DNA of 64,000 nt from a virus (taxonomy: Duplodnaviria > Caudoviricetes), in IMG/VR virus record IMGVR_UViG_3300033076_000375, positions 122,223-186,222 of that record; one strand, given 5' to 3'. A program made the translations under genes and the position numbers. Within the stretch, counting starts at the first letter, position 1. The number at the start of each line of letters is the position of its first letter. Shown in pieces: positions 1 to 64,000 of the stretch. Under the pieces are notes generated by a model. That model saw nothing but the letters and a program-made list of their open reading frames with translations, had not been told where the DNA came from and ran no database searches.

Positions 1-1430
1 TAGGTACTAACGTAAACTTATACGCAATGGGCGGCGGCGGTGGCGCAATATATAATCCTCAATTTGGATACGGTCGCGGACGTTCAGGTGGTTCAGGCGG
101 CGGCGGAACATTTAACAGTGGCACTGGATGGAACTATGAATATGGATTGGGTGTTCCTGGACAAGGAAACAACGGAGGCTCAGGTGGAAGTGGATTTGGT
201 TGTGGCGGTGGTGGCGGTGCTACTGCTGTAGGTGGAAGCGGTGGCGGCAGTGGGGGCGCGGGGGGCGCCGGGTTTCAAACAAGCATTACGGGAAGTTCAT
301 TATACTTTGGTGGAGGCGGCGGCGGTGGCTCTAATACAGGAGGTAGAACAGGTGGCAATGGCGGAATCGGCGGCGGCGGTGGCGCAGGCAGTCAAACAGC
401 CGGCACCGGCGGCGGCTCCGCATTAAACTCAGGTGGAAACGGCACTAATAATGGTGTTGGTGGTAACGGAGGCACTAATACCGGTGGTGGAGGTGGCGGC
501 GGATACTATTATTCTTCTTCTAGTTATAACTTTTCAGGCGGTTCAGGTGGATCCGGTGTTGTAATCATTAGATATGTAACAGCTTCTTCTTTCATTTCTG
601 CCACTGGAGGTACAGTTACAACGTCGGGTAATTATAAAATTCACGCTTTTTATAGTTCAGGCACATTCACTCCTACATACATTCCAGCGAATGCAACATT
701 TGATATATTGATAGTAGCAGGCGGTGGTGGAGGTGGTACATATGGATATAACAATCCATTTGGAGGAGGTGCTGGCGGATTGCTACAGTACCCTAACTTT
801 AAATTAAACACTGAAACATACACAGTTACAATTGGTGGCGGTGGTGCTGGTTGTACGAGTACGACAAGTAGACCCTTTCCGGGAAATAACACTACTATAG
901 CAGGAAGTTCATACACGTTGACTTGCCAAGGCGGCGGCGCAGGATGGTGGTATCAATCCGGTGTAATATCAACTGTTGCTGGCGGTTCTGGCGGTGGCAT
1001 TAGATCCGGTGAACAGTTCGGTGGAAGTATTACTGGAGTGCAATTCTCTTCCCCGTATGTTGCAGGTCAAGGTAATGCTGGTGGAACATCAACAGGTCAG
1101 GGTGGCGCTGGAGGTGGCGGAGCAGGCGGAGCAGGAGCATCAACAACTGGAGTTAACGGAGGTAATGGTGGCATAGGAGTTCAAAATAGTTATTTAGGAA
1201 CTACATATTACTTTGCTGGTGGTGGCGGTGGTGATGGTGCTGTCAGCGGCAACGGAGGAGCCGGAGGCGGCGGCGGTGGCGGATACGGCAGCGGCACTGG
1301 AGGGTCAGGGTTAAACGCTGGTGGAGTACCAAATGGTGGTACAAATACCGGTGGCGGTGGTGGTTCAAACTTCACAAATGGTGGCTCAGGTGGCTCGGGA
1401 ATAGTAGTTATTCGATATCTGTATCAATAA
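1..1430 (+). CDS. Glycine-rich (polyglycine) virion/adhesin-like protein, probably 5'-truncated by the window edge
   Basis: Frame is open from position 3 into the ATG at 27; two G-rich domains with (Y/F)(F/A)GGGGGG, NTGGGGG and GGSG(V/I)V(I/V)IRY motifs plus ATGGTVTTSGNYKIHAF linker. Confidence 0.75.
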   Translation, partial: GTNVNLYAMGGGGGAIYNPQFGYGRGRSGGSGGGGTFNSGTGWNYEYGLGVPGQGNNGGSGGSGFGCGGGGGATAVGGSGGGSGGAGGAGFQTSITGSSLYFGGGGGGGSNTGGRTGGNGGIGGGGGAGSQTAGTGGGSALNSGGNGTNNGVGGNGGTNTGGGGGGGYYYSSSSYNFSGGSGGSGVVIIRYVTASSFISATGGTVTTSGNYKIHAFYSSGTFTPTYIPANATFDILIVAGGGGGGTYGYNNPFGGGAGGLLQYPNFKLNTETYTVTIGGGGAGCTSTTSRPFPGNNTTIAGSSYTLTCQGGGAGWWYQSGVISTVAGGSGGGIRSGEQFGGSITGVQFSSPYVAGQGNAGGTSTGQGGAGGGGAGGAGASTTGVNGGNGGIGVQNSYLGTTYYFAGGGGGDGAVSGNGGAGGGGGGGYGSGTGGSGLNAGGVPNGGTNTGGGGGSNFTNGGSGGSGIVVIRYLYQ

Positions 1431-1438
1431 CAGTTAGA

Positions 1439-1445
1439 CTAAATA
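1439..1445 (+). promoter_or_regulatory. T4-like late promoter motif (CTAAATA)
   Basis: GACTAAATA in the intergenic gap 18 nt upstream of the ATG at 1464; the same motif recurs before several structural genes. Confidence 0.6.
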
Positions 1446-1463
1446 CATAATAAGGTTTTTATT

Positions 1464-3716
1464 ATGGCATTAACACGACTACCCAGCTTTACCCTACTAA
1501 CCACTGACGATTTCACCTTCGGTAATGTAACCGTTTCAGGCAATATCACAGCTAATTACCTGATTGGAAACGGTAGTCAGTTAACTGGGTTACCTGCAAG
1601 TTATACTGATACTAACGCAAATGCAGCGATTGATGCCAAAGTAACAAAAGCGTTTATCGATAATTTAAACGTTGATGCAGATACACTAGACGGGTTAAAC
1701 TCAACAGCGTTTGCAACTTCAGCACAAGGAACTTTAGCTGATTCAGCCGTTCAACCGGGTGATTTGGCAACCGTTGCTACAACCGGTTCATACACTGATT
1801 TAATCAATAAGCCAACGTTGTTCGATGGCACGTATGCTAACTTGACAGGTCTCCCAACTTTAGGCACTGCGGCAGCAACAAACGCAAACGCCTATGCTAC
1901 TGCGGCACAAGGAACAAAAGCTGACACTGCACTTCAATCAGCAGATTTAGTTGGATATGCAACAGAAACATACGTAGGTACACAGATTAGTAATCTAGTA
2001 GATGCCGCACCAACTACATTAAACACATTAAATGAACTTGCAGCAGCATTGGGTGACGATGCGAACTTTGCTACGACTATTGCGAATTCAATTGGTAATA
2101 AATTAGCTATCAGCGATTTTACATCAACCGCAGATACATGGTTAGGTACTAAAACTACAAGCAATGTATCTGAGGGAACTAACTTATATTTCACAGACAC
2201 TAGAGCAAACAGTGCTATCGACACACGTGTTACAAAAACATTCGTTGATAACTTGTCAGTTGTTGCAAATATTTCTAATATTGCGTATTCAATTACTGGG
2301 TCGAACGTTAGTGGACCTGTTGCGTTTGCAACTACTGCTAATAGTGTAGCCGGTGCAAACGTTTCAGGTGAAGTAGCGTTTGCTGCCGTTGCAAATTCAG
2401 TATCAGCGGCAAACGTTAGCGGTTTAGGTAATGTTGCTACACTTAACTTAGATGGTAATGTAAGTAACATACTATACGGTAACGGCGTATTTGCAGCAGC
2501 ACCAGCAGGTGGGGGAGGATCGTCTTACGGTGATTCAAATATAGCGGCGTACTTACCAACATACACTGGTAACTTAACTCCTGGCAATCTTATAATTGAT
2601 CCAACGAATTTGAAACTTTCTGGTGGTTCTGCTGACTATGTACTAACAACTGACGGCACTGGCAATTTAAGTTGGGCTGCTCAATCAGGCGGTGGCGGCA
2701 CAGTTAACTCCTCGTATGTTACTAGGACATATACAGGTAATGGTTCTACTACAGGATTCACAGTCACATCTGGGGTAACTGTTGATAGTGTTATCGTATC
2801 ACTAAGTGGTATTGTTCAAACTCCCACAACGGATTATAGCGTTACAGGCACAACGTTAACATTTACAACTGCACCACCAAATGGAGTACAGATTCAAATT
2901 CGTGAAATTGGTATTCCAATGGCATCCGGCAGTAATTCGCAAATTCTATTCAATGACGCAGGTAAAGTCGGGGGCACAGCTAATTTAACATTTAACAAGT
3001 CAACCGGTATGTTGACAGCCGCTAAATTAACTGCAACATCTGCTAACTTAGGTGACGTTGGTAATTTAAGAATTGCAGGTGGTAACGTAGGTGAAATTCT
3101 TGCCTCATTGGGCAATGGTCAAATGGCATGGGCTAACATTGTTGCTAACGGAGATATTATCGTTAACGGTGGCACAGGTGGCGGTGGTGCGAGTGTAACT
3201 GTTTCTGCTACTGCACCAACCACTCCTGCAGAAGGTGACATGTGGTTGGATAGTGAAACAGGTGAATTAAACGTTTACTTTAGTGATGCATGGGCTAGTG
3301 TTACTGAAAGTGCACCTCAATTAACCTCTGTTGTTGATAATTTTACAGGTGATAGTTTAACGACACAGTTTACATTGTCAGCAACTCCGACAAGCGAAGC
3401 ATATACATTAGTTGCAATTGGTGGTATTTTGCAACCAAGAAATACATATTCTATTTCAGGTAATGTACTGACAACATCAAGTGCAGTTCCTAGCAATACA
3501 CCCATTGAAGTAACAACTTTAGGTGGATTTGCTAGCCCAGTAGGAGCAGCTAGTGTGGTACTGAACAACGCACAACCAAATATTACTAGCGTGGGCACAT
3601 TGACTGGGTTAGATATCGCTGGCAACGTTTCAGTCACTGGTAACCTAACAATAAATAACGCAGCACCAGCAACAACAGGTAAAGCTATTGCAATGGCAAT
3701 AGTATTCGGATTCTAA
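1464..3716 (+). CDS. Tail fibre / virion appendage stem protein
   Basis: Tail-fibre motif LVDAAPTTLNTLNELAAALGDDANFATT, VLTTDGTGNLSW repeat, (Y/F)TG(N/D)xxTTxFT domains, C-terminal TGKAIAMAIVFG. Confidence 0.75.
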   Translation: MALTRLPSFTLLTTDDFTFGNVTVSGNITANYLIGNGSQLTGLPASYTDTNANAAIDAKVTKAFIDNLNVDADTLDGLNSTAFATSAQGTLADSAVQPGDLATVATTGSYTDLINKPTLFDGTYANLTGLPTLGTAAATNANAYATAAQGTKADTALQSADLVGYATETYVGTQISNLVDAAPTTLNTLNELAAALGDDANFATTIANSIGNKLAISDFTSTADTWLGTKTTSNVSEGTNLYFTDTRANSAIDTRVTKTFVDNLSVVANISNIAYSITGSNVSGPVAFATTANSVAGANVSGEVAFAAVANSVSAANVSGLGNVATLNLDGNVSNILYGNGVFAAAPAGGGGSSYGDSNIAAYLPTYTGNLTPGNLIIDPTNLKLSGGSADYVLTTDGTGNLSWAAQSGGGGTVNSSYVTRTYTGNGSTTGFTVTSGVTVDSVIVSLSGIVQTPTTDYSVTGTTLTFTTAPPNGVQIQIREIGIPMASGSNSQILFNDAGKVGGTANLTFNKSTGMLTAAKLTATSANLGDVGNLRIAGGNVGEILASLGNGQMAWANIVANGDIIVNGGTGGGGASVTVSATAPTTPAEGDMWLDSETGELNVYFSDAWASVTESAPQLTSVVDNFTGDSLTTQFTLSATPTSEAYTLVAIGGILQPRNTYSISGNVLTTSSAVPSNTPIEVTTLGGFASPVGAASVVLNNAQPNITSVGTLTGLDIAGNVSVTGNLTINNAAPATTGKAIAMAIVFGF

Positions 3717-3725
3717 GGATTAATT

Positions 3726-4085
3726 ATGGCTAACCCAAACATTGTACAAGTAACAAACATCGTAGGTAACACCCAAGTCGCTAACGTAACTACATCAGCA
3801 ACGGCAATCGTAACTAATAATACTAGTAGCGGCAAAATATTTAAACTAAATGGTATCATCGTATCAAATGTTGATGGAGCAAACTCTGCAACGATTACGG
3901 TTGACTTGTATAGAAATTCAGTAGCCTATGTTCTTACTAGTGGGGTAACAGTAACTCCAAATACTTCATACACCCCTATTGATAAAACATTAAGTTTATA
4001 CTTACTAGAAGGGGATACTCTCAGAGTTACAGCAAATGTAAATAATAGATTACAAGCTGTTGCTACTTGGGAGGAAATTAGCTAA
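3726..4085 (+). CDS. Small virion adaptor-like protein (MANPNIV family), paralog 1
   Basis: 119 aa; shares MAxPN(I/L), YLxEGD and C-terminal (W/Y)Ex(I/M)S with 10831 and 14061; AGGA SD. Confidence 0.7.
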   Translation: MANPNIVQVTNIVGNTQVANVTTSATAIVTNNTSSGKIFKLNGIIVSNVDGANSATITVDLYRNSVAYVLTSGVTVTPNTSYTPIDKTLSLYLLEGDTLRVTANVNNRLQAVATWEEIS

Positions 4086-7000
4086 TGTTTAACAGTGGCA
4101 TCAGAGGACGAAGAGCCAAAGACGGTGAAGGTACGGTATCTACACAAAGTGGATTCGTTCAGAAAAGTGATCCGCAACCAACGATTACTGGTTATACTAT
4201 TAGTGGAATAGACGATACCGCTTTGGATCCAGCAGGTGGACAAACAATCATAGTGACTGGTAGTGGTTTTGCAACGGGTATTAGTGGAACTATAGGCGGC
4301 ACTCAATTGGGTGCAGTCACTTTTGTAAATTCAAACCAAGTAACATTTACTTCTCCTGCAAAGAGTGCAGGATCACATGCATTGGTATTGTATAATAGCA
4401 CAGGCGGTGCAGCAATATTAGTTCCTGGTATTACCTATTCAAGTGTACCTACATATACAACTGCTGCTGGGAGCATCGGTACAATATATGAAACTAAATC
4501 TATTAACATAAGTGTTGTTGCAACGAGCGACAGTGCGTTAACTTATTCATTGGATAGTGGCACTTTACCTGCCGGTGCAACATTATCAAGTAACGGCACT
4601 ATTACAGGTACTGCACCCACAGATGCATCAAGCACGACATATACATTTGCTATCAAAGCAACCGATACTGAATTACAAGATGTAACACGAACATTCACGT
4701 TGACTATCAATACCGATGTAGTAACATGGTCAACTCCATCTAGCGGCGCAACCATCGCCATAGATGATAACCCATATTCACAAACACTATCAGCAACTAG
4801 TGCTGCCGGTTACAATGTGAGTTATTCTGCAAATACATTGCCTACTGGTTTAACATTAACCTCAGGTACTATCACTGGTACCCCAACTGAAGAGGGGAAC
4901 GTATCTACGTTATTAACTGCAACTGCATCAACTACAAACAAGAGTGCAACTAATACTATCACTTGGGTTGTTAGCTTATCTGATCCTTATTGGAAATCTA
5001 CATCTTTGTTGTTGAACGGATCAACACCAACTACAACATTTATCAATGACGCTAGTTTGAACAATGCACAGTTGACCATTGCTGGTGACACAAAGCCTAA
5101 CTTGTTTAATCCATATACTGACGGTTATTACAGTAATTACTTTGATGGTACCGGGGATTACTTAACAATTTCAGCCAGCTCATCCCTAATGTTAGGTTCA
5201 GGTGATTTTACTGTTGAAGCCTGGGTATACACCACTCTTGCAAATCAAACTTACGGTTCGGGAATTATTGGAACGTATGACGGCGGTTCAAATGGTGGAT
5301 GGTCATTATTTGTTAATAGAAGTTCTGGTGCCACATATGGTATTGGTTTTATTCACGCCAATGCAATTCAGCAATCATATACAACTGCTTATCTTGCAAT
5401 GAATACATGGTATCATATTGCAGTGACTAGAAGTGGAACTACACTAAGAACATTCTTAAACGGAGTACAAGTTGCATCTGGAACGTATTCAACAGCAGAC
5501 ACAGTTTCAGCAACATGTTATGTGGGTTCACAAGGTGTCGGTCAATACCACAATGGCTATATCTCAAATGCTCGTATGGTCAAAGGGACAGCGTTATATA
5601 CTTCTAATTTCACCACACCTACTTCACCATTAACAGCAGTTGCGAACACTCAACTATTAACTTGTCAATCAAACAGATTAATTGATAACTCACCCAACAA
5701 TTTTGCAATAACGAAGAATGGTGACACCGCAGTAAGTTCAGCATATCCATTCTCTACACCAACTCTTGCTGCGTACAACACAATGTATAGCGTATCTTTT
5801 ACTGGAGCTACTGCGGATGCAGTGACTATCGCATCTGCAGGAGCCCCATTGAACTTAGACGCAGACTTTACAGTAGAGTTTTGGATATTTAAAACTGCGT
5901 ATAGTTCTAATAATTATACTCAATATTTAAATACTGGAAGTAACAGTCAAGCATTAAAATCAACAAATACAGGCCCAATCTATTTTTATAACGGAACATC
6001 GTACAGTTATACAGGGGCAATAGTCCCATTGAATGTATGGACGCATGTTGCTTGGGTTCGTTCAGGGTCAACATCTAGAGTTTATGTCAATGGCACGAGC
6101 GGATCGTCATTAACTACATTCACATCAACTGTTACATGGGGTACAGGAACATTTAGAATCGGGTCTGACGGAGGCGGCGGTTTAGGAGAAACCTTAATTG
6201 GTTCAATGTCAAATGTACGTGTTATTAAAGGAACTGCAATATACGATGTAACACAAACAACTATTACTGTTCCTACAGGTCTACTAACATCAGTTTCCGG
6301 CACGAGTTTATTGACTTGTCAAAATTCTACATTGAAAGACAACTCGACAAATAATTTCACAGTGGCTAGTAGCGGAAGTGCTAGCCCAATCGCAATAAGT
6401 CCATTTAATATGACAACTAGTTCGACTACTGTAACTAGTTTAGGTTCAGCATATTTTCCAGCAACATCAGCATACACTACTTATTCTCCAGCAAATAGTG
6501 ATGCATTTGGCACAGGCGACTTTACGGTTGAATGTTGGTTTAATCCAGCAAGTACTGCATCAGTCAATATTTCTATGGCTAGCACTACAACTAGTACTTG
6601 GGAATTATTGGTGTATTTAAATCAACTATACTGGCATGAAAACGGAGGAAACTTGGGTGGAACTGGTTACGGTTCTATACCACTGAATGCTTGGAGCCAT
6701 TTGGCAGTTTCTAGATCCGGAACGGCACTAAGAATGTTCATCAATGGTATTCAAGTGTATTCAGTGACAAACAGTTACAATTATAGCGCATCACCTGCTA
6801 CAAGAAGCATCGGTCCATATAACGGTGGTTCTGCCCCCGCTTATATTAGCAATTTTAGAGTAATAAAAGGTACTGCGCTATACACTAGTAACTTCTTACC
6901 ACCACAAGCTCCGCTAACATCTGTAACAAACACCCAGTTACTAACACTTCAATACAACGGTGGTGCAAATAACAATGGATTTGTTGACCAATCAACATTC

Positions 7001-10000
7001 AATTACAATATAACTAGAACCGGAAATCCAACACAAGGTACATTTAGTCCGTTCAGTCAAACTGGTTGGAGTACATACTTCTCCGCTACTGGAAACAGTT
7101 TATCTGGATCTCACTCTTTGTTAAACGTTTCAAGTCAAAACACCTTGTTCACTTTTGAGTGTTGGGTATATCCTATAACTTCTGGGTATTTTACTGGAAT
7201 AGGTTCCGGCGGCGCCTACGGGAATTCGTTTGCAGTTGATTGGGGTCTAGGTGCAGCGAATAAGTTTAGAGTATTTGGTGGAAATGGTAGTAGCAATCCT
7301 GTAAGTTTTACCAGTACGAACACGTTCACTGCTAATTCTTGGTATCATATTGCAGTTACGAACGAAGCCGGCGGGGTCAAAAAATTATATGTAAATGGTG
7401 TATTAGAAGGTACTCAAACTTATAACGGTACACTTGCAACCGGCACAACGTTCGTGGTTAATGGTGTTTATGATAATAACGGGTTGGGTAATAATGGTGG
7501 CTCAAGTTATGTTTCTAATTTACGTTGGGTGATAGGTTCAATAGTATATGCTTCTGCGTTCACCCCACCGACTACACCATTGCAAACTATAACCGGTACA
7601 GTAGTTCTAGTATGTAATGCAAATAGATTTATCGACTCTAGTTCAAATAATCTGACAGTGACGGTTACCGGAACTCCGTCAGTTCAAGCCTACTCGCCAT
7701 TCGGTAGTGTAAGAAGTGTTCCAATAAGTTATAGTAATTACTTTGATGGTACTGGTGATTATCTGAGTACTTCAAATAATACTGCCTTTAACTTTGGTAC
7801 AGGTGACTTTACGCTTGAATTATGGGCAAATCATTCTAGTGTCGGTCAAATTCAATCTATGGTTTCTAACTATACTGGTGCAGCAAACGGATGGGGCTTT
7901 CAATGGAGAAGTGACACAGCCAGACTTGATTTCTTCATGGGCGACACTCAGTTAATATATTATTCATTTACGCCTACCGTGGGAACATGGTATCACTATG
8001 CTGTAACAAGGTCTGGAACGTCAATGAAGATGTTCATTAACGGAGCAGTAGTTGCAACGGTTACTGATTCCACTAACTTAACATCTACTGGACCAACATA
8101 CATAGGTATGATTAATGGTACTTACGGTCAATACACCTATGGTTATTTGTCTAACGTTAGACTAGTTAAAGGAACTGCATTATATACATCAGCATTCACG
8201 CCAAGTACAACACCATTGACAACTACAAGTCAAGGTGCCACTGCAAATCAAGTATCATTACTAACATGTCAGTCAACTACCTTAATAGATAATTCGACTA
8301 ACTATTTTACATTGACTGCAAACGGTGACGTAAAACCATTACCATTCAATCCATTTGGTTCGACAACTGATAAGAAATCATATTCATCTAGTACAAACGG
8401 CGGTTCTATGTATTTCTCTAATGCCGCCGCTAACTATTTGACAGTGACAGATTCTACTCTCTGGAACATAGGATCAACGACACCATTTACAGTAGAAGCA
8501 TGGGTATACCCTATTGGTATTACTGGTAGTTCCATCATCTCTAGTATGTTCGCAAATAGCAAAGTACCATACGCATTAGGTATTGGTAATGCAGTGGGGG
8601 TAGTGGCAACCAGTAATCAAGTTTGGTTTGGTCACTATAATAGCGGATGGGCTGGCGTAGTATCACCTGGATCATTGACAATGAATCAGTGGACTCACGT
8701 TGCAGGTGTATATACCGGTACTACAATATATTTGTTCGTGAACGGTGTGATGGTTACCAGCTCGGTATCATCATGGGTCGCATATGACGGAGCCACTACA
8801 GCTGGATATATTGCAAAACGCTGGGACGGTGTCGGTGGTGGCGCAGACGGGTTCAATGGATATATCACTGATGCAAGAATAACCAAAGGTGCTGCCCTTT
8901 ATACCTCAAACTTCTATCCAAGTACCTCACCTGCAACACCGACAACCACACTCGGTACTAGTACCTATCCTTCTAACTTGTTAGTAAATGGAACCTCAAG
9001 TGGTATCATTGACTATCACGGTTCTACTAACTTAGAAACAGTCGGAAACACTCAATTAGCAAGTGAAGATCCATATAATGGAAGTTATTATAGTGTTACA
9101 GCAGACGCAAATGCAGTAAACTTAACATACAGTGGAACCACTTTTGGAACAGGGGCTTTTACGGTTGAAATGTGGGTTTATATACCGGCAGTAGCGGCTA
9201 CTTTTGTGAAGTATTTAATTTATTCAGCAGCCACTGGTGCTTTCAGACTACAAATAAACAGTGGAACCACTATTCGTATGTTCTCTGTAGGTCTGACCAC
9301 ACAAGCATTTACAGTACCTCAGTGGCAATATGATACTTGGTATCACATCGCATACACCAGAGATGCTTCTGGAAATGCTACTGTGTTTGTGAACGGAACT
9401 AGAAGTTCGACTGGATCAATTTCTGATACCAACAACTATTCAGTGGCTACTACTCAAATTGGTGGCGGAACTAATACTATTCTTTCAAATGTCCGTTTTG
9501 TTACTGGAACAACTGTATATGACCCTACATTATCTACTATAACTGTTCCTACTAGTCCATTGACCGCAGTTAACGGTACACAGTTATTAACTTGTCAATC
9601 AAATAGATTCAAAGATAATAGTTCTAATAATTACACAATAGATGCGACTTCCGTTGTTACTCACTATGTCAGAACCTTTAACCCATTCCGACAAAACACT
9701 GGAAAGAGTTTGTATTTTGATGGCAGTGGCGATTATTTGGTCACACCATATGTTGCTAATTTCTCAACTCAGTGGCTTAGTGATGGTACTATAGAATGTT
9801 GGGTATATTTCAACTCGGTTGCTAACGCACCGCATGTATGGTCGTTGAGTGAAGATGGTTCACATAGAACAACTTTTTACTTGAGTGGTGCGGTGTTTAA
9901 GTTCTTCGTATCAGTTGCCGGCGGAAGCGATATTATTGTTTCTACCACCACTATCGCTGCAGGTCAATGGTATCATACAGCAATAACTAGGTCAGGAACC

Positions 10001-10219
10001 ACTTGGACAATGTGGTTAAATGGAGTATCACAAGGAACATCTACTAGCACTTCAAGACCATACGGACCTAACGAAATGTTATGTTTAGGGTGGCAAAACT
10101 ATTCAGGCGCGGCTGGCGATTATTTGAACGGTTACATCAAAGACCTAAGAATCACTAAAGGTTTAGCACGTTATACAACAACCTTTACCCCTCCTACAAT
10201 TCCTCTGAAGAATAAGTAA
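4085..10219 (+). CDS. Giant LamG/concanavalin-A-like repeat virion protein with N-terminal IPT/Ig-like domains (putative receptor binding)
   Basis: 2044 aa; eight FT(V/L/F)ExW-type repeats with WxHxAVTR and GYISNxRxVKGTALY motifs; Ig-like SGTLPAGATLSSNGTITGT repeats. Confidence 0.8.
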   Translation: MFNSGIRGRRAKDGEGTVSTQSGFVQKSDPQPTITGYTISGIDDTALDPAGGQTIIVTGSGFATGISGTIGGTQLGAVTFVNSNQVTFTSPAKSAGSHALVLYNSTGGAAILVPGITYSSVPTYTTAAGSIGTIYETKSINISVVATSDSALTYSLDSGTLPAGATLSSNGTITGTAPTDASSTTYTFAIKATDTELQDVTRTFTLTINTDVVTWSTPSSGATIAIDDNPYSQTLSATSAAGYNVSYSANTLPTGLTLTSGTITGTPTEEGNVSTLLTATASTTNKSATNTITWVVSLSDPYWKSTSLLLNGSTPTTTFINDASLNNAQLTIAGDTKPNLFNPYTDGYYSNYFDGTGDYLTISASSSLMLGSGDFTVEAWVYTTLANQTYGSGIIGTYDGGSNGGWSLFVNRSSGATYGIGFIHANAIQQSYTTAYLAMNTWYHIAVTRSGTTLRTFLNGVQVASGTYSTADTVSATCYVGSQGVGQYHNGYISNARMVKGTALYTSNFTTPTSPLTAVANTQLLTCQSNRLIDNSPNNFAITKNGDTAVSSAYPFSTPTLAAYNTMYSVSFTGATADAVTIASAGAPLNLDADFTVEFWIFKTAYSSNNYTQYLNTGSNSQALKSTNTGPIYFYNGTSYSYTGAIVPLNVWTHVAWVRSGSTSRVYVNGTSGSSLTTFTSTVTWGTGTFRIGSDGGGGLGETLIGSMSNVRVIKGTAIYDVTQTTITVPTGLLTSVSGTSLLTCQNSTLKDNSTNNFTVASSGSASPIAISPFNMTTSSTTVTSLGSAYFPATSAYTTYSPANSDAFGTGDFTVECWFNPASTASVNISMASTTTSTWELLVYLNQLYWHENGGNLGGTGYGSIPLNAWSHLAVSRSGTALRMFINGIQVYSVTNSYNYSASPATRSIGPYNGGSAPAYISNFRVIKGTALYTSNFLPPQAPLTSVTNTQLLTLQYNGGANNNGFVDQSTFNYNITRTGNPTQGTFSPFSQTGWSTYFSATGNSLSGSHSLLNVSSQNTLFTFECWVYPITSGYFTGIGSGGAYGNSFAVDWGLGAANKFRVFGGNGSSNPVSFTSTNTFTANSWYHIAVTNEAGGVKKLYVNGVLEGTQTYNGTLATGTTFVVNGVYDNNGLGNNGGSSYVSNLRWVIGSIVYASAFTPPTTPLQTITGTVVLVCNANRFIDSSSNNLTVTVTGTPSVQAYSPFGSVRSVPISYSNYFDGTGDYLSTSNNTAFNFGTGDFTLELWANHSSVGQIQSMVSNYTGAANGWGFQWRSDTARLDFFMGDTQLIYYSFTPTVGTWYHYAVTRSGTSMKMFINGAVVATVTDSTNLTSTGPTYIGMINGTYGQYTYGYLSNVRLVKGTALYTSAFTPSTTPLTTTSQGATANQVSLLTCQSTTLIDNSTNYFTLTANGDVKPLPFNPFGSTTDKKSYSSSTNGGSMYFSNAAANYLTVTDSTLWNIGSTTPFTVEAWVYPIGITGSSIISSMFANSKVPYALGIGNAVGVVATSNQVWFGHYNSGWAGVVSPGSLTMNQWTHVAGVYTGTTIYLFVNGVMVTSSVSSWVAYDGATTAGYIAKRWDGVGGGADGFNGYITDARITKGAALYTSNFYPSTSPATPTTTLGTSTYPSNLLVNGTSSGIIDYHGSTNLETVGNTQLASEDPYNGSYYSVTADANAVNLTYSGTTFGTGAFTVEMWVYIPAVAATFVKYLIYSAATGAFRLQINSGTTIRMFSVGLTTQAFTVPQWQYDTWYHIAYTRDASGNATVFVNGTRSSTGSISDTNNYSVATTQIGGGTNTILSNVRFVTGTTVYDPTLSTITVPTSPLTAVNGTQLLTCQSNRFKDNSSNNYTIDATSVVTHYVRTFNPFRQNTGKSLYFDGSGDYLVTPYVANFSTQWLSDGTIECWVYFNSVANAPHVWSLSEDGSHRTTFYLSGAVFKFFVSVAGGSDIIVSTTTIAAGQWYHTAITRSGTTWTMWLNGVSQGTSTSTSRPYGPNEMLCLGWQNYSGAAGDYLNGYIKDLRITKGLARYTTTFTPPTIPLKNK

Positions 10220-10221
10220 GA

Positions 10222-10228
10222 CTAAATA
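10222..10228 (+). promoter_or_regulatory. Late promoter motif CTAAATA
   Basis: GACTAAATA followed by AGGA SD and ATG at 10245. Confidence 0.6.
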
Positions 10229-10244
10229 TATTATAGGATAAAAC

Positions 10245-10829
10245 ATGGCAATTACTTTCCCTAGCAACCCAACGACAAATCAAACGTACACTTACGGCGG
10301 TAAAGTCTGGACATTCAACGGCTCACGTTGGTTGAATACAGGGGCAAGTTATACATCAAGTACACCGGTGGTACCGATAACAGTATCAGATACTGAACCC
10401 GGATCAACCCAAGAAGGTTCTATATGGGTTGATAGCACGACCGGTACGTTGAGTGTTTACGTGGGAGGGTCATGGGTTTTAGCAAGCGCAGGAGTGTTGA
10501 ATGTAGCGGCGAACACATTGCCAGGAAACTCGATTGTAGACGGATCAATTACAGCAACGCAACTAGCATCTGGAGCCGCAGTACCAACACAAACAGGACA
10601 ATCTGGTAAGTTTTTGACTACTGATGGTTCAACTGCGTCTTGGGCAACAGTTGATGCACTACCGTCTCAATCAACAAATTCAGGTAAATACTTAACAACT
10701 GATGGAACTAACGCATCTTGGACAACAGTTACGACTACTCCTGGTGCAAATACTATTACTACAGACATGTTGAATACAACCGCTAAATCACGAATGGCAG
10801 GGTTCAACTTAATTTTCGGGGCACAATAA
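10245..10829 (+). CDS. Short fibre stem protein
   Basis: N-terminal MAITFPSNPTTNQTYTY motif, two SGK(F/Y)LTTDGxxASW repeats, C-terminal FNLIFGA. Confidence 0.7.
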   Translation: MAITFPSNPTTNQTYTYGGKVWTFNGSRWLNTGASYTSSTPVVPITVSDTEPGSTQEGSIWVDSTTGTLSVYVGGSWVLASAGVLNVAANTLPGNSIVDGSITATQLASGAAVPTQTGQSGKFLTTDGSTASWATVDALPSQSTNSGKYLTTDGTNASWTTVTTTPGANTITTDMLNTTAKSRMAGFNLIFGAQ

Positions 10830-10830
10830 T

Positions 10831-11184
10831 ATGGCAACACCTAATATCATCAACGCAGCAACTATTAATGGATTAACTGCTCTTGCAGCAGTAACTACTA
10901 CGCCAACTTCTATTGTGTCTAACTCAGCTTCAAGTGGCAAAGCACAACGAATCAATGCTTTGTATGTATCAAATGTTAATGGTACTACTGCCGCAACTGT
11001 AACAGTTTCAATTATTAGAAGCTCAACTAGCTATCGTCTTGCATATCAAATGAGTGTTCCGGCAGCAAGCTCACTGGATCTAATTAGCAAAACTCTATAT
11101 TTAAATGAAGGTGATGCATTGCAAATATCGGCAAGTGTTAACTCATACTTAGAAGCAGTAGTAAGCTACGAGGAGATTAGTTAA
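10831..11184 (+). CDS. Small virion adaptor-like protein (MANPNIV family), paralog 2
   Basis: 117 aa; MATPNII, LYLNEGD, SYEEIS. Confidence 0.7.
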   Translation: MATPNIINAATINGLTALAAVTTTPTSIVSNSASSGKAQRINALYVSNVNGTTAATVTVSIIRSSTSYRLAYQMSVPAASSLDLISKTLYLNEGDALQISASVNSYLEAVVSYEEIS

Positions 11185-13514
11185 TGGGACGTAGATCCAA
11201 CTACGGACTCATTGGTCCAAAGTCTTCCACTTCGGGCTTTTTTGCTATGTCTGATATTCAACAGCTTATTCAAGCTGGTATATTTGGCACTGGTACTACT
11301 GGGACTCCCGTAGTAAATTTCTTCACCTCTTCGACAACTTGGACTGTTCCTGCGGGAATCACATCAATAGACGTTTTGGTTGTAGCTGCCGGCGGTGGAG
11401 GACAAATTAACTTTGGTGGTGGCGGTGGTGCCGGCGGAGCAATTTCGAACTTAAACTATGCAGTAACACCGGGTGCAACATTTACAATTACTATCGGCGC
11501 TGGCGGAACAGGTAACGGCGGTAACTCATCATTCGGACCTATTACAGCAACCGGCGGAGGCGCTGGTGGTGGTAACACAGGTGGTTCAGGTGGTGGTAAC
11601 TCTGGTAACGGTGCAGTAACACCCGGAGGTGCAGGTACAGCAAATCAAGGTTATGCAGGCGGCGCTGGAGGTAAAGTAGGTGGTGGAAGTACTTCAGGTA
11701 ATAGTTCTGGTGGTGGCGGTGGCGGTGGCGCCACATCTGCAGGCACTGATGCTGGCTTACTCACTTCAGGAAACGGCGGCACAGGTATTCAATGGCCTGC
11801 AAATTCAGGAACATATTACGCAAGTGGCGGTGGCGGCGGTGGCTATGCAGGCTACGGTGTTGCAGCTGGCATAGCAAGCGCTGGCGGCGGCGGAAATGGA
11901 ACTGCTACTACAAATACATCAGGCGCAAACGGTACAGCTAACACCGGTGGCGGCGGCGGTGGTGGTGGTGGCGGAGGTAGTGGTGGAAACTCTAACGGCG
12001 GCTCTGGTATTGTAGTTGTAAAATATACAATCTCAAATAGCGCAACTTTTACATCATCCGGAACATGGACATGTCCAGGTGGAGTAACTTCAGTTGAAGC
12101 ACTAGTCGTTGCTGGTGGTGGTGGTGGCGGACAAACCATTGCCGGCGGTGGTGGTGGCGGCGGCGTACAGTATTCTTCATCAGTTGCGGTAACACCAGGA
12201 ACTACCTATAGTATTGTTGTAGGTGCAGGCGGTGCCGGCGCAGCAGGTAACACAGGAACATATAATACTGACTATGGTGCTGACGGGTCGAATAGTTCTT
12301 TTGCCTCATTGACTGCTCTCAAAGGCGGTGGCGGTGCAAGTTTCGGCGGCGGCTCGAATGGTTTAGGATCAGGTTCAATTGGCTCTGGCGGTGGACAGGG
12401 TGGTAATGCAACTGGCGTCAGGGTAGGTACTGTTGGTCAGGGAAATTCAGGCGGTAATGCTTCTGCTAACTCTAACGGCGGAGGCGGTGGAGGAGGAGCT
12501 GGAACTGCTGGTTCTAATGGAACAGCTTCTGTTGCCGGCAATGGCGGCTTAGGAATCTACTATAACATTTCGGGTACTATGACAGGTTATGCTGGTGGCG
12601 GCGGTGGTGGAGCACGTTCTGGTAGCGCTACACCCGGTACTGCAACTGAGGGTGGCGGTAACGGAAGCTCAGGTAATGCTACTAGTGCAACCGCTAACAC
12701 TGGCGGTGGTGGTGGTGGCGGTGGCTATGCAGGAACTACTTCATACGCAGGTGGCAACGGAGGCTCTGGTATTGTAATTTTAAAATGGGCTGGTATCACT
12801 GCAGGACAATCTTCTACTTCAGTTCAGTATTTTACCGTGGGTGGAGGAAGTGGATCTACTGGTGGTGTGTCTGGGGTTAATTATGGATCTGGTGGTGCAT
12901 CAGGTGTTGTTAGAACAGGAACTGCTACAGTTGTTCCAGGAACTACATACTCTATTACTGTTGGCGCAGGTGGTACTGGCACCAATGGTGTTACTGCTGG
13001 TTCAGGTGGTTCATCTACTATAACCGGTTCAGGTTTTACTGCGATTACTGCTACCGGTGGTATTGGTCCAACGACTGGCTTTGCAGGCGGTAATAACGCT
13101 GACTACATTGGCGCTTCTAGTGGAGGAGGCGGTACTGCTGCCGGTGGCGGAGCCGGTGCAGGTGCAAGCGCAACAGCATCTAGTATGTCAGGTGGTATAG
13201 GCGTATCTATTAACTGGTCAGGCACTAACACATACTATGGCGGCGGTGGCGGTGGCGGTGACACTGGTGTAGGTGGACAAGGCGGTGGTGGCTCAAGTTC
13301 AGCCGGTAGTCCTGTTGCAGGAACAACTAATACAGGCGGCGGAGCCGGTGGTGGAAATGCATCGTCCGGTGGCGCCAATGGAGGCTCGGGTGTGGTAATT
13401 GTTAGACAAATTGCGACAGCTTTGGCTGCGACTACTACCGGGACAGTTACATCTACTACACTGTTGGGTTATAGATTATATACCTTTACTGGGTCTGGTA
13501 CAATCACTTTCTAA
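11184..13514 (+). CDS. Glycine-rich adhesin-like protein with three polyglycine domains
   Basis: 776 aa; three VV(A/G)GGGG...YY(A/G)GGGGG...GGSG(I/V)V units; TAATG overlap with the upstream gene. Confidence 0.75.
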   Translation: MGRRSNYGLIGPKSSTSGFFAMSDIQQLIQAGIFGTGTTGTPVVNFFTSSTTWTVPAGITSIDVLVVAAGGGGQINFGGGGGAGGAISNLNYAVTPGATFTITIGAGGTGNGGNSSFGPITATGGGAGGGNTGGSGGGNSGNGAVTPGGAGTANQGYAGGAGGKVGGGSTSGNSSGGGGGGGATSAGTDAGLLTSGNGGTGIQWPANSGTYYASGGGGGGYAGYGVAAGIASAGGGGNGTATTNTSGANGTANTGGGGGGGGGGGSGGNSNGGSGIVVVKYTISNSATFTSSGTWTCPGGVTSVEALVVAGGGGGGQTIAGGGGGGGVQYSSSVAVTPGTTYSIVVGAGGAGAAGNTGTYNTDYGADGSNSSFASLTALKGGGGASFGGGSNGLGSGSIGSGGGQGGNATGVRVGTVGQGNSGGNASANSNGGGGGGGAGTAGSNGTASVAGNGGLGIYYNISGTMTGYAGGGGGGARSGSATPGTATEGGGNGSSGNATSATANTGGGGGGGGYAGTTSYAGGNGGSGIVILKWAGITAGQSSTSVQYFTVGGGSGSTGGVSGVNYGSGGASGVVRTGTATVVPGTTYSITVGAGGTGTNGVTAGSGGSSTITGSGFTAITATGGIGPTTGFAGGNNADYIGASSGGGGTAAGGGAGAGASATASSMSGGIGVSINWSGTNTYYGGGGGGGDTGVGGQGGGGSSSAGSPVAGTTNTGGGAGGGNASSGGANGGSGVVIVRQIATALAATTTGTVTSTTLLGYRLYTFTGSGTITF

Positions 13515-13516
13515 GA

Positions 13517-13523
13517 ATAAATA
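13517..13523 (+). promoter_or_regulatory. Late promoter motif ATAAATA
   Basis: 5 nt upstream of the ATG at 13529; no SD. Confidence 0.5.
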
Positions 13524-13528
13524 TTATT

Positions 13529-14059
13529 ATGGCTCTAAGTTTTCCTTCATCACCGACAAACGGACAAACATATACATATAGTGGTACAACATACACATAT
13601 GACGGAAAACGCTGGGTAGCAAAAACTAACACAGTATCACAGGCATCAACAAACGTAAATTTAGCAAACGTTGCCCCTAGTAATCCTGCTCAAGGACAAC
13701 TTTGGATGAATTCAGATACTGGAACTATTTCAGTTTATGCGCTCGGCGGCTGGGTTTCTATCGGAAGTATCAACAGTACAATTGCCGCAGGTTCAATCAC
13801 TGGATCTATGATTGCCAATACTACTATTACTGGTAATAATATTGTTAATAGCACAATTACAGCACTACAAATTGCCGACGGTGCAATCACTTCAACTAAA
13901 TTAGCATCCGGTGCAGCAGTACCTAGCCAGACTGGCAATTCAGGTAAGTACTTAACTACAAACGGAACTACTGCATCTTGGGCAACCGTTTCTGCCGGTG
14001 CAAGTAACACATCAATTAGAGCCCAAGCAATGACTATGGGTATTATATTCGGAGGATAA
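13529..14059 (+). CDS. Short fibre stem protein
   Basis: MALSFPSSPTNGQTYTY N-terminus, SGKYLTTNGTTASW, C-terminal AMTMGIIFGG. Confidence 0.7.
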   Translation: MALSFPSSPTNGQTYTYSGTTYTYDGKRWVAKTNTVSQASTNVNLANVAPSNPAQGQLWMNSDTGTISVYALGGWVSIGSINSTIAAGSITGSMIANTTITGNNIVNSTITALQIADGAITSTKLASGAAVPSQTGNSGKYLTTNGTTASWATVSAGASNTSIRAQAMTMGIIFGG

Positions 14060-14060
14060 C

Positions 14061-14411
14061 ATGGCAGCACCAAATTTATTAGGTACTACTACAGTAACAG
14101 GAAAAACAGCTTTAGCAACATTGTCAACAGTAACAAGTAACGTTATTACAAATTCAAGTGCCAGTAGCACAGTGGATAAATTAAATGCTATTGTGTTGAG
14201 TAACAATACAGGAACGGCAGTCACTGCTAATGTAATGATTAATCGTAGTTCATCGGTGTATTACATAGGTGGAAATGTTGCTATACCTGCCAACTCAACG
14301 TTGGCTTTGTTAGGTAAAGACACCAGTGTATACTTAGAAGAAGGTGACGTTTTGCAAGCAAATTCGTCAGCAACCGTGAGTATAATAGCTAGTTATGAAT
14401 TAATGAGTTAA
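14061..14411 (+). CDS. Small virion adaptor-like protein (MANPNIV family), paralog 3
   Basis: 116 aa; MAAPNLL, VYLEEGD, SYELMS; GGAGG SD. Confidence 0.7.
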   Translation: MAAPNLLGTTTVTGKTALATLSTVTSNVITNSSASSTVDKLNAIVLSNNTGTAVTANVMINRSSSVYYIGGNVAIPANSTLALLGKDTSVYLEEGDVLQANSSATVSIIASYELMS

Positions 14412-14414
14412 TGA

Positions 14415-15371
14415 ATGAGATCCAGAGCAAACTACGGTATTATAGGAGCTATACAATCATCGCCGCCGACAGGAGCAGCCTATTCCTCTATGGATCACTT
14501 TTTTGCAGTAAAGTCAGGACTATTGCCCACAGCGGTAACCGCAGTTGAAATATTACTTGTAGCAGGCGGCGGCGGCGGAGGGGGCAACGGCGGCGGTGGT
14601 GGTGGCGCCGGCGGTCTTTTATATTATGGTGCAGAAACTCCTAAATTACCTAGCGGTTCAGCAATGTCAGTTACTTTGGGTACTACGTATACAGTTACTG
14701 TCGGAGCAGGTGGTGCAACAGCTCCTAATACTAATGGTTCTTCCTCTTCTCAAGCCAACGGCTCAAATACAGTTTTATTAAACGGAGCTACTGCTATATA
14801 CACCGCAATTGGCGGCGGCGGAGCTGCTAGTAGAGACTATGGCGGCGCCGGCGCATCCGGTGGCTCAGGCGGAGGCGGAGCAGGATATGGTCAAGGTACT
14901 CAGGGTAGTGCTGCGTCAAACAGTGGAGCAGGAACCGCAGGACAAGGATATTCAGGTGGTAACGGTACAGGTGACTTGGGTGTAAACGCGGCAGGCGGTG
15001 GAGGTGGTGGCGCATTCTCAGTGGGAACTGCTGGTGCCAGCGCACAGGGCGGCGCCGGAGGGGTAGGATTACAGTATAGTATTTCTGGGTCAGCTTCATA
15101 TTATGCAGGCGGCGGCGGTGGTGGTACAACTTTGAACGGACCGGGCGGTGCTGGTGGCAATGGTGGTGGTGGTACAGGAAATACTAGCGCAGGCACAGTC
15201 AACACCGGCGGCGGCGGTGGTGGCGGTCGTGCAGGAGGTTCAGGTATAGTGATAATTAGACATCCTGTTCAATACACTCCCGGCATTATTACAGGTACAG
15301 CAACATCAGCAATCGTGGGATCGTATAGAGTATACACTTTCACTGGATCAGGAACAATCACATTCTATTAA
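14415..15371 (+). CDS. Glycine-rich adhesin-like protein
   Basis: 318 aa; N-terminus MRSRANYGIIG resembles that of 11184; single polyglycine domain; YRVYTFTGSGTITF end. Confidence 0.75.
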   Translation: MRSRANYGIIGAIQSSPPTGAAYSSMDHFFAVKSGLLPTAVTAVEILLVAGGGGGGGNGGGGGGAGGLLYYGAETPKLPSGSAMSVTLGTTYTVTVGAGGATAPNTNGSSSSQANGSNTVLLNGATAIYTAIGGGGAASRDYGGAGASGGSGGGGAGYGQGTQGSAASNSGAGTAGQGYSGGNGTGDLGVNAAGGGGGGAFSVGTAGASAQGGAGGVGLQYSISGSASYYAGGGGGGTTLNGPGGAGGNGGGGTGNTSAGTVNTGGGGGGGRAGGSGIVIIRHPVQYTPGIITGTATSAIVGSYRVYTFTGSGTITFY

Positions 15372-15380
15372 GGATAAATA

Positions 15381-16739
15381 ATGGCACTCAGTTTCCCAAG
15401 TAACCCAACTACAAATCAAATATACACTTACAATGGTAAAGCATGGATATTTGATGGGTCAGTTTGGAGTCAAACAAACCCAGTAGTTCTAGAAACTGCG
15501 GGACCTAACACAGTAGTGACAACATCAATTGCCGACGGGGCAGTTACAGCAGTTAAATTAGCAGCCGGTGCAGCAGTACCGAGTCAAACTGGTAATTCAG
15601 GCAAATACCTAACCACAAATGGGACAACAGCATCATGGGCTACTGTAGACTCACTTCCCAATCAAGCTACTAACTCGGGTAAGTATCTAACAACTGATGG
15701 TACAACTGCATCTTGGGCAACTGTGTCAACAGCACTGGCAGATGGCTCTATAACAAATGCTAAGTTAGCCGCCGGCGCCGTTACTGCTGATAAAATTACC
15801 GCTGGTACCGGTTACTTTCCGTTAGCAATCGGAAACACATTGCAGCGCCCTAGCTCGCCTGCGGCAGGATTCTTGCGCATCAACAGCGAGACAAATTATC
15901 TCGAAGCATATTTTGGAAATGCGTGGATTGGATTTAGCTACTTAGGTGGCATATTTGCTACAGGTGGTTCTTCAGTGACTACATCAGGTAATTATAGAAT
16001 TCATACATTTACTAGTAGCGGGACATTAACGATAGCTTCTGCGAATCCAGCATACGGCATAGAAGTATTAGTAGTCGGAGGCGGGGGCGGAGCCGGCAAC
16101 GGTGGTTCCTCAAGTTATGAATCAGGTGGCGGAGGTGCAGGTGGTTTAGTTTACAAATTAAGCACCCCAGTAAATACAGGTGATGTGTATGCAGTTACAG
16201 TTGGCGCCGGTGGCGCATCGGCTGCAAGTGGAGGAAACAGTTCCATCGGTTCATTATTTACTGCATTGGGTGGTGGCGCCGGAGCAAGTAATGGTGGAGT
16301 GGGACAATCGGGTGGTTCAGGTGGTGGTGGAACACATAACGGTACCGCAGGTGCAGCAGGAACACAAACAACCAGTGTCGCAATTAATGCGGATTCTAAA
16401 ACATATGGTTTCGGTAACGCAGGCGCAAACGGAGCAACATCACTAGGGGGTGGTGGCGGTGGCGCAGGTGCAGCCGGCTCAGGCAGTCAAGGTGGAATTG
16501 GTAAGTCATATGATATCAGCGGGTCAGCTTCATATTATGCAGGCGGTGGCGGCGGCGGAAATGGAACAAACAACGGAACACCGACAACCGGAGGAGGTGG
16601 TGCAGGCACAACAGGAACACCTGGTGGTAACGGTACAGCCGGGACCGGAGGCGGCGGCGGCGGCTGCGCAGGTTCAGTTAGTGCAGTTGGTGGCAACGGT
16701 GGTTCGGGTATTGTCATAGTCAAATATAGATTCCAATAA
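15381..16739 (+). CDS. Fibre stem fused to a glycine-rich domain
   Basis: MALSFPSNPTTNQIYTY start, two SGKYLTT repeats, GNTLQRPSSPAAGFLRINSETNYLEAY segment, C-terminal polyglycine domain. Confidence 0.75.
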   Translation: MALSFPSNPTTNQIYTYNGKAWIFDGSVWSQTNPVVLETAGPNTVVTTSIADGAVTAVKLAAGAAVPSQTGNSGKYLTTNGTTASWATVDSLPNQATNSGKYLTTDGTTASWATVSTALADGSITNAKLAAGAVTADKITAGTGYFPLAIGNTLQRPSSPAAGFLRINSETNYLEAYFGNAWIGFSYLGGIFATGGSSVTTSGNYRIHTFTSSGTLTIASANPAYGIEVLVVGGGGGAGNGGSSSYESGGGGAGGLVYKLSTPVNTGDVYAVTVGAGGASAASGGNSSIGSLFTALGGGAGASNGGVGQSGGSGGGGTHNGTAGAAGTQTTSVAINADSKTYGFGNAGANGATSLGGGGGGAGAAGSGSQGGIGKSYDISGSASYYAGGGGGGNGTNNGTPTTGGGGAGTTGTPGGNGTAGTGGGGGGCAGSVSAVGGNGGSGIVIVKYRFQ

Positions 16740-16748
16740 AGGTAAAAA

Positions 16749-17528
16749 ATGTCAATTTTAAAATTAGAACCACAAATAGCAAACAGTTCAGCAAACTTCG
16801 CATTCGGTAATGTGTTTGCTAGTAACTTCTATTATGCTAACGGACAGGCGTTTTCGGGAGGATCCGTAAAGTTTACAGCAACAACTACACCGCCTTCAGC
16901 TAACAACAGCCCGGGTGACCAATGGTTTAATACCACATCACAAACGTTATATGAATATATCAATGACGGTACTGGTAACTATTGGGTTGATGTACAATCT
17001 CCTACTATCTCCTCATCGGCATCAACTATCATGCAAAATGGAAATAGTAGCATTTCTTTGGCTCAAAGTGGAAACTTATCAATCAATATTGCAGGTACAA
17101 ACAACGTATTAGTTGCATCGAATACTGGTGCTACTGTATCCGGTGGTTTAACTGTTAGTGGTACTACATCAATAAAACTGACATCTGAAGTATATGTTTC
17201 CCAGACAGGAGCAACCGGTATCGTTAGCCATGATTTATCTACTGGTGGAACTTTCTACCATACTAATCCGTTAGCTAACTTTACTGCCAACTTCATTAAT
17301 GTGCCTACTACTGATTCAAGAATTATAGAAGTTTCGCTCATTATTTCACAAGCCGGCACCGCGTATATGCCTACAACAGTTCAAATAGATGGTTCTTCTC
17401 AGACGGTTAAATGGTTGGGTAGTTCGACCCCTAGCGGAAATGCTTCTAAGACTGATATTGTAACTTTCAAACTTCAAAGAGTTTCAAGTTCTTGGGTAGT
17501 TTACGGACAATCATCTGTATTCGGTTAA
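16749..17528 (+). CDS. Virion fibre-associated protein
   Basis: GDQWFNT motif; C-terminal domain (QGxTxY...VKWLxSxxPS...GQS) shared with 17573 and 23590. Confidence 0.6.
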   Translation: MSILKLEPQIANSSANFAFGNVFASNFYYANGQAFSGGSVKFTATTTPPSANNSPGDQWFNTTSQTLYEYINDGTGNYWVDVQSPTISSSASTIMQNGNSSISLAQSGNLSINIAGTNNVLVASNTGATVSGGLTVSGTTSIKLTSEVYVSQTGATGIVSHDLSTGGTFYHTNPLANFTANFINVPTTDSRIIEVSLIISQAGTAYMPTTVQIDGSSQTVKWLGSSTPSGNASKTDIVTFKLQRVSSSWVVYGQSSVFG

Positions 17529-17547
17529 TATGACAATAATGTACAGA

Positions 17548-17554
17548 CTAAATA
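17548..17554 (+). promoter_or_regulatory. Late promoter motif CTAAATA
   Basis: GACTAAATA followed by AAGG and ATG at 17573. Confidence 0.6.
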
Positions 17555-17572
17555 TTAAATAAGGTTCAATAC

Positions 17573-18970
17573 ATGTCATTTCCAATAAATCCAATTAATG
17601 GTCAACTCTCAACTGTCAATGGTATAACATACACCTACGATAGCTCGATGAATAGCTGGACTCGTGTTCAGACTGTTCTTCCTACCATGTCGATTAATGT
17701 CGATACTTTCATTAGTAACGGGTCCACACTTCAATACACATTAAGTGTAACACCTAGCACAAAAGAACTTGTATCGGTAAACATTGATGGTGTGCTACAA
17801 CAAAAAACTGCGTATACACTAAGTTCAAACATTTTGACATTGACAGGTACACCATTAAATGGAGCTGTCATTGAAGTGAAAACAATGGTATCTTCAGTAT
17901 CATCTGTATTGACTGGTTTAGTATTTGATACATTTACAGGAACAGGGTCTCAAGTTGATTTTGTTCTAAGCGTCTCACCTACAAGCAGGAACTTTACTAT
18001 AGTTACAGTTAACGGCGTGACTCAGCAGAAACCATCATATGTTGTATCAGGCTCTACTTTGAGTTTTACTAGTGCTCCTGCAAACTCGGCTGTGATAGAA
18101 GTTATGACATTTGGTCCAGCTATCACTTCAATGTTGGCAGCAGGATCTTCAACACATATTCAATACAACGCCAATGGTACATTGTCAGGATCACCTGCAT
18201 TGTCATTTGATTCTACATCAAACACGTTATCAACTACTAACATTTCTCTTTCGGGTAGTTCAGTTGTTTCTGGAAACTTAGTTGTTGGTGGTAGCATCAC
18301 TGGTAACATTAGTTTGAATTCTTCAGTTAAAGTGGCAAACGGGTTATACTCTACTAATGATTACTCGGGAACCTTCACTGATGGTATTGTTGTTGACTAT
18401 GTTACTGGCACTGGTAGAATCTCAGTTGGTACTAATGATGGAATTAGTTTCTATAACAACGGCATTGCAAGTAATGCGATATTCTCAATTGGTACTACTG
18501 GAAACGCCACTGTTACTGGAGCATTGAGTGTTGCATCCGGCGCAAACATTTTAGGAAACACATCGACAGGTAATTTATCTGTTTCAGGTAATCTATCGGT
18601 TGTGGGCGCAATGACGTTGCAACAAACGTTTGAAGTATTGAACGTTGTAAATTCTCCTACAGGTACTGTAGTGTACGATTTTACAACAGGTGGAACTTTC
18701 TATCACGCCGCACCATCATCTGCATGGGTTGTTAATTTAACTAACTTACCTACAACTGCGAACAGGATTATGGTTGCAGTCTTTATTATAAATCAAGGTG
18801 CTACTGGTTATGCACCGAGTGCATATCAAATAAACGGCTCTGCTGTCACTGTTAAGTGGTTGAACTCAACATCACCTTCTGCATCAAGTAACAAAATTGA
18901 TATCATATCATTATCATGTATGTACACTGGTTCATGGATCGTGATGGGTCAATCTTCAAATTATACATAA
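17573..18970 (+). CDS. Fibre/baseplate-associated structural protein
   Basis: MSFPINPINGQ N-terminus, two DTFxxxGSxxxFxLS domains, C-terminal domain as in 16749. Confidence 0.65.
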   Translation: MSFPINPINGQLSTVNGITYTYDSSMNSWTRVQTVLPTMSINVDTFISNGSTLQYTLSVTPSTKELVSVNIDGVLQQKTAYTLSSNILTLTGTPLNGAVIEVKTMVSSVSSVLTGLVFDTFTGTGSQVDFVLSVSPTSRNFTIVTVNGVTQQKPSYVVSGSTLSFTSAPANSAVIEVMTFGPAITSMLAAGSSTHIQYNANGTLSGSPALSFDSTSNTLSTTNISLSGSSVVSGNLVVGGSITGNISLNSSVKVANGLYSTNDYSGTFTDGIVVDYVTGTGRISVGTNDGISFYNNGIASNAIFSIGTTGNATVTGALSVASGANILGNTSTGNLSVSGNLSVVGAMTLQQTFEVLNVVNSPTGTVVYDFTTGGTFYHAAPSSAWVVNLTNLPTTANRIMVAVFIINQGATGYAPSAYQINGSAVTVKWLNSTSPSASSNKIDIISLSCMYTGSWIVMGQSSNYT

Positions 18971-18971
18971 T

Positions 18972-19952
18972 ATGCCTAAGTTTTCATCAGTTGCTGGGGG
19001 CTTCGTGGGTCCGGGTGCAAGAGTGTTATCATTACCCCCTAGTGCATTTTTATCTGCGTCCGGCGGTGTAGTAACTACTTCAGGTAGTTACAAATATCAT
19101 ACGTTCTTAACATCTGGTACTTTTACAGTAACAACGGTTGGAACTACCCCTACAATCGGTAATAAAGTAGAAGTTCTCATGGTTGCAGGAGGCGGTGGCG
19201 GCGGAACTGGTGCAGGTTGGGGAGCAAACGCTGGCGGCGGAGGTGGTGGTGCAGGCGGATTGATTGATAAATTGACTGTAAACACTGCATCAATAACCGT
19301 AACAGCTACAGGCTACAGCATTGTAATTGGTGCCGGCGGTACTGGAAGTATTGGTACTGGATCTGGCTCGGGAGCAACATTCACTGCGGCAACTAACGGA
19401 GGTGACTCTTCTGGCTTCGGGTTCACTGTTTTAGGCGGCGGCGGCGCCGGGTCATATACTCCTTATCAAGCTATTACTGCTGGTGCAAATGGAGGCTCAG
19501 GTGGCGGAGGTCCCTCAACTGGTAGTGGTCAAGGCAAAGCAGGTGGCACAGCAACACAACCCAGTTCAGCTTCTGGTGGATATGGTTTTGCCGGTGGAGC
19601 ATCTTGGGGTAATGACTCAACTGGCGCCGGCGGCGGCGGTGGAGGTGCAGGCGCAGTAGGTGTTACTGGCACGGCAGGCGTTTGCGGAGCAGGCGGTGTA
19701 GGCAGACTTTATTCAGACTGGGCAACTGCAACATTAACCGGTCATTCTGGATACTATGCAGGTGGTGGCGGAGCAGCCCGCGGTGCAGCAACTACACAGG
19801 GTGCAGGCGGCACAGGGGGTGGTGGCGCAGGTGTTAACGGAAACGGAACTCCCGGGACAGCAAACACTGGTGGTGGTGGAGGCGGTGGCTCTGGTAATAC
19901 TTCAGGTAATGGTGGTTCTGGTATTGTCATTATCAGATATCAATATCAGTAA
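18972..19952 (+). CDS. Glycine-rich adhesin-like protein
   Basis: 326 aa; SGGVVTTSGSYKYHTF, MVAGGGGGG, YYAGGGG, GGSGIVIIRY. Confidence 0.75.
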   Translation: MPKFSSVAGGFVGPGARVLSLPPSAFLSASGGVVTTSGSYKYHTFLTSGTFTVTTVGTTPTIGNKVEVLMVAGGGGGGTGAGWGANAGGGGGGAGGLIDKLTVNTASITVTATGYSIVIGAGGTGSIGTGSGSGATFTAATNGGDSSGFGFTVLGGGGAGSYTPYQAITAGANGGSGGGGPSTGSGQGKAGGTATQPSSASGGYGFAGGASWGNDSTGAGGGGGGAGAVGVTGTAGVCGAGGVGRLYSDWATATLTGHSGYYAGGGGAARGAATTQGAGGTGGGGAGVNGNGTPGTANTGGGGGGGSGNTSGNGGSGIVIIRYQYQ

Positions 19953-19956
19953 TACG

Positions 19957-19963
19957 ATAAATA
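19957..19963 (+). promoter_or_regulatory. Late promoter motif ATAAATA
   Basis: GATAAATA followed by AGGA SD and ATG at 19981. Confidence 0.55.
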
Positions 19964-19980
19964 TAGTATAGGACTGACAT

Positions 19981-20376
19981 ATGGCACTAACTACAATCAA
20001 ATCATCCAGCTTTGACTCAACCTCTCCGGTTATCTCACCGTCGTTATGTGATAACATAAGCAACATGTTTGATGGGTCAAAGACTGTTTTTCCCTTAACG
20101 GTGTCTCAGACCAGCATAAATACAGTAACGGATTCCAAAGATGTTACTGTAATTCTAAATGGTCGTTATTTAGAACCATATGTCAAAGAAATTACATATC
20201 CTTGGATACCAGAATACGATTCATCAAAAGGATATAGAGTGACAGGTAGCAATCTTTGTATATACAATGCACCAGATGCAGGCGATACATGTATTGTAAT
20301 GATAACAGGTGCAAGTCAAACTGCACAAACTCGTAAATACCCATTCTCCCCAACAACAATCGCACTAGGACTATAA
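19981..20376 (+). CDS. Small virion structural protein
   Basis: 131 aa; DNISNMFDGSKTVFPL motif seen in baseplate/appendage repeats; SD present. Confidence 0.55.
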   Translation: MALTTIKSSSFDSTSPVISPSLCDNISNMFDGSKTVFPLTVSQTSINTVTDSKDVTVILNGRYLEPYVKEITYPWIPEYDSSKGYRVTGSNLCIYNAPDAGDTCIVMITGASQTAQTRKYPFSPTTIALGL

Positions 20377-20379
20377 CAA

Positions 20380-23300
20380 ATGGCAAAGCATATTTTAACA
20401 GAACAATACACGTTCAACCCAACAACTAAAACGATTACTATCGTCGGTAGAGCATTCTTACAAGAAGAAATTCTTTTAATTACTAACACTACTAAGAATA
20501 CGGTCATCTATAATTTCAGTGACCCTGCATTGGGTATGGCAAGTTTCTCAATTCAAACACCAACCGTTGCTGGTATGACCCCGACGACAACGATTGTTCT
20601 GAACTATAATACTGCTTCTCATTCTGCTACTGATAGGTTAGCAATCATGTTTGATGAATATGAAACTGCTATTATTCCAGCAGAAGCAATGACTGACCCT
20701 GTCAACAAGATGCGTGTTTCTACACCACAGTCAATGATTGATACTGACTTTGAATACTCTACCCAGCCTACTAAATGGGAAAGTATTTCAATGATTAACA
20801 ATCGTCCTTTTGCGTATGCCAACACACAATCTCCTATTACAATTACAAACGTAACTGCTACAAACAACTCAAGAACAATTACAGTTGCAACAACAACACC
20901 ACCGACAGTAGGCACTCCAATCTTCATCACAGATTGTACATGGGGTGCAGCAGACGGTCTATACATCGTAGATAGTATTGTTGCAGGCACTAGTTTCAAC
21001 TATACAGCTAAGATGCGTTTTACTGGTACTACTGGTACAATTTATAATAGCGGACAAACAACTTGTTATTCAGGATCAGTCTTCACTGGAGCATCTATCG
21101 CAGTTACATCATATTCATACACAGGTAACTTGATTAGTGTTACAACAACTAACCCGCACGGTCTAGGTGTTGGTAATGAAATTGCATTGACTGGTTCAAC
21201 AGCTACAACTAATGCCCCGAACGGTTCATGGACAGTAGCTGGTGTAACAAGCCCAACAGTATTCACATTCTATTCATCAGTTGGCACTCCAACTGGTACA
21301 GTTGCTAGTGGTACATTATATGTGCGTCCAGCAGGTTTAGTATACCATAGACCATTCGATGGTGGCGTTCAATTTAGTACATTGGCACAAAGTCACAACC
21401 AGCAACTAATTCGTCAAACACGTAGATATTTCCGTTATCAATCGGGTAAAGGTATTCAAATGTCTACAGGTACAATCTTACGCCCTAACATTTCGATTGA
21501 CCAATTGACAGCAAGTGGTACAACAATTACTGTTGTAACAAAAGTCCCTCATCAAATTAACCCTTCAACTATTGTATTGATTGCTGGTGCAATCGAAACT
21601 GGATTTAACGGTGCGTATACTGTAACACAGGTTATTGACCCTTACACATTCAAGTACACTGCATCAGTTGCACCTACTGTTACTACAGCTAGTGGCGTTC
21701 CATACTGCTCAGTAAGTTCATGGTATGGTGCATCAACACGTATTGGCATGTTTGATTCACAAAACGGTATCTTTTTTGAGTTTGATGGTCAAACGATGTA
21801 TGCGGTTCGCAGAAATAGTACATATCAAATCGCCGGGACAGTTAACATTACTGCAGGTAGCTCGACTGTAACTGGGGCTACACTTAACGGTGTTTCAACA
21901 TTGTTTAGTAAGCAATTATCTCCGGGTGATTGGATCGTCATTCGTGGTATGAGTTATCGTGTTGAAAGTATTGCAAGTGATACGTCAATGACAATTCAAC
22001 CTCCATATCGTGGTGCAAGTAACTTGACTAACGGTATCATTAGTAAGACCCAAGACTTAAAGATTCCACAATCGCAGTGGAACATGGACAAGATGGATGG
22101 TACAGGTCAATCCGGTATGATTCTTGACATTCACAGAATGCAAATGTTCTACATGGATTACTCATGGTACGGTGCTGGTTTCATTCGTTGGGGATTCCGC
22201 GGGGCAAACGGTAACGTAACATATTGCCACAAGATGGTAAACAACAACGTTAACTATGAAGCATATATGCGTTCTGGTAACTTACCTGCTCGTTATGAAA
22301 CTAATACATTCAGTAAATTATCAACATTGACGGCATCATTGAGTGCTGGCGGTACTAGTGTTAACATTAACAATTACGAAGGCTGGCCAAGTTCAGGTAC
22401 AATCTTTGTACGTAATAATACACAGACTGAATATATTAACTTTACAGGTAAGACACAATCAGCGTTGTTGTCAGGTACTACTATGCAAGGCAGCACAGTT
22501 GTCACTATGTCAAATACTTCAGGTGTCGTTGTTGGGCAAGCAGTGTCAAGTCCTAATACGCCATGGGGCGCAGTTGTAATGTCAATCTCAGCTAATGCAT
22601 CAGTTACTCTATCATTGCCAGCACAGTATACCGGATCTACTACACTTGCATTTGATCCGCAGTTAACTGGCTTAACTCGTGCTCAGGCAGGTGGTGCGTT
22701 AACATTCACAACTACAACAGGTAGTCCTGTGGTAACTGGTGTAAGTACTTCGGGTGTTCAAATTGGTCAATACGTAGTCGGTACTGGTATTCCTGATAAT
22801 GCTTATGTAGTTTCTTTCGTAACTAATACTAGTGTTCAACTTAGTGAAGCCGCAACAGCGTCCGGCTCAGTCTCATTGACATTCTTGGCAATGGCTGGTG
22901 CAGCACAAGCATTCACATATAGTGCAACGTTGCCGGTAGCAATCGAATTACACTCACCACAATTTGCTCCGCAAATCAGTCACTGGGGTACTTCAGTTAT
23001 CATGGACGGTAGATATGATGACGATAAATCATTCGTGTTTACATCAGGTACAACAACTGCACTAGCAGTCGCCGCATCCGCAACTAATGCGTTGATGAGT
23101 TTTAGAGTTGGACCAACAGTAAGCAACGGTATTATCTCTAGTAACTTAGGTGATAGAGAAATTGTTAACCGCATGCAGATGATTTTGCGTCAACTTGACT
23201 TGTTCTCAAACGGGCAGTTCTTGGTCACTATTGTACTGAATGGAACAGTGTCAAGTGCAACCCCTACCTGGTCAAACGTTGGAGGCTCAAGTCTCGCACA

Positions 23301-23577
23301 ATACGTTAACCATTCAACAGCTACTACAATTACTGGCGGCGAAGTAATTTACGGTTTCTACTTGAACTCGGCAGGTGGTACAAACTATACTGCAACTTCA
23401 ACTGACTTGAATTTGGTTCGTGACTTGGGTACAAGTATTTTGTCGGGCGGCGGCACTGCTCCCAATGCAGGTATGTATCCTAATGGTCCTGATATGATTA
23501 CTATCATGTGTCGTAACATTGGATCTGCATCAGCTAACATCTTCGGTCGTGTCTCTTGGACAGAGGCTCAAGCGTAA
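20380..23577 (+). CDS. Large virion structural protein (beta-rich repeats)
   Basis: 1065 aa, Thr/Ser/Gly-rich; repeated VTTxxPHxL-type units; IRQTRRYFRYQSGKG segment. Confidence 0.65.
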   Translation: MAKHILTEQYTFNPTTKTITIVGRAFLQEEILLITNTTKNTVIYNFSDPALGMASFSIQTPTVAGMTPTTTIVLNYNTASHSATDRLAIMFDEYETAIIPAEAMTDPVNKMRVSTPQSMIDTDFEYSTQPTKWESISMINNRPFAYANTQSPITITNVTATNNSRTITVATTTPPTVGTPIFITDCTWGAADGLYIVDSIVAGTSFNYTAKMRFTGTTGTIYNSGQTTCYSGSVFTGASIAVTSYSYTGNLISVTTTNPHGLGVGNEIALTGSTATTNAPNGSWTVAGVTSPTVFTFYSSVGTPTGTVASGTLYVRPAGLVYHRPFDGGVQFSTLAQSHNQQLIRQTRRYFRYQSGKGIQMSTGTILRPNISIDQLTASGTTITVVTKVPHQINPSTIVLIAGAIETGFNGAYTVTQVIDPYTFKYTASVAPTVTTASGVPYCSVSSWYGASTRIGMFDSQNGIFFEFDGQTMYAVRRNSTYQIAGTVNITAGSSTVTGATLNGVSTLFSKQLSPGDWIVIRGMSYRVESIASDTSMTIQPPYRGASNLTNGIISKTQDLKIPQSQWNMDKMDGTGQSGMILDIHRMQMFYMDYSWYGAGFIRWGFRGANGNVTYCHKMVNNNVNYEAYMRSGNLPARYETNTFSKLSTLTASLSAGGTSVNINNYEGWPSSGTIFVRNNTQTEYINFTGKTQSALLSGTTMQGSTVVTMSNTSGVVVGQAVSSPNTPWGAVVMSISANASVTLSLPAQYTGSTTLAFDPQLTGLTRAQAGGALTFTTTTGSPVVTGVSTSGVQIGQYVVGTGIPDNAYVVSFVTNTSVQLSEAATASGSVSLTFLAMAGAAQAFTYSATLPVAIELHSPQFAPQISHWGTSVIMDGRYDDDKSFVFTSGTTTALAVAASATNALMSFRVGPTVSNGIISSNLGDREIVNRMQMILRQLDLFSNGQFLVTIVLNGTVSSATPTWSNVGGSSLAQYVNHSTATTITGGEVIYGFYLNSAGGTNYTATSTDLNLVRDLGTSILSGGGTAPNAGMYPNGPDMITIMCRNIGSASANIFGRVSWTEAQA

Positions 23578-23589
23578 AAGGATAGGCTT

Positions 23590-24222
23590 GTGTCAAGTAA
23601 GCAGTTTAACAAAACTATTACATCATCTACTGAGCCAGCAAATGGTTTAGTGGGTGATGAGTGGTTTAACCCGACATCAAATAAGCTATATAAGTTTCTA
23701 CCAGTAAACAAACTCGCTCCTCAATGGTGCGAGTTACCACAAACTAACGTTGCAAATAGCATTACTTTCGGTAATTTAAGTAGTAACGGATATGTGGCAC
23801 TCACCGGTTCGCAAACATCTATGGCTTTGAGTCCTACTAACATTGCAGAAAATGTGAGTTTAATGGCATCTCCTCTTGTCGGAGTAGTCAGATACAACGT
23901 AACATCTCAAACTGTTGCGTATGTTACTGCACAGGCTACTAGCACCTGGACATTGAATATCACAGGAAGTGATAACGTCAACTTAAACTCAGTGTTGGCA
24001 ATTGGGCAAAGTGTTTCATTAGTGCTGTTAGTGACGAACGGGTCTACTGCTTATTATTCATCAACATTGATGGTTGATGGTTTTAACGTCACACCAAAAT
24101 GGGGCGGCGGTGTTGCACCTACTAGCGGCAATGCTTCTTCAATCGATTCATACGCCTATACTGTAATTAAAACTGGTAACGCTACATTTAGTGTATTGGC
24201 TAGTCAAACTAAGTTTGCATAA
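23590..24222 (+). CDS. Virion fibre-associated protein
   Basis: GTG start; GDEWFNP; C-terminal TPKWGGGVAPTSGNASSIDSY...VLASQTKFA domain. Confidence 0.6.
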   Translation: MSSKQFNKTITSSTEPANGLVGDEWFNPTSNKLYKFLPVNKLAPQWCELPQTNVANSITFGNLSSNGYVALTGSQTSMALSPTNIAENVSLMASPLVGVVRYNVTSQTVAYVTAQATSTWTLNITGSDNVNLNSVLAIGQSVSLVLLVTNGSTAYYSSTLMVDGFNVTPKWGGGVAPTSGNASSIDSYAYTVIKTGNATFSVLASQTKFA

Positions 24223-24231
24223 GGGGTTGAC

Positions 24232-27200
24232 ATGCCACTAATTGCAAGTTTAGCCGCAGCATCACTGAGTATGTTTCGGAAAATAGGTGGATTGATTAGA
24301 GCATCTGAGCCTTATTTTAATTTAGTTGCTCTGTTAATGAAAGGGAATACCGGTTCTCCGTTAGATTCATCTGCCACTATATCACCATCTTTCATCAGCG
24401 ATGCAAGTACTAATAATTTTCAACTAACAATCAACAGTGGTGCGAAATCAGATAGGGTGACTCCTTATCTAGGTGATGGATTCTACGGTGTTTCAATGAA
24501 CGGTACATCTGATTATCTTTCAGTGCCGGGCACTAACGCAGGCTTCAACTTTGGTACAAGTAATTTTACGATTGAGGGTTGGTTCTGGACAACTACAACA
24601 ACTCAATTAACTTTGTTTGAAAAACGTTCAGGTGCAACTTATGACTGGATTGTGTTCTTAAACGCTACTGCTGGCTACTTACAAATATTTTTGACTGGCG
24701 TAGTTGCAACCGCAAATGCTACGGTATTATATCCATTTGGTCAATGGGTTCATGTTGCGTTAGTTCGTAACGGTACAGTGTTCACCTTGTATCAAAATGG
24801 TGTGAGTGTGTATACTACTACTAACGCAGCCGCTGTGGGGTACAACTCAGCATATCCAGTATTGATTGGAGCTGACGCAAGTGGTCCAAGATTCTGGTGG
24901 CCGGGCTTTATTAGTAATGTTAGAATCGTTAACGGCACTGCTGTTTACACTGCGGCTTTCACCCCGCCGACTTCACCATTGACTGCAATTCCCGGAACTG
25001 TACTTCTAACTTGTAATAATAAATCTCTCACTGACCAATCTCCATTGGCTCAGGTAGTAACTGTAACATCTACGCCGAAAGTAGTTCCAACGTCTCCTTT
25101 TACAATTACAGCAAGTAAAATACTTGGAAGTGGTTATTTCAATGGAACAACAGATTCTGTCAGCTATCCTAATAACGCTGCATTTCAATTTGGAACTAGT
25201 GATTTTACTGTAGAGTTTTGGCTTTATAGTGCAGTTGCTTGGTCAAGTCAACCTGCAAGTTGCGGCATTGTAGGACAAAAAGCAAATGATACTACAAACG
25301 GTTGGGTAATTTATAAAGATGGTGGGTCACCTACAAAGCTCAACGCACGTTTTGCACTACAAAATAATTTCTTCACAACGTCAGATGTCCCCTCATTTCA
25401 ATGGGTGCATTATGCAGTGTCTAGAATTGGTACTACTGTCAGATGGTTTGTGAACGGAGTGCTAGACTCAACCGGCACTAGCAACGTATCTATTACAGAT
25501 GCGACTGGTACTTTATATGTAGGTTTCTCTCAAACATGGTCTGGATATTTCAACGGTTATATTAGTGATTTGAGAATAGTTAATGGCTCTGGAGTATATT
25601 CTGCAACATTTGCATTACCAACGACTTCATTGGCCGCTGTGGCAAGTACTAGTCTACTAACATTGCAATATAACGGCTCTCCGTTTAATAGCACGTTTGT
25701 AGACAACAGTAATATAGCATCACTAGTTACTAGAGCAGGTAATGCAACACAAGGCACATTTACACCATACGGTGGTTCGTGGTCAGTTTATTTCAATGGT
25801 TCTACGGATTATCTAACCCACACAACTGCAACTAATACAACACTGGGTACTGGTGACTGGACTATCGAACTGTGGGTATTTCAAACAACACGTGCTGCTA
25901 CCTCTGCACAGATTTATGATACTCGCCCTGCAGGAACAGGATCTCCCGTTGGGTATCAACTTATAAACATAAGCCCATCAGGTGCATTAACTTACAGCAG
26001 TACAGGATCAATTGCCGGCGGCACTGTACCATTAAACACTTGGACACATATTGCTGTTTCTAAGCAAGGTTCAAGTACTAGGATGTTTTTAAATGGTGTG
26101 CAAACTGGAAGCACCCTCACTGATACAGTAAACTATCTATTAGGTGCATCAAGACCCATCATTGCTACTGACGGCAACGTCCCGTTAAGTGCTGGTTATA
26201 GCTTTACTGGGTATGTTTCTAATCTCAGAGTTATCAAGGGAACTGCGTTATATACTGGTACATTCGCACCTAGTACATCACCGTTAACTGCAACGAGTCA
26301 AACTGAATTGTTAATAATGAATACTGGCATGCTAATGGATATGTCAAAAAATAATTATGCAGTAGTGAGAACTGGAACACCTAGATTTTTCAGACATAGT
26401 CCTTTTAAAGGTTCTACTGTTGTTGCGAACCCTGGTTATTTTTCTACCCAATTCAATGGATCTAGCTGGGTGACTACGCCGGCATCAGCAGCTACTAACA
26501 TCGGTACGCAAGACTTCACTGTTGAGTTTTGGTTTTACATGACTCAAACCGCAACATATGGTACAATCTTCAACTTAGGTCAATATACGAACGGGATATT
26601 CATTCGCATCGAAGGACAAACATATAGTATATATATTGTTAACACTCAAGTGTATTTAACCGGTACTGCGCCACTGAATACCTGGGTTCATTTAGCATTA
26701 GTTCGTAATGCTAGTAGTTTGTATCTATGGGCTAATGGTGTTCAAGTCGGTACAACGCTATCTAATACTGCAAGTATTAGTCCAACGGCAGCGATGATGG
26801 TCGGTGCTTCTGCTCACGCAACGGGCACAGAGCGTTTCTTTGGTTATGTTACTAACCTTAGGGTTGTAATCGGTAATGGCTTATACACAGCGGCATTCAC
26901 GCCACCAACTACACCATTGACTGCTATCACTGGGACAGCATTTTTAGGGTTTCAAAACAACACACAGATTGATAACTCGGTAAACAGTTTCAACGTAAAT
27001 ACTGCTGGCGGGACTCCATTCATTAGAAACTTCTCACCATTTACTAGCACATCTTCAACTAGTTTGACCTATAACACCGGAACAAGTTTTAGTCCTAGTG
27101 ATATTAGTGGTAGTGCGTCATTTGATGGGACCGGTGATTATCTTACTATTCCTACAAACAAGGCATTTAGTTCGTTCTATACATCTACTGATTTTACAGT

Positions 27201-28284
27201 TGAGGCTTGGTTTTATCTAAACAACGTGACTGCGGCACAACAGCTTATTATTTCACATAGAACGGCATCAACTGGAACGGCAGGTTATGTTCCATTCCTG
27301 ATATGGGCAGCTACGACAAACTTAGTATTGTATGTAAGTAGCAACGGTTCAACTTGGGATATTGTGAACGCTTCTAATATTGCTACTGGTCTTTCTCCTA
27401 ACTGTTGGTATCATGTTGCATTATGTAGGTCTAACGGGACGCTTCGAGCATTCTTGAACGGTATTCAGGGTGTAACAGTAGCTAATACAAGTACGTTTAA
27501 TACAACACAACCCTTGCAACTAGGAATGTCTACTGGTGAGACAAATACTGCATTAAACGGTTACATCTCTGATGCTAGAATTGTTAATGGTACTGCATTG
27601 TATACTAGTAATTTTATCCCACCAGTTGCACCTGCAATACCTACTAAGAATACTACGTTATTGTTGAACTTCACTAACTCCGGTATATTTGATAGTTCAG
27701 GTGGAACTGACTTTGATAGTATCGGTGCAGTTATGACACATTCAACTAGAAAGTATGGATCGACTAGTGTGTATTTCCCAGGAACTTCATACCTATTAGG
27801 GTCATACAATCCTAGATTGTATTTAGTAGGTGACTTTACTATTGAGATGTGGGTTAAAGGTGGTACTCAAACAGGCACTATGCCATTATTATTGTCTAGA
27901 AATGCAGCATACTCCGCAGGACCTTATTACGTAGCATATAATCACTCAAGCGCACTGAATAAGATTAGTTTACACAACACAACTTATGGTATGTTTATGA
28001 GTCATAACACTACAGTAACAGACGGTGCTTGGCATCATGTTGCAGTTACTAGAAGTGGTACGTCTGTTAACCTGTATGTTGATGGGGTTTCAACTGGAAC
28101 ACCATACACAAACTCTGCTGTATGGGATTATACAACACTAGTAGTAGGTAATAACCCTAGTGACGGTGGCGCCTCAACTACACAACTAGGTTATGTTGGC
28201 AACATTGACGATTTGCGTATAACAAATGGTTATGCAAGATATACGGGCAATTTCACACCGCCTACTGAGCTAATTGACGCTTAA
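24232..28284 (+). CDS. LamG/concanavalin-A-like repeat virion protein
   Basis: 1350 aa; six (N/D)(F/W)T(I/V)ExW LamG repeats; ends ARYTGNFTPPT like 4085. Confidence 0.8.
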   Translation: MPLIASLAAASLSMFRKIGGLIRASEPYFNLVALLMKGNTGSPLDSSATISPSFISDASTNNFQLTINSGAKSDRVTPYLGDGFYGVSMNGTSDYLSVPGTNAGFNFGTSNFTIEGWFWTTTTTQLTLFEKRSGATYDWIVFLNATAGYLQIFLTGVVATANATVLYPFGQWVHVALVRNGTVFTLYQNGVSVYTTTNAAAVGYNSAYPVLIGADASGPRFWWPGFISNVRIVNGTAVYTAAFTPPTSPLTAIPGTVLLTCNNKSLTDQSPLAQVVTVTSTPKVVPTSPFTITASKILGSGYFNGTTDSVSYPNNAAFQFGTSDFTVEFWLYSAVAWSSQPASCGIVGQKANDTTNGWVIYKDGGSPTKLNARFALQNNFFTTSDVPSFQWVHYAVSRIGTTVRWFVNGVLDSTGTSNVSITDATGTLYVGFSQTWSGYFNGYISDLRIVNGSGVYSATFALPTTSLAAVASTSLLTLQYNGSPFNSTFVDNSNIASLVTRAGNATQGTFTPYGGSWSVYFNGSTDYLTHTTATNTTLGTGDWTIELWVFQTTRAATSAQIYDTRPAGTGSPVGYQLINISPSGALTYSSTGSIAGGTVPLNTWTHIAVSKQGSSTRMFLNGVQTGSTLTDTVNYLLGASRPIIATDGNVPLSAGYSFTGYVSNLRVIKGTALYTGTFAPSTSPLTATSQTELLIMNTGMLMDMSKNNYAVVRTGTPRFFRHSPFKGSTVVANPGYFSTQFNGSSWVTTPASAATNIGTQDFTVEFWFYMTQTATYGTIFNLGQYTNGIFIRIEGQTYSIYIVNTQVYLTGTAPLNTWVHLALVRNASSLYLWANGVQVGTTLSNTASISPTAAMMVGASAHATGTERFFGYVTNLRVVIGNGLYTAAFTPPTTPLTAITGTAFLGFQNNTQIDNSVNSFNVNTAGGTPFIRNFSPFTSTSSTSLTYNTGTSFSPSDISGSASFDGTGDYLTIPTNKAFSSFYTSTDFTVEAWFYLNNVTAAQQLIISHRTASTGTAGYVPFLIWAATTNLVLYVSSNGSTWDIVNASNIATGLSPNCWYHVALCRSNGTLRAFLNGIQGVTVANTSTFNTTQPLQLGMSTGETNTALNGYISDARIVNGTALYTSNFIPPVAPAIPTKNTTLLLNFTNSGIFDSSGGTDFDSIGAVMTHSTRKYGSTSVYFPGTSYLLGSYNPRLYLVGDFTIEMWVKGGTQTGTMPLLLSRNAAYSAGPYYVAYNHSSALNKISLHNTTYGMFMSHNTTVTDGAWHHVAVTRSGTSVNLYVDGVSTGTPYTNSAVWDYTTLVVGNNPSDGGASTTQLGYVGNIDDLRITNGYARYTGNFTPPTELIDA

Positions 28285-28328
28285 CCTTAATTTCAATCAA
28301 CCTTTTCCTATGATAAGTACGTATCTAT

Positions 28329-28763
28329 ATGAACGTATTTCAGCTAAACTATGAAGCCAGACTATCAGACTGGTATGATTTAAGAGTCCGTTTAGAAGGC
28401 TCGTCCCTGGAGGAAAAGTGTGTAGAGATAGACAAATGGTGGCAACGTGCCCCATTAGTTACACACCATTTACATATACTAGATTCCGAAAACTGGCCTG
28501 ACCCGTGGGAACTTTTGGTAGAAAATACCTACGATGAGGTTGCACGTGCGTTGGGAATATGTTATACTTTGCTACTACTTGACGAAAACGCTGTTTCGAT
28601 GGCGGAAGCGACAGATAAAATGGGCAATGATGTAGTCATAGTCCAGGTTGACAACGCAAAATATATACTTAATTACTTCCCAGATACGGTACTAAGTAAT
28701 AAACTAACCGATTTCAGCATCAAACGCACCGTCAGTATTGACAATATAAAAACTAAAATTTAA
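28329..28763 (+). CDS. Hypothetical phage protein
   Basis: 144-aa ORF filling the gap before nrdA; ATAAGTA promoter-like variant at 28313-28319. Confidence 0.6.
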   Translation: MNVFQLNYEARLSDWYDLRVRLEGSSLEEKCVEIDKWWQRAPLVTHHLHILDSENWPDPWELLVENTYDEVARALGICYTLLLLDENAVSMAEATDKMGNDVVIVQVDNAKYILNYFPDTVLSNKLTDFSIKRTVSIDNIKTKI

Positions 28764-28772
28764 GGCAGAATA

Positions 28773-31115
28773 ATGAACAACATCAACGTAATTAAGCGTG
28801 ATGGGACAAGCGTCCCTCTAGATATCTCGAAGATACAACGACAAGTAAGTTACGGGTGTAAGGGCATCGATAACGTTAGCCCAAGCATGATTGAAATTAA
28901 AGCTCAGATTGAACTTCATGACGGAATGTCAACTAAGACAATCGATGAATTGTTACTAAAGGCAATGGTCAACTTAATTGATGAATCTGAAAACCCAGAT
29001 ATTAACAATGTAAATTATCAATATGTAGCAGGAAGACAAAAAGTTTCTATGCTACGAAAAGAAGTATATGGTGATTATACTCCACCGAAGCTATATGACA
29101 TTGTTAAAAAGAACGTAGAGAACAAAGTTTACTCCCCTGAATTGTTAGAATGGTATTCAGAAGATGAATGGAATATCATTGACTTATTCATTGACCATAG
29201 CAAGGACGAAAATTATACCTATGCGGCTATCGCCCAATTGGCAGAAAAGTACTTAGTGCAGAACCGTGCTACTGGTCAAATCTTTGAGACTCCTCAAGTA
29301 CGTTACGCAATCGCAGCCGCCACTGCTTTCCATGCAGAGCCAAAAGACAAGAGATTAAAGTATGTTAAAGATTATTATGAATGTGCTAGTGACGGTCATT
29401 TCACACTTGCAACACCTGTTCTCGCTGGTCTTGGCACGCCTACTAAGCAGTTTAGTAGTTGCGTTCTCATCAGTGCTGATGACACTTTGGATTCTATTTT
29501 CGCAGCCGGAGAAATGATGGCTAAGTATGCCTCTAAGAGAGCAGGCATTGGTTTAGAAATTGGGCGTATCCGCCCAGTAGGCGCACCTATTCGTAATGGT
29601 GAAATTAAGCATACAGGTCTCATTCCATTCTTGAAGAAGTGGTTCGGTGACTTGCGTTCATGTTCACAAGGTGGTATTCGTAACGCAAGTTGTACAGTTA
29701 CATTGCCTGTATGGCACTATCAGTTTGAGGACTTTATCGTTCTAAAGAATAATCAAGGTACTGATGAAACTCGTGTACGTCAGTTAGACTATTCAGTAGT
29801 AGTTAATAAGATGTTCTGGAATCGCTATCGCAACAATGAAAACATTACATTGTTCGATCCGCATGAAGTTCCAGACTTGTACGAAGCATTCTATCGTGAT
29901 ACAGAAGAATTCGAAACTCTTTACAAGCACTATGAACACAAGCGTGGCATCAAAAAGAAAGTATTGCCAGCAGTTGAAATCTTCAAGAACGGTATCTTAA
30001 AGGAACGTACTGATACAGGTCGTATCTACTTAGTTAATATCGATAACGTAATGAATCAAGGTCCGTTCGACACCAAGTTCGATCCGATTTATCAGAGTAA
30101 TCTATGCCAAGAGATCCTATTACCTACAAAGCCTTTCCAACGTATTGAAGATGAAGCAGGACGTATTGCTTTATGTACATTGGGCTCAGAGAACTGGGGC
30201 GCATTTAAGAACCCACAAGAAATGCGTAAGAGTTGTAGAGTATTAGTAAGAAGTTTAAGTAATCTCCTTAGCTATCAAGACTTTCTATCCGTACAAAGTC
30301 GTTTAGCTAACTTAGACTTTGAACCTCTCGGTATAGGCATTACCAACTTAGCTTACTGGCATGCAAAACGTAACTTGCGTTATGGATCACCAGAAGCATT
30401 AGCAGAAGTTAAACGTTGGATGGAACATCAAGCATACTATCTAATTGAAGCCTCTGTTGAACTAGCACAAGAAAAAGGTGCATGTCAAAAGTCAGCACAA
30501 ACATTCTATGGTAAGGGTGTATTCCCTTGGGAGCGTAGAGCAGAAGGTGTTAACGAACTAACAGACTTCACCCCAAGTGAAACATTAGATTGGGAATCTT
30601 TGCGCCAGAAACTATTGCAATACGGTATTCGTAATGCTACACTAATGGCTGTAGCGCCAGTAGAGTCCAGCTCAGTTGTGTTAAACTCCACCAACGGAAT
30701 TGAAATGCCGATGGAATTGATTTCTGTGAAGGAATCGAAAGCTGGATCGTTTGTACAGGTTGTACCTGAATACAAACGTTTGAAGTCACGTTATCAATTA
30801 ATGTGGGATCAAAAAGATTGTGTAGAGTACTTAAAGACAGCGGCTGTTCTAGCAGTATACATTGACCAGTCATTATCAACTAACACATTCTATAACCCTG
30901 CATATTTTGATGGCGGCAAGGTACCTGCTACACTTATCAGCAAGAACTTAATGCTTGCTAGTAAGTGGGGTATCAAGACTATCTATTACTCATTGATTAA
31001 TAAGATGGGTGCTAAGGCTGCAATGAATCAGGAAGACAATGTTATTCCATTCGTTAAGCAAGAACTTGTTGAATTGATGGATGACATGGATGACTGTGAG
31101 GCATGTAAACTATGA
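28773..31115 (+). CDS. nrdA: Ribonucleoside-diphosphate reductase class Ia alpha subunit
   Basis: N-terminal ATP cone (VIKRDG), FSSC, SNLCQEI, ALCTLG, APVESSS, KTIYY, C-terminal CEACKL. Confidence 0.97.
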   Translation: MNNINVIKRDGTSVPLDISKIQRQVSYGCKGIDNVSPSMIEIKAQIELHDGMSTKTIDELLLKAMVNLIDESENPDINNVNYQYVAGRQKVSMLRKEVYGDYTPPKLYDIVKKNVENKVYSPELLEWYSEDEWNIIDLFIDHSKDENYTYAAIAQLAEKYLVQNRATGQIFETPQVRYAIAAATAFHAEPKDKRLKYVKDYYECASDGHFTLATPVLAGLGTPTKQFSSCVLISADDTLDSIFAAGEMMAKYASKRAGIGLEIGRIRPVGAPIRNGEIKHTGLIPFLKKWFGDLRSCSQGGIRNASCTVTLPVWHYQFEDFIVLKNNQGTDETRVRQLDYSVVVNKMFWNRYRNNENITLFDPHEVPDLYEAFYRDTEEFETLYKHYEHKRGIKKKVLPAVEIFKNGILKERTDTGRIYLVNIDNVMNQGPFDTKFDPIYQSNLCQEILLPTKPFQRIEDEAGRIALCTLGSENWGAFKNPQEMRKSCRVLVRSLSNLLSYQDFLSVQSRLANLDFEPLGIGITNLAYWHAKRNLRYGSPEALAEVKRWMEHQAYYLIEASVELAQEKGACQKSAQTFYGKGVFPWERRAEGVNELTDFTPSETLDWESLRQKLLQYGIRNATLMAVAPVESSSVVLNSTNGIEMPMELISVKESKAGSFVQVVPEYKRLKSRYQLMWDQKDCVEYLKTAAVLAVYIDQSLSTNTFYNPAYFDGGKVPATLISKNLMLASKWGIKTIYYSLINKMGAKAAMNQEDNVIPFVKQELVELMDDMDDCEACKL

Positions 31116-31300
31116 TTAAACTAGACGCATACAATATTTCATTTATGTTAATGGACGCATGGAGAAAGTTCGCTATGCGTTCTAGTGGAGCAGGTGAGAA
31201 GTTAGGTCAAGTACCTACATACGTTGAAGTAAACGGTGAACTAAAAACTGTCATTGATGTTGATAGTTCAGGTGACAAAATCATTTTAAAAACAGAATGA
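31112..31300 (+). CDS. Hypothetical protein
   Basis: 62 aa; ATGA overlap with the nrdA stop. Confidence 0.55.
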   Translation: MIKLDAYNISFMLMDAWRKFAMRSSGAGEKLGQVPTYVEVNGELKTVIDVDSSGDKIILKTE

Positions 31301-31476
31301 ATAATATCGATAAACAGATAAGAGAGGTTCTTCTCTCTTATAGTATTACAACACCTGTTGAGATTGAAGAAGAGGCAAAGCCTTACATATTGACTGCTTT
31401 AACTAGTCCTGATGTAGATAAAGTTTATGTTGATGATGAAGGTGGATTATGTATAGAATATTTAGGTGAAGAATGA
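31297..31476 (+). CDS. Hypothetical acidic protein (59 aa, not in the ORF track)
   Basis: MNNIDKQIREVLLSYSITTPVEIEEEAKPYILTALTSPDVDKVYVDDEGGLCIEYLGEE; ATGA overlaps at both ends. Confidence 0.6.
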   Translation: MNNIDKQIREVLLSYSITTPVEIEEEAKPYILTALTSPDVDKVYVDDEGGLCIEYLGEE

Positions 31477-32573
31477 GTAAAGAACAATACAATTTAAGTA
31501 AACAAACAAACTATCTACAACGTCAAATGTTCCTGGACCCTGAAGGTCCTGTAACAGTACAACGATTTGAAGAAGTTAAGTATCCCAAGCTACAGAAGTT
31601 TGAAGAAATGGCTCGCGGCTTCTTCTGGGTTCCAGAAGAAATCTCATTAACCAAAGATAAGATTGACCACAAGGAGGCATCAGATGCTATTAAGCATATC
31701 TTTACTAGTAATCTTTTGCGCCAGACTGCTTTGGACAGCATACAAGGTCGTGCGCCAAGTCAAGTCTTTGGCCCCGTTTGTTCGATTCCGGAACTTGAAG
31801 CACTTACACTTACTTGGGGTTTCTTTGAAACTAGCATTCATTCCAAAAGCTATAGCCATATTATTAGGAATGTCTACGGCGTACCTAAGGATGAATTCAA
31901 TAAAATTCACGACACCCAAGAAATCGTCGGGATGGCAGCGAACGTTGGACGCTATTACGAAGACCTTCACCAACTTAATTGTAAGAAGGAGCTCGGCCAG
32001 GACGTGGATAAAATGGAGCATAAGAAGGCAATATGGTTGGCTCTACACGCCAGTTACGCACTTGAAGCGCTCCGCTTTATGGTTTCATTTGCTACAAGTT
32101 TGGCAATGGTCGAGAATAAGATTTACATAGGCAACGGGAATATCATTTCGTTGATTTTGCAAGATGAGTTATTACATACAGAATGGACGGCATGGCTTAT
32201 TAACCATGTCACCAAAGACGATCCAGACTTTGTACAAATACAGACTGCTACGCACAATGAAGTATATCGTATGTACATGGACGTTATTAACGAAGAAAAA
32301 GCGTGGGCTGAGTATCTCTTTAAAAAAGGAGTCGTCATTGGTCTTAACTCAGAGATCCTTAAAGATTTCGTTGACTACACTGCTTTCCAGAAGCTCAAGG
32401 ATATCGGTATCAAGTACCAAGAAAATCATCCGAAGTCCAGTCCTATCCCTTGGTTCAATAAGCATGTCAACATCAACAAAAAGCAAACGGCACTTCAAGA
32501 AAACGAATCCACCAACTACGTCATCGGGGTCATGTCAGACGCCGTAGACTTTGACGAACTACCAGTACTATAA
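31473..32573 (+). CDS. nrdB: Ribonucleotide reductase class Ia beta subunit
   Basis: FFWVPEE, LDSIQGR, ETSIHSKSY (radical Tyr), EALRF, DELLH, QENESTNY. Confidence 0.96.
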   Translation: MSKEQYNLSKQTNYLQRQMFLDPEGPVTVQRFEEVKYPKLQKFEEMARGFFWVPEEISLTKDKIDHKEASDAIKHIFTSNLLRQTALDSIQGRAPSQVFGPVCSIPELEALTLTWGFFETSIHSKSYSHIIRNVYGVPKDEFNKIHDTQEIVGMAANVGRYYEDLHQLNCKKELGQDVDKMEHKKAIWLALHASYALEALRFMVSFATSLAMVENKIYIGNGNIISLILQDELLHTEWTAWLINHVTKDDPDFVQIQTATHNEVYRMYMDVINEEKAWAEYLFKKGVVIGLNSEILKDFVDYTAFQKLKDIGIKYQENHPKSSPIPWFNKHVNINKKQTALQENESTNYVIGVMSDAVDFDELPVL

Positions 32574-32584
32574 GGAGAAAATAT

Positions 32585-32815
32585 ATGAAAGCAATCGTAT
32601 GGAGTAAAGAACAATGCCCTTACTGTGAAATGGCTAAACAGTTATTAACATCAAAGGGAATTGAATTTGAAGAAAAGAAAATCGGAAGTGGTTATACTAA
32701 AGAAGATTTATTGAATGCAGTCCCGACTGCACGTTCAGTACCACAAGTATTCTTAGACGACCAATTGATTGGCGGCTTCCCCGAACTAAAAACACGTTTA
32801 ACAGAAAGCGAATAA
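32585..32815 (+). CDS. grxC: Glutaredoxin
   Basis: CPYC active site, SVPQVF, IGGF; AAGGAG SD. Confidence 0.9.
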   Translation: MKAIVWSKEQCPYCEMAKQLLTSKGIEFEEKKIGSGYTKEDLLNAVPTARSVPQVFLDDQLIGGFPELKTRLTESE

Positions 32816-33129
32816 TGCAACACGAATATGGAATCAACGAAGGTGTAGTATACACATTCAAATTTAACTCAGGTGAAGAAATGATTGGTAAAGTCTCTGC
32901 ACTATTACAATCAAACTGGTTCGAGGTATCTGAGCCATTGTCGGTTGCACCTAACGCTAAGGGCATGGGTCTAATCCCTAGTCTATTTACTAGCGATCCG
33001 TCAAAACCTGTGAAGATAAATATGAATAGTCTCGCAATGTATTGCGAAGCCGATGATGCTATCAAAATGAAGTATCTAGAGGCTACAACAGGAATTCAAG
33101 TTCCTGAGAAGAAAATCTTAGTAGGATAA
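32815..33129 (+). CDS. Hypothetical phage protein (possible Sm-like fold)
   Basis: 104 aa; TFKFNSGEEMIGKV and EATTGIQVP motifs; TAATG overlap. Confidence 0.6.
   Translation: MQHEYGINEGVVYTFKFNSGEEMIGKVSALLQSNWFEVSEPLSVAPNAKGMGLIPSLFTSDPSKPVKINMNSLAMYCEADDAIKMKYLEATTGIQVPEKKILVG
33016..33022 (+). promoter_or_regulatory. Possible internal late promoter for the PAAR operon
   Basis: GATAAATA about 110 nt upstream of the PAAR gene. Confidence 0.35.
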
Positions 33130-33130
33130 T

Positions 33131-33412
33131 ATGGCAAAGTTAAGTCGTAAGGGAGATACAAATCAAGTAGGTGGCGCCATCATGCGCGGCGCCGGAACTG
33201 TATTCGCCAATGGCATCCCTGTCGGCTTACATGTCAGTCAAATTACTCCACACGCACCGTGGGGTAGACCACATCCCCCGCATCATGCGGCAACAACTAC
33301 ACAAGGATCACCGACAGTATTTGCTGAAGGTGTTCCTGTTCTTAGAGTAGGATCAGGCAACAGTTGCGGGCATAGTATCGCACAAGGTTCACCTGACGTT
33401 AATGTACCATGA
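33131..33412 (+). CDS. PAAR-motif tail spike tip protein (gp5.4-like)
   Basis: RKGD, TVFANGIPV, His-rich loop, GSPTVFAEGVPVLRVG, CGH, GSPDV. Confidence 0.88.
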   Translation: MAKLSRKGDTNQVGGAIMRGAGTVFANGIPVGLHVSQITPHAPWGRPHPPHHAATTTQGSPTVFAEGVPVLRVGSGNSCGHSIAQGSPDVNVP

Positions 33413-35421
33413 GTTATAACGGTAAGCTAACCCCATTAACCACAAATGTATTAAGTTCATTCTTAATCAATTCCGGTTTACAAATCAATGCAAATGCAGT
33501 TAAGTATATGGGTTCTTGCTCGGCACCAACAAGTTATACACCGGGCACAATCGTAACTGATACATATCTAAGCCCCTTAGTAACTGCAATTAATTTAGCG
33601 TACACAAAGCTACAAGCAGGTCAACTAAGTAGCGAATTATACACGAACATCACTAGTATCGGTAGTCAGTCAATACCTGCTCTTGGTAATAGCAAGCCTT
33701 CAACATACACTCGCACGTATACAGGTGTTACTGCACGTAACGGCTTTTTGGGATTAATTCCATATCAAGCGTATAATGAGTTTTATCTTACTTCAGGTAA
33801 GTATTCTGATTTCTTAAAGACATTTACGGCTTGCAATTCCACAGCACAACTTCACAATAGTTCAATCACTGCGATGACACTTGCTAAGAGTTTCTTGAGT
33901 GGAACATATAGTAATATGAATGACCTGATAACTAGTGATATCACTGGAGTCAGTTTATCGACACTGTATTGGGGACAGGATTTAATAGCATCTGGTAAAG
34001 CTATCGATTTAGCAACTATTGATAAATTCGGTGACCCTGTAAACTTGCTTAGAACTATCAACAAATACAGAGCAACATCAACTGGTCTCAATGTTGCATT
34101 ACTTGCTGTTGGAATGACTAGTACTGAGTTAGAGCAAATCTATAATGGCAAAGAACCAACTGTTGAACAACAACGTTTATTATACGGTTGTTTCAGTGTA
34201 GTAATGGGAGAAGATTTGCAAGATATCTTAACACCATTGAACATTCAAACAAAAGATTTAGAAACACTTGCTGATTTGTTGAACCCAAAGAAACTGTTCC
34301 CTAACAGTTTTCAAACATTGACATATCCTGAATACAACATCACAAGCAAACCAACTAATAGCAAAACTTATCATTTATTGTATAAGAACGGTGAAGTAGA
34401 TATAAAGTCAGGCTCCATCGGTATTAGATTAACTAACATTTTACCTTCTGACATCGCTTATGCGTGTGGTGCATTAAGTATGGCTATGATGCAAATCAAA
34501 AACATCAAGTCGATGAATATTGAGAAGTTCAGTCAAGTAGTTGCTAATTTAGAACCCGTATCTGACTTGGGTGTAAATGGATCAGCGGTCCCTACTGATA
34601 CTGCTTCGGTTGCGTCTGCATTGCCATTAATGGCAAAAGGTTCAAACAGTGACGGCACATATAACATGTGCGACTTCTTTGGATCAATGACTGACCTTCA
34701 TTATGACTGGGCTTCTTTACAAGCTCAAATCAAATCACTTCAAACAGTTACATTAAGAACTGCATATGAAAACATGGTTACTATGCTAAATCAATCTAGC
34801 AATGATAACTATTTGTTGTTACAAAATTACATTACAGCAGCCAATACTGAAATAAGTAGAATATACAACGCACAAACAGCAGTAGCCAATAAACTGAATA
34901 CACTTTATAATACATTCGGAACATACTTACAAAAAGAACAAGACGCTAGAGACTTAGCGTTAACATCAGATTTAACAACAATAACATCAACCACAACTGA
35001 TGTTACATTGTTTGTATCAAATATTGGGTCCCTAAGCGCCCAAACAGAACTAAAAGGACCTGCAAGGGTACTTGAAAATATTGCAAACACTAATACCATA
35101 GGAGGAAAAAGTTTAAATGCATCAATGCGTGAGGCAAGAAACGCAATGAAATTAAGTTTGACCGGAGCTGTTCAAGATAATGAAATATCTAGCAATGCTC
35201 TTGTCACTGCACCCGTTACAGGATCTATGACTAGCTTAGGAGTCCCGATAGTAACAGGTGCCGCAGTTGTTCCGGGCAGTTTAGCGGGAAGTCCTGAAAC
35301 AACTCTTATTCCGCCAAATCTCAGTATTTTTAACACACCTTCTAATACTAAGGCGGTCTTGAAACCTAGCGAAGCAATCGAATCGGTAACGATTTGCAAC
35401 TGCGATTGCTGGGACAAGTAA
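33409..35421 (+). CDS. Hypothetical, probably virion/baseplate-associated protein
   Basis: 670 aa, coupled to PAAR by ATGA; C-terminal CNCDCW. Confidence 0.6.
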   Translation: MSYNGKLTPLTTNVLSSFLINSGLQINANAVKYMGSCSAPTSYTPGTIVTDTYLSPLVTAINLAYTKLQAGQLSSELYTNITSIGSQSIPALGNSKPSTYTRTYTGVTARNGFLGLIPYQAYNEFYLTSGKYSDFLKTFTACNSTAQLHNSSITAMTLAKSFLSGTYSNMNDLITSDITGVSLSTLYWGQDLIASGKAIDLATIDKFGDPVNLLRTINKYRATSTGLNVALLAVGMTSTELEQIYNGKEPTVEQQRLLYGCFSVVMGEDLQDILTPLNIQTKDLETLADLLNPKKLFPNSFQTLTYPEYNITSKPTNSKTYHLLYKNGEVDIKSGSIGIRLTNILPSDIAYACGALSMAMMQIKNIKSMNIEKFSQVVANLEPVSDLGVNGSAVPTDTASVASALPLMAKGSNSDGTYNMCDFFGSMTDLHYDWASLQAQIKSLQTVTLRTAYENMVTMLNQSSNDNYLLLQNYITAANTEISRIYNAQTAVANKLNTLYNTFGTYLQKEQDARDLALTSDLTTITSTTTDVTLFVSNIGSLSAQTELKGPARVLENIANTNTIGGKSLNASMREARNAMKLSLTGAVQDNEISSNALVTAPVTGSMTSLGVPIVTGAAVVPGSLAGSPETTLIPPNLSIFNTPSNTKAVLKPSEAIESVTICNCDCWDK

Positions 35422-35461
35422 CAATGATTATCTAATCATTACAATCAGAAAGGAGTCAATT

Positions 35462-36088
35462 ATGACCTACAAGAGCATCGTTAAGATGTTTCTGTTGTTG
35501 CCTATAATTGTTTTTGGGTTATGTTCAGCATCACCCAAACCGCAGCAGCAAGAAATTGAGCAACCACAAGTTGCCAAAGAAGTAGATAAGAAACAGCTAC
35601 AATGTCTAGCTGACAATATCTACTATGAAGCAGGTGGTGAACCCATTGAGGGTAAAGCAGCCGTAGCTCGTGTTGTACTCAACAGAGTCAATCACGGGTT
35701 TGCAAACACACCATGCAACGTTGTTTATCAAACAACCAAAGTAAAACAAATCAACGAAGAAACAGAAGAAACATTCTGGGTAAAAGTTTGCCAATTCTCA
35801 TGGGTTTGTGAGGGGAAGAAAAACCCAAATCGTGATAGTCATCGTTACCAAACTAGTTTACAAGTAGCTAAGGATGTGTTACAATATGACAAGTATAAAG
35901 AAGTAATACCCAAATCAGTATTGTTCTTCCACAATACGAGTGTCAAGAACACTTATCCACATACAGTGGTAAAGCGTATTGGTAATCATATATTCTATCA
36001 TAAGAAACATGGCAAATCTAGCAAAAAGTCCGGACAGAGGTTCGTTCAGCATGAGCAGTTATCAGGAAAGAATCAAGGTGAATCCTGA
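35462..36088 (+). CDS. SleB/CwlJ-like cell wall hydrolase (Hydrolase_2) with N-terminal signal/TM segment
   Basis: CLADNIYYEAGGE...AVARVVLNRV, CQFSW, IGNHIFY; AAGGAG SD. Confidence 0.88.
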   Translation: MTYKSIVKMFLLLPIIVFGLCSASPKPQQQEIEQPQVAKEVDKKQLQCLADNIYYEAGGEPIEGKAAVARVVLNRVNHGFANTPCNVVYQTTKVKQINEETEETFWVKVCQFSWVCEGKKNPNRDSHRYQTSLQVAKDVLQYDKYKEVIPKSVLFFHNTSVKNTYPHTVVKRIGNHIFYHKKHGKSSKKSGQRFVQHEQLSGKNQGES

Positions 36089-36584
36089 TGACACCAATGC
36101 CCAAGACATGATTGACTTCCAACTAGATTGGAATAGACAGAGAGAAGAACTGGAAAAGACTGTTGAGTGGCAGACTGACAACATGGAATATGATTTGCGT
36201 ACAAGTGAAGCCTTAGTTGCTAAAGTTAAGGCTAGGGAAGAATATGCTCAAAACTTGTACGCAGCCATGTGTAACAATGACTTCATTAAGAATGAGCCAT
36301 GGAATATCTTACAAGAGAAAACATGGTCAGCAAGTTGGCGCAGTGCCGGTGGCATTGTTGCCCACATGCGTGGCGAAGGTGACTATATTGATTGGTATTG
36401 TTCTGGCATTCATAATGACTGGAACGATGAAGAATACAACAACGCAACCAAAGAAGAACAAGAACGTTATATTTGGATAAAGAATAACTTTGTAGGTGAG
36501 GGTCGTATCACAGACGAAGTTAAAGAAGATTTATTTAAATTGGGCTGGATTGTTCAAGAAAATAAAGGCTACCCGCTAGATTGA
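36009..36584 (+). CDS. Hypothetical phage protein
   Basis: Likely ATG at 36009; YAQNLYAAMCNN, SWRSAGGIVA, DYIDWYCSG. Confidence 0.65.
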   Translation: MANLAKSPDRGSFSMSSYQERIKVNPDDTNAQDMIDFQLDWNRQREELEKTVEWQTDNMEYDLRTSEALVAKVKAREEYAQNLYAAMCNNDFIKNEPWNILQEKTWSASWRSAGGIVAHMRGEGDYIDWYCSGIHNDWNDEEYNNATKEEQERYIWIKNNFVGEGRITDEVKEDLFKLGWIVQENKGYPLD

Positions 36585-36594
36585 TACATACTTA

Positions 36595-37437
36595 ATGACC
36601 TATAACCTAGAAGAACAACTTAACGAAATTAAAGACCATTGTTTACTCACTGATACTAAAAACGGTGAGATGCTTATCTACAAATATGATAACATCATTA
36701 GCTATGCTATTCACTTGTACGGTGAATACTGTGATGCAGAGGTAGAAATTATGTGCAAGTATCTAAACGAAGATAGCTTGTACTTGGATATCGGAACCAA
36801 TATCGGGTATCACGCACGTGCTGTTGCACAACGCTCTAAGAGTATGGTTCTTGCTTTTGAACCACATCTTACACATTTCACAGTAGCCGCATATAACTGT
36901 CAAAACACACAAGTTAAACTATACAACGCCGCAGTTGGAAAAGAGCCCGGCGTACTTAAAATCTCTGACTTTAACTTAGATGATTCATCTAACTTTGGTA
37001 CTGTTGCTATCAAAGACGAAGGTACTATTGAAGTTCAAGTTATCCCAATCGACCAACTAGAACTTGAAGTATGTACTGTTATGAAGGTTGATACTGAGGG
37101 TCAAGAACTTAACGTACTCAAAGGTGCAGAGAATACTATCAACAAGTGCCGCCCTGTCATTATGTGTGAAGCTGTCGAGGGTGAAAGTGATTGGCGTAGT
37201 GTTGCTGACCATTTAGTATCTAAAGACTATAAGTTATACTGGATTGCGGTTAGAACATGCCCTATTCGAGGAAATTATAAGAACTCAACTGAGAACCCAT
37301 TCGGTAACTCAGGTGTAACTAACTTGTTAGCAGTTCCTAAAGAAAAAGAGCAACCAGACTATCTGCTAGAAGTTAACGGGCATGAAGCGTATAATGATAT
37401 GCTCACTAGACTGCAAAAGATTCAAATGGTGTTCTAA
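36595..37437 (+). CDS. FkbM-family methyltransferase
   Basis: LDIGTNIGYH, AFEP, NAAVG, MKVDTEGQELNVLKGA. Confidence 0.88.
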   Translation: MTYNLEEQLNEIKDHCLLTDTKNGEMLIYKYDNIISYAIHLYGEYCDAEVEIMCKYLNEDSLYLDIGTNIGYHARAVAQRSKSMVLAFEPHLTHFTVAAYNCQNTQVKLYNAAVGKEPGVLKISDFNLDDSSNFGTVAIKDEGTIEVQVIPIDQLELEVCTVMKVDTEGQELNVLKGAENTINKCRPVIMCEAVEGESDWRSVADHLVSKDYKLYWIAVRTCPIRGNYKNSTENPFGNSGVTNLLAVPKEKEQPDYLLEVNGHEAYNDMLTRLQKIQMVF

Positions 37438-38081
37438 TGTCACTCACATTATTAACTTCGGGGACAACTAAAGCCCCCAAGACGATTGAACATTCTTGGG
37501 ATAGTATAGAAAAGTTTATCCAAGCGTCAATTAGCGAAACTAAATTAACTTCTTCTGATATTGTATTGGATGTATTCCCAGGCAACACTATTGCACATTA
37601 TACTGTGACTGCTATGCCAGCATACAGAGCCGGTGCTAAACTAATCTCAGCTAAGTTCGAAGCTATCGATTATCTACAGAAGTTCAATCAATATCGTCCA
37701 ACTTACATTGGCTTGATTCCAAGACACTGGGAAATTCTCAAAGAACACAAAGAGTGGGATAACATGGACTTGAGTTGTGTTCGTTATATGGTCACGGGTT
37801 CCGGTAAAGTCTCACAAGAAATGATAGATGACTTTTTATCAAAGGGCGTTAAGATTGTTGCCAATTGGTACGGAATGACCGAGATGCCTCCGCCTGTCTT
37901 TGTGGGATATAACTCTGAGTCATTCGATTTTAAGCCAATTCAAGGGCACACTATTGAATTCAACGATAATGGTGAATGTATATTGAATGGGTTTGAGACC
38001 GGGGATTTGTTCGACCTATCTTCTAAGACGTTTCTAAAACGTAAATTAGAATCATCAGGAAGTACCTGGAAGACAATTTAA
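37437..38081 (+). CDS. Minimal AMP-binding (ANL adenylation) enzyme
   Basis: LLTSGTTKAPK P-loop, WYGMTE and FETGDL motifs in only 214 aa. Confidence 0.75.
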   Translation: MSLTLLTSGTTKAPKTIEHSWDSIEKFIQASISETKLTSSDIVLDVFPGNTIAHYTVTAMPAYRAGAKLISAKFEAIDYLQKFNQYRPTYIGLIPRHWEILKEHKEWDNMDLSCVRYMVTGSGKVSQEMIDDFLSKGVKIVANWYGMTEMPPPVFVGYNSESFDFKPIQGHTIEFNDNGECILNGFETGDLFDLSSKTFLKRKLESSGSTWKTI

Positions 38082-38818
38082 TGTTACAAAGATATGATAA
38101 CTTCTTCTCCCCTGATGAATGTGAAGTTTTACTATCAGAAGTAAAAGAGTTTAGAACATCTTGGAATATTAACCCAGTAACTCAATTTAGAACTCTGGGT
38201 AATTCGTTATTCAGTGCGATGATTCGTCTGGGATTATCGAACTCTAATAACTATGCTACAGAAACCACTTTAAATTTAAAAGTCTATGAGATGTTCAAAG
38301 AACGTCTTATGACTATATTTCCTAAGGTTGAATTCACATCTTCATTGGGAAAACCTGGTTACACTATCATCTTACCAAACCAAGATAACTCATATCTATG
38401 GCACTATGACAATGAACTTCCTTTGTTCCCCTATCAGAATGAGTTTCCAGACTATAACAAAGACTTTCATTCGTACTTTGAAAAAAGCTATACTTTCGTC
38501 TTGATGCTTTCTAATGGAGACTATAAGTTTGATTATTTCCCTGAAACAGTCAGTGAATACAAGAATACCCCTAAGGAAGAAATTGAAAACTATTACTGTA
38601 AGGATCACGTGAAACTTATAGGTGATAAATGTACTAATCCAGACTGTACCTTAAACAAATATGAAACTATCGAGTATAAGCAAGGTACATTGTTAATACA
38701 GGAACAAAGGTTCTTACATAGAGCAAGCCCTGCTCAATTTTCATCGAGTGATGATATGCGGGTGATTGTTAGAGGTTACGGAGTCGTCAAAGACAATGTG
38801 CTCTATATCTTTTGGTGA
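38081..38818 (+). CDS. Fe(II)/2OG oxygenase-like protein
   Basis: WHYD...FLHRA...RVIVRG pattern. Confidence 0.55.
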   Translation: MLQRYDNFFSPDECEVLLSEVKEFRTSWNINPVTQFRTLGNSLFSAMIRLGLSNSNNYATETTLNLKVYEMFKERLMTIFPKVEFTSSLGKPGYTIILPNQDNSYLWHYDNELPLFPYQNEFPDYNKDFHSYFEKSYTFVLMLSNGDYKFDYFPETVSEYKNTPKEEIENYYCKDHVKLIGDKCTNPDCTLNKYETIEYKQGTLLIQEQRFLHRASPAQFSSSDDMRVIVRGYGVVKDNVLYIFW

Positions 38819-39411
38819 ACGATAATCTTGTAAAGTTCAAAATCAGCGTCTATTAATTCTCGTTCAACTTTGTAATTTAAGTTTAAACTAGTTAACTGCA
38901 TTTTGATTTCATCAACTGTATATGCAGCCCTGAGAGAATGTTTAAAATCATCTATCGCTTCAAATTTATCTATGAATGATTCATCCTCAGGTCTTTCAAA
39001 ATCTTCAATGTATACTGCATTCTTAGATAGTTGAGATACTTTACTCCAGAATCTGATTGGATCTACTTGATGATGCAATGTGTATAGACACATAACTATG
39101 TCTGCGCTTGCGTCAATATTATAGAAATCATCCTTTATAATTTGAACTGAGGTATTTTGTTTAGCAAGTTCAATCATTATGTCAGAATTTTCATACCCGG
39201 TTATATCAAGACTTGGGAAGTTTTTTGCTAGTTCTTCTAAATGAACCCCCGGACCACTACCTAAATCAATCAATGTTCCTTCTGATAAACCGCAATACTT
39301 GTTGAACGCAGATATGAATTTCCCGTCACCATATTGTCTATGACTAATCTGATTATACTCGTTACATTTTTCTTGGTCTATCATTAACTCTGGTTCTAAC
39401 ACTCTTTTCAT
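38803..39411 (-). CDS. Class I SAM-dependent methyltransferase
   Basis: LIDLGSGPG, YTLHH, DFERP, SLRAAYT. Confidence 0.85.
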   Translation of the reverse strand: MKRVLEPELMIDQEKCNEYNQISHRQYGDGKFISAFNKYCGLSEGTLIDLGSGPGVHLEELAKNFPSLDITGYENSDIMIELAKQNTSVQIIKDDFYNIDASADIVMCLYTLHHQVDPIRFWSKVSQLSKNAVYIEDFERPEDESFIDKFEAIDDFKHSLRAAYTVDEIKMQLTSLNLNYKVERELIDADFELYKIIVHQKI

Positions 39412-40919
39412 TTATCTGGACTCCAGTTCAGTTTCTTTTCAATATAGTTGTCAATAAAAATTTTAGTTTTTGATTCGAAATCATCATGGGGTATTTCTGA
39501 CATTGTTTTATCAGCAAAAGCACTAGAAGGTAGTCCTAATATATTTTCAAACTCACCCACTCTCCATATTGAAGCCCCCGAAAACTTATCATAGTCTTTG
39601 TAATAATCTACTACTATTTCCATAATATCTTTCAAGTCCCATTCATCGTGTTCCCAACACATTCCAGTAGTTTGTAATAAACCCTCACCCAATCCATACT
39701 GAGCAGGGATTCTAGCATATAATTCTCTAATATCTTCCATATAATCTACTGAAGATTCTCTGTACCCGTACTTCTGATACTCAAAACTCAAACCTGACTG
39801 GGAATCTAAGTTTGGTTTAGGTATATATAACGGGAACAATATAGTTGATTCGGTTTTCCAATTAGTTCTAAACCAATTAATAGTCTTGCTTAACGAATCA
39901 CGTGTCTCATGTGGAAGTCCAGCTATCAAACTAACATCACTTTTATATGTAGAGTGCTTCTTAAAATAATCTCGTGCTTCTAGTAGTCTTGATAACAATT
40001 TCTCAGGGTCCATGCCCTTCCCGATAGCTTTTGCTGCCTTGTGATTAGTTGTTTCTATACCATAATGGTGTCCGATGAAACCCATCTCAATCATAGTATC
40101 CCAGTCATGTGGTCTAGAGACTAATAAATCGGCTCTAGCAAATCCATGCATTCTTGGTCTGAACGGTAAGTCTTTAATTACTCTAGCAAATTTTTCTAAT
40201 TTCTCGCTATAATCATTGACAGTCTCATCAGCTATGATATACTTTGTTACTCCGAATCGTTCATAAGTATCAAGTAATTCATTATAAAAGTTATCACTAT
40301 CTCTAGTGTGGTCAGTCTTAACTCCTAATATAGGAAAATTGCAATAACTACAATTAAAGACACACCCTCTACCCAACTCAGTAGTTAATGTCTCGTCGGG
40401 GAGAATAAAGTCTCTATCTTCATATTTGATACTTAAATCACCCATTGGGTAGCTAGGATAATCTAAATTACCGTTGACAACTTTTCTTCCATTTATACCA
40501 AACTGCCATTTGACTGGCTCATTGCCAACAATATGTTTTAATAGTGCTTCAAACGCCCTCTCACCGAACCCATGTACATACCAGTCAGCTTTGATTTTAT
40601 ATAAGTTAGATACTTGACCACCGGCTATGATTTTAACATTAGGGTATGTTTCTCTAAGCCATGAAAAGAAACTTTCAATAGTCGATGACCATATTGGGAA
40701 AGTTCCCCCGAACCCTACAAAAACTGTTTTACTAGTAATTCTAGACTTAGCGAACTCTTTAAGTTGGGCTAAGTTCCAGCCCATGATGAATTCTAAAACT
40801 TCAACATCCCAGTCCCGTTGTCTAAGATAAGTTGCAATTCTATGCGCCCCGGCAGTTCTTTTACTTGACGGCTCTTGTGTAGAATGTGAACTAAACCCAG
40901 TAAGTATTAACCCGTGCAT
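39408..40919 (-). CDS. B12-binding-domain-like radical SAM protein
   Basis: GRGCVFNCSYC, ADETVN, GIET, IAGLPHET; N-terminal GAHRIATYLR and IIAGG. Confidence 0.8.
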   Translation of the reverse strand: MHGLILTGFSSHSTQEPSSKRTAGAHRIATYLRQRDWDVEVLEFIMGWNLAQLKEFAKSRITSKTVFVGFGGTFPIWSSTIESFFSWLRETYPNVKIIAGGQVSNLYKIKADWYVHGFGERAFEALLKHIVGNEPVKWQFGINGRKVVNGNLDYPSYPMGDLSIKYEDRDFILPDETLTTELGRGCVFNCSYCNFPILGVKTDHTRDSDNFYNELLDTYERFGVTKYIIADETVNDYSEKLEKFARVIKDLPFRPRMHGFARADLLVSRPHDWDTMIEMGFIGHHYGIETTNHKAAKAIGKGMDPEKLLSRLLEARDYFKKHSTYKSDVSLIAGLPHETRDSLSKTINWFRTNWKTESTILFPLYIPKPNLDSQSGLSFEYQKYGYRESSVDYMEDIRELYARIPAQYGLGEGLLQTTGMCWEHDEWDLKDIMEIVVDYYKDYDKFSGASIWRVGEFENILGLPSSAFADKTMSEIPHDDFESKTKIFIDNYIEKKLNWSPDK

Positions 40920-40920
40920 G

Positions 40921-41373
40921 TTACTTTTTCCATAATATAGAAACGCTTACTAACACTCTTGGGGGATTTGGTATTAATACGCTATGGAACTGTTTAACAT
41001 CTAACTTATGCCATTTAAACGGTTCAATCTTGTTTTCTTCTACTAATACTTTATCTTCATCGTGAAAGTTAGTACTAGCATTTCCAGTCTCTAAAACATA
41101 ATTATATGCAGTATCCCTAGCATTATCCTTGTGAACCGGTAAGTCTCCGGACAACATAAAGATATGTACGTCATGCTCAAAGTCAAATATACTCTTTGTA
41201 AACTCTTTTAGTTTATCACTGGCTTTAATACTATTCCAAGCATTATGTTTCTCTGCGTCAGTATTCTTTGGCTCTGAGTGACGGTTATAAGCAGGCGTGT
41301 TTCTAATCGTTTGATAAATGTCAACGATTAATTCATCGGGAATTCTAGGGAAATCTAAGTATTCAACGTTCAT
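40921..41373 (-). CDS. Small Fe(II)/2OG oxygenase-like protein
   Basis: PVHKD...WHKLDVKQFHSV...PRV. Confidence 0.55.
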   Translation of the reverse strand: MNVEYLDFPRIPDELIVDIYQTIRNTPAYNRHSEPKNTDAEKHNAWNSIKASDKLKEFTKSIFDFEHDVHIFMLSGDLPVHKDNARDTAYNYVLETGNASTNFHDEDKVLVEENKIEPFKWHKLDVKQFHSVLIPNPPRVLVSVSILWKK

Positions 41374-41926
41374 ATGTATTGCCTATATTAAATTGCTCAT
41401 AATCAAAATCCCCGAATACTCTAATACTAACTTGTCTCCCGGTACTTGTGGGGAAGCCATGTTTCGAACTATCATTAAAGAACACATACTTTTCTTTAAT
41501 AACCGTACCATCAAGAACCATAGGGTCATTTAATTCTGATGCGATTGTCAATCCCAAAGAATATGAAATATCATCGGGAGTAGTAGAATCGCTATCTACA
41601 TGAGATACTAGGGGACCGTCTAATATAAAAGCACGAACCATTCCAATGGTCTTAATCGGCAAAGATTCAACTAGACTTTTGATATATGAAATATCTAATG
41701 TACTGTCCCAAGACCAATCAGAGTGCGGAATAGTTTTTGCAGACTTAAAATCGTTAAACACTTTATGTGGGTTTGTCGTCAACCAAACTGTTGCCCAAGA
41801 TGTTCTACTATACGGGTCGGTATTAGTCTCCCATTTTCCTTCAGGAAGATTGAGTAACTCTTGGGTAAGTTGTTTGTCGTCAACGTCTAGATATACCTCA
41901 AACGCTTTTAAATTTGTTAAATCCAT
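41363..41926 (-). CDS. Fe(II)/2OG (AspH-like) oxygenase-like protein
   Basis: SHVD...FFNDSSKHG...IRVFG; start at 41926 chosen from the TAAATA position. Confidence 0.5.
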   Translation of the reverse strand: MDLTNLKAFEVYLDVDDKQLTQELLNLPEGKWETNTDPYSRTSWATVWLTTNPHKVFNDFKSAKTIPHSDWSWDSTLDISYIKSLVESLPIKTIGMVRAFILDGPLVSHVDSDSTTPDDISYSLGLTIASELNDPMVLDGTVIKEKYVFFNDSSKHGFPTSTGRQVSIRVFGDFDYEQFNIGNTYER

Positions 41927-41937
41927 GCCATTCACTA

Positions 41938-41951
41938 ATAAATAATATTTA
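41938..41951. promoter_or_regulatory. Divergent late promoter motifs
   Basis: ATAAATA on + and TATTTA (TAAATA on -) in the 24-nt gap between divergent starts. Confidence 0.5.
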
Positions 41952-42706
41952 TGATTGAATCCAAACTTGAGCAATTTTTAAGCCATTCTATTAAACCCGA
42001 TGAAATTGTCAATGTCAACGGTTTAGATAGTAACAATATTAGAAGAACAGATTTGTTTTTTCTAAAGGGTGTTTTGTTCGAAAAAGGTTCAATGGTCAAG
42101 TCAGAGAACTTCCATCATAATCCTAATAGAATATTCATCGGCGCATATTCTAGTATAAGACATAGTGGATATATGCGTGAGAATTTCTTTATGGGCAGAC
42201 ATAGCGGTATTGGGTATAGATGTACTATCGGCGCGGGTATGCACAACTTCTCGGGTGTTAGTATTAATTCTGATACAATCATGGCTAAAGTGTCAAACTA
42301 TACCGACGAAGAACTAGAGTTATTGAACATCCCCAGAGACAGAACCGATGTTAAATTAATGAACAGTAAGCCAGTAATCATTGGAAACGATGTATACTTG
42401 GGTGACGGGGTAATAGTTATGCCCGGAGTCACTATTGGTCACGGGTCAGTAGTTGCAGCCAATAGCGTAGTAACTAAAGACGTTGAACCCTATACTATTG
42501 TAGGCGGAATACCCGCTAAACCTATTAGAGATAGATTCCCCGACACAATTAAAAGTCAGTTACTAGAAACTAAATGGTGGAATTGTAAATTAGATATATT
42601 AAAGACTTTACCAGTAGATAACGTGTTCAACTTCATATCAGCTTTTAAAGATTTAGATGATTCTAAATGGGACAGTATATCTACTTTGGAATTTAAAGAT
42701 GATTGA
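41951..42706 (+). CDS. Hexapeptide-repeat O-acetyltransferase (CatB/Vat-like)
   Basis: IIGNDVYLGDGVIVMPGVTIGHGSVVAANSVVTKDVEPYTIVGGIPAKPIRDRF...KWW. Confidence 0.88.
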   Translation: MIESKLEQFLSHSIKPDEIVNVNGLDSNNIRRTDLFFLKGVLFEKGSMVKSENFHHNPNRIFIGAYSSIRHSGYMRENFFMGRHSGIGYRCTIGAGMHNFSGVSINSDTIMAKVSNYTDEELELLNIPRDRTDVKLMNSKPVIIGNDVYLGDGVIVMPGVTIGHGSVVAANSVVTKDVEPYTIVGGIPAKPIRDRFPDTIKSQLLETKWWNCKLDILKTLPVDNVFNFISAFKDLDDSKWDSISTLEFKDD

Positions 42707-43538
42707 TTATCGTCTACATGAAAACAAATGGACGGTGTTTGCTGACGTTGATTTAAGCACTTGTTCCACAGAAGAATTGCACGATTTAGCCACATTGTGT
42801 GCTAATTATACCTGTGTCAAGATTAGAAATCAACAGTTATCCATTGAGCGTGAAGCAGAGATTGTAAAGAGTTTTAATAATCCTCACTTATTATATTCCC
42901 CTGAGCATGAACGGTTTAAACACTATGCACTAGACGCTGAAGGGTATATATGCAGAGTTACTGGAAAAACTAATAGTGACGGTGTTTCTGGTATTGCAGG
43001 GCATAAAGAAGAAATGCTTTGGCATCACGAGCAGCCCGCAGAACGTGGATGTTCTAGTATTGCTTGGTTATATGCAGAGACCGGGGTTAAGGGTTCTGTG
43101 ACTGTATGGAACAATACAATAGAAGCATATAAAGACTTAGCCAACGATATTAAAGAAAAGATTAAAGACTTGAGAGTTATTCAGTTTGGAAATGTAAACC
43201 ATGCTGTTACTAGAACCCAAGATAACTTTAATAATAGAAAAGTATATGATAAGAGTGTTCCTTTAGTTATCACAAACCAAGCGGGAAAAACTGGTATTCA
43301 TCTTAGTTTACATCAGTTTGAACGTTTTGAAAACATGACAAGAGAACAGAGTTTAGAGATAGCAGAGCCATTATTTAAGTTCGTGACCCAAGATAAGTAT
43401 TGCTATTTCCATGAGTGGCAAGACGGGGATGTATCTATGTCTGACCAATGGCTAGGAATACACAAAAGACTTGAATTTAATAATATGAGTGAACGAATGG
43501 TTCATAGAGCAACATTTGATTATCCGGAGAAATTATGA
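42699..43538 (+). CDS. TauD/TfdA-family dioxygenase
   Basis: WHHE, HEWQDGDVSMSDQWLGIHKR, RMVHRAT. Confidence 0.85.
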   Translation: MIDYRLHENKWTVFADVDLSTCSTEELHDLATLCANYTCVKIRNQQLSIEREAEIVKSFNNPHLLYSPEHERFKHYALDAEGYICRVTGKTNSDGVSGIAGHKEEMLWHHEQPAERGCSSIAWLYAETGVKGSVTVWNNTIEAYKDLANDIKEKIKDLRVIQFGNVNHAVTRTQDNFNNRKVYDKSVPLVITNQAGKTGIHLSLHQFERFENMTREQSLEIAEPLFKFVTQDKYCYFHEWQDGDVSMSDQWLGIHKRLEFNNMSERMVHRATFDYPEKL

Positions 43539-44179
43539 GAGAATACTTTGCGTCCCATGCAAAATACTTAGATTTAGATGTAGACTTCCCTTACGAAACA
43601 ATGCTAGAAGAAGCAAAGAATTTACGTGACCGTTTCGTAGAGCATAGAGACGGGGAAAGTAAAGGATGGTACGGATTAGTATTACACGGATTAGACGAGC
43701 ATAAAACAGGGGCTTGGCAACAGTATGGAATAACTGACCCAACGAAAGTCAAAGATTTAATGAGTTGGACTAGCGCAAGTGATTTAGCACCCGTAACTAA
43801 AGACTATTTTATCAATAAATTCCCGTGTAAAGTCTATAGCCGTGTCCGCTTTATGTTATTAGAAAAGAACGGTTATATTAATTATCATTCAGATAGTAAG
43901 GGACCATTAATTGACAATATCTCTTTTGTATTGAATAGCCCAGAGGGTTTTGTATGGAAGTGGCAAGATGGTTCTCCTGATATGGAAATGATTCCCGGAC
44001 ATGCTTATGCTATGAACATTCATTATCATCATGGGTTATGGAATAATAGCAATGAAGATAGATATTTCATTATCGCTAGTAGACAAGATTCAACTGACGA
44101 GTGGAAGAAACTAATGACTGATGCCGCTGAACGTCAAAACGTTCAGGGCGAGTTCATTACAATAGACAGTATTCCTTAA
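43535..44179 (+). CDS. Aspartyl/asparaginyl beta-hydroxylase-like oxygenase
   Basis: RVRFMLLEKNGYINYHSD, HHGLWNNSNEDRYFII. Confidence 0.75.
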   Translation: MREYFASHAKYLDLDVDFPYETMLEEAKNLRDRFVEHRDGESKGWYGLVLHGLDEHKTGAWQQYGITDPTKVKDLMSWTSASDLAPVTKDYFINKFPCKVYSRVRFMLLEKNGYINYHSDSKGPLIDNISFVLNSPEGFVWKWQDGSPDMEMIPGHAYAMNIHYHHGLWNNSNEDRYFIIASRQDSTDEWKKLMTDAAERQNVQGEFITIDSIP

Positions 44180-45627
44180 AGACCTAAAGGTCTGCGCCCC
44201 TTAGTTACCCAATCATTTTCATGCCATGGCAGCTTCTTTAAGTCATCGATATTAGTTAATTCAATATCTTTGACTTTTCCAATAAATGCCAAAGATTTAC
44301 TTACATATAAGTCATTGAACTGTTTAAACCCACTCGCTGCCCTAGAATACAAAATAACAGTCATTTCACTGTCAATATCCTTGAACTTTTGGATAAGTCT
44401 ATTCTCTGCCGCAATTCTATACTTAACGCTTTGGAAATGTACTAATGGGTGATGGTTAAACAAGTCACTTAGATTAATCAATGTTTTCTTATTCGGTTCA
44501 ATCCAAGATAAGTCATAGTCGCTTGTATAGTCAATTAACTTATAATCGAATCTAAGTTGTCTCATCTCTGCCCACGTACTATCCCAGTCATCAAAGAACT
44601 GTTTAAATTCTTCAAATTCTTTAGTTGCGGATAAACTAGTAAAAACATGTTCAGGGATACCGTTAGGGAAATATTGCTTGTAACTATGATAGAACTTATT
44701 ATAATCAACCCCGTCCCATTCTTCTACTAACTTCTGCATAAACAATAGACAGTTATAGTTGATATCAGTGAAAACAACACTAGTATCTTTTGTATATCCC
44801 ACCATGACTAAGTTTCTAATCCAATTCAACCCCGTGCCCACGCTAATATATTGCTCGACTGGACCCTCAAACGGGATATCAGTATGTACTTTATCACTAT
44901 TCCAGTGAGAGACAATATTACGACACAATAACTGTAAATGAAAGACTTTTGGATATTCGTTCACAAACACATGCTCATATTCATGGTAAAGATAGCGTTT
45001 AGCTAGTCTAATACTAGTACCCACGTCAATGGTTTTTAAGTTATTCTCTAGTGCTAGTTTAAGTATATTGTATCCATGCAACTTACTCTTATAGACTTTC
45101 TTTTCAGTGCTATTGTACATAGACTGAATAACTTCCTCATGTATGTCTTTAAACTCTGTAATTACGGGGATATATTCTTCATGCTCGTCATCGACAAACC
45201 ACTGTCCTTTTTCAACTACAGGACAACCTAATTCACTGTATGTCTTTAGGTTCATAATATAGAATTGATTGTGTAATTCTAGATAAAAGTAACCCCTATT
45301 TAAAACATGTCCGGCTACAAAGAAGTCTTGCTTGCATAGTTTCTCAACTTCAGTTAATAGTTTCGCCCCAGCCCATAGATATGTACCCGTTGCAACTATA
45401 ACGGCATGTGTATATTTGTCTTGTTTACTGGCTTCTGTGAGCATCAGTGTTTCATCTGTGCTAATGAATACATCATGCCCGTACCCAATAATCTCTCGAA
45501 TAAGAAAGTCTGTGGTGTTTATAGCAACGTCCTTACTCATTAAACTGTCACACTCGTCTAGGTTATTTAAAATACAATAGACTATATTGCTAGTGCCGTT
45601 TTCGTTAAATTTAATCATTAATTCCAC
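44176..45627 (-). CDS. Hypothetical protein
   Basis: 483-aa ORF within the enzyme island; no motif recognised. Confidence 0.65.
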   Translation of the reverse strand: MELMIKFNENGTSNIVYCILNNLDECDSLMSKDVAINTTDFLIREIIGYGHDVFISTDETLMLTEASKQDKYTHAVIVATGTYLWAGAKLLTEVEKLCKQDFFVAGHVLNRGYFYLELHNQFYIMNLKTYSELGCPVVEKGQWFVDDEHEEYIPVITEFKDIHEEVIQSMYNSTEKKVYKSKLHGYNILKLALENNLKTIDVGTSIRLAKRYLYHEYEHVFVNEYPKVFHLQLLCRNIVSHWNSDKVHTDIPFEGPVEQYISVGTGLNWIRNLVMVGYTKDTSVVFTDINYNCLLFMQKLVEEWDGVDYNKFYHSYKQYFPNGIPEHVFTSLSATKEFEEFKQFFDDWDSTWAEMRQLRFDYKLIDYTSDYDLSWIEPNKKTLINLSDLFNHHPLVHFQSVKYRIAAENRLIQKFKDIDSEMTVILYSRAASGFKQFNDLYVSKSLAFIGKVKDIELTNIDDLKKLPWHENDWVTKGRRPLGL

Positions 45628-46166
45628 CTTGGGTATTTGTTTAATTCTTCATAGAACTTGTCTGGGAATAACTCCCATACAGTTTGGTTTGTTCCTCGAT
45701 AATACATATCGGTTATCTTTTGCATTTGACCCGAACGAACCATAGCAGGGGCGAATATACTATGTACTAATCGTTGCGTCCCTGCACTATTCTCATTGGT
45801 TGTTATGAATACTCTTCCCTTACTCCACTCTAAGCATTGTGGGATAAAGAATTGACTAGTTATATGCTGATGAGTTACTATTTGGTTTCTAGTACGTAAG
45901 CTGGGTGTGGGTATTAAATCGCTAAACACACAGGTTCTAGCACATATTCTATAACAGTTTTCTCCCATCTCAGGGAAACTGTGTGCTGCGACGGAACCAA
46001 CTGTAACATCATTATGATATAAGATCCAAACTTGTTTCTCTGTCTCATTCTTAAAACAGTCTACGAGCATATGCTGGCTACTGTTATTAGTAAAGCCCCT
46101 TTTGTTTGCTTCTTCATAGAAGCTAGTTAAATCTAACTCACTTGTCCATGGAATAAGTTTGTACAT
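45618..46166 (-). CDS. GNAT-like acetyltransferase (putative)
   Basis: VWILY...VGSVAAH...YRICARTC, FITTN; ATG at 46166. Confidence 0.5.
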   Translation of the reverse strand: MYKLIPWTSELDLTSFYEEANKRGFTNNSSQHMLVDCFKNETEKQVWILYHNDVTVGSVAAHSFPEMGENCYRICARTCVFSDLIPTPSLRTRNQIVTHQHITSQFFIPQCLEWSKGRVFITTNENSAGTQRLVHSIFAPAMVRSGQMQKITDMYYRGTNQTVWELFPDKFYEELNKYPRWN

Positions 46167-46833
46167 TTTCGATAAATTCCAATGGATAATTAGTTTTAAA
46201 ACTTTCCCAGCATAACTTGTCAAACAGTTCCCAAGACTGTTTCTCATCCCATTTGATACCCAACGATTCTAAGTTACTTTTCATTATATCTTGTCTAGTT
46301 GAATAGATGTGACTTTCAACATCCTGAATAGTAATATTGGGTTCAGAATTATGATACGTAAAGAAATAATTGATTGACTTTAGTTTACCGTCAATGACAA
46401 AATAGCTTGATGGGTGCATACTATACTTGTGCAGTCCTAGACTTTTGTGAGCCTTAATTATCTCTAGCATTTGCTCTTGCCAGTCGGGTACAACTATATT
46501 ATAGTTCTCTGTAGTGCAATTTGCTTTGTTCCAGAAGTCTAAACCATCAACTTGTAGATATATCTTTCTGTGAGTTTCGTCAATATCTAGAATCTTGGGA
46601 ACTAAGTCTGGATATGCCCCATGCATTAGTTTAAGATACTTTAACTCTCGTTGCCACTTTTCTTCCATCTTGTTTGGGTCAACTACTTGATTCTGTCCTT
46701 GATGATATTCTGTATCGTTATGATACCATTGGACAAACACCTTCTTGTCCTTAGACATTAAGCTGGTATAAATTAAGTTATTTCTGGTTAAACCGACCCC
46801 GGGCACATTATTATAATAGTAGTCGAATATCAT
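46138..46833 (-). CDS. Protein-kinase-like fold protein (probable pseudokinase)
   Basis: WQRELKYL, VPKILDID, KYSMHPSSY in place of HxD, INY in place of DFG. Confidence 0.5.
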   Translation of the reverse strand: MIFDYYYNNVPGVGLTRNNLIYTSLMSKDKKVFVQWYHNDTEYHQGQNQVVDPNKMEEKWQRELKYLKLMHGAYPDLVPKILDIDETHRKIYLQVDGLDFWNKANCTTENYNIVVPDWQEQMLEIIKAHKSLGLHKYSMHPSSYFVIDGKLKSINYFFTYHNSEPNITIQDVESHIYSTRQDIMKSNLESLGIKWDEKQSWELFDKLCWESFKTNYPLEFIENVQTYSMDK

Positions 46834-46846
46834 ATAAATATTTAAT
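46833..46846. promoter_or_regulatory. Bidirectional late promoter (TATAAATATTTAAT)
   Basis: Exact T4 late consensus TATAAATA on + overlapping TAAATA on - between divergent genes. Confidence 0.6.
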
Positions 46847-46856
46847 TCAGAATATC

Positions 46857-47915
46857 ATGCACCAAATAAATCACACAACTAGTCTATGCGAACAATGTTA
46901 TAGACATATCCCTGCGGTTAAGTTTGTCAGGGACGATAAAGTATATTTGGGCAAAACATGCAAAGTGCATGGGTATAGTGAAGTATTGGTTGAATCAGAC
47001 AGTGACTTTTACTTTAAAGAACAACAGTATTTTAAACGTGAACCTAGTAGCTATTGGTTAGATATAACAAATCGCTGTAACTTAGACTGTCCGTTTTGTT
47101 ATCAAAAGCCAGACAATAAGAGTGTTGACCCTTCTATTGACTATATCTTACATGAGATATCAATGCTCCCAGACAATGGATTCCCCATATCATTAGTGGG
47201 TGCAGAAGCTACAACTAGAAAAGACTTGGCAGAGTTAGTTAAACGTATCCAACAATTACCCGGCAAACAACGTAAGATTATGATTGTTACGAACGGGGTA
47301 AACTTAGCCAAAGAACATTATATCGAAAAGTTCGTGGGTATCGAGAACTTATCTTGGACGTTTGGATTAAACCATAAGAACTATATTGGAACTCATATCC
47401 GTGAGAAACAGTTAGAGGGTATAGATAACTGTGTTAAGTATAATCAAAAGATTAAGAACTTTACATATACAACAGGGAATTTAAACGATATCCCTGATAT
47501 ATTAGAAGAAGTACAACATTGGAAACAAGAGAATATCTGTGATAACGTTAGAATACAGTTGGGCGTAGACATTGGCAGAACCCCGGAAGAGGGAGCCCCT
47601 GAACTGTATCTCAGCGACTTAGTTAAATACGTTAAGAACTATTGTATAGAGAAACAATATACGTTTGAGCCCCGTTATGATTTAAGTAATAGAACACATT
47701 ATGCAGTTGAGATTAATGGAATAGTCCATAGACTAATCAAGTGGGTAGATGTTAGAACGATTGATATGGAAGAAACGTATAGTGAAAGTCTAGCACAATT
47801 AGTACCCAATAAACCCATGAGCCCGTTACTACATCAGTTTATATTAAGAGACAGAGTAATTAACGAAAAACTAATGTTATTTGATACAATACCAAAGAAA
47901 TATGCAAAAACTTGA
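46857..47915 (+). CDS. Radical SAM protein with N-terminal CxxC...CxxH domain (MJ0619/Tes-like), copy 1
   Basis: SLCEQCYRHIPA...KTCKVHG; DITNRCNLDCPFCY. Confidence 0.8.
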   Translation: MHQINHTTSLCEQCYRHIPAVKFVRDDKVYLGKTCKVHGYSEVLVESDSDFYFKEQQYFKREPSSYWLDITNRCNLDCPFCYQKPDNKSVDPSIDYILHEISMLPDNGFPISLVGAEATTRKDLAELVKRIQQLPGKQRKIMIVTNGVNLAKEHYIEKFVGIENLSWTFGLNHKNYIGTHIREKQLEGIDNCVKYNQKIKNFTYTTGNLNDIPDILEEVQHWKQENICDNVRIQLGVDIGRTPEEGAPELYLSDLVKYVKNYCIEKQYTFEPRYDLSNRTHYAVEINGIVHRLIKWVDVRTIDMEETYSESLAQLVPNKPMSPLLHQFILRDRVINEKLMLFDTIPKKYAKT

Positions 47916-48984
47916 AGATACCTTATCTATATGTGAACACTGTTATAGACACGTTCCTGCAGTTCGTTTTGAGCGTGATGGTCATATTTATTTGGGTAAA
48001 ACGTGTAAAGTTCATGGGTATAGTGAGCATTTAGTTGAACCCGATGCAGAGTTCTATTTAAACTATGTATATGAAAGAAAAGCATTGTTAAGTTACTTCT
48101 TAGAAGTTACTAACCACTGTAATTTACAATGCCCTCATTGCTATCAAGAACCAGACAATACCCAGATAGACCCCACGGTAGACTATCTTTTAGATTTGAT
48201 TAAGAGTTGGCCTGACAATGGATACCCTGTCGCACTTGTCGGGGCAGAACCCACAACAAGAAAAGACTTGCCACAGTTAATTAATAGTATTCATTCATTA
48301 CCCGGGAAAAAGCGTTCAGTTATGGTATTAACTAACGGGGTATATATGAGTGACAGAGAATATTGTGAGAACTTTAAAGATATTAAAGATTTAATGTGGA
48401 CAATAGGGTTAAATCACCCTGACTATCAAGGAAGAACAGTACGTAGAAAGCAAATGGAGGGCATTAAGAACATGCTAGATTGTGGATTGCGTATTAAAAA
48501 CGTTTCATACACGTTAGAATCACTAGACCAAATGGAATACTGCTTGAAAGAGATTCAAGAGTTCGGGCTTAGTATATGTGAACAGTATAGAATACGTTGC
48601 GGGGCAAATATCGGGCGATATCCCGGTGGACCCAAAATGTATCTGTCAGAGTTAATCAAAGAAGTTAAAAGAATCAGTAAAGAAAACAACTGGCAAGTAG
48701 AAGAAAAGCCCTTACATGGTAATCGTGCTCACTATCCCTTGACAGTTAACGGTATTTTGATTAAAATCATACAATGGCCTGATGCAACTACATTAGATTT
48801 GTCAGAGATTCAAACAGAAGCAATCGCTGATATCTTACCCGGCAAGCCACCTAGCCCCTTAGTACATCAAGTTTTATTACGTGACGCTCATGTTAATAAA
48901 AAGATGCCTTTGTACGATACAATACCACAAGAATATATAGATAATTATGGCAATATTAGGAATCAACAATCAAAAATACTTTGA
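47902..48984 (+). CDS. Radical SAM protein (MJ0619/Tes-like), copy 2
   Basis: SICEHCYRHVPA...KTCKVHG; EVTNHCNLQCPHCY; tandem paralog of 46857. Confidence 0.8.
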   Translation: MQKLEDTLSICEHCYRHVPAVRFERDGHIYLGKTCKVHGYSEHLVEPDAEFYLNYVYERKALLSYFLEVTNHCNLQCPHCYQEPDNTQIDPTVDYLLDLIKSWPDNGYPVALVGAEPTTRKDLPQLINSIHSLPGKKRSVMVLTNGVYMSDREYCENFKDIKDLMWTIGLNHPDYQGRTVRRKQMEGIKNMLDCGLRIKNVSYTLESLDQMEYCLKEIQEFGLSICEQYRIRCGANIGRYPGGPKMYLSELIKEVKRISKENNWQVEEKPLHGNRAHYPLTVNGILIKIIQWPDATTLDLSEIQTEAIADILPGKPPSPLVHQVLLRDAHVNKKMPLYDTIPQEYIDNYGNIRNQQSKIL

Positions 48985-49753
48985 CTTAGAACAGTATATA
49001 GACATGGATACGTTCGATAAGTTACAACCCGAGATAATGTCAGGGTTTGCAGTAGCTAGACCATACGCTAAGGAAGGCACTTGGATGGCTCCGGGCTTTA
49101 CGTTCGAGGATATGAGTTATAAGCATAATTGGAAGCCTATCTATCAAGCAATGCAAGAGTTTCATCAGTTGCCTGACGATAATCCTATCAAGATTGAGGG
49201 TATGAAATTAATGCCCAAAGACTTTAAGAACTTTCAAGAACGAAATATATTCACTAGATATTTAAAGATGGCTATGGGAGCATACGACCCGTATATATAC
49301 TACTATTTATGGGAAGAAGGTTCTTGGGATGATAGAACCGCACCCCGTAAACTAACAGATGAAGCACAATATTTCCCCAACGTTGTTAAATGGGTAGAAT
49401 CAATGGTTGGAACCATATTCAAAGACATTGGACGAGTTATCTTCTTTCACTGTGAGCATGATGGATTACCCTTTGAGCATAGAGATTTAGATGCTAAGAA
49501 CGGTGTTAACGTTGTTAAACCCCATCGCAATGAGTTTATTCATATTAGACCCGATACTAGAAACCAATTCTATCTATGGGATCCCGAGAAGAAAATGAAG
49601 TTTGGGATCAACACACGTGCTGCTTGGTGGAATGATGTTGACTGGCACGGTGGGAATAGAGTAATGGCTCAGACTTACTCTATTAGAATAGACGGTAAGT
49701 TCACTGATGAGTTCAGAGAGAAGTTAGGCATCAGTCATTTGGAGACATATTAA
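48947..49753 (+). CDS. Fe(II)/2OG oxygenase-like hypothetical protein
   Basis: FEHRD...WNDVDWHGG...SIRIDG. Confidence 0.55.
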   Translation: MAILGINNQKYFDLEQYIDMDTFDKLQPEIMSGFAVARPYAKEGTWMAPGFTFEDMSYKHNWKPIYQAMQEFHQLPDDNPIKIEGMKLMPKDFKNFQERNIFTRYLKMAMGAYDPYIYYYLWEEGSWDDRTAPRKLTDEAQYFPNVVKWVESMVGTIFKDIGRVIFFHCEHDGLPFEHRDLDAKNGVNVVKPHRNEFIHIRPDTRNQFYLWDPEKKMKFGINTRAAWWNDVDWHGGNRVMAQTYSIRIDGKFTDEFREKLGISHLETY

Positions 49754-49754
49754 T

Positions 49755-50444
49755 ATGAGATTTTATCAAAAAGTAAAAATAGACAATTTAGAGAAAATTC
49801 AACAAGAAGTATTAGACTATTACAAAGAGTTTCCTCCTAAATTAGAAGAAAAAGAAGAAGTCTTTTTGGAAATCCCTGAGGATAGATTACCAGAAACACG
49901 TAGAATTATCGGTAAACGCACTAGAACAGAGATTGTTGAAACTACCGCTTGTTTTGTACCCGCCGGTATTATGACATGTACTCACATTGATGGTATTCGC
50001 AAAAAGACTGACGTTCCTGACGAATGGGGAACAAACTGGATTGAAAGACTTAGAGACAAGAATATCACTACTCGAAACGTCACGGATGACAAATTCTATT
50101 GCAATCAATGGACATTGATTATTCCAGTGTCTGGATATAAAGACGCTGTAAACATTTGGTATCACAATGAAGATGTTACTCCAGAAAACGAAAGAGTTTC
50201 GTTCAATCATCGAGAGCAATGGCCCTACAAGTTCTTTGTGTCATGTGTTGATGATATTTCTAATGTACGCCCGCAACATCGAGTAGTTCTAGACCAGCCT
50301 ACTATTATCAAGTCAAACATCTATCATAACGTAGATAATACTAAAAACAGTGAAATTAGACTTGTCTTGGTTATTAGATTCGCAGAACATAAAGACGATA
50401 TGGATGTTGAAGATTATTTTGACTGCGAAGATATTAAGATATGA
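49755..50444 (+). CDS. Fe(II)/2OG oxygenase-like hypothetical protein
   Basis: THIDG...IYHNVDN...RLVLVIRF. Confidence 0.55.
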   Translation: MRFYQKVKIDNLEKIQQEVLDYYKEFPPKLEEKEEVFLEIPEDRLPETRRIIGKRTRTEIVETTACFVPAGIMTCTHIDGIRKKTDVPDEWGTNWIERLRDKNITTRNVTDDKFYCNQWTLIIPVSGYKDAVNIWYHNEDVTPENERVSFNHREQWPYKFFVSCVDDISNVRPQHRVVLDQPTIIKSNIYHNVDNTKNSEIRLVLVIRFAEHKDDMDVEDYFDCEDIKI

Positions 50445-50944
50445 AATATGTAGGTAATTTTAGTGACTGGATTAAACCAGAATATATCGAATATATTTTA
50501 AATAATCCAGGAACAACACGCCCCGGTGGCGGTCCCAATCCTGATGTAAGTGAATTCAAGAAAGCCAAAGAAGCTGGATATGACTTATCAAGTACAATGT
50601 GGCATATCTATGAATCTCATACGTTCCCGTTCACTGTTACATTACCATTCGAGCACGATGGCGACTTTATTTGGTGGGCTATTAAGATGACACCTGGACA
50701 ACAGATGCCGTTCCATCGTGACCCGCACACTAGTCAAACAGATTTTCGTGATGTTAAGCGTTATTGGATGACGTTTCAAGACTATGAACCCGGGCATATT
50801 TTTATGTACGACACTCAAGTATTGACTAATTACAAGAAGGGTGATGTATACGAATATCCTGACGCACAAGAAATACATGGGGCATGTAACATTGGATACA
50901 ACCCAAGAATCACCTTTCATTTTAGCACATTTTACAGAGTATGA
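50441..50944 (+). CDS. Small Fe(II)/2OG oxygenase-like protein
   Basis: PGQQMPFHRD...HGACNIGYNPRIT. Confidence 0.65.
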   Translation: MKYVGNFSDWIKPEYIEYILNNPGTTRPGGGPNPDVSEFKKAKEAGYDLSSTMWHIYESHTFPFTVTLPFEHDGDFIWWAIKMTPGQQMPFHRDPHTSQTDFRDVKRYWMTFQDYEPGHIFMYDTQVLTNYKKGDVYEYPDAQEIHGACNIGYNPRITFHFSTFYRV

Positions 50945-51462
50945 GATATATTGGCAATTATAAAGACTGGATTACCCCAGAATTAATGAATCATCTTAAA
51001 ACACATGAGGGTGATTATACTCCTGTGTGGCAGCCCGATAGATGGACAGGTCACCCGTTGCTAGAAGAATATAGAGAAATGGCTAGACCTGTATATTCAC
51101 AGAACACGCCAATGTTCCATCAGTTTAATAACAAGTCTAAAGATATGCAAGGCTTTAACATTGAACTACCTGATTTCCCTGACAAGAGAAAACATTGTTT
51201 CTGGTGGTTCGTCAAACTGTTACCCGGGGAAATGCAAGCAATGCACATTGACCCGCATTTAGTTGAAGTCGAAAACCCGATTCGATATACAATGTATTTG
51301 GAAGATTATCATCCTGGGCATATATTTGTATGGGATGATAAGATTTCTAGTAATTATAAAGCGGGCGATGTGTTTGAATGGTCAGACCCAATGATTGTGC
51401 ATGGGTGTGTCAATATCAGCTATAAAACTAGATATACCATGCAAATTACTATGCACGATTAA
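50941..51462 (+). CDS. Small Fe(II)/2OG oxygenase-like protein (paralog of 50441)
   Basis: PGEMQAMHID...HGCVNISYKTRYT. Confidence 0.65.
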   Translation: MRYIGNYKDWITPELMNHLKTHEGDYTPVWQPDRWTGHPLLEEYREMARPVYSQNTPMFHQFNNKSKDMQGFNIELPDFPDKRKHCFWWFVKLLPGEMQAMHIDPHLVEVENPIRYTMYLEDYHPGHIFVWDDKISSNYKAGDVFEWSDPMIVHGCVNISYKTRYTMQITMHD

Positions 51463-51962
51463 TATCCCAACAAGTGGAACATATACTTCTTTTCTAGTGA
51501 ACCGTTGATTCCATTGTGCCAATCACGATAATGTTTCCACTTTAAAACAGTACCTGCGTTTTGATTATAATAGTATTTGTCATTTAAAATGAATAATTGT
51601 CCTGCACTTGGCTTACTTATGAATATACTATAACGATGAATCTCACCTTGCTTTAGATATTCTTGTTCATTATCGTCTATATCATAGTGAGGACCAGTCA
51701 TGTATCCTGGCTCTACACAACTAATCCAAGAACGTAGTGGTGTGACATAAAACTGTTTAGCTATTGTAGATTCTAAGTCCCCGTACTTGTAATAGTTAGT
51801 CCACTTAACCGAATTAGTATTGAAATTGTGTGCTTTCCATAAGTCGAGCATTTTTTGATACTCTGGGTTCATCATGTTCCAACGTTCTGGATTGACAGTA
51901 ACTTCCCTACCATCTGTCAACGAATCGATAACTTCTTGCCAATTAACCATATAATCTTTCAT
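51459..51962 (-). CDS. Small Fe(II)/2OG oxygenase-like protein
   Basis: PGYMTGPHYD...WHNGINGS. Confidence 0.6.
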   Translation of the reverse strand: MKDYMVNWQEVIDSLTDGREVTVNPERWNMMNPEYQKMLDLWKAHNFNTNSVKWTNYYKYGDLESTIAKQFYVTPLRSWISCVEPGYMTGPHYDIDDNEQEYLKQGEIHRYSIFISKPSAGQLFILNDKYYYNQNAGTVLKWKHYRDWHNGINGSLEKKYMFHLLGY

Positions 51963-52608
51963 AGAATTCGGGGAACGGGTTTTCTTTAATCCATGAGTTC
52001 TTTAAAAAGTCTTTCATGGTGATTTCTAAGAAGATAGTAAAGTCTATCATCCCGTCTTTTGTGCTGTCATTAAAGCGTTTTGCGCTGTTGTCGCCTATAA
52101 TCCCTGACAACATATTTCTTGGGATTAATGGGTCACTTTTCTCTACGATTGAATAATAATCAATGGCTTTAAGTTGTTTGTTCTTGTCAATAAAGAAGCA
52201 ATGAGGGTAGATAGCCATTTTGTAATAACCCATATTATCTAAGTCACTGAGAATATTGTAGATTTGTTCTTTCCAATCAGGCAATTCAACATTGATATCT
52301 CTAGTGTCATCAGTAATGATATGATTCAATGACTCTCTATTCCATTCAATATCAATCGTTCTATTCTTTTTGTCAATGTTGTATAGTTCAGGAGCCCATG
52401 GTTTACCCTGAACACTAGTAAGATACTTGCACTCACGTTCAAAGAAAAACTCTAACTCTTGTTCTTCTATGGGGTTTCTATTGCCAAAATATAATAGGTC
52501 AAAGTGCCAGTCACAGTGCATTATATTACCCTCATCGTTTGTTGTAGGGACATACAATAAGTTAGTCTCTTGGGGGTAGCCGTCTTTATATTTTCTTACG
52601 TATTTCAT
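51943..52608 (-). CDS. Protein-kinase-like fold protein (paralog of 46138)
   Basis: FERECKYL, APELYNID, YKMAIYPHCFF, IDYY. Confidence 0.5.
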   Translation of the reverse strand: MKYVRKYKDGYPQETNLLYVPTTNDEGNIMHCDWHFDLLYFGNRNPIEEQELEFFFERECKYLTSVQGKPWAPELYNIDKKNRTIDIEWNRESLNHIITDDTRDINVELPDWKEQIYNILSDLDNMGYYKMAIYPHCFFIDKNKQLKAIDYYSIVEKSDPLIPRNMLSGIIGDNSAKRFNDSTKDGMIDFTIFLEITMKDFLKNSWIKENPFPEFYERLYG

Positions 52609-53279
52609 TCTATGTTTAACTTAATTTCTTGGGGTATTATCTTTGATAAATTATCAAGTTCTTTCTGTTCTAGTGTAAAGCTAACTTTACCGTGACTAAA
52701 CTTAAAATTATCAATAACCTGTCTTTTGTTCGCATAGTTAAGCCATTTACTTACATGTCTATCAAAGACCCAACGTGCAGTATCTTTACAACTAGTATTA
52801 GGAACTAGTGTAATATTGATTGGGTTTTCTAATAATCCACGCTTTAACAGTTTCCTCACAACCAGTTGTACTCTAGTAAATCTACCCACGTTAACTGCTG
52901 AATGAATCTTCCCTGCATCAATCGTATACCAATAACCGTCTTTGACTAAGTTGTGTGTTTGATTGTTGTCTAAATCAACTAGGAAACTTTCATCACCGGT
53001 GATATTTAAATGATACCTGTCATCTATGTCACTGTGGCTCAGATAACATGTACCCGATTTCAAGCTGATTACTCTAGCTTCCCCGATATCATCAACAGGT
53101 AATGACTGGAGAATCTTGTCCCAAACTGTATCTTTGTATTCGGGTTTGATTTCCCATTTGTCATAAAAGAAGTCATTTGTGGGCTGATTGATAGCAAAAC
53201 GGAATTCTTCTTGGTCTGGAAGCATACCTGCAGCTTGCAATAAATCTAGAGGTACTGTATAATTTAATTTACTAAGCAT
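52605..53279 (-). CDS. Aspartyl/asparaginyl beta-hydroxylase-like oxygenase
   Basis: EARVISL...YLSHSDIDDRYHL...IHSAVNVG...RVQLVVR; ATG at 53279. Confidence 0.7.
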   Translation of the reverse strand: MLSKLNYTVPLDLLQAAGMLPDQEEFRFAINQPTNDFFYDKWEIKPEYKDTVWDKILQSLPVDDIGEARVISLKSGTCYLSHSDIDDRYHLNITGDESFLVDLDNNQTHNLVKDGYWYTIDAGKIHSAVNVGRFTRVQLVVRKLLKRGLLENPINITLVPNTSCKDTARWVFDRHVSKWLNYANKRQVIDNFKFSHGKVSFTLEQKELDNLSKIIPQEIKLNIE

Positions 53280-53286
53280 ATAAACA

Positions 53287-53296
53287 TATTTAAATA
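53287..53296. promoter_or_regulatory. Bidirectional late promoter (TATTTAAATA palindrome)
   Basis: TAAATA on both strands in the 22-nt gap between divergent starts 53279 and 53302. Confidence 0.55.
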
Positions 53297-53301
53297 AATC
53301 T

Positions 53302-54021
53302 ATGGAATCCAAATATTTTACTGGAATCCCGTTCGATTCTGAATGGGCAAACATCGCTATTAGTGTAAGCGGTGGAGCCGATTCGGCGTTGCTTGCATAC
53401 ATGGTTTGTAGTAAAGCAACGACACAAACTATTCACATAGTAAATCATATTAGAATGTGGAAGACTAGACCATGGCAAGAGTATGATGCTAGAATTGTAT
53501 ATGAGTACTTAGTCGAAAAGTTCCCCCACATTAAGTTTGAACTTCATAAAAACTTTATTGCCCCCGACATTGAGTATGGTAATATAGGACCTATGTTGAC
53601 TGATGAGTATGGTAAGAAAGTGTCAGGTGATAATATACAACAAAGGTCGTTCGGGGAATACATCTGTCATAAGTATAAAATAGACGCATATTTCAACGGT
53701 GTCACTAGAAACCCATCAATTAAAATAGAAAATAGCATGAGTGAGCGTGACATTGAACCCTGTGATGAAAACGAACACAAAAGATATATGATACACATGG
53801 GTGTTGTTGTTAGTCACCCTTTCAGATTTGTTGACAAAAGCTGGATAGTAAAACAGTACAAAGAATTAGATATCATAGATTTATTTAACTTGACCCGAAG
53901 TTGTGAGGGTGAGTTTAATAATATCGATTACAAGACATATAAACCTTTTCAGCCAGTACCCACGTGCGGAGAATGTTTCTGGTGTAAAGAAAGAAGTTGG
54001 GCAATAGATGAATCAAAGTAA
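53302..54021 (+). CDS. QueC-like PP-loop ATP pyrophosphatase
   Basis: ISVSGGADS, TRSC...CGECFWCKER Zn motif. Confidence 0.75.
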   Translation: MESKYFTGIPFDSEWANIAISVSGGADSALLAYMVCSKATTQTIHIVNHIRMWKTRPWQEYDARIVYEYLVEKFPHIKFELHKNFIAPDIEYGNIGPMLTDEYGKKVSGDNIQQRSFGEYICHKYKIDAYFNGVTRNPSIKIENSMSERDIEPCDENEHKRYMIHMGVVVSHPFRFVDKSWIVKQYKELDIIDLFNLTRSCEGEFNNIDYKTYKPFQPVPTCGECFWCKERSWAIDESK

Positions 54022-55258
54022 AACATTTTGTATGCACCCGTTTACAGGGTTAGCAACGAGAGAAGATGGCGCAATTAAAGCCTGCTGTCGTAGCTTACCT
54101 GTAGGATACATTCAAGACAATACATTAGAAGAAATTTGGAATAACGATACAATGCAACGTATTCGTAGACAAGTTTTGAATAACGAAAGACCAAAAGAGT
54201 GCGAGCCATGCTTTACTCTAGAGGATCAAGGGGTAGAAAGTTTACGCCAACGTCACATTAATGGGGTTATCCCCGAAGCAAGAATTAACTTGTATCCGAA
54301 CACAGAGTTTAAAGAGATACTCCCATTTACATTTCCAACAATGGAAATCAAGTTAAACAATCTATGTAACCTGAAGTGTAGAATGTGCCATCCAATGGAC
54401 TCTACCAGTTGGAATGATTGGAATCAAGTTGAAGAATTCTACAAGAAAGAAGATAACTTTTTAGTTGAAAAGATTCATAGTCTCAACTTAGTTAACAAAC
54501 CATACTTAGGACCGTTCGATGATAGTGATAACTGGTGGAATAGTTTTGAGAAACTATTGCCCCACTTCCGTCGTGTAGAATTTGCAGGTGGCGAACCCCT
54601 AATGGATCCGCAACACTTTAAGATACTTGAAATGTTAAAGCCATATGGTGATAAGATTCAATTAAAATATGCTACTAATTTAAGTATGTTAGGTAAAGGT
54701 AATAGAACAGTACACGAATACTGGCCTCACTTTAAATCAATCGCTGTCAATGTGTCTATTGATGGGTATGGTCCCAGCTATGAATATGTTAGAGGAAATG
54801 CTAACTGGTCAGACTTGTTGAGAAACATCAAAGAGATTCAACAGTTCCCGAACATTGATAGAATAGTAGGGGCAGTTGCTGTTCAGGTGTCAAATGCTTA
54901 TCAACTTCCTAGAATGATTGAATTCTTTTTAGATGAATTGGGTATTGTTTTCTACACGAACATGGTAAACTATCCTCAGTGCTTGAGCATTCAAGTATTA
55001 CCTGAAGAACTAAAGAGAGAAATCACAGAAAAATTGTTAGTAACTAAGTTTAAGATTCATGGGTATTCTCTAGTCATCAAAAACCCTATTTTGCAAAAGA
55101 TTACAGAAACTCAAATCGACAACATCATCAATTACATGAATCACAAAGATACACATGAAGAATTGTGGAATGATACTATTAATTTCAATATGAAGTTAGA
55201 CAGTACCCGCAATCAAAATTTCTTAGAAGTTAACCCAGAGTTTAAACCATATGTATAA
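54008..55258 (+). CDS. Twitch/SPASM-domain radical SAM protein
   Basis: N-terminal FCMHPF...ACC...CEPC; CNLKCRMC; AGGEP. Confidence 0.88.
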   Translation: MNQSKTFCMHPFTGLATREDGAIKACCRSLPVGYIQDNTLEEIWNNDTMQRIRRQVLNNERPKECEPCFTLEDQGVESLRQRHINGVIPEARINLYPNTEFKEILPFTFPTMEIKLNNLCNLKCRMCHPMDSTSWNDWNQVEEFYKKEDNFLVEKIHSLNLVNKPYLGPFDDSDNWWNSFEKLLPHFRRVEFAGGEPLMDPQHFKILEMLKPYGDKIQLKYATNLSMLGKGNRTVHEYWPHFKSIAVNVSIDGYGPSYEYVRGNANWSDLLRNIKEIQQFPNIDRIVGAVAVQVSNAYQLPRMIEFFLDELGIVFYTNMVNYPQCLSIQVLPEELKREITEKLLVTKFKIHGYSLVIKNPILQKITETQIDNIINYMNHKDTHEELWNDTINFNMKLDSTRNQNFLEVNPEFKPYV

Positions 55259-56144
55259 AGTTGCGAGTAGATGGAAACATTCTGACTTTATTAAAGTAGA
55301 GTGGAACATTGGGAAACGTTGTAACTATGATTGTAGTTACTGCCCTAGCTATATCCACGATAATTCTAGCCCGCATACTGACTATTTTATCCTACAAAAC
55401 ACAGTAGACAAACTAGCATCATTGGGTAAGCCTGTTCGTATTAGTTTAACAGGCGGTGAGCCATGTGTTCATCCTGACATTGAACGATTGATTACTTACA
55501 TTAAAAGCAAAAACATGTGGCTCTCAGTTACAACTAACGGTACACGAAAGCCATTATGGTATACTCGTCAATTATTAGACCAGTATGTGTTTTCGTTACA
55601 TTTTGAGCATGAATGGGCTGACGTATTGTACACTATTAAAACTGTACATGAGCAGATTCACGGGTCACATATATTAGTTAACGTTATGTGCCATCAGGAC
55701 AAGATGAAAGAAGTCCGTGATGCAGTGATTATATTGTCTAACAACAATATCAAATACAATCTACGTAGAGTCAGATGGACAGAGGGTGACCATGATTTGT
55801 TTGATGATATGAAGTATGACCAGAAAGACTTAGACTATATCTTACAGCATGATTCTACTGTAGGGGCAAATACTATCTTGTTCTATAAGGACAAAGAAGA
55901 AATGTATCATGCCAACGATGTGATTAAACTTCACAAGAATCAATACAAGGGCTGGAAGTGCAATGCTGGCTTAGAGAGTTTGATGATTAACTGGGATGGT
56001 GAAGTACATCGTGCTACTTGCAGGGTAGGTGGAAGTCTAGGGAATATCTACAATGGAACGTTCGATGTTCCAACTGAACCTGTTATCTGCGACAGAAACT
56101 ATTGCACATGTGCCGCAGATATCCCTATTACAAAAGTTCTTTGA
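55251..56144 (+). CDS. Radical SAM protein with C-terminal SPASM-like Cys cluster
   Basis: CNYDCSYC, TGGEP, CNAG...ATC...ICDRNYCTC. Confidence 0.88.
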   Translation: MYKVASRWKHSDFIKVEWNIGKRCNYDCSYCPSYIHDNSSPHTDYFILQNTVDKLASLGKPVRISLTGGEPCVHPDIERLITYIKSKNMWLSVTTNGTRKPLWYTRQLLDQYVFSLHFEHEWADVLYTIKTVHEQIHGSHILVNVMCHQDKMKEVRDAVIILSNNNIKYNLRRVRWTEGDHDLFDDMKYDQKDLDYILQHDSTVGANTILFYKDKEEMYHANDVIKLHKNQYKGWKCNAGLESLMINWDGEVHRATCRVGGSLGNIYNGTFDVPTEPVICDRNYCTCAADIPITKVL

Positions 56145-57510
56145 GTTCTGGGAAGATTGATTTACTATCAGTATTTCTCACGTTGTCTAACGTATTGATA
56201 TATTCTTTGAACTCTGGTAGTAAATGACTATGGTCTTCTGACTCAACAAAGTCTAGAATCGCACGCCAACGTTTCCATCCGTACGGGTTGTCATTCCAAA
56301 AGTCAATATCTTGTCTATAATTATCATATAGCCAATTCTTAAACTCAATGAACTTTGTGCGTATACGTTCTTTATGTTCTTTGGGTAGAATTCTAGCACT
56401 CAAAAATGTCGGGATATAAAGCAAGTGCATGTTAAATATGCCACCACCTGCTTGATAGTTTGCTAGACTATGCTTGTTTATCTTTTTAAAATTCTGACTG
56501 AGAACGAACTTAGCAAACTCAGGTAAGTGTTCAATGTTTAGAACTTGTACAGCTACTTGTATGCTAGGTACGATATTATCAGGTGTGTTATCTAACTTAT
56601 GAAGAACATCAAGCACTTCGCTCCAAACAGTTGGATATCTGATATAGTAGTTTTTATCTTCTAACGAGTCAATGCTTAGTGCAAAGTTGACCTTCTTAAA
56701 ACTCTTCCACAATTCTAGTATTTCATCAGTCAACAACAAACCGTTAGAGTTATATCGCAATGAAATATCTTTTGCGTAACCTTGTTTGATGATTTCTTTG
56801 AGATACAGTTTGTGTTCTTTAATCATCAATGGTTCACCACCTGCAAAGTAAATTTTCTTTACGTGTGGAATCTGTTTGTTGATATCATCCCAAAATTGAT
56901 TTTTCTCGTACCATTGATTGTTGAACGAATTGTTGTCCCATGCAATTTGTTTAAGAATGATTGGACTTTTAACAGTGTTGACTACTTTATCATAGTCTTG
57001 CACCCAGCGACTTGAATCATGTGGACTGCACATGCTGCATTTTAAATTGCAAGTATGACCTAATCTCAAATCAAGATATTGAATCTTTTCAGGAACACTA
57101 CCATCTTCATTCGTTTCTTTGATTAGTTGTTTGAAGTCTAACCCTTCTTCTGACCAATCATACATTTCCCATAAGCGTTTAGACACAACTTGGTTGTTTT
57201 CTTCCTCGAAACACTTGCTACAACTCTTTGGAACTTCCCCGTTGAGCATGGCTTTTCTAATAGAGCGCATGTGTTCATTGTTCCATGCTTCTAATGGAGT
57301 CTCTTTACTAAAGTTAACTATGTTCCCTGAATCGTTTTTAATTAGTCCAACTTCATGGTCATCACCTGCTCCACTGGCATTCGCCCCGCAGCATAAGCGC
57401 ATATCTCCATTGGGTCTAGTTGCAAGATGAATCCAGGGTAAAACACAAAATGTTTTACTCCCAGTTCGTTCTTCAATCTGTTTAATATACCCGGGAATCT
57501 TTTCACTCAT
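56128..57510 (-). CDS. Twitch/SPASM-domain radical SAM protein
   Basis: FCVLPW...LCC...CSKC; CNLKCSMC; AGGEP. Confidence 0.88.
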   Translation of the reverse strand: MSEKIPGYIKQIEERTGSKTFCVLPWIHLATRPNGDMRLCCGANASGAGDDHEVGLIKNDSGNIVNFSKETPLEAWNNEHMRSIRKAMLNGEVPKSCSKCFEEENNQVVSKRLWEMYDWSEEGLDFKQLIKETNEDGSVPEKIQYLDLRLGHTCNLKCSMCSPHDSSRWVQDYDKVVNTVKSPIILKQIAWDNNSFNNQWYEKNQFWDDINKQIPHVKKIYFAGGEPLMIKEHKLYLKEIIKQGYAKDISLRYNSNGLLLTDEILELWKSFKKVNFALSIDSLEDKNYYIRYPTVWSEVLDVLHKLDNTPDNIVPSIQVAVQVLNIEHLPEFAKFVLSQNFKKINKHSLANYQAGGGIFNMHLLYIPTFLSARILPKEHKERIRTKFIEFKNWLYDNYRQDIDFWNDNPYGWKRWRAILDFVESEDHSHLLPEFKEYINTLDNVRNTDSKSIFPELKELL

Positions 57511-58586
57511 AGTTTGTCTTTAGTTGTTGTTTGGTCGATTGGTTTAGATAGATTAGTGTTTGTTCCGCATATTCTAGCGCACATTATCATTTTGTTTTCT
57601 CCCCACATGTCAGTCCACATTGTCTGATATGGTTCACTATCAATTATTTCTTTAATAGGATGAAGAAGGGTAGAGATACCATCATAACCGCCGAATCTAT
57701 CTATCATTTTGTTATGCTGTTCTAGAATTTCTTTTCTAATCGGTAGTAATGAAGCCCACTCATCTTGTGATTGATATGGGATAGTTCCTAACCAACAGCA
57801 CCCGTATAGATGCCCTTGCGCATCAATAAAGACTTCTTTTCTTTCTTGTACTACGCACTTGATTTCTGCGTTACGTACAACAGATTTATAGTTGTCGATA
57901 ACCTTTTTGTCAATGAACTTCATTGTGCTATACTGACTTGGTTCTAGGTAATAACTTGTCTCTCTGTTCTTGTTATATACAGGGAACTTATTATCAAGTA
58001 GAAAGCGAGTACTATCTTTCATAGTGAAGTTTTTAAATCCCATTTCTTGTGCGATTCTTTTAGCTTCTTCTACTTGGTGTTCATTGTGCTTAAAGCGAAT
58101 GTATACCCACTCTGCGTTGCCACCGTTGTCAATGAATGACTTGGCATTCTCTAAAATCTTTTCGTAAGATGTACCGATTCTGTAAATCGAATGAGTATCA
58201 GATAACCCGTCTATTGCAAATATAACTACTAGATTCTTCAAGTTGGCTTTTGCAAGGTCTGCCCACCATCGAGTAGAACGTAAGCTACCATTAGTGTGAA
58301 GATGGACATGAATATCTGGGTTATGCTCTTTTGCGTACACTAGCATCTCTTTCAATTCATTAGCCATGAGAGGATCGCCTAATCCACCACATAAACTAAT
58401 ACTCTCAATTTGCTTGAGTACGTCAATAGAAACTATAGTCTGGAATTCTTCTAATGTCCATGTTTTAGCATTGACTAATGGGTTCTCAACTCCACCGTGT
58501 ATGTTTCTTGAGCACATGGGGCAGCTAGCCTGACAGTTACTAGAAATCTCTAAGTGAAGGTGTTTTAGCTCACTATATTTAAACAT
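57507..58586 (-). CDS. Radical SAM protein with C-terminal twitch-like domain
   Basis: CQASCPMC, CGGLGDP, YGCCW, CARICG. Confidence 0.85.
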   Translation of the reverse strand: MFKYSELKHLHLEISSNCQASCPMCSRNIHGGVENPLVNAKTWTLEEFQTIVSIDVLKQIESISLCGGLGDPLMANELKEMLVYAKEHNPDIHVHLHTNGSLRSTRWWADLAKANLKNLVVIFAIDGLSDTHSIYRIGTSYEKILENAKSFIDNGGNAEWVYIRFKHNEHQVEEAKRIAQEMGFKNFTMKDSTRFLLDNKFPVYNKNRETSYYLEPSQYSTMKFIDKKVIDNYKSVVRNAEIKCVVQERKEVFIDAQGHLYGCCWLGTIPYQSQDEWASLLPIRKEILEQHNKMIDRFGGYDGISTLLHPIKEIIDSEPYQTMWTDMWGENKMIMCARICGTNTNLSKPIDQTTTKDKL

Positions 58587-60123
58587 TAGGTCTCCAGTTT
58601 AGTTTCTTGTTGATGTAATCTTGTACGATTTCTTTGTACTTGTCGTCTGCGGTATTTACTTCTGAAATATGAACGTCATACACATCACTGAAGTTGTCGG
58701 TTTGGTATAATGGGAACAGTCTGTCCGATAAGAATGGGTTACCGCCCACTCTTCCTTTGTAACCGTTTTCTTTGTCGTAAAATTCTTTGACGAGATACTC
58801 TGCTTTGTACCAATCTAAAGTATTATGTTTCCATATCACAACATTGTTTCGAGTGCTACCTACTCCCCCACCTCTAATGGATTTGAATACTACATCACCC
58901 TTGTCATCTTTTACGACTTCATATCCCGGATGTTCACGAGCGTCTAACTTTTGCAGTCCATTTGCCAATAATTCTTTTGTAAACTTACTCTGATTTGTTA
59001 GTGTTTCGTCATAGTCACTGACTTCTAATATCCAAGCACTCGCACTTTGTCTTGTCCAATGTGTGTTCAACCAGTTCATAGATTCGTACCATGATTCAAC
59101 AGTCTCACCAGGAATGCCGCAAATCATTTGTATGTTTGCTCTATACCTTCTAGGTGCATGAATGTCAGTGTATCTTTCAAACTCTAACAACCCCTCTTTG
59201 AGTTTATCAGGGTCCATGCCTTTACGTACAAGTTTACCGGCTTCTCTATTGAACGTTTCGATTCCCATTGAATGACCCAAGAAGCCTAGTTTGATATAGT
59301 CATCCCAATGTTCTTTGTGTTTAACAACTAAGTCACCACGAGCAAATCCGCAGAACCAAGTATCAAGACCCAACTCATCAACTACTTCGGCATACTTGCG
59401 AATCTTTTCTGGTCTGTCATTGAATGTCTCATCCATGAAGCGCCAGTTCTTGATTCCCCATTTGTCGTAGCCTGTTTGTAGTTGCTTCTTGAATTCTTCT
59501 TTGCTTACGCTAACATCCTTTGATTGCCCTAGTAACGGAAAATTACAGTAGCTACAACTAAACATACATCCACGTGCCGTTTCAATCTGTGGACATTCAT
59601 ATGGACTCATAAAGTCTCTGGATTCATAATCAATCAGATATGAACTTAACGGGGCAGATGGATAGTGATAGATTCCTCTGATTACTTTCTTCATTCCAAA
59701 GAAAGCAGGGTCAGTCTTTAGTGGTTCACCCAATGTACCAATCAAATGTTTACACAACGATAGTATAGCATTCTCTCCATAACTATCAACCCAATAATCA
59801 ATGTGTTCTGCTTTTGTGACTAGGGCATTGTTGCCACCTACAACTCTTGCGATGTTGGGGTACTCATCTTTTAACCAACTAATGAAGTCATTGAGATAAG
59901 GGCTCCATGGATTTAAGAATGCTGTACCGAAGCAAAACATAACTGTCTTGTTGGTTACCCTTGAACGAACCAATTCTTGTAGTTCTTCTAATTTCCAAAA
60001 TGATGTGTAGTCAATTACTTCCGCATCCCAACCTTCTGTGCGCAAGAATGTAGCAACACGATGGGACCATAGTGCTCGTTCCCATCGTTTACCTGATAAT
60101 GAAAAGAATAGTACGTGGTTCAT
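58579..60123 (-). CDS. B12-binding-domain-like radical SAM protein (paralog of 39408)
   Basis: ARGCMFSCSYC, MDETFND, GIET, ICGIPGET. Confidence 0.8.
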   Translation of the reverse strand: MNHVLFFSLSGKRWERALWSHRVATFLRTEGWDAEVIDYTSFWKLEELQELVRSRVTNKTVMFCFGTAFLNPWSPYLNDFISWLKDEYPNIARVVGGNNALVTKAEHIDYWVDSYGENAILSLCKHLIGTLGEPLKTDPAFFGMKKVIRGIYHYPSAPLSSYLIDYESRDFMSPYECPQIETARGCMFSCSYCNFPLLGQSKDVSVSKEEFKKQLQTGYDKWGIKNWRFMDETFNDRPEKIRKYAEVVDELGLDTWFCGFARGDLVVKHKEHWDDYIKLGFLGHSMGIETFNREAGKLVRKGMDPDKLKEGLLEFERYTDIHAPRRYRANIQMICGIPGETVESWYESMNWLNTHWTRQSASAWILEVSDYDETLTNQSKFTKELLANGLQKLDAREHPGYEVVKDDKGDVVFKSIRGGGVGSTRNNVVIWKHNTLDWYKAEYLVKEFYDKENGYKGRVGGNPFLSDRLFPLYQTDNFSDVYDVHISEVNTADDKYKEIVQDYINKKLNWRPNV

Positions 60124-60728
60124 TTGTATCCTATAATCATAAAGCGTTTGTACTTGGGTAAGTCTAACTCTCCCTTGTACAATACTTTAGACAACTTGGC
60201 TTGAACCACAAAGTCATCTAAACTTTGTGCGATGCGCACATGTTCTGGAATATCAAAGTTATTTGATTGCAACACAATCAATTGGTCATCAAACATATTA
60301 GGCAACCACTTATCGTATTGTTCCTGTGTAATGTGTTCAAAACTTGTGTTGATTACAATGTTTGACACTGGAAAACGATTAGCCATATCGCCAGTCTCTG
60401 CCCTAAATCTACCTTCAGTGTGTTCGATTCTGTTCATTTCTTCTGCAACGTGTTGACACAATGGATCAATGTCTACTGAAACTATATTCTGAATCGGAAG
60501 TTTACTTTGAAACAACATGCTTGCTAAGACACCAACCCAACCACCGTGAATTTCTATAGTCACTGGGTCTTTGTTGACTGCTGGGTGAACAACAAACTCT
60601 AGCATGTCAATTAGCCACTCTTTTGATTTGATTTGTCCTTGCCAGAAGGCATCTAAAGTACGCATAGGATTGTTACTGATGCGAACGGCATTCATCCAAT
60701 GATGTAAATGTTTTGTATCTATTTGCAT
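60120..60728 (-). CDS. Class I SAM methyltransferase-like protein
   Basis: IHGGWVGVLA, VSVDID, VINTSFEH. Confidence 0.65.
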   Translation of the reverse strand: MQIDTKHLHHWMNAVRISNNPMRTLDAFWQGQIKSKEWLIDMLEFVVHPAVNKDPVTIEIHGGWVGVLASMLFQSKLPIQNIVSVDIDPLCQHVAEEMNRIEHTEGRFRAETGDMANRFPVSNIVINTSFEHITQEQYDKWLPNMFDDQLIVLQSNNFDIPEHVRIAQSLDDFVVQAKLSKVLYKGELDLPKYKRFMIIGYK

Positions 60729-61687
60729 TTTGGTATCTTACTATCTGCTGAACTAACGCATGTGGGTGTTGAGCAAACTCTAGGCTCATCGAAAAGTTTG
60801 AACCCACCGTCTAATGTTCCTAATCTTTGGTCATGGCAGCTATAGCTACGTTTGACTTCATTCTCTCTAATTATAACACTTTGATAGCCACTATTGCAAG
60901 TCCAGCCAGTGAATTTATTAAACCCGAAACTGTTGAAACGTTCTGCTTGGTCAATGTGCCATTCTTTGTTATCACTATCAATCAGTTTAACTTGTAGAAG
61001 TTCTTGGTCATGGAACTGTTGATGAAACCCATTACGCATAGCATCGATTTGGTCATCAGTATACCCACTCACAACTTTACTTGCATTTGGGTCACTCTGT
61101 GGCTTTAGTGTTACATTGATGCCTGCGTTGTGCATACGCTCACATCTAGCGTACAATTCGTCAAACTGTTCAGGAACCATAACTTGGTTGACTGTGACAA
61201 ACACATTATGCTCACCCAAGTACTTGCATTTTTCAATGAACTCATCTTCTTTTGCAAACTCTGCATGATAACTGGCAGTGATTGAACGTCTACGTGCCGA
61301 GCGTGTCATCATCAAGTATCTGTCCCACCATTTCAATCCTGGGCTCAAGTTAGTAGTCATGTGAATAGAATCGTTGGACACTTCGTACAACAGTGCCAAC
61401 AACTCTTTGTATGCTGTGGGTTCACCACCACTGAATGACCAATGAAACAAACTAAAGCCATTGTTGTTTGCTTGGTCTTTGATTGATTCGATTGTTTTTA
61501 GGTAAGTGTGAAGTGATTGATAGTCTGGCTTATCTGAATGAGCATACGGCCAGCAGTATGAGCAACTATAGTTACAAAATCTACCCAAGATCCAGCTGAC
61601 AGCAAACAACTTGCGGTCTAACATTGTTTCTTGTCCGAATTTTACTATCTTGTGAAATGGAATTTCTGAGAAGTTTGTGTTATTCAT
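60719..61687 (-). CDS. Radical SAM protein (paralog of 55251)
   Basis: CNYSCSYC, SGGEP, CNSG...SC...VCSTPTC. Confidence 0.88.
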   Translation of the reverse strand: MNNTNFSEIPFHKIVKFGQETMLDRKLFAVSWILGRFCNYSCSYCWPYAHSDKPDYQSLHTYLKTIESIKDQANNNGFSLFHWSFSGGEPTAYKELLALLYEVSNDSIHMTTNLSPGLKWWDRYLMMTRSARRRSITASYHAEFAKEDEFIEKCKYLGEHNVFVTVNQVMVPEQFDELYARCERMHNAGINVTLKPQSDPNASKVVSGYTDDQIDAMRNGFHQQFHDQELLQVKLIDSDNKEWHIDQAERFNSFGFNKFTGWTCNSGYQSVIIRENEVKRSYSCHDQRLGTLDGGFKLFDEPRVCSTPTCVSSADSKIPKCK

Positions 61688-62912
61688 TGATACTACTAAT
61701 TTCGAAAATAGATTCGATTGGTAGTTGGGTACCTATGATTGTTGAAAATCTGTGTAGCATTTTTACGCCAGCATCACTGTAACCTGTCTCAGTTTGATTA
61801 CGCCAAACTCTAGTTTTGGGTTGGTCGTAGAATGGGACGTTGAACTCAAAATCAAATCTATCTACTATATATTGATTTGAATCGACTACCCAAAAATAAT
61901 CAGTAGTGGATATTTTAGCTGCATCCAAGTAAGAATCAGCTTTGATAGCTTTTGGTTCTTTCTCTAGTAACCTGTTGAAATTCTTATCGTTGGTGCCGAT
62001 GAAGAACACTTCGGGCGCTTCATTGTACTGATACTTGATAAAGTTTTGCTGTCCTCGTACGGTACATTGTATCTTCTCTCTGAATTCTTTGCTTTCTTCT
62101 ATGCCCAGAATATCTGTGATTCTATTATCTACCTTATTGAGTAAACTTGTTAGTCTGTTTACTTCTGTGAACAATGAGGATAAATTAAACGTTGTTTCGT
62201 TGAAGACTGCCTTCAAGTGGTCGCTATCTTTGATTTTGGTAAAGTCACCGTTGTGAACCATTGACATGTAGTAGCCCATACGAGCACCATAGATTGACCA
62301 CAACCCATTTGTTACATCACCACCGACATGCATCCAGCGCCATAGTCTCTCATAGTTCTTCCAGTTTATCTCAGATGAGTTGGTGACGATTTGATTGTTT
62401 TCCATGCACAACTTTGTACCTTCACGGAACCCAGCTTTGAACGCTTGTAAAGGACTAGCTGTAATGTCAGTGATTGACCCTACAAAGTTAAGCTCCAAAT
62501 AGTTCTTAAAGTCAAAGTCTACACTAGCCCCATCGGGTGCATTTTCATGGGTTCGCATCGACAAAATCTTCTCGACAGGCCAGACTTTGATGCTACCATT
62601 CCCGTAGCAGTTTCCGTTGACCGGGTTAAACGCACTATAACTTAAAACAGTAGTGCTCAAATCAACCGAATCAAGTAAGTTAAAAGTCTTAGTGAAAAAT
62701 TCAGGCTTGACAAAATTATCCCCATCGACTATAATCACGTTAGAAGTTTTAGAAAGTTTAGCACACTCTTTGTGTGCGGTGTCTGAACCCTTTACTCCAT
62801 GCACTCTTTGAGCAGTGGGGCAAAGAGACAAAAGGTGTTGATAGTTTTCTTCACAGTTCGGTTCATCGTAACTAAGAAAAATTACTGAATAGTCATTTGG
62901 GTTAAATATCAT
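61680..62912 (-). CDS. Glycosyltransferase-like protein (GT-A/DxD type)
   Basis: IFLSYDEPN, VHGVKGSDTAHK, IVDGDN; a degenerate second copy near the C-terminus (FWVVDS). Confidence 0.55.
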   Translation of the reverse strand: MIFNPNDYSVIFLSYDEPNCEENYQHLLSLCPTAQRVHGVKGSDTAHKECAKLSKTSNVIIVDGDNFVKPEFFTKTFNLLDSVDLSTTVLSYSAFNPVNGNCYGNGSIKVWPVEKILSMRTHENAPDGASVDFDFKNYLELNFVGSITDITASPLQAFKAGFREGTKLCMENNQIVTNSSEINWKNYERLWRWMHVGGDVTNGLWSIYGARMGYYMSMVHNGDFTKIKDSDHLKAVFNETTFNLSSLFTEVNRLTSLLNKVDNRITDILGIEESKEFREKIQCTVRGQQNFIKYQYNEAPEVFFIGTNDKNFNRLLEKEPKAIKADSYLDAAKISTTDYFWVVDSNQYIVDRFDFEFNVPFYDQPKTRVWRNQTETGYSDAGVKMLHRFSTIIGTQLPIESIFEISSINE

Positions 62913-62917
62913 AAAGA

Positions 62918-62924
62918 TATTTAG
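62918..62924 (-). promoter_or_regulatory. Late promoter motif CTAAATA (minus strand)
   Basis: TATTTAG 5 nt upstream of the minus-strand ATG at 62912. Confidence 0.55.
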
Positions 62925-62933
62925 CAACAAAGG

Positions 62934-62962
62934 TTGACAGTAAATGAGAAACCTGCTATACT
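62934..62962 (+). promoter_or_regulatory. Sigma70-type promoter P1
   Basis: TTGACA-17 nt-TATACT with extended -10 TG. Confidence 0.85.
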
Positions 62963-63032
62963 ATCTTCAACGTTGAGAAATCAACAAGAAACAGAGGTTG
63001 TGTGTTTCGGGCAACAAAGTTTGAAAAAGTTG

Positions 63033-63061
63033 TTGACAACTAATCAAATAGGTGCTACAAT
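63033..63061 (+). promoter_or_regulatory. Sigma70-type promoter P2
   Basis: TTGACA-17 nt-TACAAT with extended -10 TG. Confidence 0.85.
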
Positions 63062-63123
63062 ACATACATCTTAAACAAATTGAAAGAAAAAACGCCGTAA
63101 AAAGCACAATTTTTTAACCAGGA

Positions 63124-63130
63124 CTAAATA
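63124..63130 (+). promoter_or_regulatory. Late promoter motif CTAAATA
   Basis: GACTAAATA 7 nt upstream of the ATG at 63138. Confidence 0.55.
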
Positions 63131-63137
63131 GATTACT

Positions 63138-63305
63138 ATGAAAAATTTTAACTGTCATTCGCTAACGAACATAAGCATGTGGTCAACATTACCACAAGCT
63201 CAAGTGTTGGCCTTTGCAGGGAAAGCACAACCTAGTATTCGCGGCTCAGAGTATAATGATCCAAGAACACCAGGGAGTTTCATAGAAGGAGACGGTTACG
63301 CATAA
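63138..63305 (+). CDS. Putative attenuator leader peptide (55 aa)
   Basis: MKNFNCHSLTNISMWSTLPQAQVLAFAGKAQPSIRGSEYNDPRTPGSFIEGDGYA; 3' end overlaps the antiterminator arm. Confidence 0.6.
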   Translation: MKNFNCHSLTNISMWSTLPQAQVLAFAGKAQPSIRGSEYNDPRTPGSFIEGDGYA

Positions 63306-63341
63306 AGTGTGATGTCTTAAAAGAATCTAAGAAACCCCTGG
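63270..63341 (+). promoter_or_regulatory. Putative antiterminator hairpin
   Basis: CCAGGG-A-GTTTC-A-TAGA (63270-63286) pairs with TCTA-A-GAAAC-CCCTGG (63326-63341), 15 bp; the inner hairpin 63289-63318 has the TAA in its loop. Confidence 0.65.
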
Positions 63342-63371
63342 GAAACTAAAAAGTCTCAGGGGTTTTGTTTT
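63331..63371 (+). terminator. Intrinsic terminator
   Basis: GAAACCCCTGGGA...TCTCAGGGGTTTT stem followed by TTTTGTTTT. Confidence 0.8.
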
Positions 63372-63392
63372 GTAACAAAGGAGTTTGAAAGA

Positions 63393-63542
63393 TTGAACGA
63401 AACATTAGAAACGAAAACTTCCGACAAACGAGATTGGTATAAAGACAATCAGTTATCGGATAAAGAATTTAAACAAATGATTGAGGAAAAACTCAATCGT
63501 GTGAAAATTTATAGCAGGATTCATCCTGTTCGTAAGAAGTAA
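63393..63542 (+). CDS. Small charged hypothetical protein (49 aa)
   Basis: AAGGAG SD at 63378-63383, TTG start; MNETLETKTSDKRDWYKDNQLSDKEFKQMIEEKLNRVKIYSRIHPVRKK. Confidence 0.5.
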   Translation: MNETLETKTSDKRDWYKDNQLSDKEFKQMIEEKLNRVKIYSRIHPVRKK

Positions 63543-63758
63543 CACAAGTGTTAGAATGTAGTAACGTGGACTACGCAACACACTATAATAAGTTGCAAAC
63601 GGGCGGACTGTAGGATGAAGCTACTTTTGAGTAGTGAAAAATTACAGGCTAGGGTATAGCTCTAGCATAGCATCACAAGATGCTATTCACTAGTAATACT
63701 AGGATTAACATTACACTTCCCTTCTGACGGGGACTGCCTAGATTACTACTGAATAGCA
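63543..63758 (+). ncRNA. Candidate structured non-coding RNA(s) upstream of the tRNA array
   Basis: Chain of abutting hairpins plus a 21-bp interrupted stem at 63681-63758; no listed ORF. Confidence 0.4.
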
Positions 63759-63765
63759 AATTTGT

Positions 63766-63841
63766 TGGGGTATAGCCTAGCGGCCTAAGGCAACGGTCTT
63801 TGAAATCGTCATCATCAGTTCGAATCTGATTACCCCTGCCA
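63766..63841 (+). tRNA. trnQ: tRNA-Gln (TTG)
   Basis: Cloverleaf; anticodon arm ACGGT-CTTTGAA-ATCGT; T arm ATCAG-TTCGAAT-CTGAT; encoded CCA. Confidence 0.93.
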
Positions 63842-63850
63842 ACAATTTAT

Positions 63851-63926
63851 ACTCTGTTCGTCTATCGGTTTAGGACAGTGGCCTTTCAAGTCGCAAAGAC
63901 GGGTTCGATTCCCGTACAGAGTACCA
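63851..63926 (+). tRNA. trnE: tRNA-Glu (TTC)
   Basis: ACTCTGT/ACAGAGT acceptor stem; GTGGC-CTTTCAA-GTCGC; ACGGG-TTCGATT-CCCGT; CCA. Confidence 0.93.
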
Positions 63927-63933
63927 ATTATAT

Positions 63934-64000
63934 GCGTGGTTAGTTTAACGGTAAAATCAAACGTTGCCAACGTTTAGTCAAGGGTTCGACTCCCTTACCC
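63934..64000 (+). tRNA. trnG: tRNA-Gly (GCC), truncated by the window end
   Basis: AAACG-TTGCCAA-CGTTT anticodon arm; AAGGG-TTCGACT-CCCTT T arm. Confidence 0.88.

Follow-up and report, generated by a model that had tools for sequence, protein, structure and literature searches.

Arrays of tRNA genes are common in phages, and the control of their expression is almost unknown. The DNA analysed here, a stretch of 64,000 nt referred to as the window, belongs to a phage of the T4 superfamily and runs to the end of its contig, so that the tRNA array found there is cut inside its third gene. In front of this array lies a short open reading frame (ORF1) followed by an intrinsic terminator, which raises the question of whether, and by what signal, transcription into the tRNA genes is adjusted. 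The sequence-only reading had answered with a ribosome-coupled attenuator, and the promoters, the ORF, the terminator and the alternative pairing that it described are all present in the window, where the locus is laid out as follows:

62934-62962: sigma70-like promoter, TTGACA-17-TATACT with TG (promoter scan)
63033-63061, + strand: early-type sigma70 promoter P1, TTGACA-17-TACAAT with TG (promoter scan)
63116-63130, + strand: 5' block AACCAGGACTAAATA, almost invariant in the comparison of relatives
63136-63143, + strand: start-codon region CUAUGAAA, candidate segment 1 by its complementarity to the ORF1 end
63138-63305, + strand: leader ORF1, 55 codons, from the ATG at 63138 to the TAA at 63303-63305
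63270-63286, + strand: segment 2, the antiterminator 5' strand, codons 45-50 of ORF1, CCAGGG-A-GUUUC-A-UAGA
63288-63317, + strand: inner hairpin of the antiterminator, whose apical loop contains the stop codon UAA (63303-63305)
63326-63343, + strand: segment 3, shared between the antiterminator 3' strand (63326-63341) and the terminator 5' arm (63332-63343)
63354-63371, + strand: segment 4, the terminator 3' arm UCUCAGGGGUUU and the U tract UUUUGUUUU
63393-63542, + strand: ORF2, 49 aa, TTG start, Shine-Dalgarno sequence AAGGAG at 63378-63383
63766-64000, + strand: start of the tRNA array, with tRNA-Gln(UUG) at 63766-63841, tRNA-Glu(UUC) at 63851-63926 and a third tRNA from 63934

From the sequence comparisons set out below, we propose, with a probability of roughly 0.6, that this region is a leader-peptide (ribosome-mediated) transcription attenuator in front of a phage tRNA operon. 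Leader-peptide attenuation is a textbook mechanism. Here, the leader ORF1 would be part of the message made from the early sigma70 promoter and, probably, of one made from a late promoter abutting the ATG. A lead ribosome that moves smoothly to the stop codon would come to lie on or inside segment 2, leading to pairing of segments 3 and 4 and to termination by RNA polymerase. With a ribosome stalled earlier, segments 2 and 3 would pair, no terminator would form and the polymerase would enter ORF2 and the tRNA array. That the switch depends on the ribosome, which way it responds and what it serves physiologically are inferred here, and one might speculate that it is linked to anticodon nucleases or translation stress.

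The terminator in the window consists of the arms AAACCCCUGGGA (63332-63343) and UCUCAGGGGUUU (63354-63365), which enclose a 10-nt loop, and of a U tract at 63363-63371; the hairpin has an energy of -17.4 kcal/mol and was missed by a program terminator scan because the scan allows loops of up to 8 nt. The alternative pairing joins 63270-63286 to 63326-63341 by 15 bp, interrupted by a single bulge and a single mismatch, and is made up of CCAGGG/CCCUGG (63270-75 with 63336-41), GUUUC/GAAAC (63277-81 with 63331-35) and UAGA/UCUA (63283-86 with 63326-29). RNAfold and the pairing itself confirm that this helix closes an inner hairpin with the stop codon in its apical loop, as had been noticed from the sequence. 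For 63138-63375, the minimum free energy (MFE) fold is the long hairpin, the centroid is the terminator and the z-score against shuffles is -4.49; the two states are nearly isoenergetic, differing by 0.5 to 2.9 kcal/mol. An Rfam cmscan of 62800-64000 (E <= 1) returned three tRNAs and a chance miRNA match, and no leader, T-box or riboswitch family.

Relatives of this module were retrieved by protein-guided and pattern-guided searches of IMG/VR contigs, which gave 100 unique versions in uncultivated T4-like jumbo phages. These relatives share ancestry, so that sequence counts overstate the number of independent events. The first 79 modules were fetched by a pattern that fixes the terminator stem, which makes the conservation of their stem partly circular; a second retrieval used the 5' block, is independent of the hairpin and is the set on which the comparison of the shared arm is based. 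Outside these contigs, the module had no DNA match in 50,697 phage records, where only the tRNAs matched. The order is constant: a promoter at about -105 from the ORF1 ATG (the equivalent of P1, kept in nearly all relatives), the 5' block, ORF1, its stop codon, 18-29 nt and the hairpin (spacing from 76 hairpin-retrieved modules). The terminator is a G+C-rich hairpin of -13 to -24 kcal/mol, followed in most modules by UUUUUGYUUU and by only three to four U in 10 of the first 79 modules and in several retrieved by the 5' block. The hairpin loop was also considered as a specific binding site, an idea that was dropped since variant loops were found.

Is the alternative helix kept in these relatives as well? 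When the 76 hairpin-retrieved modules were folded without the terminator 3' arm, the 5' arm paired back to the end of ORF1 in all of them, with antiterminator energies of -16 to -33 kcal/mol compared with -17 to -21 kcal/mol for the terminator. The same back-pairing around the stop codon is available in all 100 unique versions. The leader ORF ends in the alternative helix throughout, a feature whose conservation the sequence-only reading had proposed to check: in terms of geometry alone, the stop codon always lies within the antiterminator, its place being the apical loop in group A and helix P2 in group B. Each subfamily keeps the pairing with different sequences, encoding the endings PGSFIE, GPGTR, ARGTE and EPGG. 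Paired cells amounted to 88.5% and 93.4%, compared with 32-61% when the partners were slid, and the covariation score exceeded that of 500 out of 500 shuffles; only 3 and 2 pairs show double-sided compensatory changes inside subfamilies. When the last 14 codons were recoded synonymously, the structure became weaker (mean z = -3.06, with 49 of 64 sequences below -2), and the terminator arm was paired in 98% of natural but 31% of recoded sequences. Codon choice favours the antiterminator.

The modules retrieved independently of the hairpin carry arm variants that come with matching partners: GAAGCCCC accompanies GGGGCUUC (L141 and L153) and GAAACCCC accompanies GGGGUUUC (L059), and in L161 a change in the arm is matched by a compensating change in the 3' arm, while a U-G pair accommodates it in the antiterminator. 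Native 2:3 duplexes were better than cross-class duplexes in 15 of 16 classes and native 3:4 duplexes in 16 of 16. RNAalifold on plain MAFFT alignments recovered the helices only in part because indels misalign the apical region, and per-sequence folds, projected structures, recoding and cross-pairing were therefore used instead. The leader ORF, the terminator and the antiterminator are conserved across the 100 relatives, and the two folds are mutually exclusive there as in the window, since the terminator 5' arm is shared with the antiterminator.

If a ribosome on ORF1 sets the switch, what would make it stall? ORF1 is open in 100 of 100 unique modules, spans 43-59 codons and keeps a fixed distance between its ATG and the 5' block. 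It has no Shine-Dalgarno sequence at a working distance, the nearest candidate being an AGGA 14 nt from the ATG. No single amino acid is enriched, and the tandem regulatory codons expected of attenuators are not seen in ORF1. The peptide instead contains everything: in the window, all 20 amino acids have been reached by codon 41, ahead of the antiterminator strand, and among 88 distinct peptides of 43-59 aa, 81 contain all 20 and the remaining 7 contain 19. The set is complete ahead of segment 2 in 79 of the 81 (about 31% under permutation); counts are given here since a product of the permutation P values would include failing clusters and is no valid test. Control windows of 41, 45 and 55 aa from proteins of this phage contain all 20 amino acids in 0.4%, 0.9% and 2.7% of cases, and complete peptides numbered 60 of 64, compared with 17.8 +/- 3.1 after column shuffling. 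In the same 64-peptide set, Cys, His and Trp are each present as a single copy in 60-61 peptides, and where one of them is missing at its usual column it is present elsewhere in the same peptide. For Leu and for Ser, both codon boxes occur in 64/64 peptides, and for Arg in 56/64 (null expectations 40, 57 and 38).

This composition fits a stalling sensor. As every amino acid occurs ahead of segment 2, read-through could rise whenever any one charged tRNA runs short, which would amount to feedback control of tRNA supply. We put forward tentatively, and with less assurance than the attenuator itself, that the leader is a pan-amino-acid sensor, which presents codons for all 20 amino acids, and both codon boxes of Leu, Ser and mostly Arg, upstream of the antiterminator strand, and in which any such shortage stalls the ribosome and opens the way into a phage tRNA set for all 20 amino acids. 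The peptide could also have a function of its own, given its conserved motifs KH.G.W and P[ST]IRG; ORF1 had no match in Pfam, PHROGs or the ESM Atlas and no similarity to T4 proteins.

One such function might lie with the neighbouring genes. Directly upstream, the opposite strand encodes five radical SAM proteins and a conserved protein of 416 aa, and radical SAM or 416-aa homologues are found upstream in 51 of 80 loci, so that ORF1, with its small product and single conserved Cys, His and Trp, might encode the precursor of a radical-SAM-modified ribosomal peptide made beside this divergent cluster. The co-location is not constant: the neighbours are missing from at least 10 loci for which 3-14 kb of upstream sequence is available, whereas the tRNA array is nearly always there. 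In addition, the C-terminal part of ORF1 varies by indels and tracks the RNA pairing rather than peptide conservation, and the conserved residues shift position, all of which makes a modified peptide very improbable. The only isolate with a relative of the 416-aa protein is Ralstonia phage RsoM2USA, which has neither tRNAs nor the module at that place.

On the downstream side, the sequence-only reading had described an attenuator adjoining and gating a tRNA array. The adjacency is borne out by a same-strand array that begins within 1.6 kb of the module in 75 of 77 loci; L015, the near-identical L014 and L151 have no tRNA in the downstream sequence present. Arrays with about 10 kb or more of downstream sequence comprise 26-42 tRNAs, which serve 19-20 amino acids. 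In the window, the first tRNA (63766) is separated from the terminator by ORF2 and about 220 nt of non-coding DNA. ORF2 encodes a conserved small protein (SDKxDWxxNHxLTxEQ..LIxxKxxR), which stands between the terminator and the tRNAs in most relatives and matched no known family in Pfam, PHROGs or the ESM Atlas; with this gene intervening, the switch could regulate ORF2 no less than the tRNAs.

The gating had been made conditional on the tRNAs having no promoter of their own. In the window, no promoter reaches threshold just after the terminator. In 75 of 98 relatives, a near-consensus sigma70 promoter (TTGACA-17-TAGAAT/TACAAT) lies 20-48 nt after the hairpin, and the tRNA array of these phages is therefore not dependent on read-through. 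The proposed switch would modulate tRNA transcription and is not its sole gate, the second promoter providing a terminator-independent supply in most relatives.

These strong promoters after the terminator also agree with a plainer account, in which ORF1 is a small-protein gene of the usual kind, equipped with promoters and a terminator of its own, the tRNA array is self-promoted and their adjacency is inherited. The long hairpin would then serve the stability of the mRNA 3' end, the separation of the message from the tRNA precursor by RNase III or slow termination of translation. An imperfect hairpin of about 25 bp, as found here, is of a type that RNase III cuts, the peptide has conserved motifs, and synteny can be inherited since all the relatives are of one phage lineage. 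What this account leaves unexplained is that a hairpin uses the terminator 5' arm in every subfamily, that each arm variant forms its best duplexes, in either helix, with its own partners, that the two states have nearly equal energies, and that the rare residues relocate, are never lost and complete the full set before segment 2. We consider it unlikely, albeit the strongest of the competing explanations.

The attenuator reading, as first formulated, also held that RNA without a loaded ribosome would be read through, and here the folds point the other way. The start-codon region CUAUGAAA (63136-63143) is complementary to UUUCAUAG at 63278-63285, at the end of ORF1. In both subfamilies, this region is complementary to the ORF1 end or to the spacer after the stop codon, with a mean duplex z of -2.6 (below -2 in 42 of 64), and the partner sequences differ in L076, L084 and L093. 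Full-length MFE folds of the window, L002, L010 and L029 use this pairing and form the terminator, which makes read-through without a loaded ribosome doubtful; RNA left untranslated may terminate. The 5' block, for its part, has a candidate pairing with the terminator arm, which is seen in 28 of the 64 long MFE folds and is only 5 bp long; this block also carries the promoter-like recurring motif described below. In sum, the original proposal is supported in part: its ORF, terminator and antiterminator are conserved, sole gating of the tRNAs is not supported and read-through in the absence of a ribosome is doubtful.

The same complementarity, with its varying partners and its use in the full-length folds, could be taken as a translational autoregulator, in which pairing of the start codon closes the ORF1 message after one round and any downstream effect is incidental. 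However, the partners lie far apart and form a short helix (8 bp in group A), and an autoregulator gives no reason for an arm shared with the terminator. Moreover, trp-type attenuators include 1:2 pairing in the same switch, so that start-codon pairing does not compete with attenuation. We regard autoregulation as the main role of the module as improbable.

The almost invariant 5' block calls for an explanation of its own. It contains GACTAAATA, which ends only 7 nt before the ORF1 ATG. In this genome, the motif recurs ahead of tail-fibre and other large genes, at 16-21 nt from their ATG, which suggests that the 5' block holds a putative T4-type late promoter (TATAAATA-like, gp55-dependent); in a check of the region upstream of gp23, only CTAAACA was seen. 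Late in infection, the message may be leaderless, starting at the ATG from this abutting promoter. On the pan-amino-acid reading, the sensor would then be the means of matching tRNA output to translational demand, or of restoring it after loss of host tRNAs.

Alternatively, the 5' block and much of the hairpin, which are more conserved than the coding part, could belong to a small RNA, the terminated transcript of 230-300 nt acting in trans or in a dual function by binding a host or phage target. Against this, the loop and upper stem vary freely among the modules retrieved independently of the hairpin (a GAAA tetraloop and other loops), no Rfam family was matched, GACTAAATA precedes several large genes, and the full CCAGGACTAAATA string is met again elsewhere in related contigs, away from the module, which is the behaviour of a promoter. 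We give a small RNA very little credence.

As an attenuator, the module is best compared with the trp/his/phe/thr-type systems of enteric bacteria. These share a short leader ORF, which is translated there, a terminator 5' arm that alternatively pairs upstream, a stop codon placed so that the terminating ribosome masks the antiterminator strand, and perhaps also a 1:2 pairing, by which untranslated RNA would terminate. In contrast to them, the phage leader has no run of codons for a single amino acid and contains each of the 20 at least once, many of them once; it is long (43-59 codons) and has conserved motifs. Furthermore, the genes downstream are tRNAs rather than biosynthetic enzymes, the system is found in a phage, and a promoter stands right behind the terminator in most relatives.

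Long leaders are also found elsewhere. In the bmrB leader, ribosome stalling within a long ORF probably switches the terminator to the antiterminator. The bmrB-bmrCD system of Bacillus subtilis is a translation-stress-sensing leader attenuator of resistance genes (PMC4191407). The phage module resembles this type in its long leader ORF and in that the induced genes would relieve a translation problem, but the bmrB-bmrCD type answers ribosome-targeting antibiotics and controls transporters or ABC-F proteins. To our knowledge, that type has no all-20-amino-acid composition and is found neither in phages nor before tRNA genes. The pyrBI leader of E. coli, with about 44 codons, responds to the distance between RNA polymerase and the ribosome behind it at an intrinsic terminator; its ORF extends across the terminator, and termination is prevented when the ribosome keeps close. 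In contrast, the stop codon of the phage ORF1 precedes the terminator by 18-29 nt, and a ribosome located there should favour termination.

Literature searches found no leader-peptide attenuation before tRNA genes, in a phage tRNA operon or with a leader containing every amino acid, and we know of no such case either. If our reading is correct, the module would sense the supply of charged tRNAs in general and feed this back to tRNA production. It would bear on the near-complete tRNA sets of large phages and on how phages cope with depletion or cleavage of host tRNAs, and could serve as a compact, portable reporter of 'translation capacity'.

Within the T4 superfamily, we know of no leader-peptide switch described for the tRNA region of T4. 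As Broida and Abelson reportedly found in 1985, overlapping early, middle and late transcripts cover that region, and its tRNA cluster is said to start with tRNA-Gln, after a small late-expressed gene. The array in the window likewise begins with tRNA-Gln and has a small gene before it.

The window forms the final 64 kb of an IMG/VR virus record of 186,222 bp (39.8% G+C, CheckV completeness 49%), whose major capsid protein and portal are of T4 type, so that it represents a piece of a jumbo phage from the T4 superfamily. The layout put forward in the sequence-only reading, with strong promoters followed by a 55-codon ORF, a terminator and tRNA genes, is present at the contig end.

Features of the locus (window coordinates unless stated otherwise)
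1439-1463, 10222-10245 and 17548-17572; 17825 and 112266 of the full phage contig (G000:C1): GACTAAATA sites, putative late promoters
54008-55258, + strand: radical SAM gene
56128-57510, - strand: radical SAM gene
57507-58586, - strand: radical SAM gene
58579-60123, - strand: radical SAM gene
60719-61687, - strand: radical SAM gene
61680-62930, - strand: conserved 416-aa protein of no known family
62934-62962 and 63033-63061: sigma70-like promoters upstream of ORF1
63138-63305: leader ORF1, 55 codons
63332-63371: hairpin and U tract (terminator)
63393-63542: ORF2, small, with a good Shine-Dalgarno sequence
63543-63765: non-coding DNA of about 220 nt between ORF2 and tRNA-Gln
contig terminus: tRNA-Gln, tRNA-Glu and a third tRNA truncated by the contig end

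We consider it probable, at roughly 0.6, that this element is a translation-coupled attenuator that adjusts how much transcription continues into ORF2 and the tRNA array. The alternative pairing proposed earlier is real: CCAGGG-A-GUUUC-A-UAGA (63270-63286) is complementary to UCUA-A-GAAAC-CCCUGG (63326-63341), and the stop codon of ORF1 lies, as claimed, in the loop of the inner hairpin closed by this pairing. For the window, RNAfold returns the antiterminator as the MFE structure and the terminator as the centroid, and the energies of the two enforced states differ by only 0.5 kcal/mol locally and by 2.5-2.9 kcal/mol over whole transcripts. The CCAGG of a block 5' of ORF1 (63118-63122) can also pair with the CCUGG of the terminator 5' arm (63337-63341), a pairing predicted in 28 of the 64 long MFE folds that stop short of the 3' arm.

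Relatives were collected in IMG/VR by way of the divergent 416-aa neighbour, which led to syntenic loci with a recurring small ORF and hairpin. A hairpin pattern scan yielded 99 stretches, corresponding to 79 unique modules; as the pattern itself fixes the stem, a second scan was done with the 5' block, independently of the stem pattern, and contributed a further 28 unique modules, whose terminators are variants. Together, the two retrievals gave 100 unique modules with 88 unique peptides, and searches of isolate phages did not find the element in any of them. The order of promoter, 5' block, ORF, stop codon, spacer and hairpin is constant: an early-type promoter lies about 105 nt 5' of the ATG, the almost invariant 5' block AACCAGGACTAAATA ends 7-8 nt from the ATG, ORF1 has 43-59 codons, and the stop-to-hairpin spacer is 18-29 nt long in the 76 hairpin-retrieved modules. 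Of the 77 loci whose sequence extends far enough, 75 have a tRNA array on the same strand that starts at most 1.6 kb downstream, its first gene usually being tRNA-Gln(UUG) or tRNA-Arg(ACG). In loci with some 10 kb or more of sequence downstream, the arrays comprise 26-42 tRNAs that together serve 19-20 amino acids. No tRNA was found in the downstream sequence of the related loci L015, the near-identical L014, or L151. In L014 and L015, the module is located about 2.7-2.9 kb 5' of the start of the 416-aa gene, UUUCC replaces the U tract, and the hairpin is followed by a 125-aa ORF, with no tRNA in the 1.1 kb downstream.

When each of the 76 hairpin-retrieved modules was folded without the loop and 3' arm, the 5' arm paired with the ORF end in all 76 (-16 to -33 kcal/mol, versus -17 to -21 for the terminator), and 6-13 arm nucleotides were paired in second-retrieval modules of 24 distinct peptides folded likewise. 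The antiterminator partner is CCRGGG-A-GUUUCAUA in ...PGSFIEG... peptides and CCCGGGG in peptides ending ...GPGTR or ...ARGTE, in which the stop codon falls within a second helix (UAGGUAA:UUAUCUA or GGAAUAA:UUAUUY); a third subfamily, with peptides ending ...EPGG, uses other partner forms. In the projected structures, 88.5% and 93.4% of cells are paired, compared with 32-61% with the partners slid, and the covariation score exceeds that of 500/500 shuffles, double-sided changes being few (3 pairs with 18 cells and 2 pairs with 4 cells). Changing the last 14 codons synonymously, following the codon usage of this genome, weakens the structure (mean z -3.06; 49/64 below -2), the arm being paired in 98% of natural versus 31% of recoded sequences. 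Variant arms are matched as well: the arm GAAGCCCC faces the ORF end GGGGCUUC in L141 and L153, from the 5'-block-retrieved set, whereas the related L059 combines GAAACCCC with GGGGUUUC, the difference being a synonymous Gly codon. L150 pairs through CCCUGGA:UCCAGGG; in L161, the 3' arm (GGGGCU) makes up for an arm change that the antiterminator accommodates as a U-G pair. Among 16 shared-arm classes, the native antiterminator duplex beats cross-class duplexes in 15 (mean -3.2 kcal/mol) and the native terminator duplex does so in all 16 (mean -4.3 kcal/mol). These pairing, recoding, arm-variant and cross-class comparisons of sequences show that the mutually exclusive helices recognised in the window are both maintained among its relatives. 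That the element is a trans-acting RNA is unlikely, as the hairpin loop and upper stem vary.

ORF1 is open in every module and its indels are in frame, indicating a translated sequence, and the composition of its peptide is extraordinary. A full set of 20 amino acids occurs in 60 of the 64 unique peptides obtained first and in 81/88 overall, the remainder having 19; among 41-, 45- and 55-residue windows of this phage's long ORFs, 0.42%, 0.88% and 2.7% are complete, and when residues are shuffled within alignment columns, the number of complete peptides falls from the observed 60 to 17.8 ± 3.1, never exceeding 28 over 2000 shuffles. Cys, His and Trp are each single-copy in 60-61 of the 64 and none is ever absent from this set, a later peptide, L155, having no Cys. 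Since shared ancestry inflates sequence counts, the real evidence comes from relocations: Cys, His, Trp or Asp missing from the usual column is present at another position (His in the window, L004, L075, L059 and L047; Cys in L018, L023, L059 and the L033 group; Trp in L059 and L076; Asp in L064 and L098). The last of the 20 amino acids to appear does so 1-8 codons 5' of the antiterminator 5' strand in all 60 complete first-set peptides, and the set is complete before that strand in 79/81 overall, compared with about 31% upon permutation of residue order; the rule holds in 16 of the 18 clusters that lie below 60% identity. Codon diversity is somewhat raised (36.4 distinct codons versus 32.9 expected), and the peptides that draw on both codon boxes number 64/64 for Leu, 64/64 for Ser and 56/64 for Arg (null expectations 40, 57 and 38). 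The only reason known to us for such a composition is that each aminoacyl-tRNA must be used once. That the element acts as a pan-amino-acid feedback sensor is plausible, at somewhat less than even odds. If ORF1 were instead an ordinary gene with a terminator, the hairpin serving for stabilisation or RNase III, the shared arm, the matched arm variants and the peptide composition would all be left unexplained, and we regard this as improbable. The five radical SAM genes of the window would fit a neighbourhood in which ORF1 encodes a radical SAM RiPP precursor; this cluster (54008-62930, with the 416-aa gene) is divergent from the leader and has homologues upstream of the module in 51/80 related loci, but at least 10 loci lack these neighbours, in contrast to the near-constant presence of the tRNA array, making a RiPP role very improbable. 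Codons AGT ATT CGC GG (63234-63245, S-I-R-G) are conserved at the nucleotide level in all relatives, synonymous sites included, and a P[ST]IRG motif, which might serve to stall the ribosome through the nascent peptide, lies about 10 codons 5' of the antiterminator in the window and relatives.

The attenuator reading would have the element work like trp/his-type leader-peptide attenuators, although the tandem cognate codons of that family are absent. The element is also similar to attenuators of the long-leader, stall-anywhere type, bmrB-bmrCD (PMC4191407) among them. An attenuator in front of phage tRNA genes, or a leader containing all 20 amino acids, was not found described in the literature searched. 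A further difference from the family is also the most important qualification of the 'gate': the idea that the tRNA array is gated solely by read-through does not stand, because a promoter past the terminator, the feature which the sequence-only reading had named as speaking against it, is found in 75/98 relatives (TTGACA-17-TAGAAT/TACAAT, beginning 20-48 nt 3' of the hairpin). This promoter is missing from the window, from L001, which is its closest relative, and from a few others; in these, ORF2 directly follows the U tract, and the scan found no sigma70-like site at threshold ahead of the tRNAs. ORF2, a conserved ORF of about 50 aa, separates the terminator from the tRNAs in most loci and carries the motif SDKxDWxxNHxLTxEQ..LIxxKxxR, with no family match in Pfam, PHROGs or Atlas. 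The U run after the hairpin is only 3-4 long in 10 of the 79 first modules and in several 5'-block-retrieved ones.

In this genome, GACTAAATA is located 16-21 nt 5' of the ATG of large genes, those for tail fibres included, gp23 having only CTAAACA upstream. GACTAAATA resembles a T4-type late promoter, and it is putatively the late promoter consensus of this phage. In all modules, 7-8 nt separate the end of this motif from the ATG of ORF1, and ORF1 has no Shine-Dalgarno sequence at a working distance. Should the motif act as a late promoter, late RNAs would begin at this ATG or right beside it and hence be leaderless. Late-type motifs occur between hairpin and first tRNA in only 4 of roughly 64 relatives scanned, so the attenuator may matter most for late transcription. 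In group A loci (stop codon in the apical loop), the start-codon region CUAUGAAA is complementary to the ORF end UUUCAUAG, part of the antiterminator 5' strand; in group B (stop codon in the second helix), it is complementary to the sequence around and just past the stop (UAUGAUG..ACUUGU : ACAAGU..CAUCAUA), and L076, L084 and L093 have different partner sequences. The start-region duplex, which would add a fourth segment to the switch, has a mean z of -2.6, with 42/64 below -2. This pairing and the terminator occur together in the full-length MFE folds of the window, L002, L010 and L029, the same logic as in trp attenuators, in which untranslated RNA adopts the 1:2 and 3:4 pairings. If it does form in spite of being short and long-range, the start-region pairing would argue against the earlier proposal that RNA on which no ribosome has loaded gives read-through.

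The non-coding stretch 63543-63765 has no Rfam family match, contains a perfect TATAAT at 63584-63589 that lacks a good -35 partner, and is about 73% conserved with L002 and L003 from roughly 63638 on. Outside the window, ARAGORN predicts a tRNA with the amber-reading anticodon CUA, labelled tRNA-Pyl (G000:C1 31742-31818, - strand), and a permuted tmRNA-like gene with the tag ANDEIFALAA (33316-33744, - strand).

Follow-up and report, generated by a model that had tools for sequence, protein, structure and literature searches.

Leader-peptide attenuators such as trpL, hisL, leuL, thrL, pheL and the ilv leaders belong to amino-acid biosynthesis operons. In the T-box, one specific uncharged tRNA is bound directly and no translation is needed. 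T4-like and other large phages carry clusters of tRNA genes; why large phages keep near-complete tRNA sets is still debated, and to our knowledge little has been established about how phages control these genes.

General translation-stress attenuators have been described in bacteria. In the portions of the reports available to us, toiL, which precedes topAI-yjhQ in E. coli (PMC12121999), and the mycobacterial whiB7 uORF (bioRxiv 10.1101/2023.06.02.543512) are small uORFs that report stalling of more than one cause and free downstream transcription, which is the behavior we propose for the phage leader described here. The triggers given in those portions are antibiotics or one amino acid (alanine), and selection for full amino-acid coverage is not mentioned there; these bacterial uORFs control either a toxin-antitoxin pair or a transcription factor, whereas the target of the phage leader would be a viral tRNA array. 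As far as these portions go, the two uORFs appear to be the nearest functional analogues of the phage leader.

The leader lies near the end of an IMG/VR contig of 186 kb with 40% G+C, which is estimated to hold about half of a genome. The stretch of DNA analyzed here, called the window, is the final 64 kb of this contig (64,000 nucleotides), and the leader element lies 860 nt from the contig end. The element is compact, about 300 nt long, with bacterial consensus promoter and terminator signals, and contains the following parts:

62934-62962, plus strand: sigma-70-type promoter P1, TTGACA, 17 nt and TATACT with a TG extension, 11/12 consensus matches
63033-63061, plus strand: sigma-70-type promoter P2, TTGACA, 17 nt and TACAAT with a TG extension, 11/12 consensus matches
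63116-63137, plus strand: conserved 5' UTR block AACCAGGACTAAATA and a spacer, with an SD-like AGGA at 63120-63123
63118-63122 (CCAGG) and 63129-63134 (TAGATT), plus strand: strand S1, which can pair with 63324-63341
63138-63305, plus strand: leader ORF, ATG to TAA, 55 codons
63141-63269, plus strand: putative sensor window, codons 2-44, with each amino acid at least once ahead of the antiterminator arm
63270-63287, plus strand: antiterminator 5' strand S2, CCAGGG A GTTTC ATAGAA, codons 45-50 (PGSFIE)
63289-63318, plus strand: stop-codon hairpin taken from the predicted fold, with the TAA (63303-63305) in its loop
63324-63341, plus strand: switch strand X, with S2, S1 or (through 63334-63341) the terminator 3' arm as possible partners
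63334-63373, plus strand: terminator-like hairpin, a 10-bp stem (63334-63343 with 63354-63363) and a 10-nt loop, U-rich from 63363

As in trpL-type leaders, a short translated ORF is followed by an intrinsic terminator, and an alternative helix joins the terminator 5' arm to the end of the ORF; which helix forms is proposed to depend on where the ribosome stands. Unlike those leaders, which have a run of codons for one amino acid and biosynthetic enzymes downstream, the phage leader has no run at all, keeps all 20 amino acids and is followed by phage tRNAs; the phage element also has extra pairing partners in the 5' UTR and start region, and many relatives have a promoter after the terminator. 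When we went through the features that define an attenuator, we found an ORF that is translated as judged by its sequence evolution, a predicted terminator and an overlapping antiterminator, and no cluster of regulatory codons. The element shares with the T-box the coupling of charged-tRNA supply to a choice between antiterminator and terminator, but it would read all amino acids through the ribosome, and Rfam gave no T-box match. As in the tRNA clusters of T4-like phages, the array lies beside small ORFs and structured RNA.

Homologues were collected at the protein and the nucleotide level. A protein search returned 20 relatives (52-58 aa) and a profile search 158, while a search with the exact 5' UTR motif led to more than 119 viral contigs, a far richer yield than that of the other viral searches; those with a divergent alignment or a single divergent protein found few extra loci. 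Proteins and loci pooled gave 207 distinct leader peptides of 43-59 aa. The family comprises two types, a long one of 51-59 aa, to which the leader in the window belongs, and a short one of 43-48 aa.

Judged by how it changes between relatives, the leader ORF evolves as a translated sequence. In nucleotide alignments, indels in the ORF up to the GSFIEG codons were multiples of three and those in the tail and flank were not; the entropies at the three codon positions were 0.52, 0.45 and 0.78, the third being the most variable, and the median pairwise dN/dS of 27 coding sequences was about 0.4. A non-coding RNA with an accidental ORF was rejected on the grounds of the in-frame indels and the codon-position pattern. 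The peptide itself is also constrained, with pN/pS of about 0.3-0.7, and 0.27-0.41 in the SIRG and N-terminal blocks. SIRG, within SIRGS at codons 33-37 (63234-63248, plus strand), is the most conserved peptide motif and is kept in both leader types, its nucleotides nearly frozen (AGT ATT CGC), and the N-terminus is conserved as well; the constraint on SIRG and the N-terminus exceeds what coverage alone explains. SIRG loosely resembles GIRAGP, the arrest motif of SecM, and might cause either the ribosome or the polymerase to pause. Conservation is lowest in the C-terminal tail, whose frame differs between relatives. No Pfam or PHROGs family was found for the peptide. AlphaFold2, run on the peptide with an alignment of 24 sequences, returned a mean pLDDT of 55, a pTM of 0.11 and no secondary structure; the peptide is not predicted to fold, which is weak evidence for so short a peptide and so shallow an alignment.

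The original prediction started from the composition of this one leader, and its counts were reproduced exactly. All 20 amino acids appear by codon 41, with first occurrences at M1, K2, N3, F4, C6, H7, S8, L9, T10, I12, W15, P19, Q20, A21, V23, G28, R35, E38, Y39 and D41, and the 55 codons include 39 different triplets, among them TCG, ACG, CTA, ATA, AGA, CGC, GGG, GTG and TTG. Against the background, the diversity of amino acids does stand out: all 20 within 41 codons occurred in 0.44% of windows inside long ORFs of the record, in 0.38% of stop-free windows in six frames and in about 1% of stop-free random sequence matched in base composition. Across the full 186 kb of the record there are 609 ORFs of 41-100 codons, and the leader is the only one of them that reaches it. 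At least 39 distinct codons in 55 were found in 0.12% of genic windows and in 8% of random sequence, and the number predicted from the peptide and the codon usage of the record was 35.3 ± 2.2 (p = 0.07 for 39). The amino-acid set of the leader is unusual by itself and its codon count mildly so; the decisive support comes from the homologues and not from this single sequence.

The homologous leaders bore out the expectation that full coverage is kept. With Met1 excluded, 193/207 distinct peptides contained all 20 amino acids and the other 14 each lacked exactly one; in the profile-search set, 114/118 full-length proteins had all 20. Random draws from the composition of the leader family itself gave all 20 in 3.9%. 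As a null model, evolution was simulated on the maximum-likelihood tree of the family under LG, starting from a root consensus that has all 20 amino acids, with column-specific rates tuned to the real conservation of each column so that identity to the consensus was 0.63 in both real and simulated sets. In 300 such runs, 30 ± 28 of the 207 tips had full coverage, with a maximum of 111, compared with the 193 observed. The control family ORF2, which is matched in length and comes from the same phages, contained 15-18 distinct amino acids and never 20.

The rare residues showed how coverage is maintained. Cys, His and Trp are each present in exactly one copy in 94-96% of the members, which is strongly under-dispersed, and yet they occupy many alignment columns (9 for Trp, 13 for Cys and 10 for His). 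When the usual column was lost, a copy was found elsewhere in 96% (Trp), 89% (Cys) and 100% (His) of the members, and when it was kept, a second copy was present in just 4-6%. Parsimony required 5-15 independent changes per residue. One peptide (P0082) has one Trp at the old site and another at the new one, the pattern to be expected if gain precedes loss. The leader in the window is itself a case of such a move: its His is at residue 7, mostly Gln in relatives, and is missing from residue 11, the usual position. Coverage is, in addition, complete ahead of the switch: with Met1 excluded it was complete upstream of the PGSF codons in 153/158 long-type members, while the C-terminal segment of equal length in these peptides held 16-19 amino acids, and in 37/47 short-type members all 20 occurred before the last five codons. 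Inheritance by chance is excluded by the family-wide retention, by the simulations that never reach it and by the relocation of the single-copy residues, and we conclude from these comparisons of sequences that the all-20 content of the leader family is selected and not due to chance. Single-copy residues that move without vanishing form an evolutionary signature that could be used to seek similar sensors elsewhere.

The original prediction spoke of a pan-codon sensor, and this idea survived for amino acids and only in part for codons. About 37 of the 61 codons are used, AAG is missing from 77% of the members and CAG from 38%; with coverage this incomplete and p = 0.07 for the count in the window, the strict pan-codon reading was dropped. 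Codon diversity was above expectation in 96% of the members, with a mean z of +1.8. Both codon boxes of Ser and of Leu are present in 98-100% of the members, and for Arg, CGN is present in 99% and AGR in 86%.

The leader ORF ends within an RNA that can fold in two competing ways. The original prediction placed the antiterminator arm at codon 45, and the stretch complementary to the terminator 5' arm does begin at that codon (CCA, 63270). From there, S2 pairs with 63325-63341, which shares 8 of the 10 nt of the terminator 5' arm. The terminator stem is G+C-rich; a simple terminator scan missed this hairpin, its loop limit being 8 nt. S2:X together with the inner stop-codon hairpin folds at −31.4 kcal/mol (z = −6.7) and the terminator alone at −19.2, and when both are possible the minimum-energy fold has S2:X and not the terminator.

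Pairing was followed through 48 long-type and 53 short-type loci:

Terminator, long type, 48 loci: 99.2% of cells paired, three pairs changed on both sides
S2:X, long type, 48 loci: 87.7% paired (51-63% when slid by one), mostly invariant
Stop-codon hairpin, 48 loci: 73.3% paired, changes on both sides at all five pairs
Terminator, short type, 53 loci: 96.4% paired, one pair C-G in 32 with A-U in 13
Antiterminator, short type, with the stop codon inside it, 53 loci: 89.2% paired, one pair A-U in 25, G-C in 22 and G-U in 4

The covariation score of the stop-codon hairpin was reached by 0/500 shuffles. For the long-type antiterminator, a single compensatory pair was found (U-A 38, C-G 4, U-G 2), and one lineage adds to it: in L043, a complete 364-kb relative, X reads CCTCTGG, S2 reads CCAGAG (with Gly46 changed to Glu), the terminator 3' arm reads CCAGAGG and the 5' UTR reads TCAGAG, so that the changes match on four strands. 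Direct covariation of this helix is thin, one pair and one lineage, because the helix is mostly invariant. Synonymous divergence was 0.12 in S2 versus 0.27-0.66 in the other segments of the ORF, which shows a constraint at the RNA level on top of coding. On these sequences, with some covariation, the alternative between antiterminator and terminator is real, and the expected antiterminator arm near the end of the ORF is supported by the competition of S2:X with the terminator, by covariation and by the matching changes in L043. Long-type leaders have their stop codon 15 nt past the end of S2, so a terminating ribosome would leave part of S2 uncovered, a less classical layout than that of the short type. 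Some relatives have just three U after the hairpin. An Rfam search of 60000-64000 at E <= 1 returned tRNAs, plus two chance-level matches elsewhere in that region, and nothing for the element.

The 5' UTR would take part in the same switch. The TTGACA of P2 is invariant across the aligned related loci and the TTGACA block of P1 is kept in them; a transcript from P2 is expected from its sequence to start at about 63068, which would place the conserved 5' UTR inside the RNA. The 5' UTR block was invariant in 48/48 long-type and 53/53 short-type loci, partly by construction since added loci were fetched with the exact motif itself; independently fetched loci also conserve it, and L043 and L171 have variants. 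The pair 63131/63327 between S1 and X covaries (A-U 31, G-C 10, G-U 5, other 2). The start region, CUAUGAAA at 63136-63143, can pair with its complement UUUCAUAG within S2; both strands are invariant and so show no covariation. In the minimum-energy fold of the full-length leader, the S1:X and start-region:S2 pairings stand alongside the terminator, an arrangement reminiscent of the trp leader in its 1:2 / 3:4 state. The 5' UTR block also includes the motif GACTAAATA, at 63122-63130 on the plus strand and 7 nt upstream of the leader ATG. Three large ORFs of the record (at about 1439, 10222 and 17548, plus strand) have this motif as well, 16-18 nt ahead of their start codons. It recalls the CTAAATA and TATAAATA motifs of T4-like phages. 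From this placement it is a candidate late-type promoter, and the 5' UTR block may double as one; such a promoter alone is probably not the whole explanation of the block, because one of its positions covaries with X.

The genes on the two sides of the element are as follows:

58579-60123 and 60719-61687, minus strand: two radical SAM genes
63393-63542, plus strand: ORF2, 49 codons, TTG start, with AAAGGAG 9 nt upstream
63766-63841, plus strand: tRNA-Gln(UUG)
63851-63926, plus strand: tRNA-Glu(UUC)
63934-64000, plus strand: a third tRNA, truncated where the contig stops

A same-strand tRNA, most often tRNA-Gln(UUG), lies within 1.2 kb of the leader in 68/72 loci with enough sequence. The 29 loci with 4 kb downstream contain 7-19 tRNAs, all on the same strand, and in the complete 364-kb relative 45 tRNAs for all 20 amino acids form one 15-kb array right after the leader. 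Searches of phage GenBank records matched the tRNAs alone. In this 45-tRNA array (L166, G001:C1:225400-241800), ARAGORN gives one tRNA with a four-base anticodon (TTTC) and no assigned identity, which could be frameshift-suppressor-like or aberrant. The contig ends no more than 1.2 kb past the leader in 45/117 loci, as it does in the window; an apparent tendency of assemblies to break where these arrays begin suggests repeats or high strain variation there.

Between terminator and tRNAs lies ORF2, a conserved family of 47-56 aa with no Pfam or PHROGs match, whose homologues are found downstream of the leader in 44/100 loci. It is followed at 63543-63765 (plus strand) by about 220 nt without a called gene before tRNA-Gln, a stretch that contains the conserved block AAACGGGCGGAC and has no Rfam match; a structured RNA or an element for tRNA processing may be located there. 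In L014-L017 the AAACGGGCGGAC stretch comes directly after the terminator, without ORF2. A near-consensus sigma-70 promoter, TTGACA-N17-TAGAAT or TACAAT, is located 20-40 nt past the terminator in 67/104 related loci (64%), for example at about 3250-3290 in L002, suggesting that the tRNA side is self-driven there and that the element is not its sole gate. In many relatives the first codons of ORF2 overlap this consensus promoter. The window has a degenerate remnant alone at 63385-63411 (TTGAAA, a 15-nt spacer, TAGAAA), and its closest relative likewise lacks the promoter; with the promoter absent, ORF2 and the first tRNAs of the window appear more dependent on read-through. On the other side, a divergent cluster on the minus strand (58579-62930) encodes the two radical SAM proteins (514 and 322 aa) and proteins of 202 and 416 aa for which no known families were found. 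Homologues of these upstream genes were present in 25-39% of the 89 loci with at least 2.5 kb of upstream sequence.

The selection for all 20 amino acids, together with the overlap of the end of the ORF with the switch beside the terminator, suggests that the leader reads slow decoding of any amino acid. From sequence, the leader ORF is probably a ribosome-coupled transcription attenuator that heads the tRNA array and senses any amino acid. Strong early-type promoters (62934-63061) would produce the leader transcript. With prompt decoding, the lead ribosome would be on codons 45-55, over S2, while the polymerase makes 63324-63373; with S2 occupied, X would pair with 63354-63363 and transcription would stop at the U tract. 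If the ribosome were held at any codon of the sensor window, for instance because a tRNA is scarce, uncharged or damaged or because translation is impaired in general, S2 would be free, the more stable S2:X helix would form in place of the terminator, and transcription would continue through ORF2 to the tRNA genes. Further partners would be the 5' UTR strand and the start region, which may set the state of the RNA when no ribosome is loaded. The stalling, the read-through, the direction of the switch, its physiological trigger and a link to anticodon nucleases are parts of this scheme that we infer. The original prediction of a generic alarm thus keeps its support at the amino-acid level, where a selected all-20 window precedes the switch, but not in full at the level of codons, whose coverage is incomplete.

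The same features could be read in other ways. If the leader were a stand-alone early gene with a product active in trans, either the 55-aa peptide or the terminated RNA (about 300 nt), read-through into the tRNA array would be incidental; the strong promoter after the terminator in 64% of the relatives does make the leader look like a separate unit, and the peptide is conserved beyond coverage in SIRG and the N-terminus. Leader peptides and attenuator RNAs with such activity are known (PMC7298713, PMC7968998), and it is described for the trp attenuator RNA and peptide of Sinorhizobium. A peptide acting in trans, however, has no reason to keep every amino acid while its single Trp, Cys and His hop, and both the completion of coverage before S2 and the overlap of the end of the ORF with a helix that competes with the terminator would be left unexplained; with a peptide that has no predicted fold and is linked to the tRNA array in 68/72 loci, we regard this explanation as unlikely, while giving it some weight. 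It is also conceivable, although rather improbable in our view, that sensing of all amino acids is real and the output is something other than termination, namely translation of the leader itself, RNA stability or processing, or translation of ORF2. The covarying pairing of the 5' UTR strand with X, the invariant complementarity of CUAUGAAA and UUUCAUAG, the covarying hairpin around the stop codon and the weak U tract of some relatives would all suit such an output. Yet a hairpin and U tract make a textbook intrinsic terminator in most loci, with 96-99% of cells paired, the overlap of X with 8/10 nt of the terminator 5' arm is the arrangement of an attenuator, and not every member of the family has ORF2, whereas all of them have the switch.

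Two further explanations concern the peptide alone. The radical SAM genes close upstream, and in one relative (L030) a radical SAM/SPASM gene that immediately precedes the peptide in the same orientation, bring to mind a RiPP-like precursor modified by these neighboring enzymes. We consider this very improbable and rejected it, as there is no constant linkage to a maturase and the upstream genes are on the opposite strand, with homologues in just 25-39% of the 89 loci; moreover, conservation is weakest in the C-terminal tail, which shifts frame between relatives, and a precursor needs no full set of 20 residues. That the ORF arose by chance or encodes just another small phage protein, its composition being meaningless, could be argued from the 3/412 ORFs of 41-60 codons in the record that hold all 20 amino acids, and from a codon count that 8% of random sequence reaches. 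This last explanation is extremely improbable given the retention in 193/207 peptides, the calibrated simulations that fall short of it, the relocating residues and the matched ORF2 control, which shows nothing similar; nor does a sequence-similarity search introduce a compositional bias into the set of homologues.

What is new in the phage leader is that complete coverage replaces the run of codons for one amino acid. In the open-access literature we found no leader that covers all amino acids and no leader peptide or attenuator that heads a phage tRNA array, an absence that is not proof. The ribosome-coupled attenuator proposed here offers a regulatory logic in which more tRNA is made when the decoding of anything slows. 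If it is true, attenuation extends from one amino acid to all of them and this would be the first such attenuator; the element might also serve as a general reporter of translation stress. For the large freshwater phages that carry it, we lean slightly towards the leader being a universal decoding gauge that tunes transcription into their own near-complete tRNA set. If so, it would provide homeostatic feedback on the viral tRNA supply and would respond as well when host tRNAs are depleted, uncharged or cut by anticodon nucleases.
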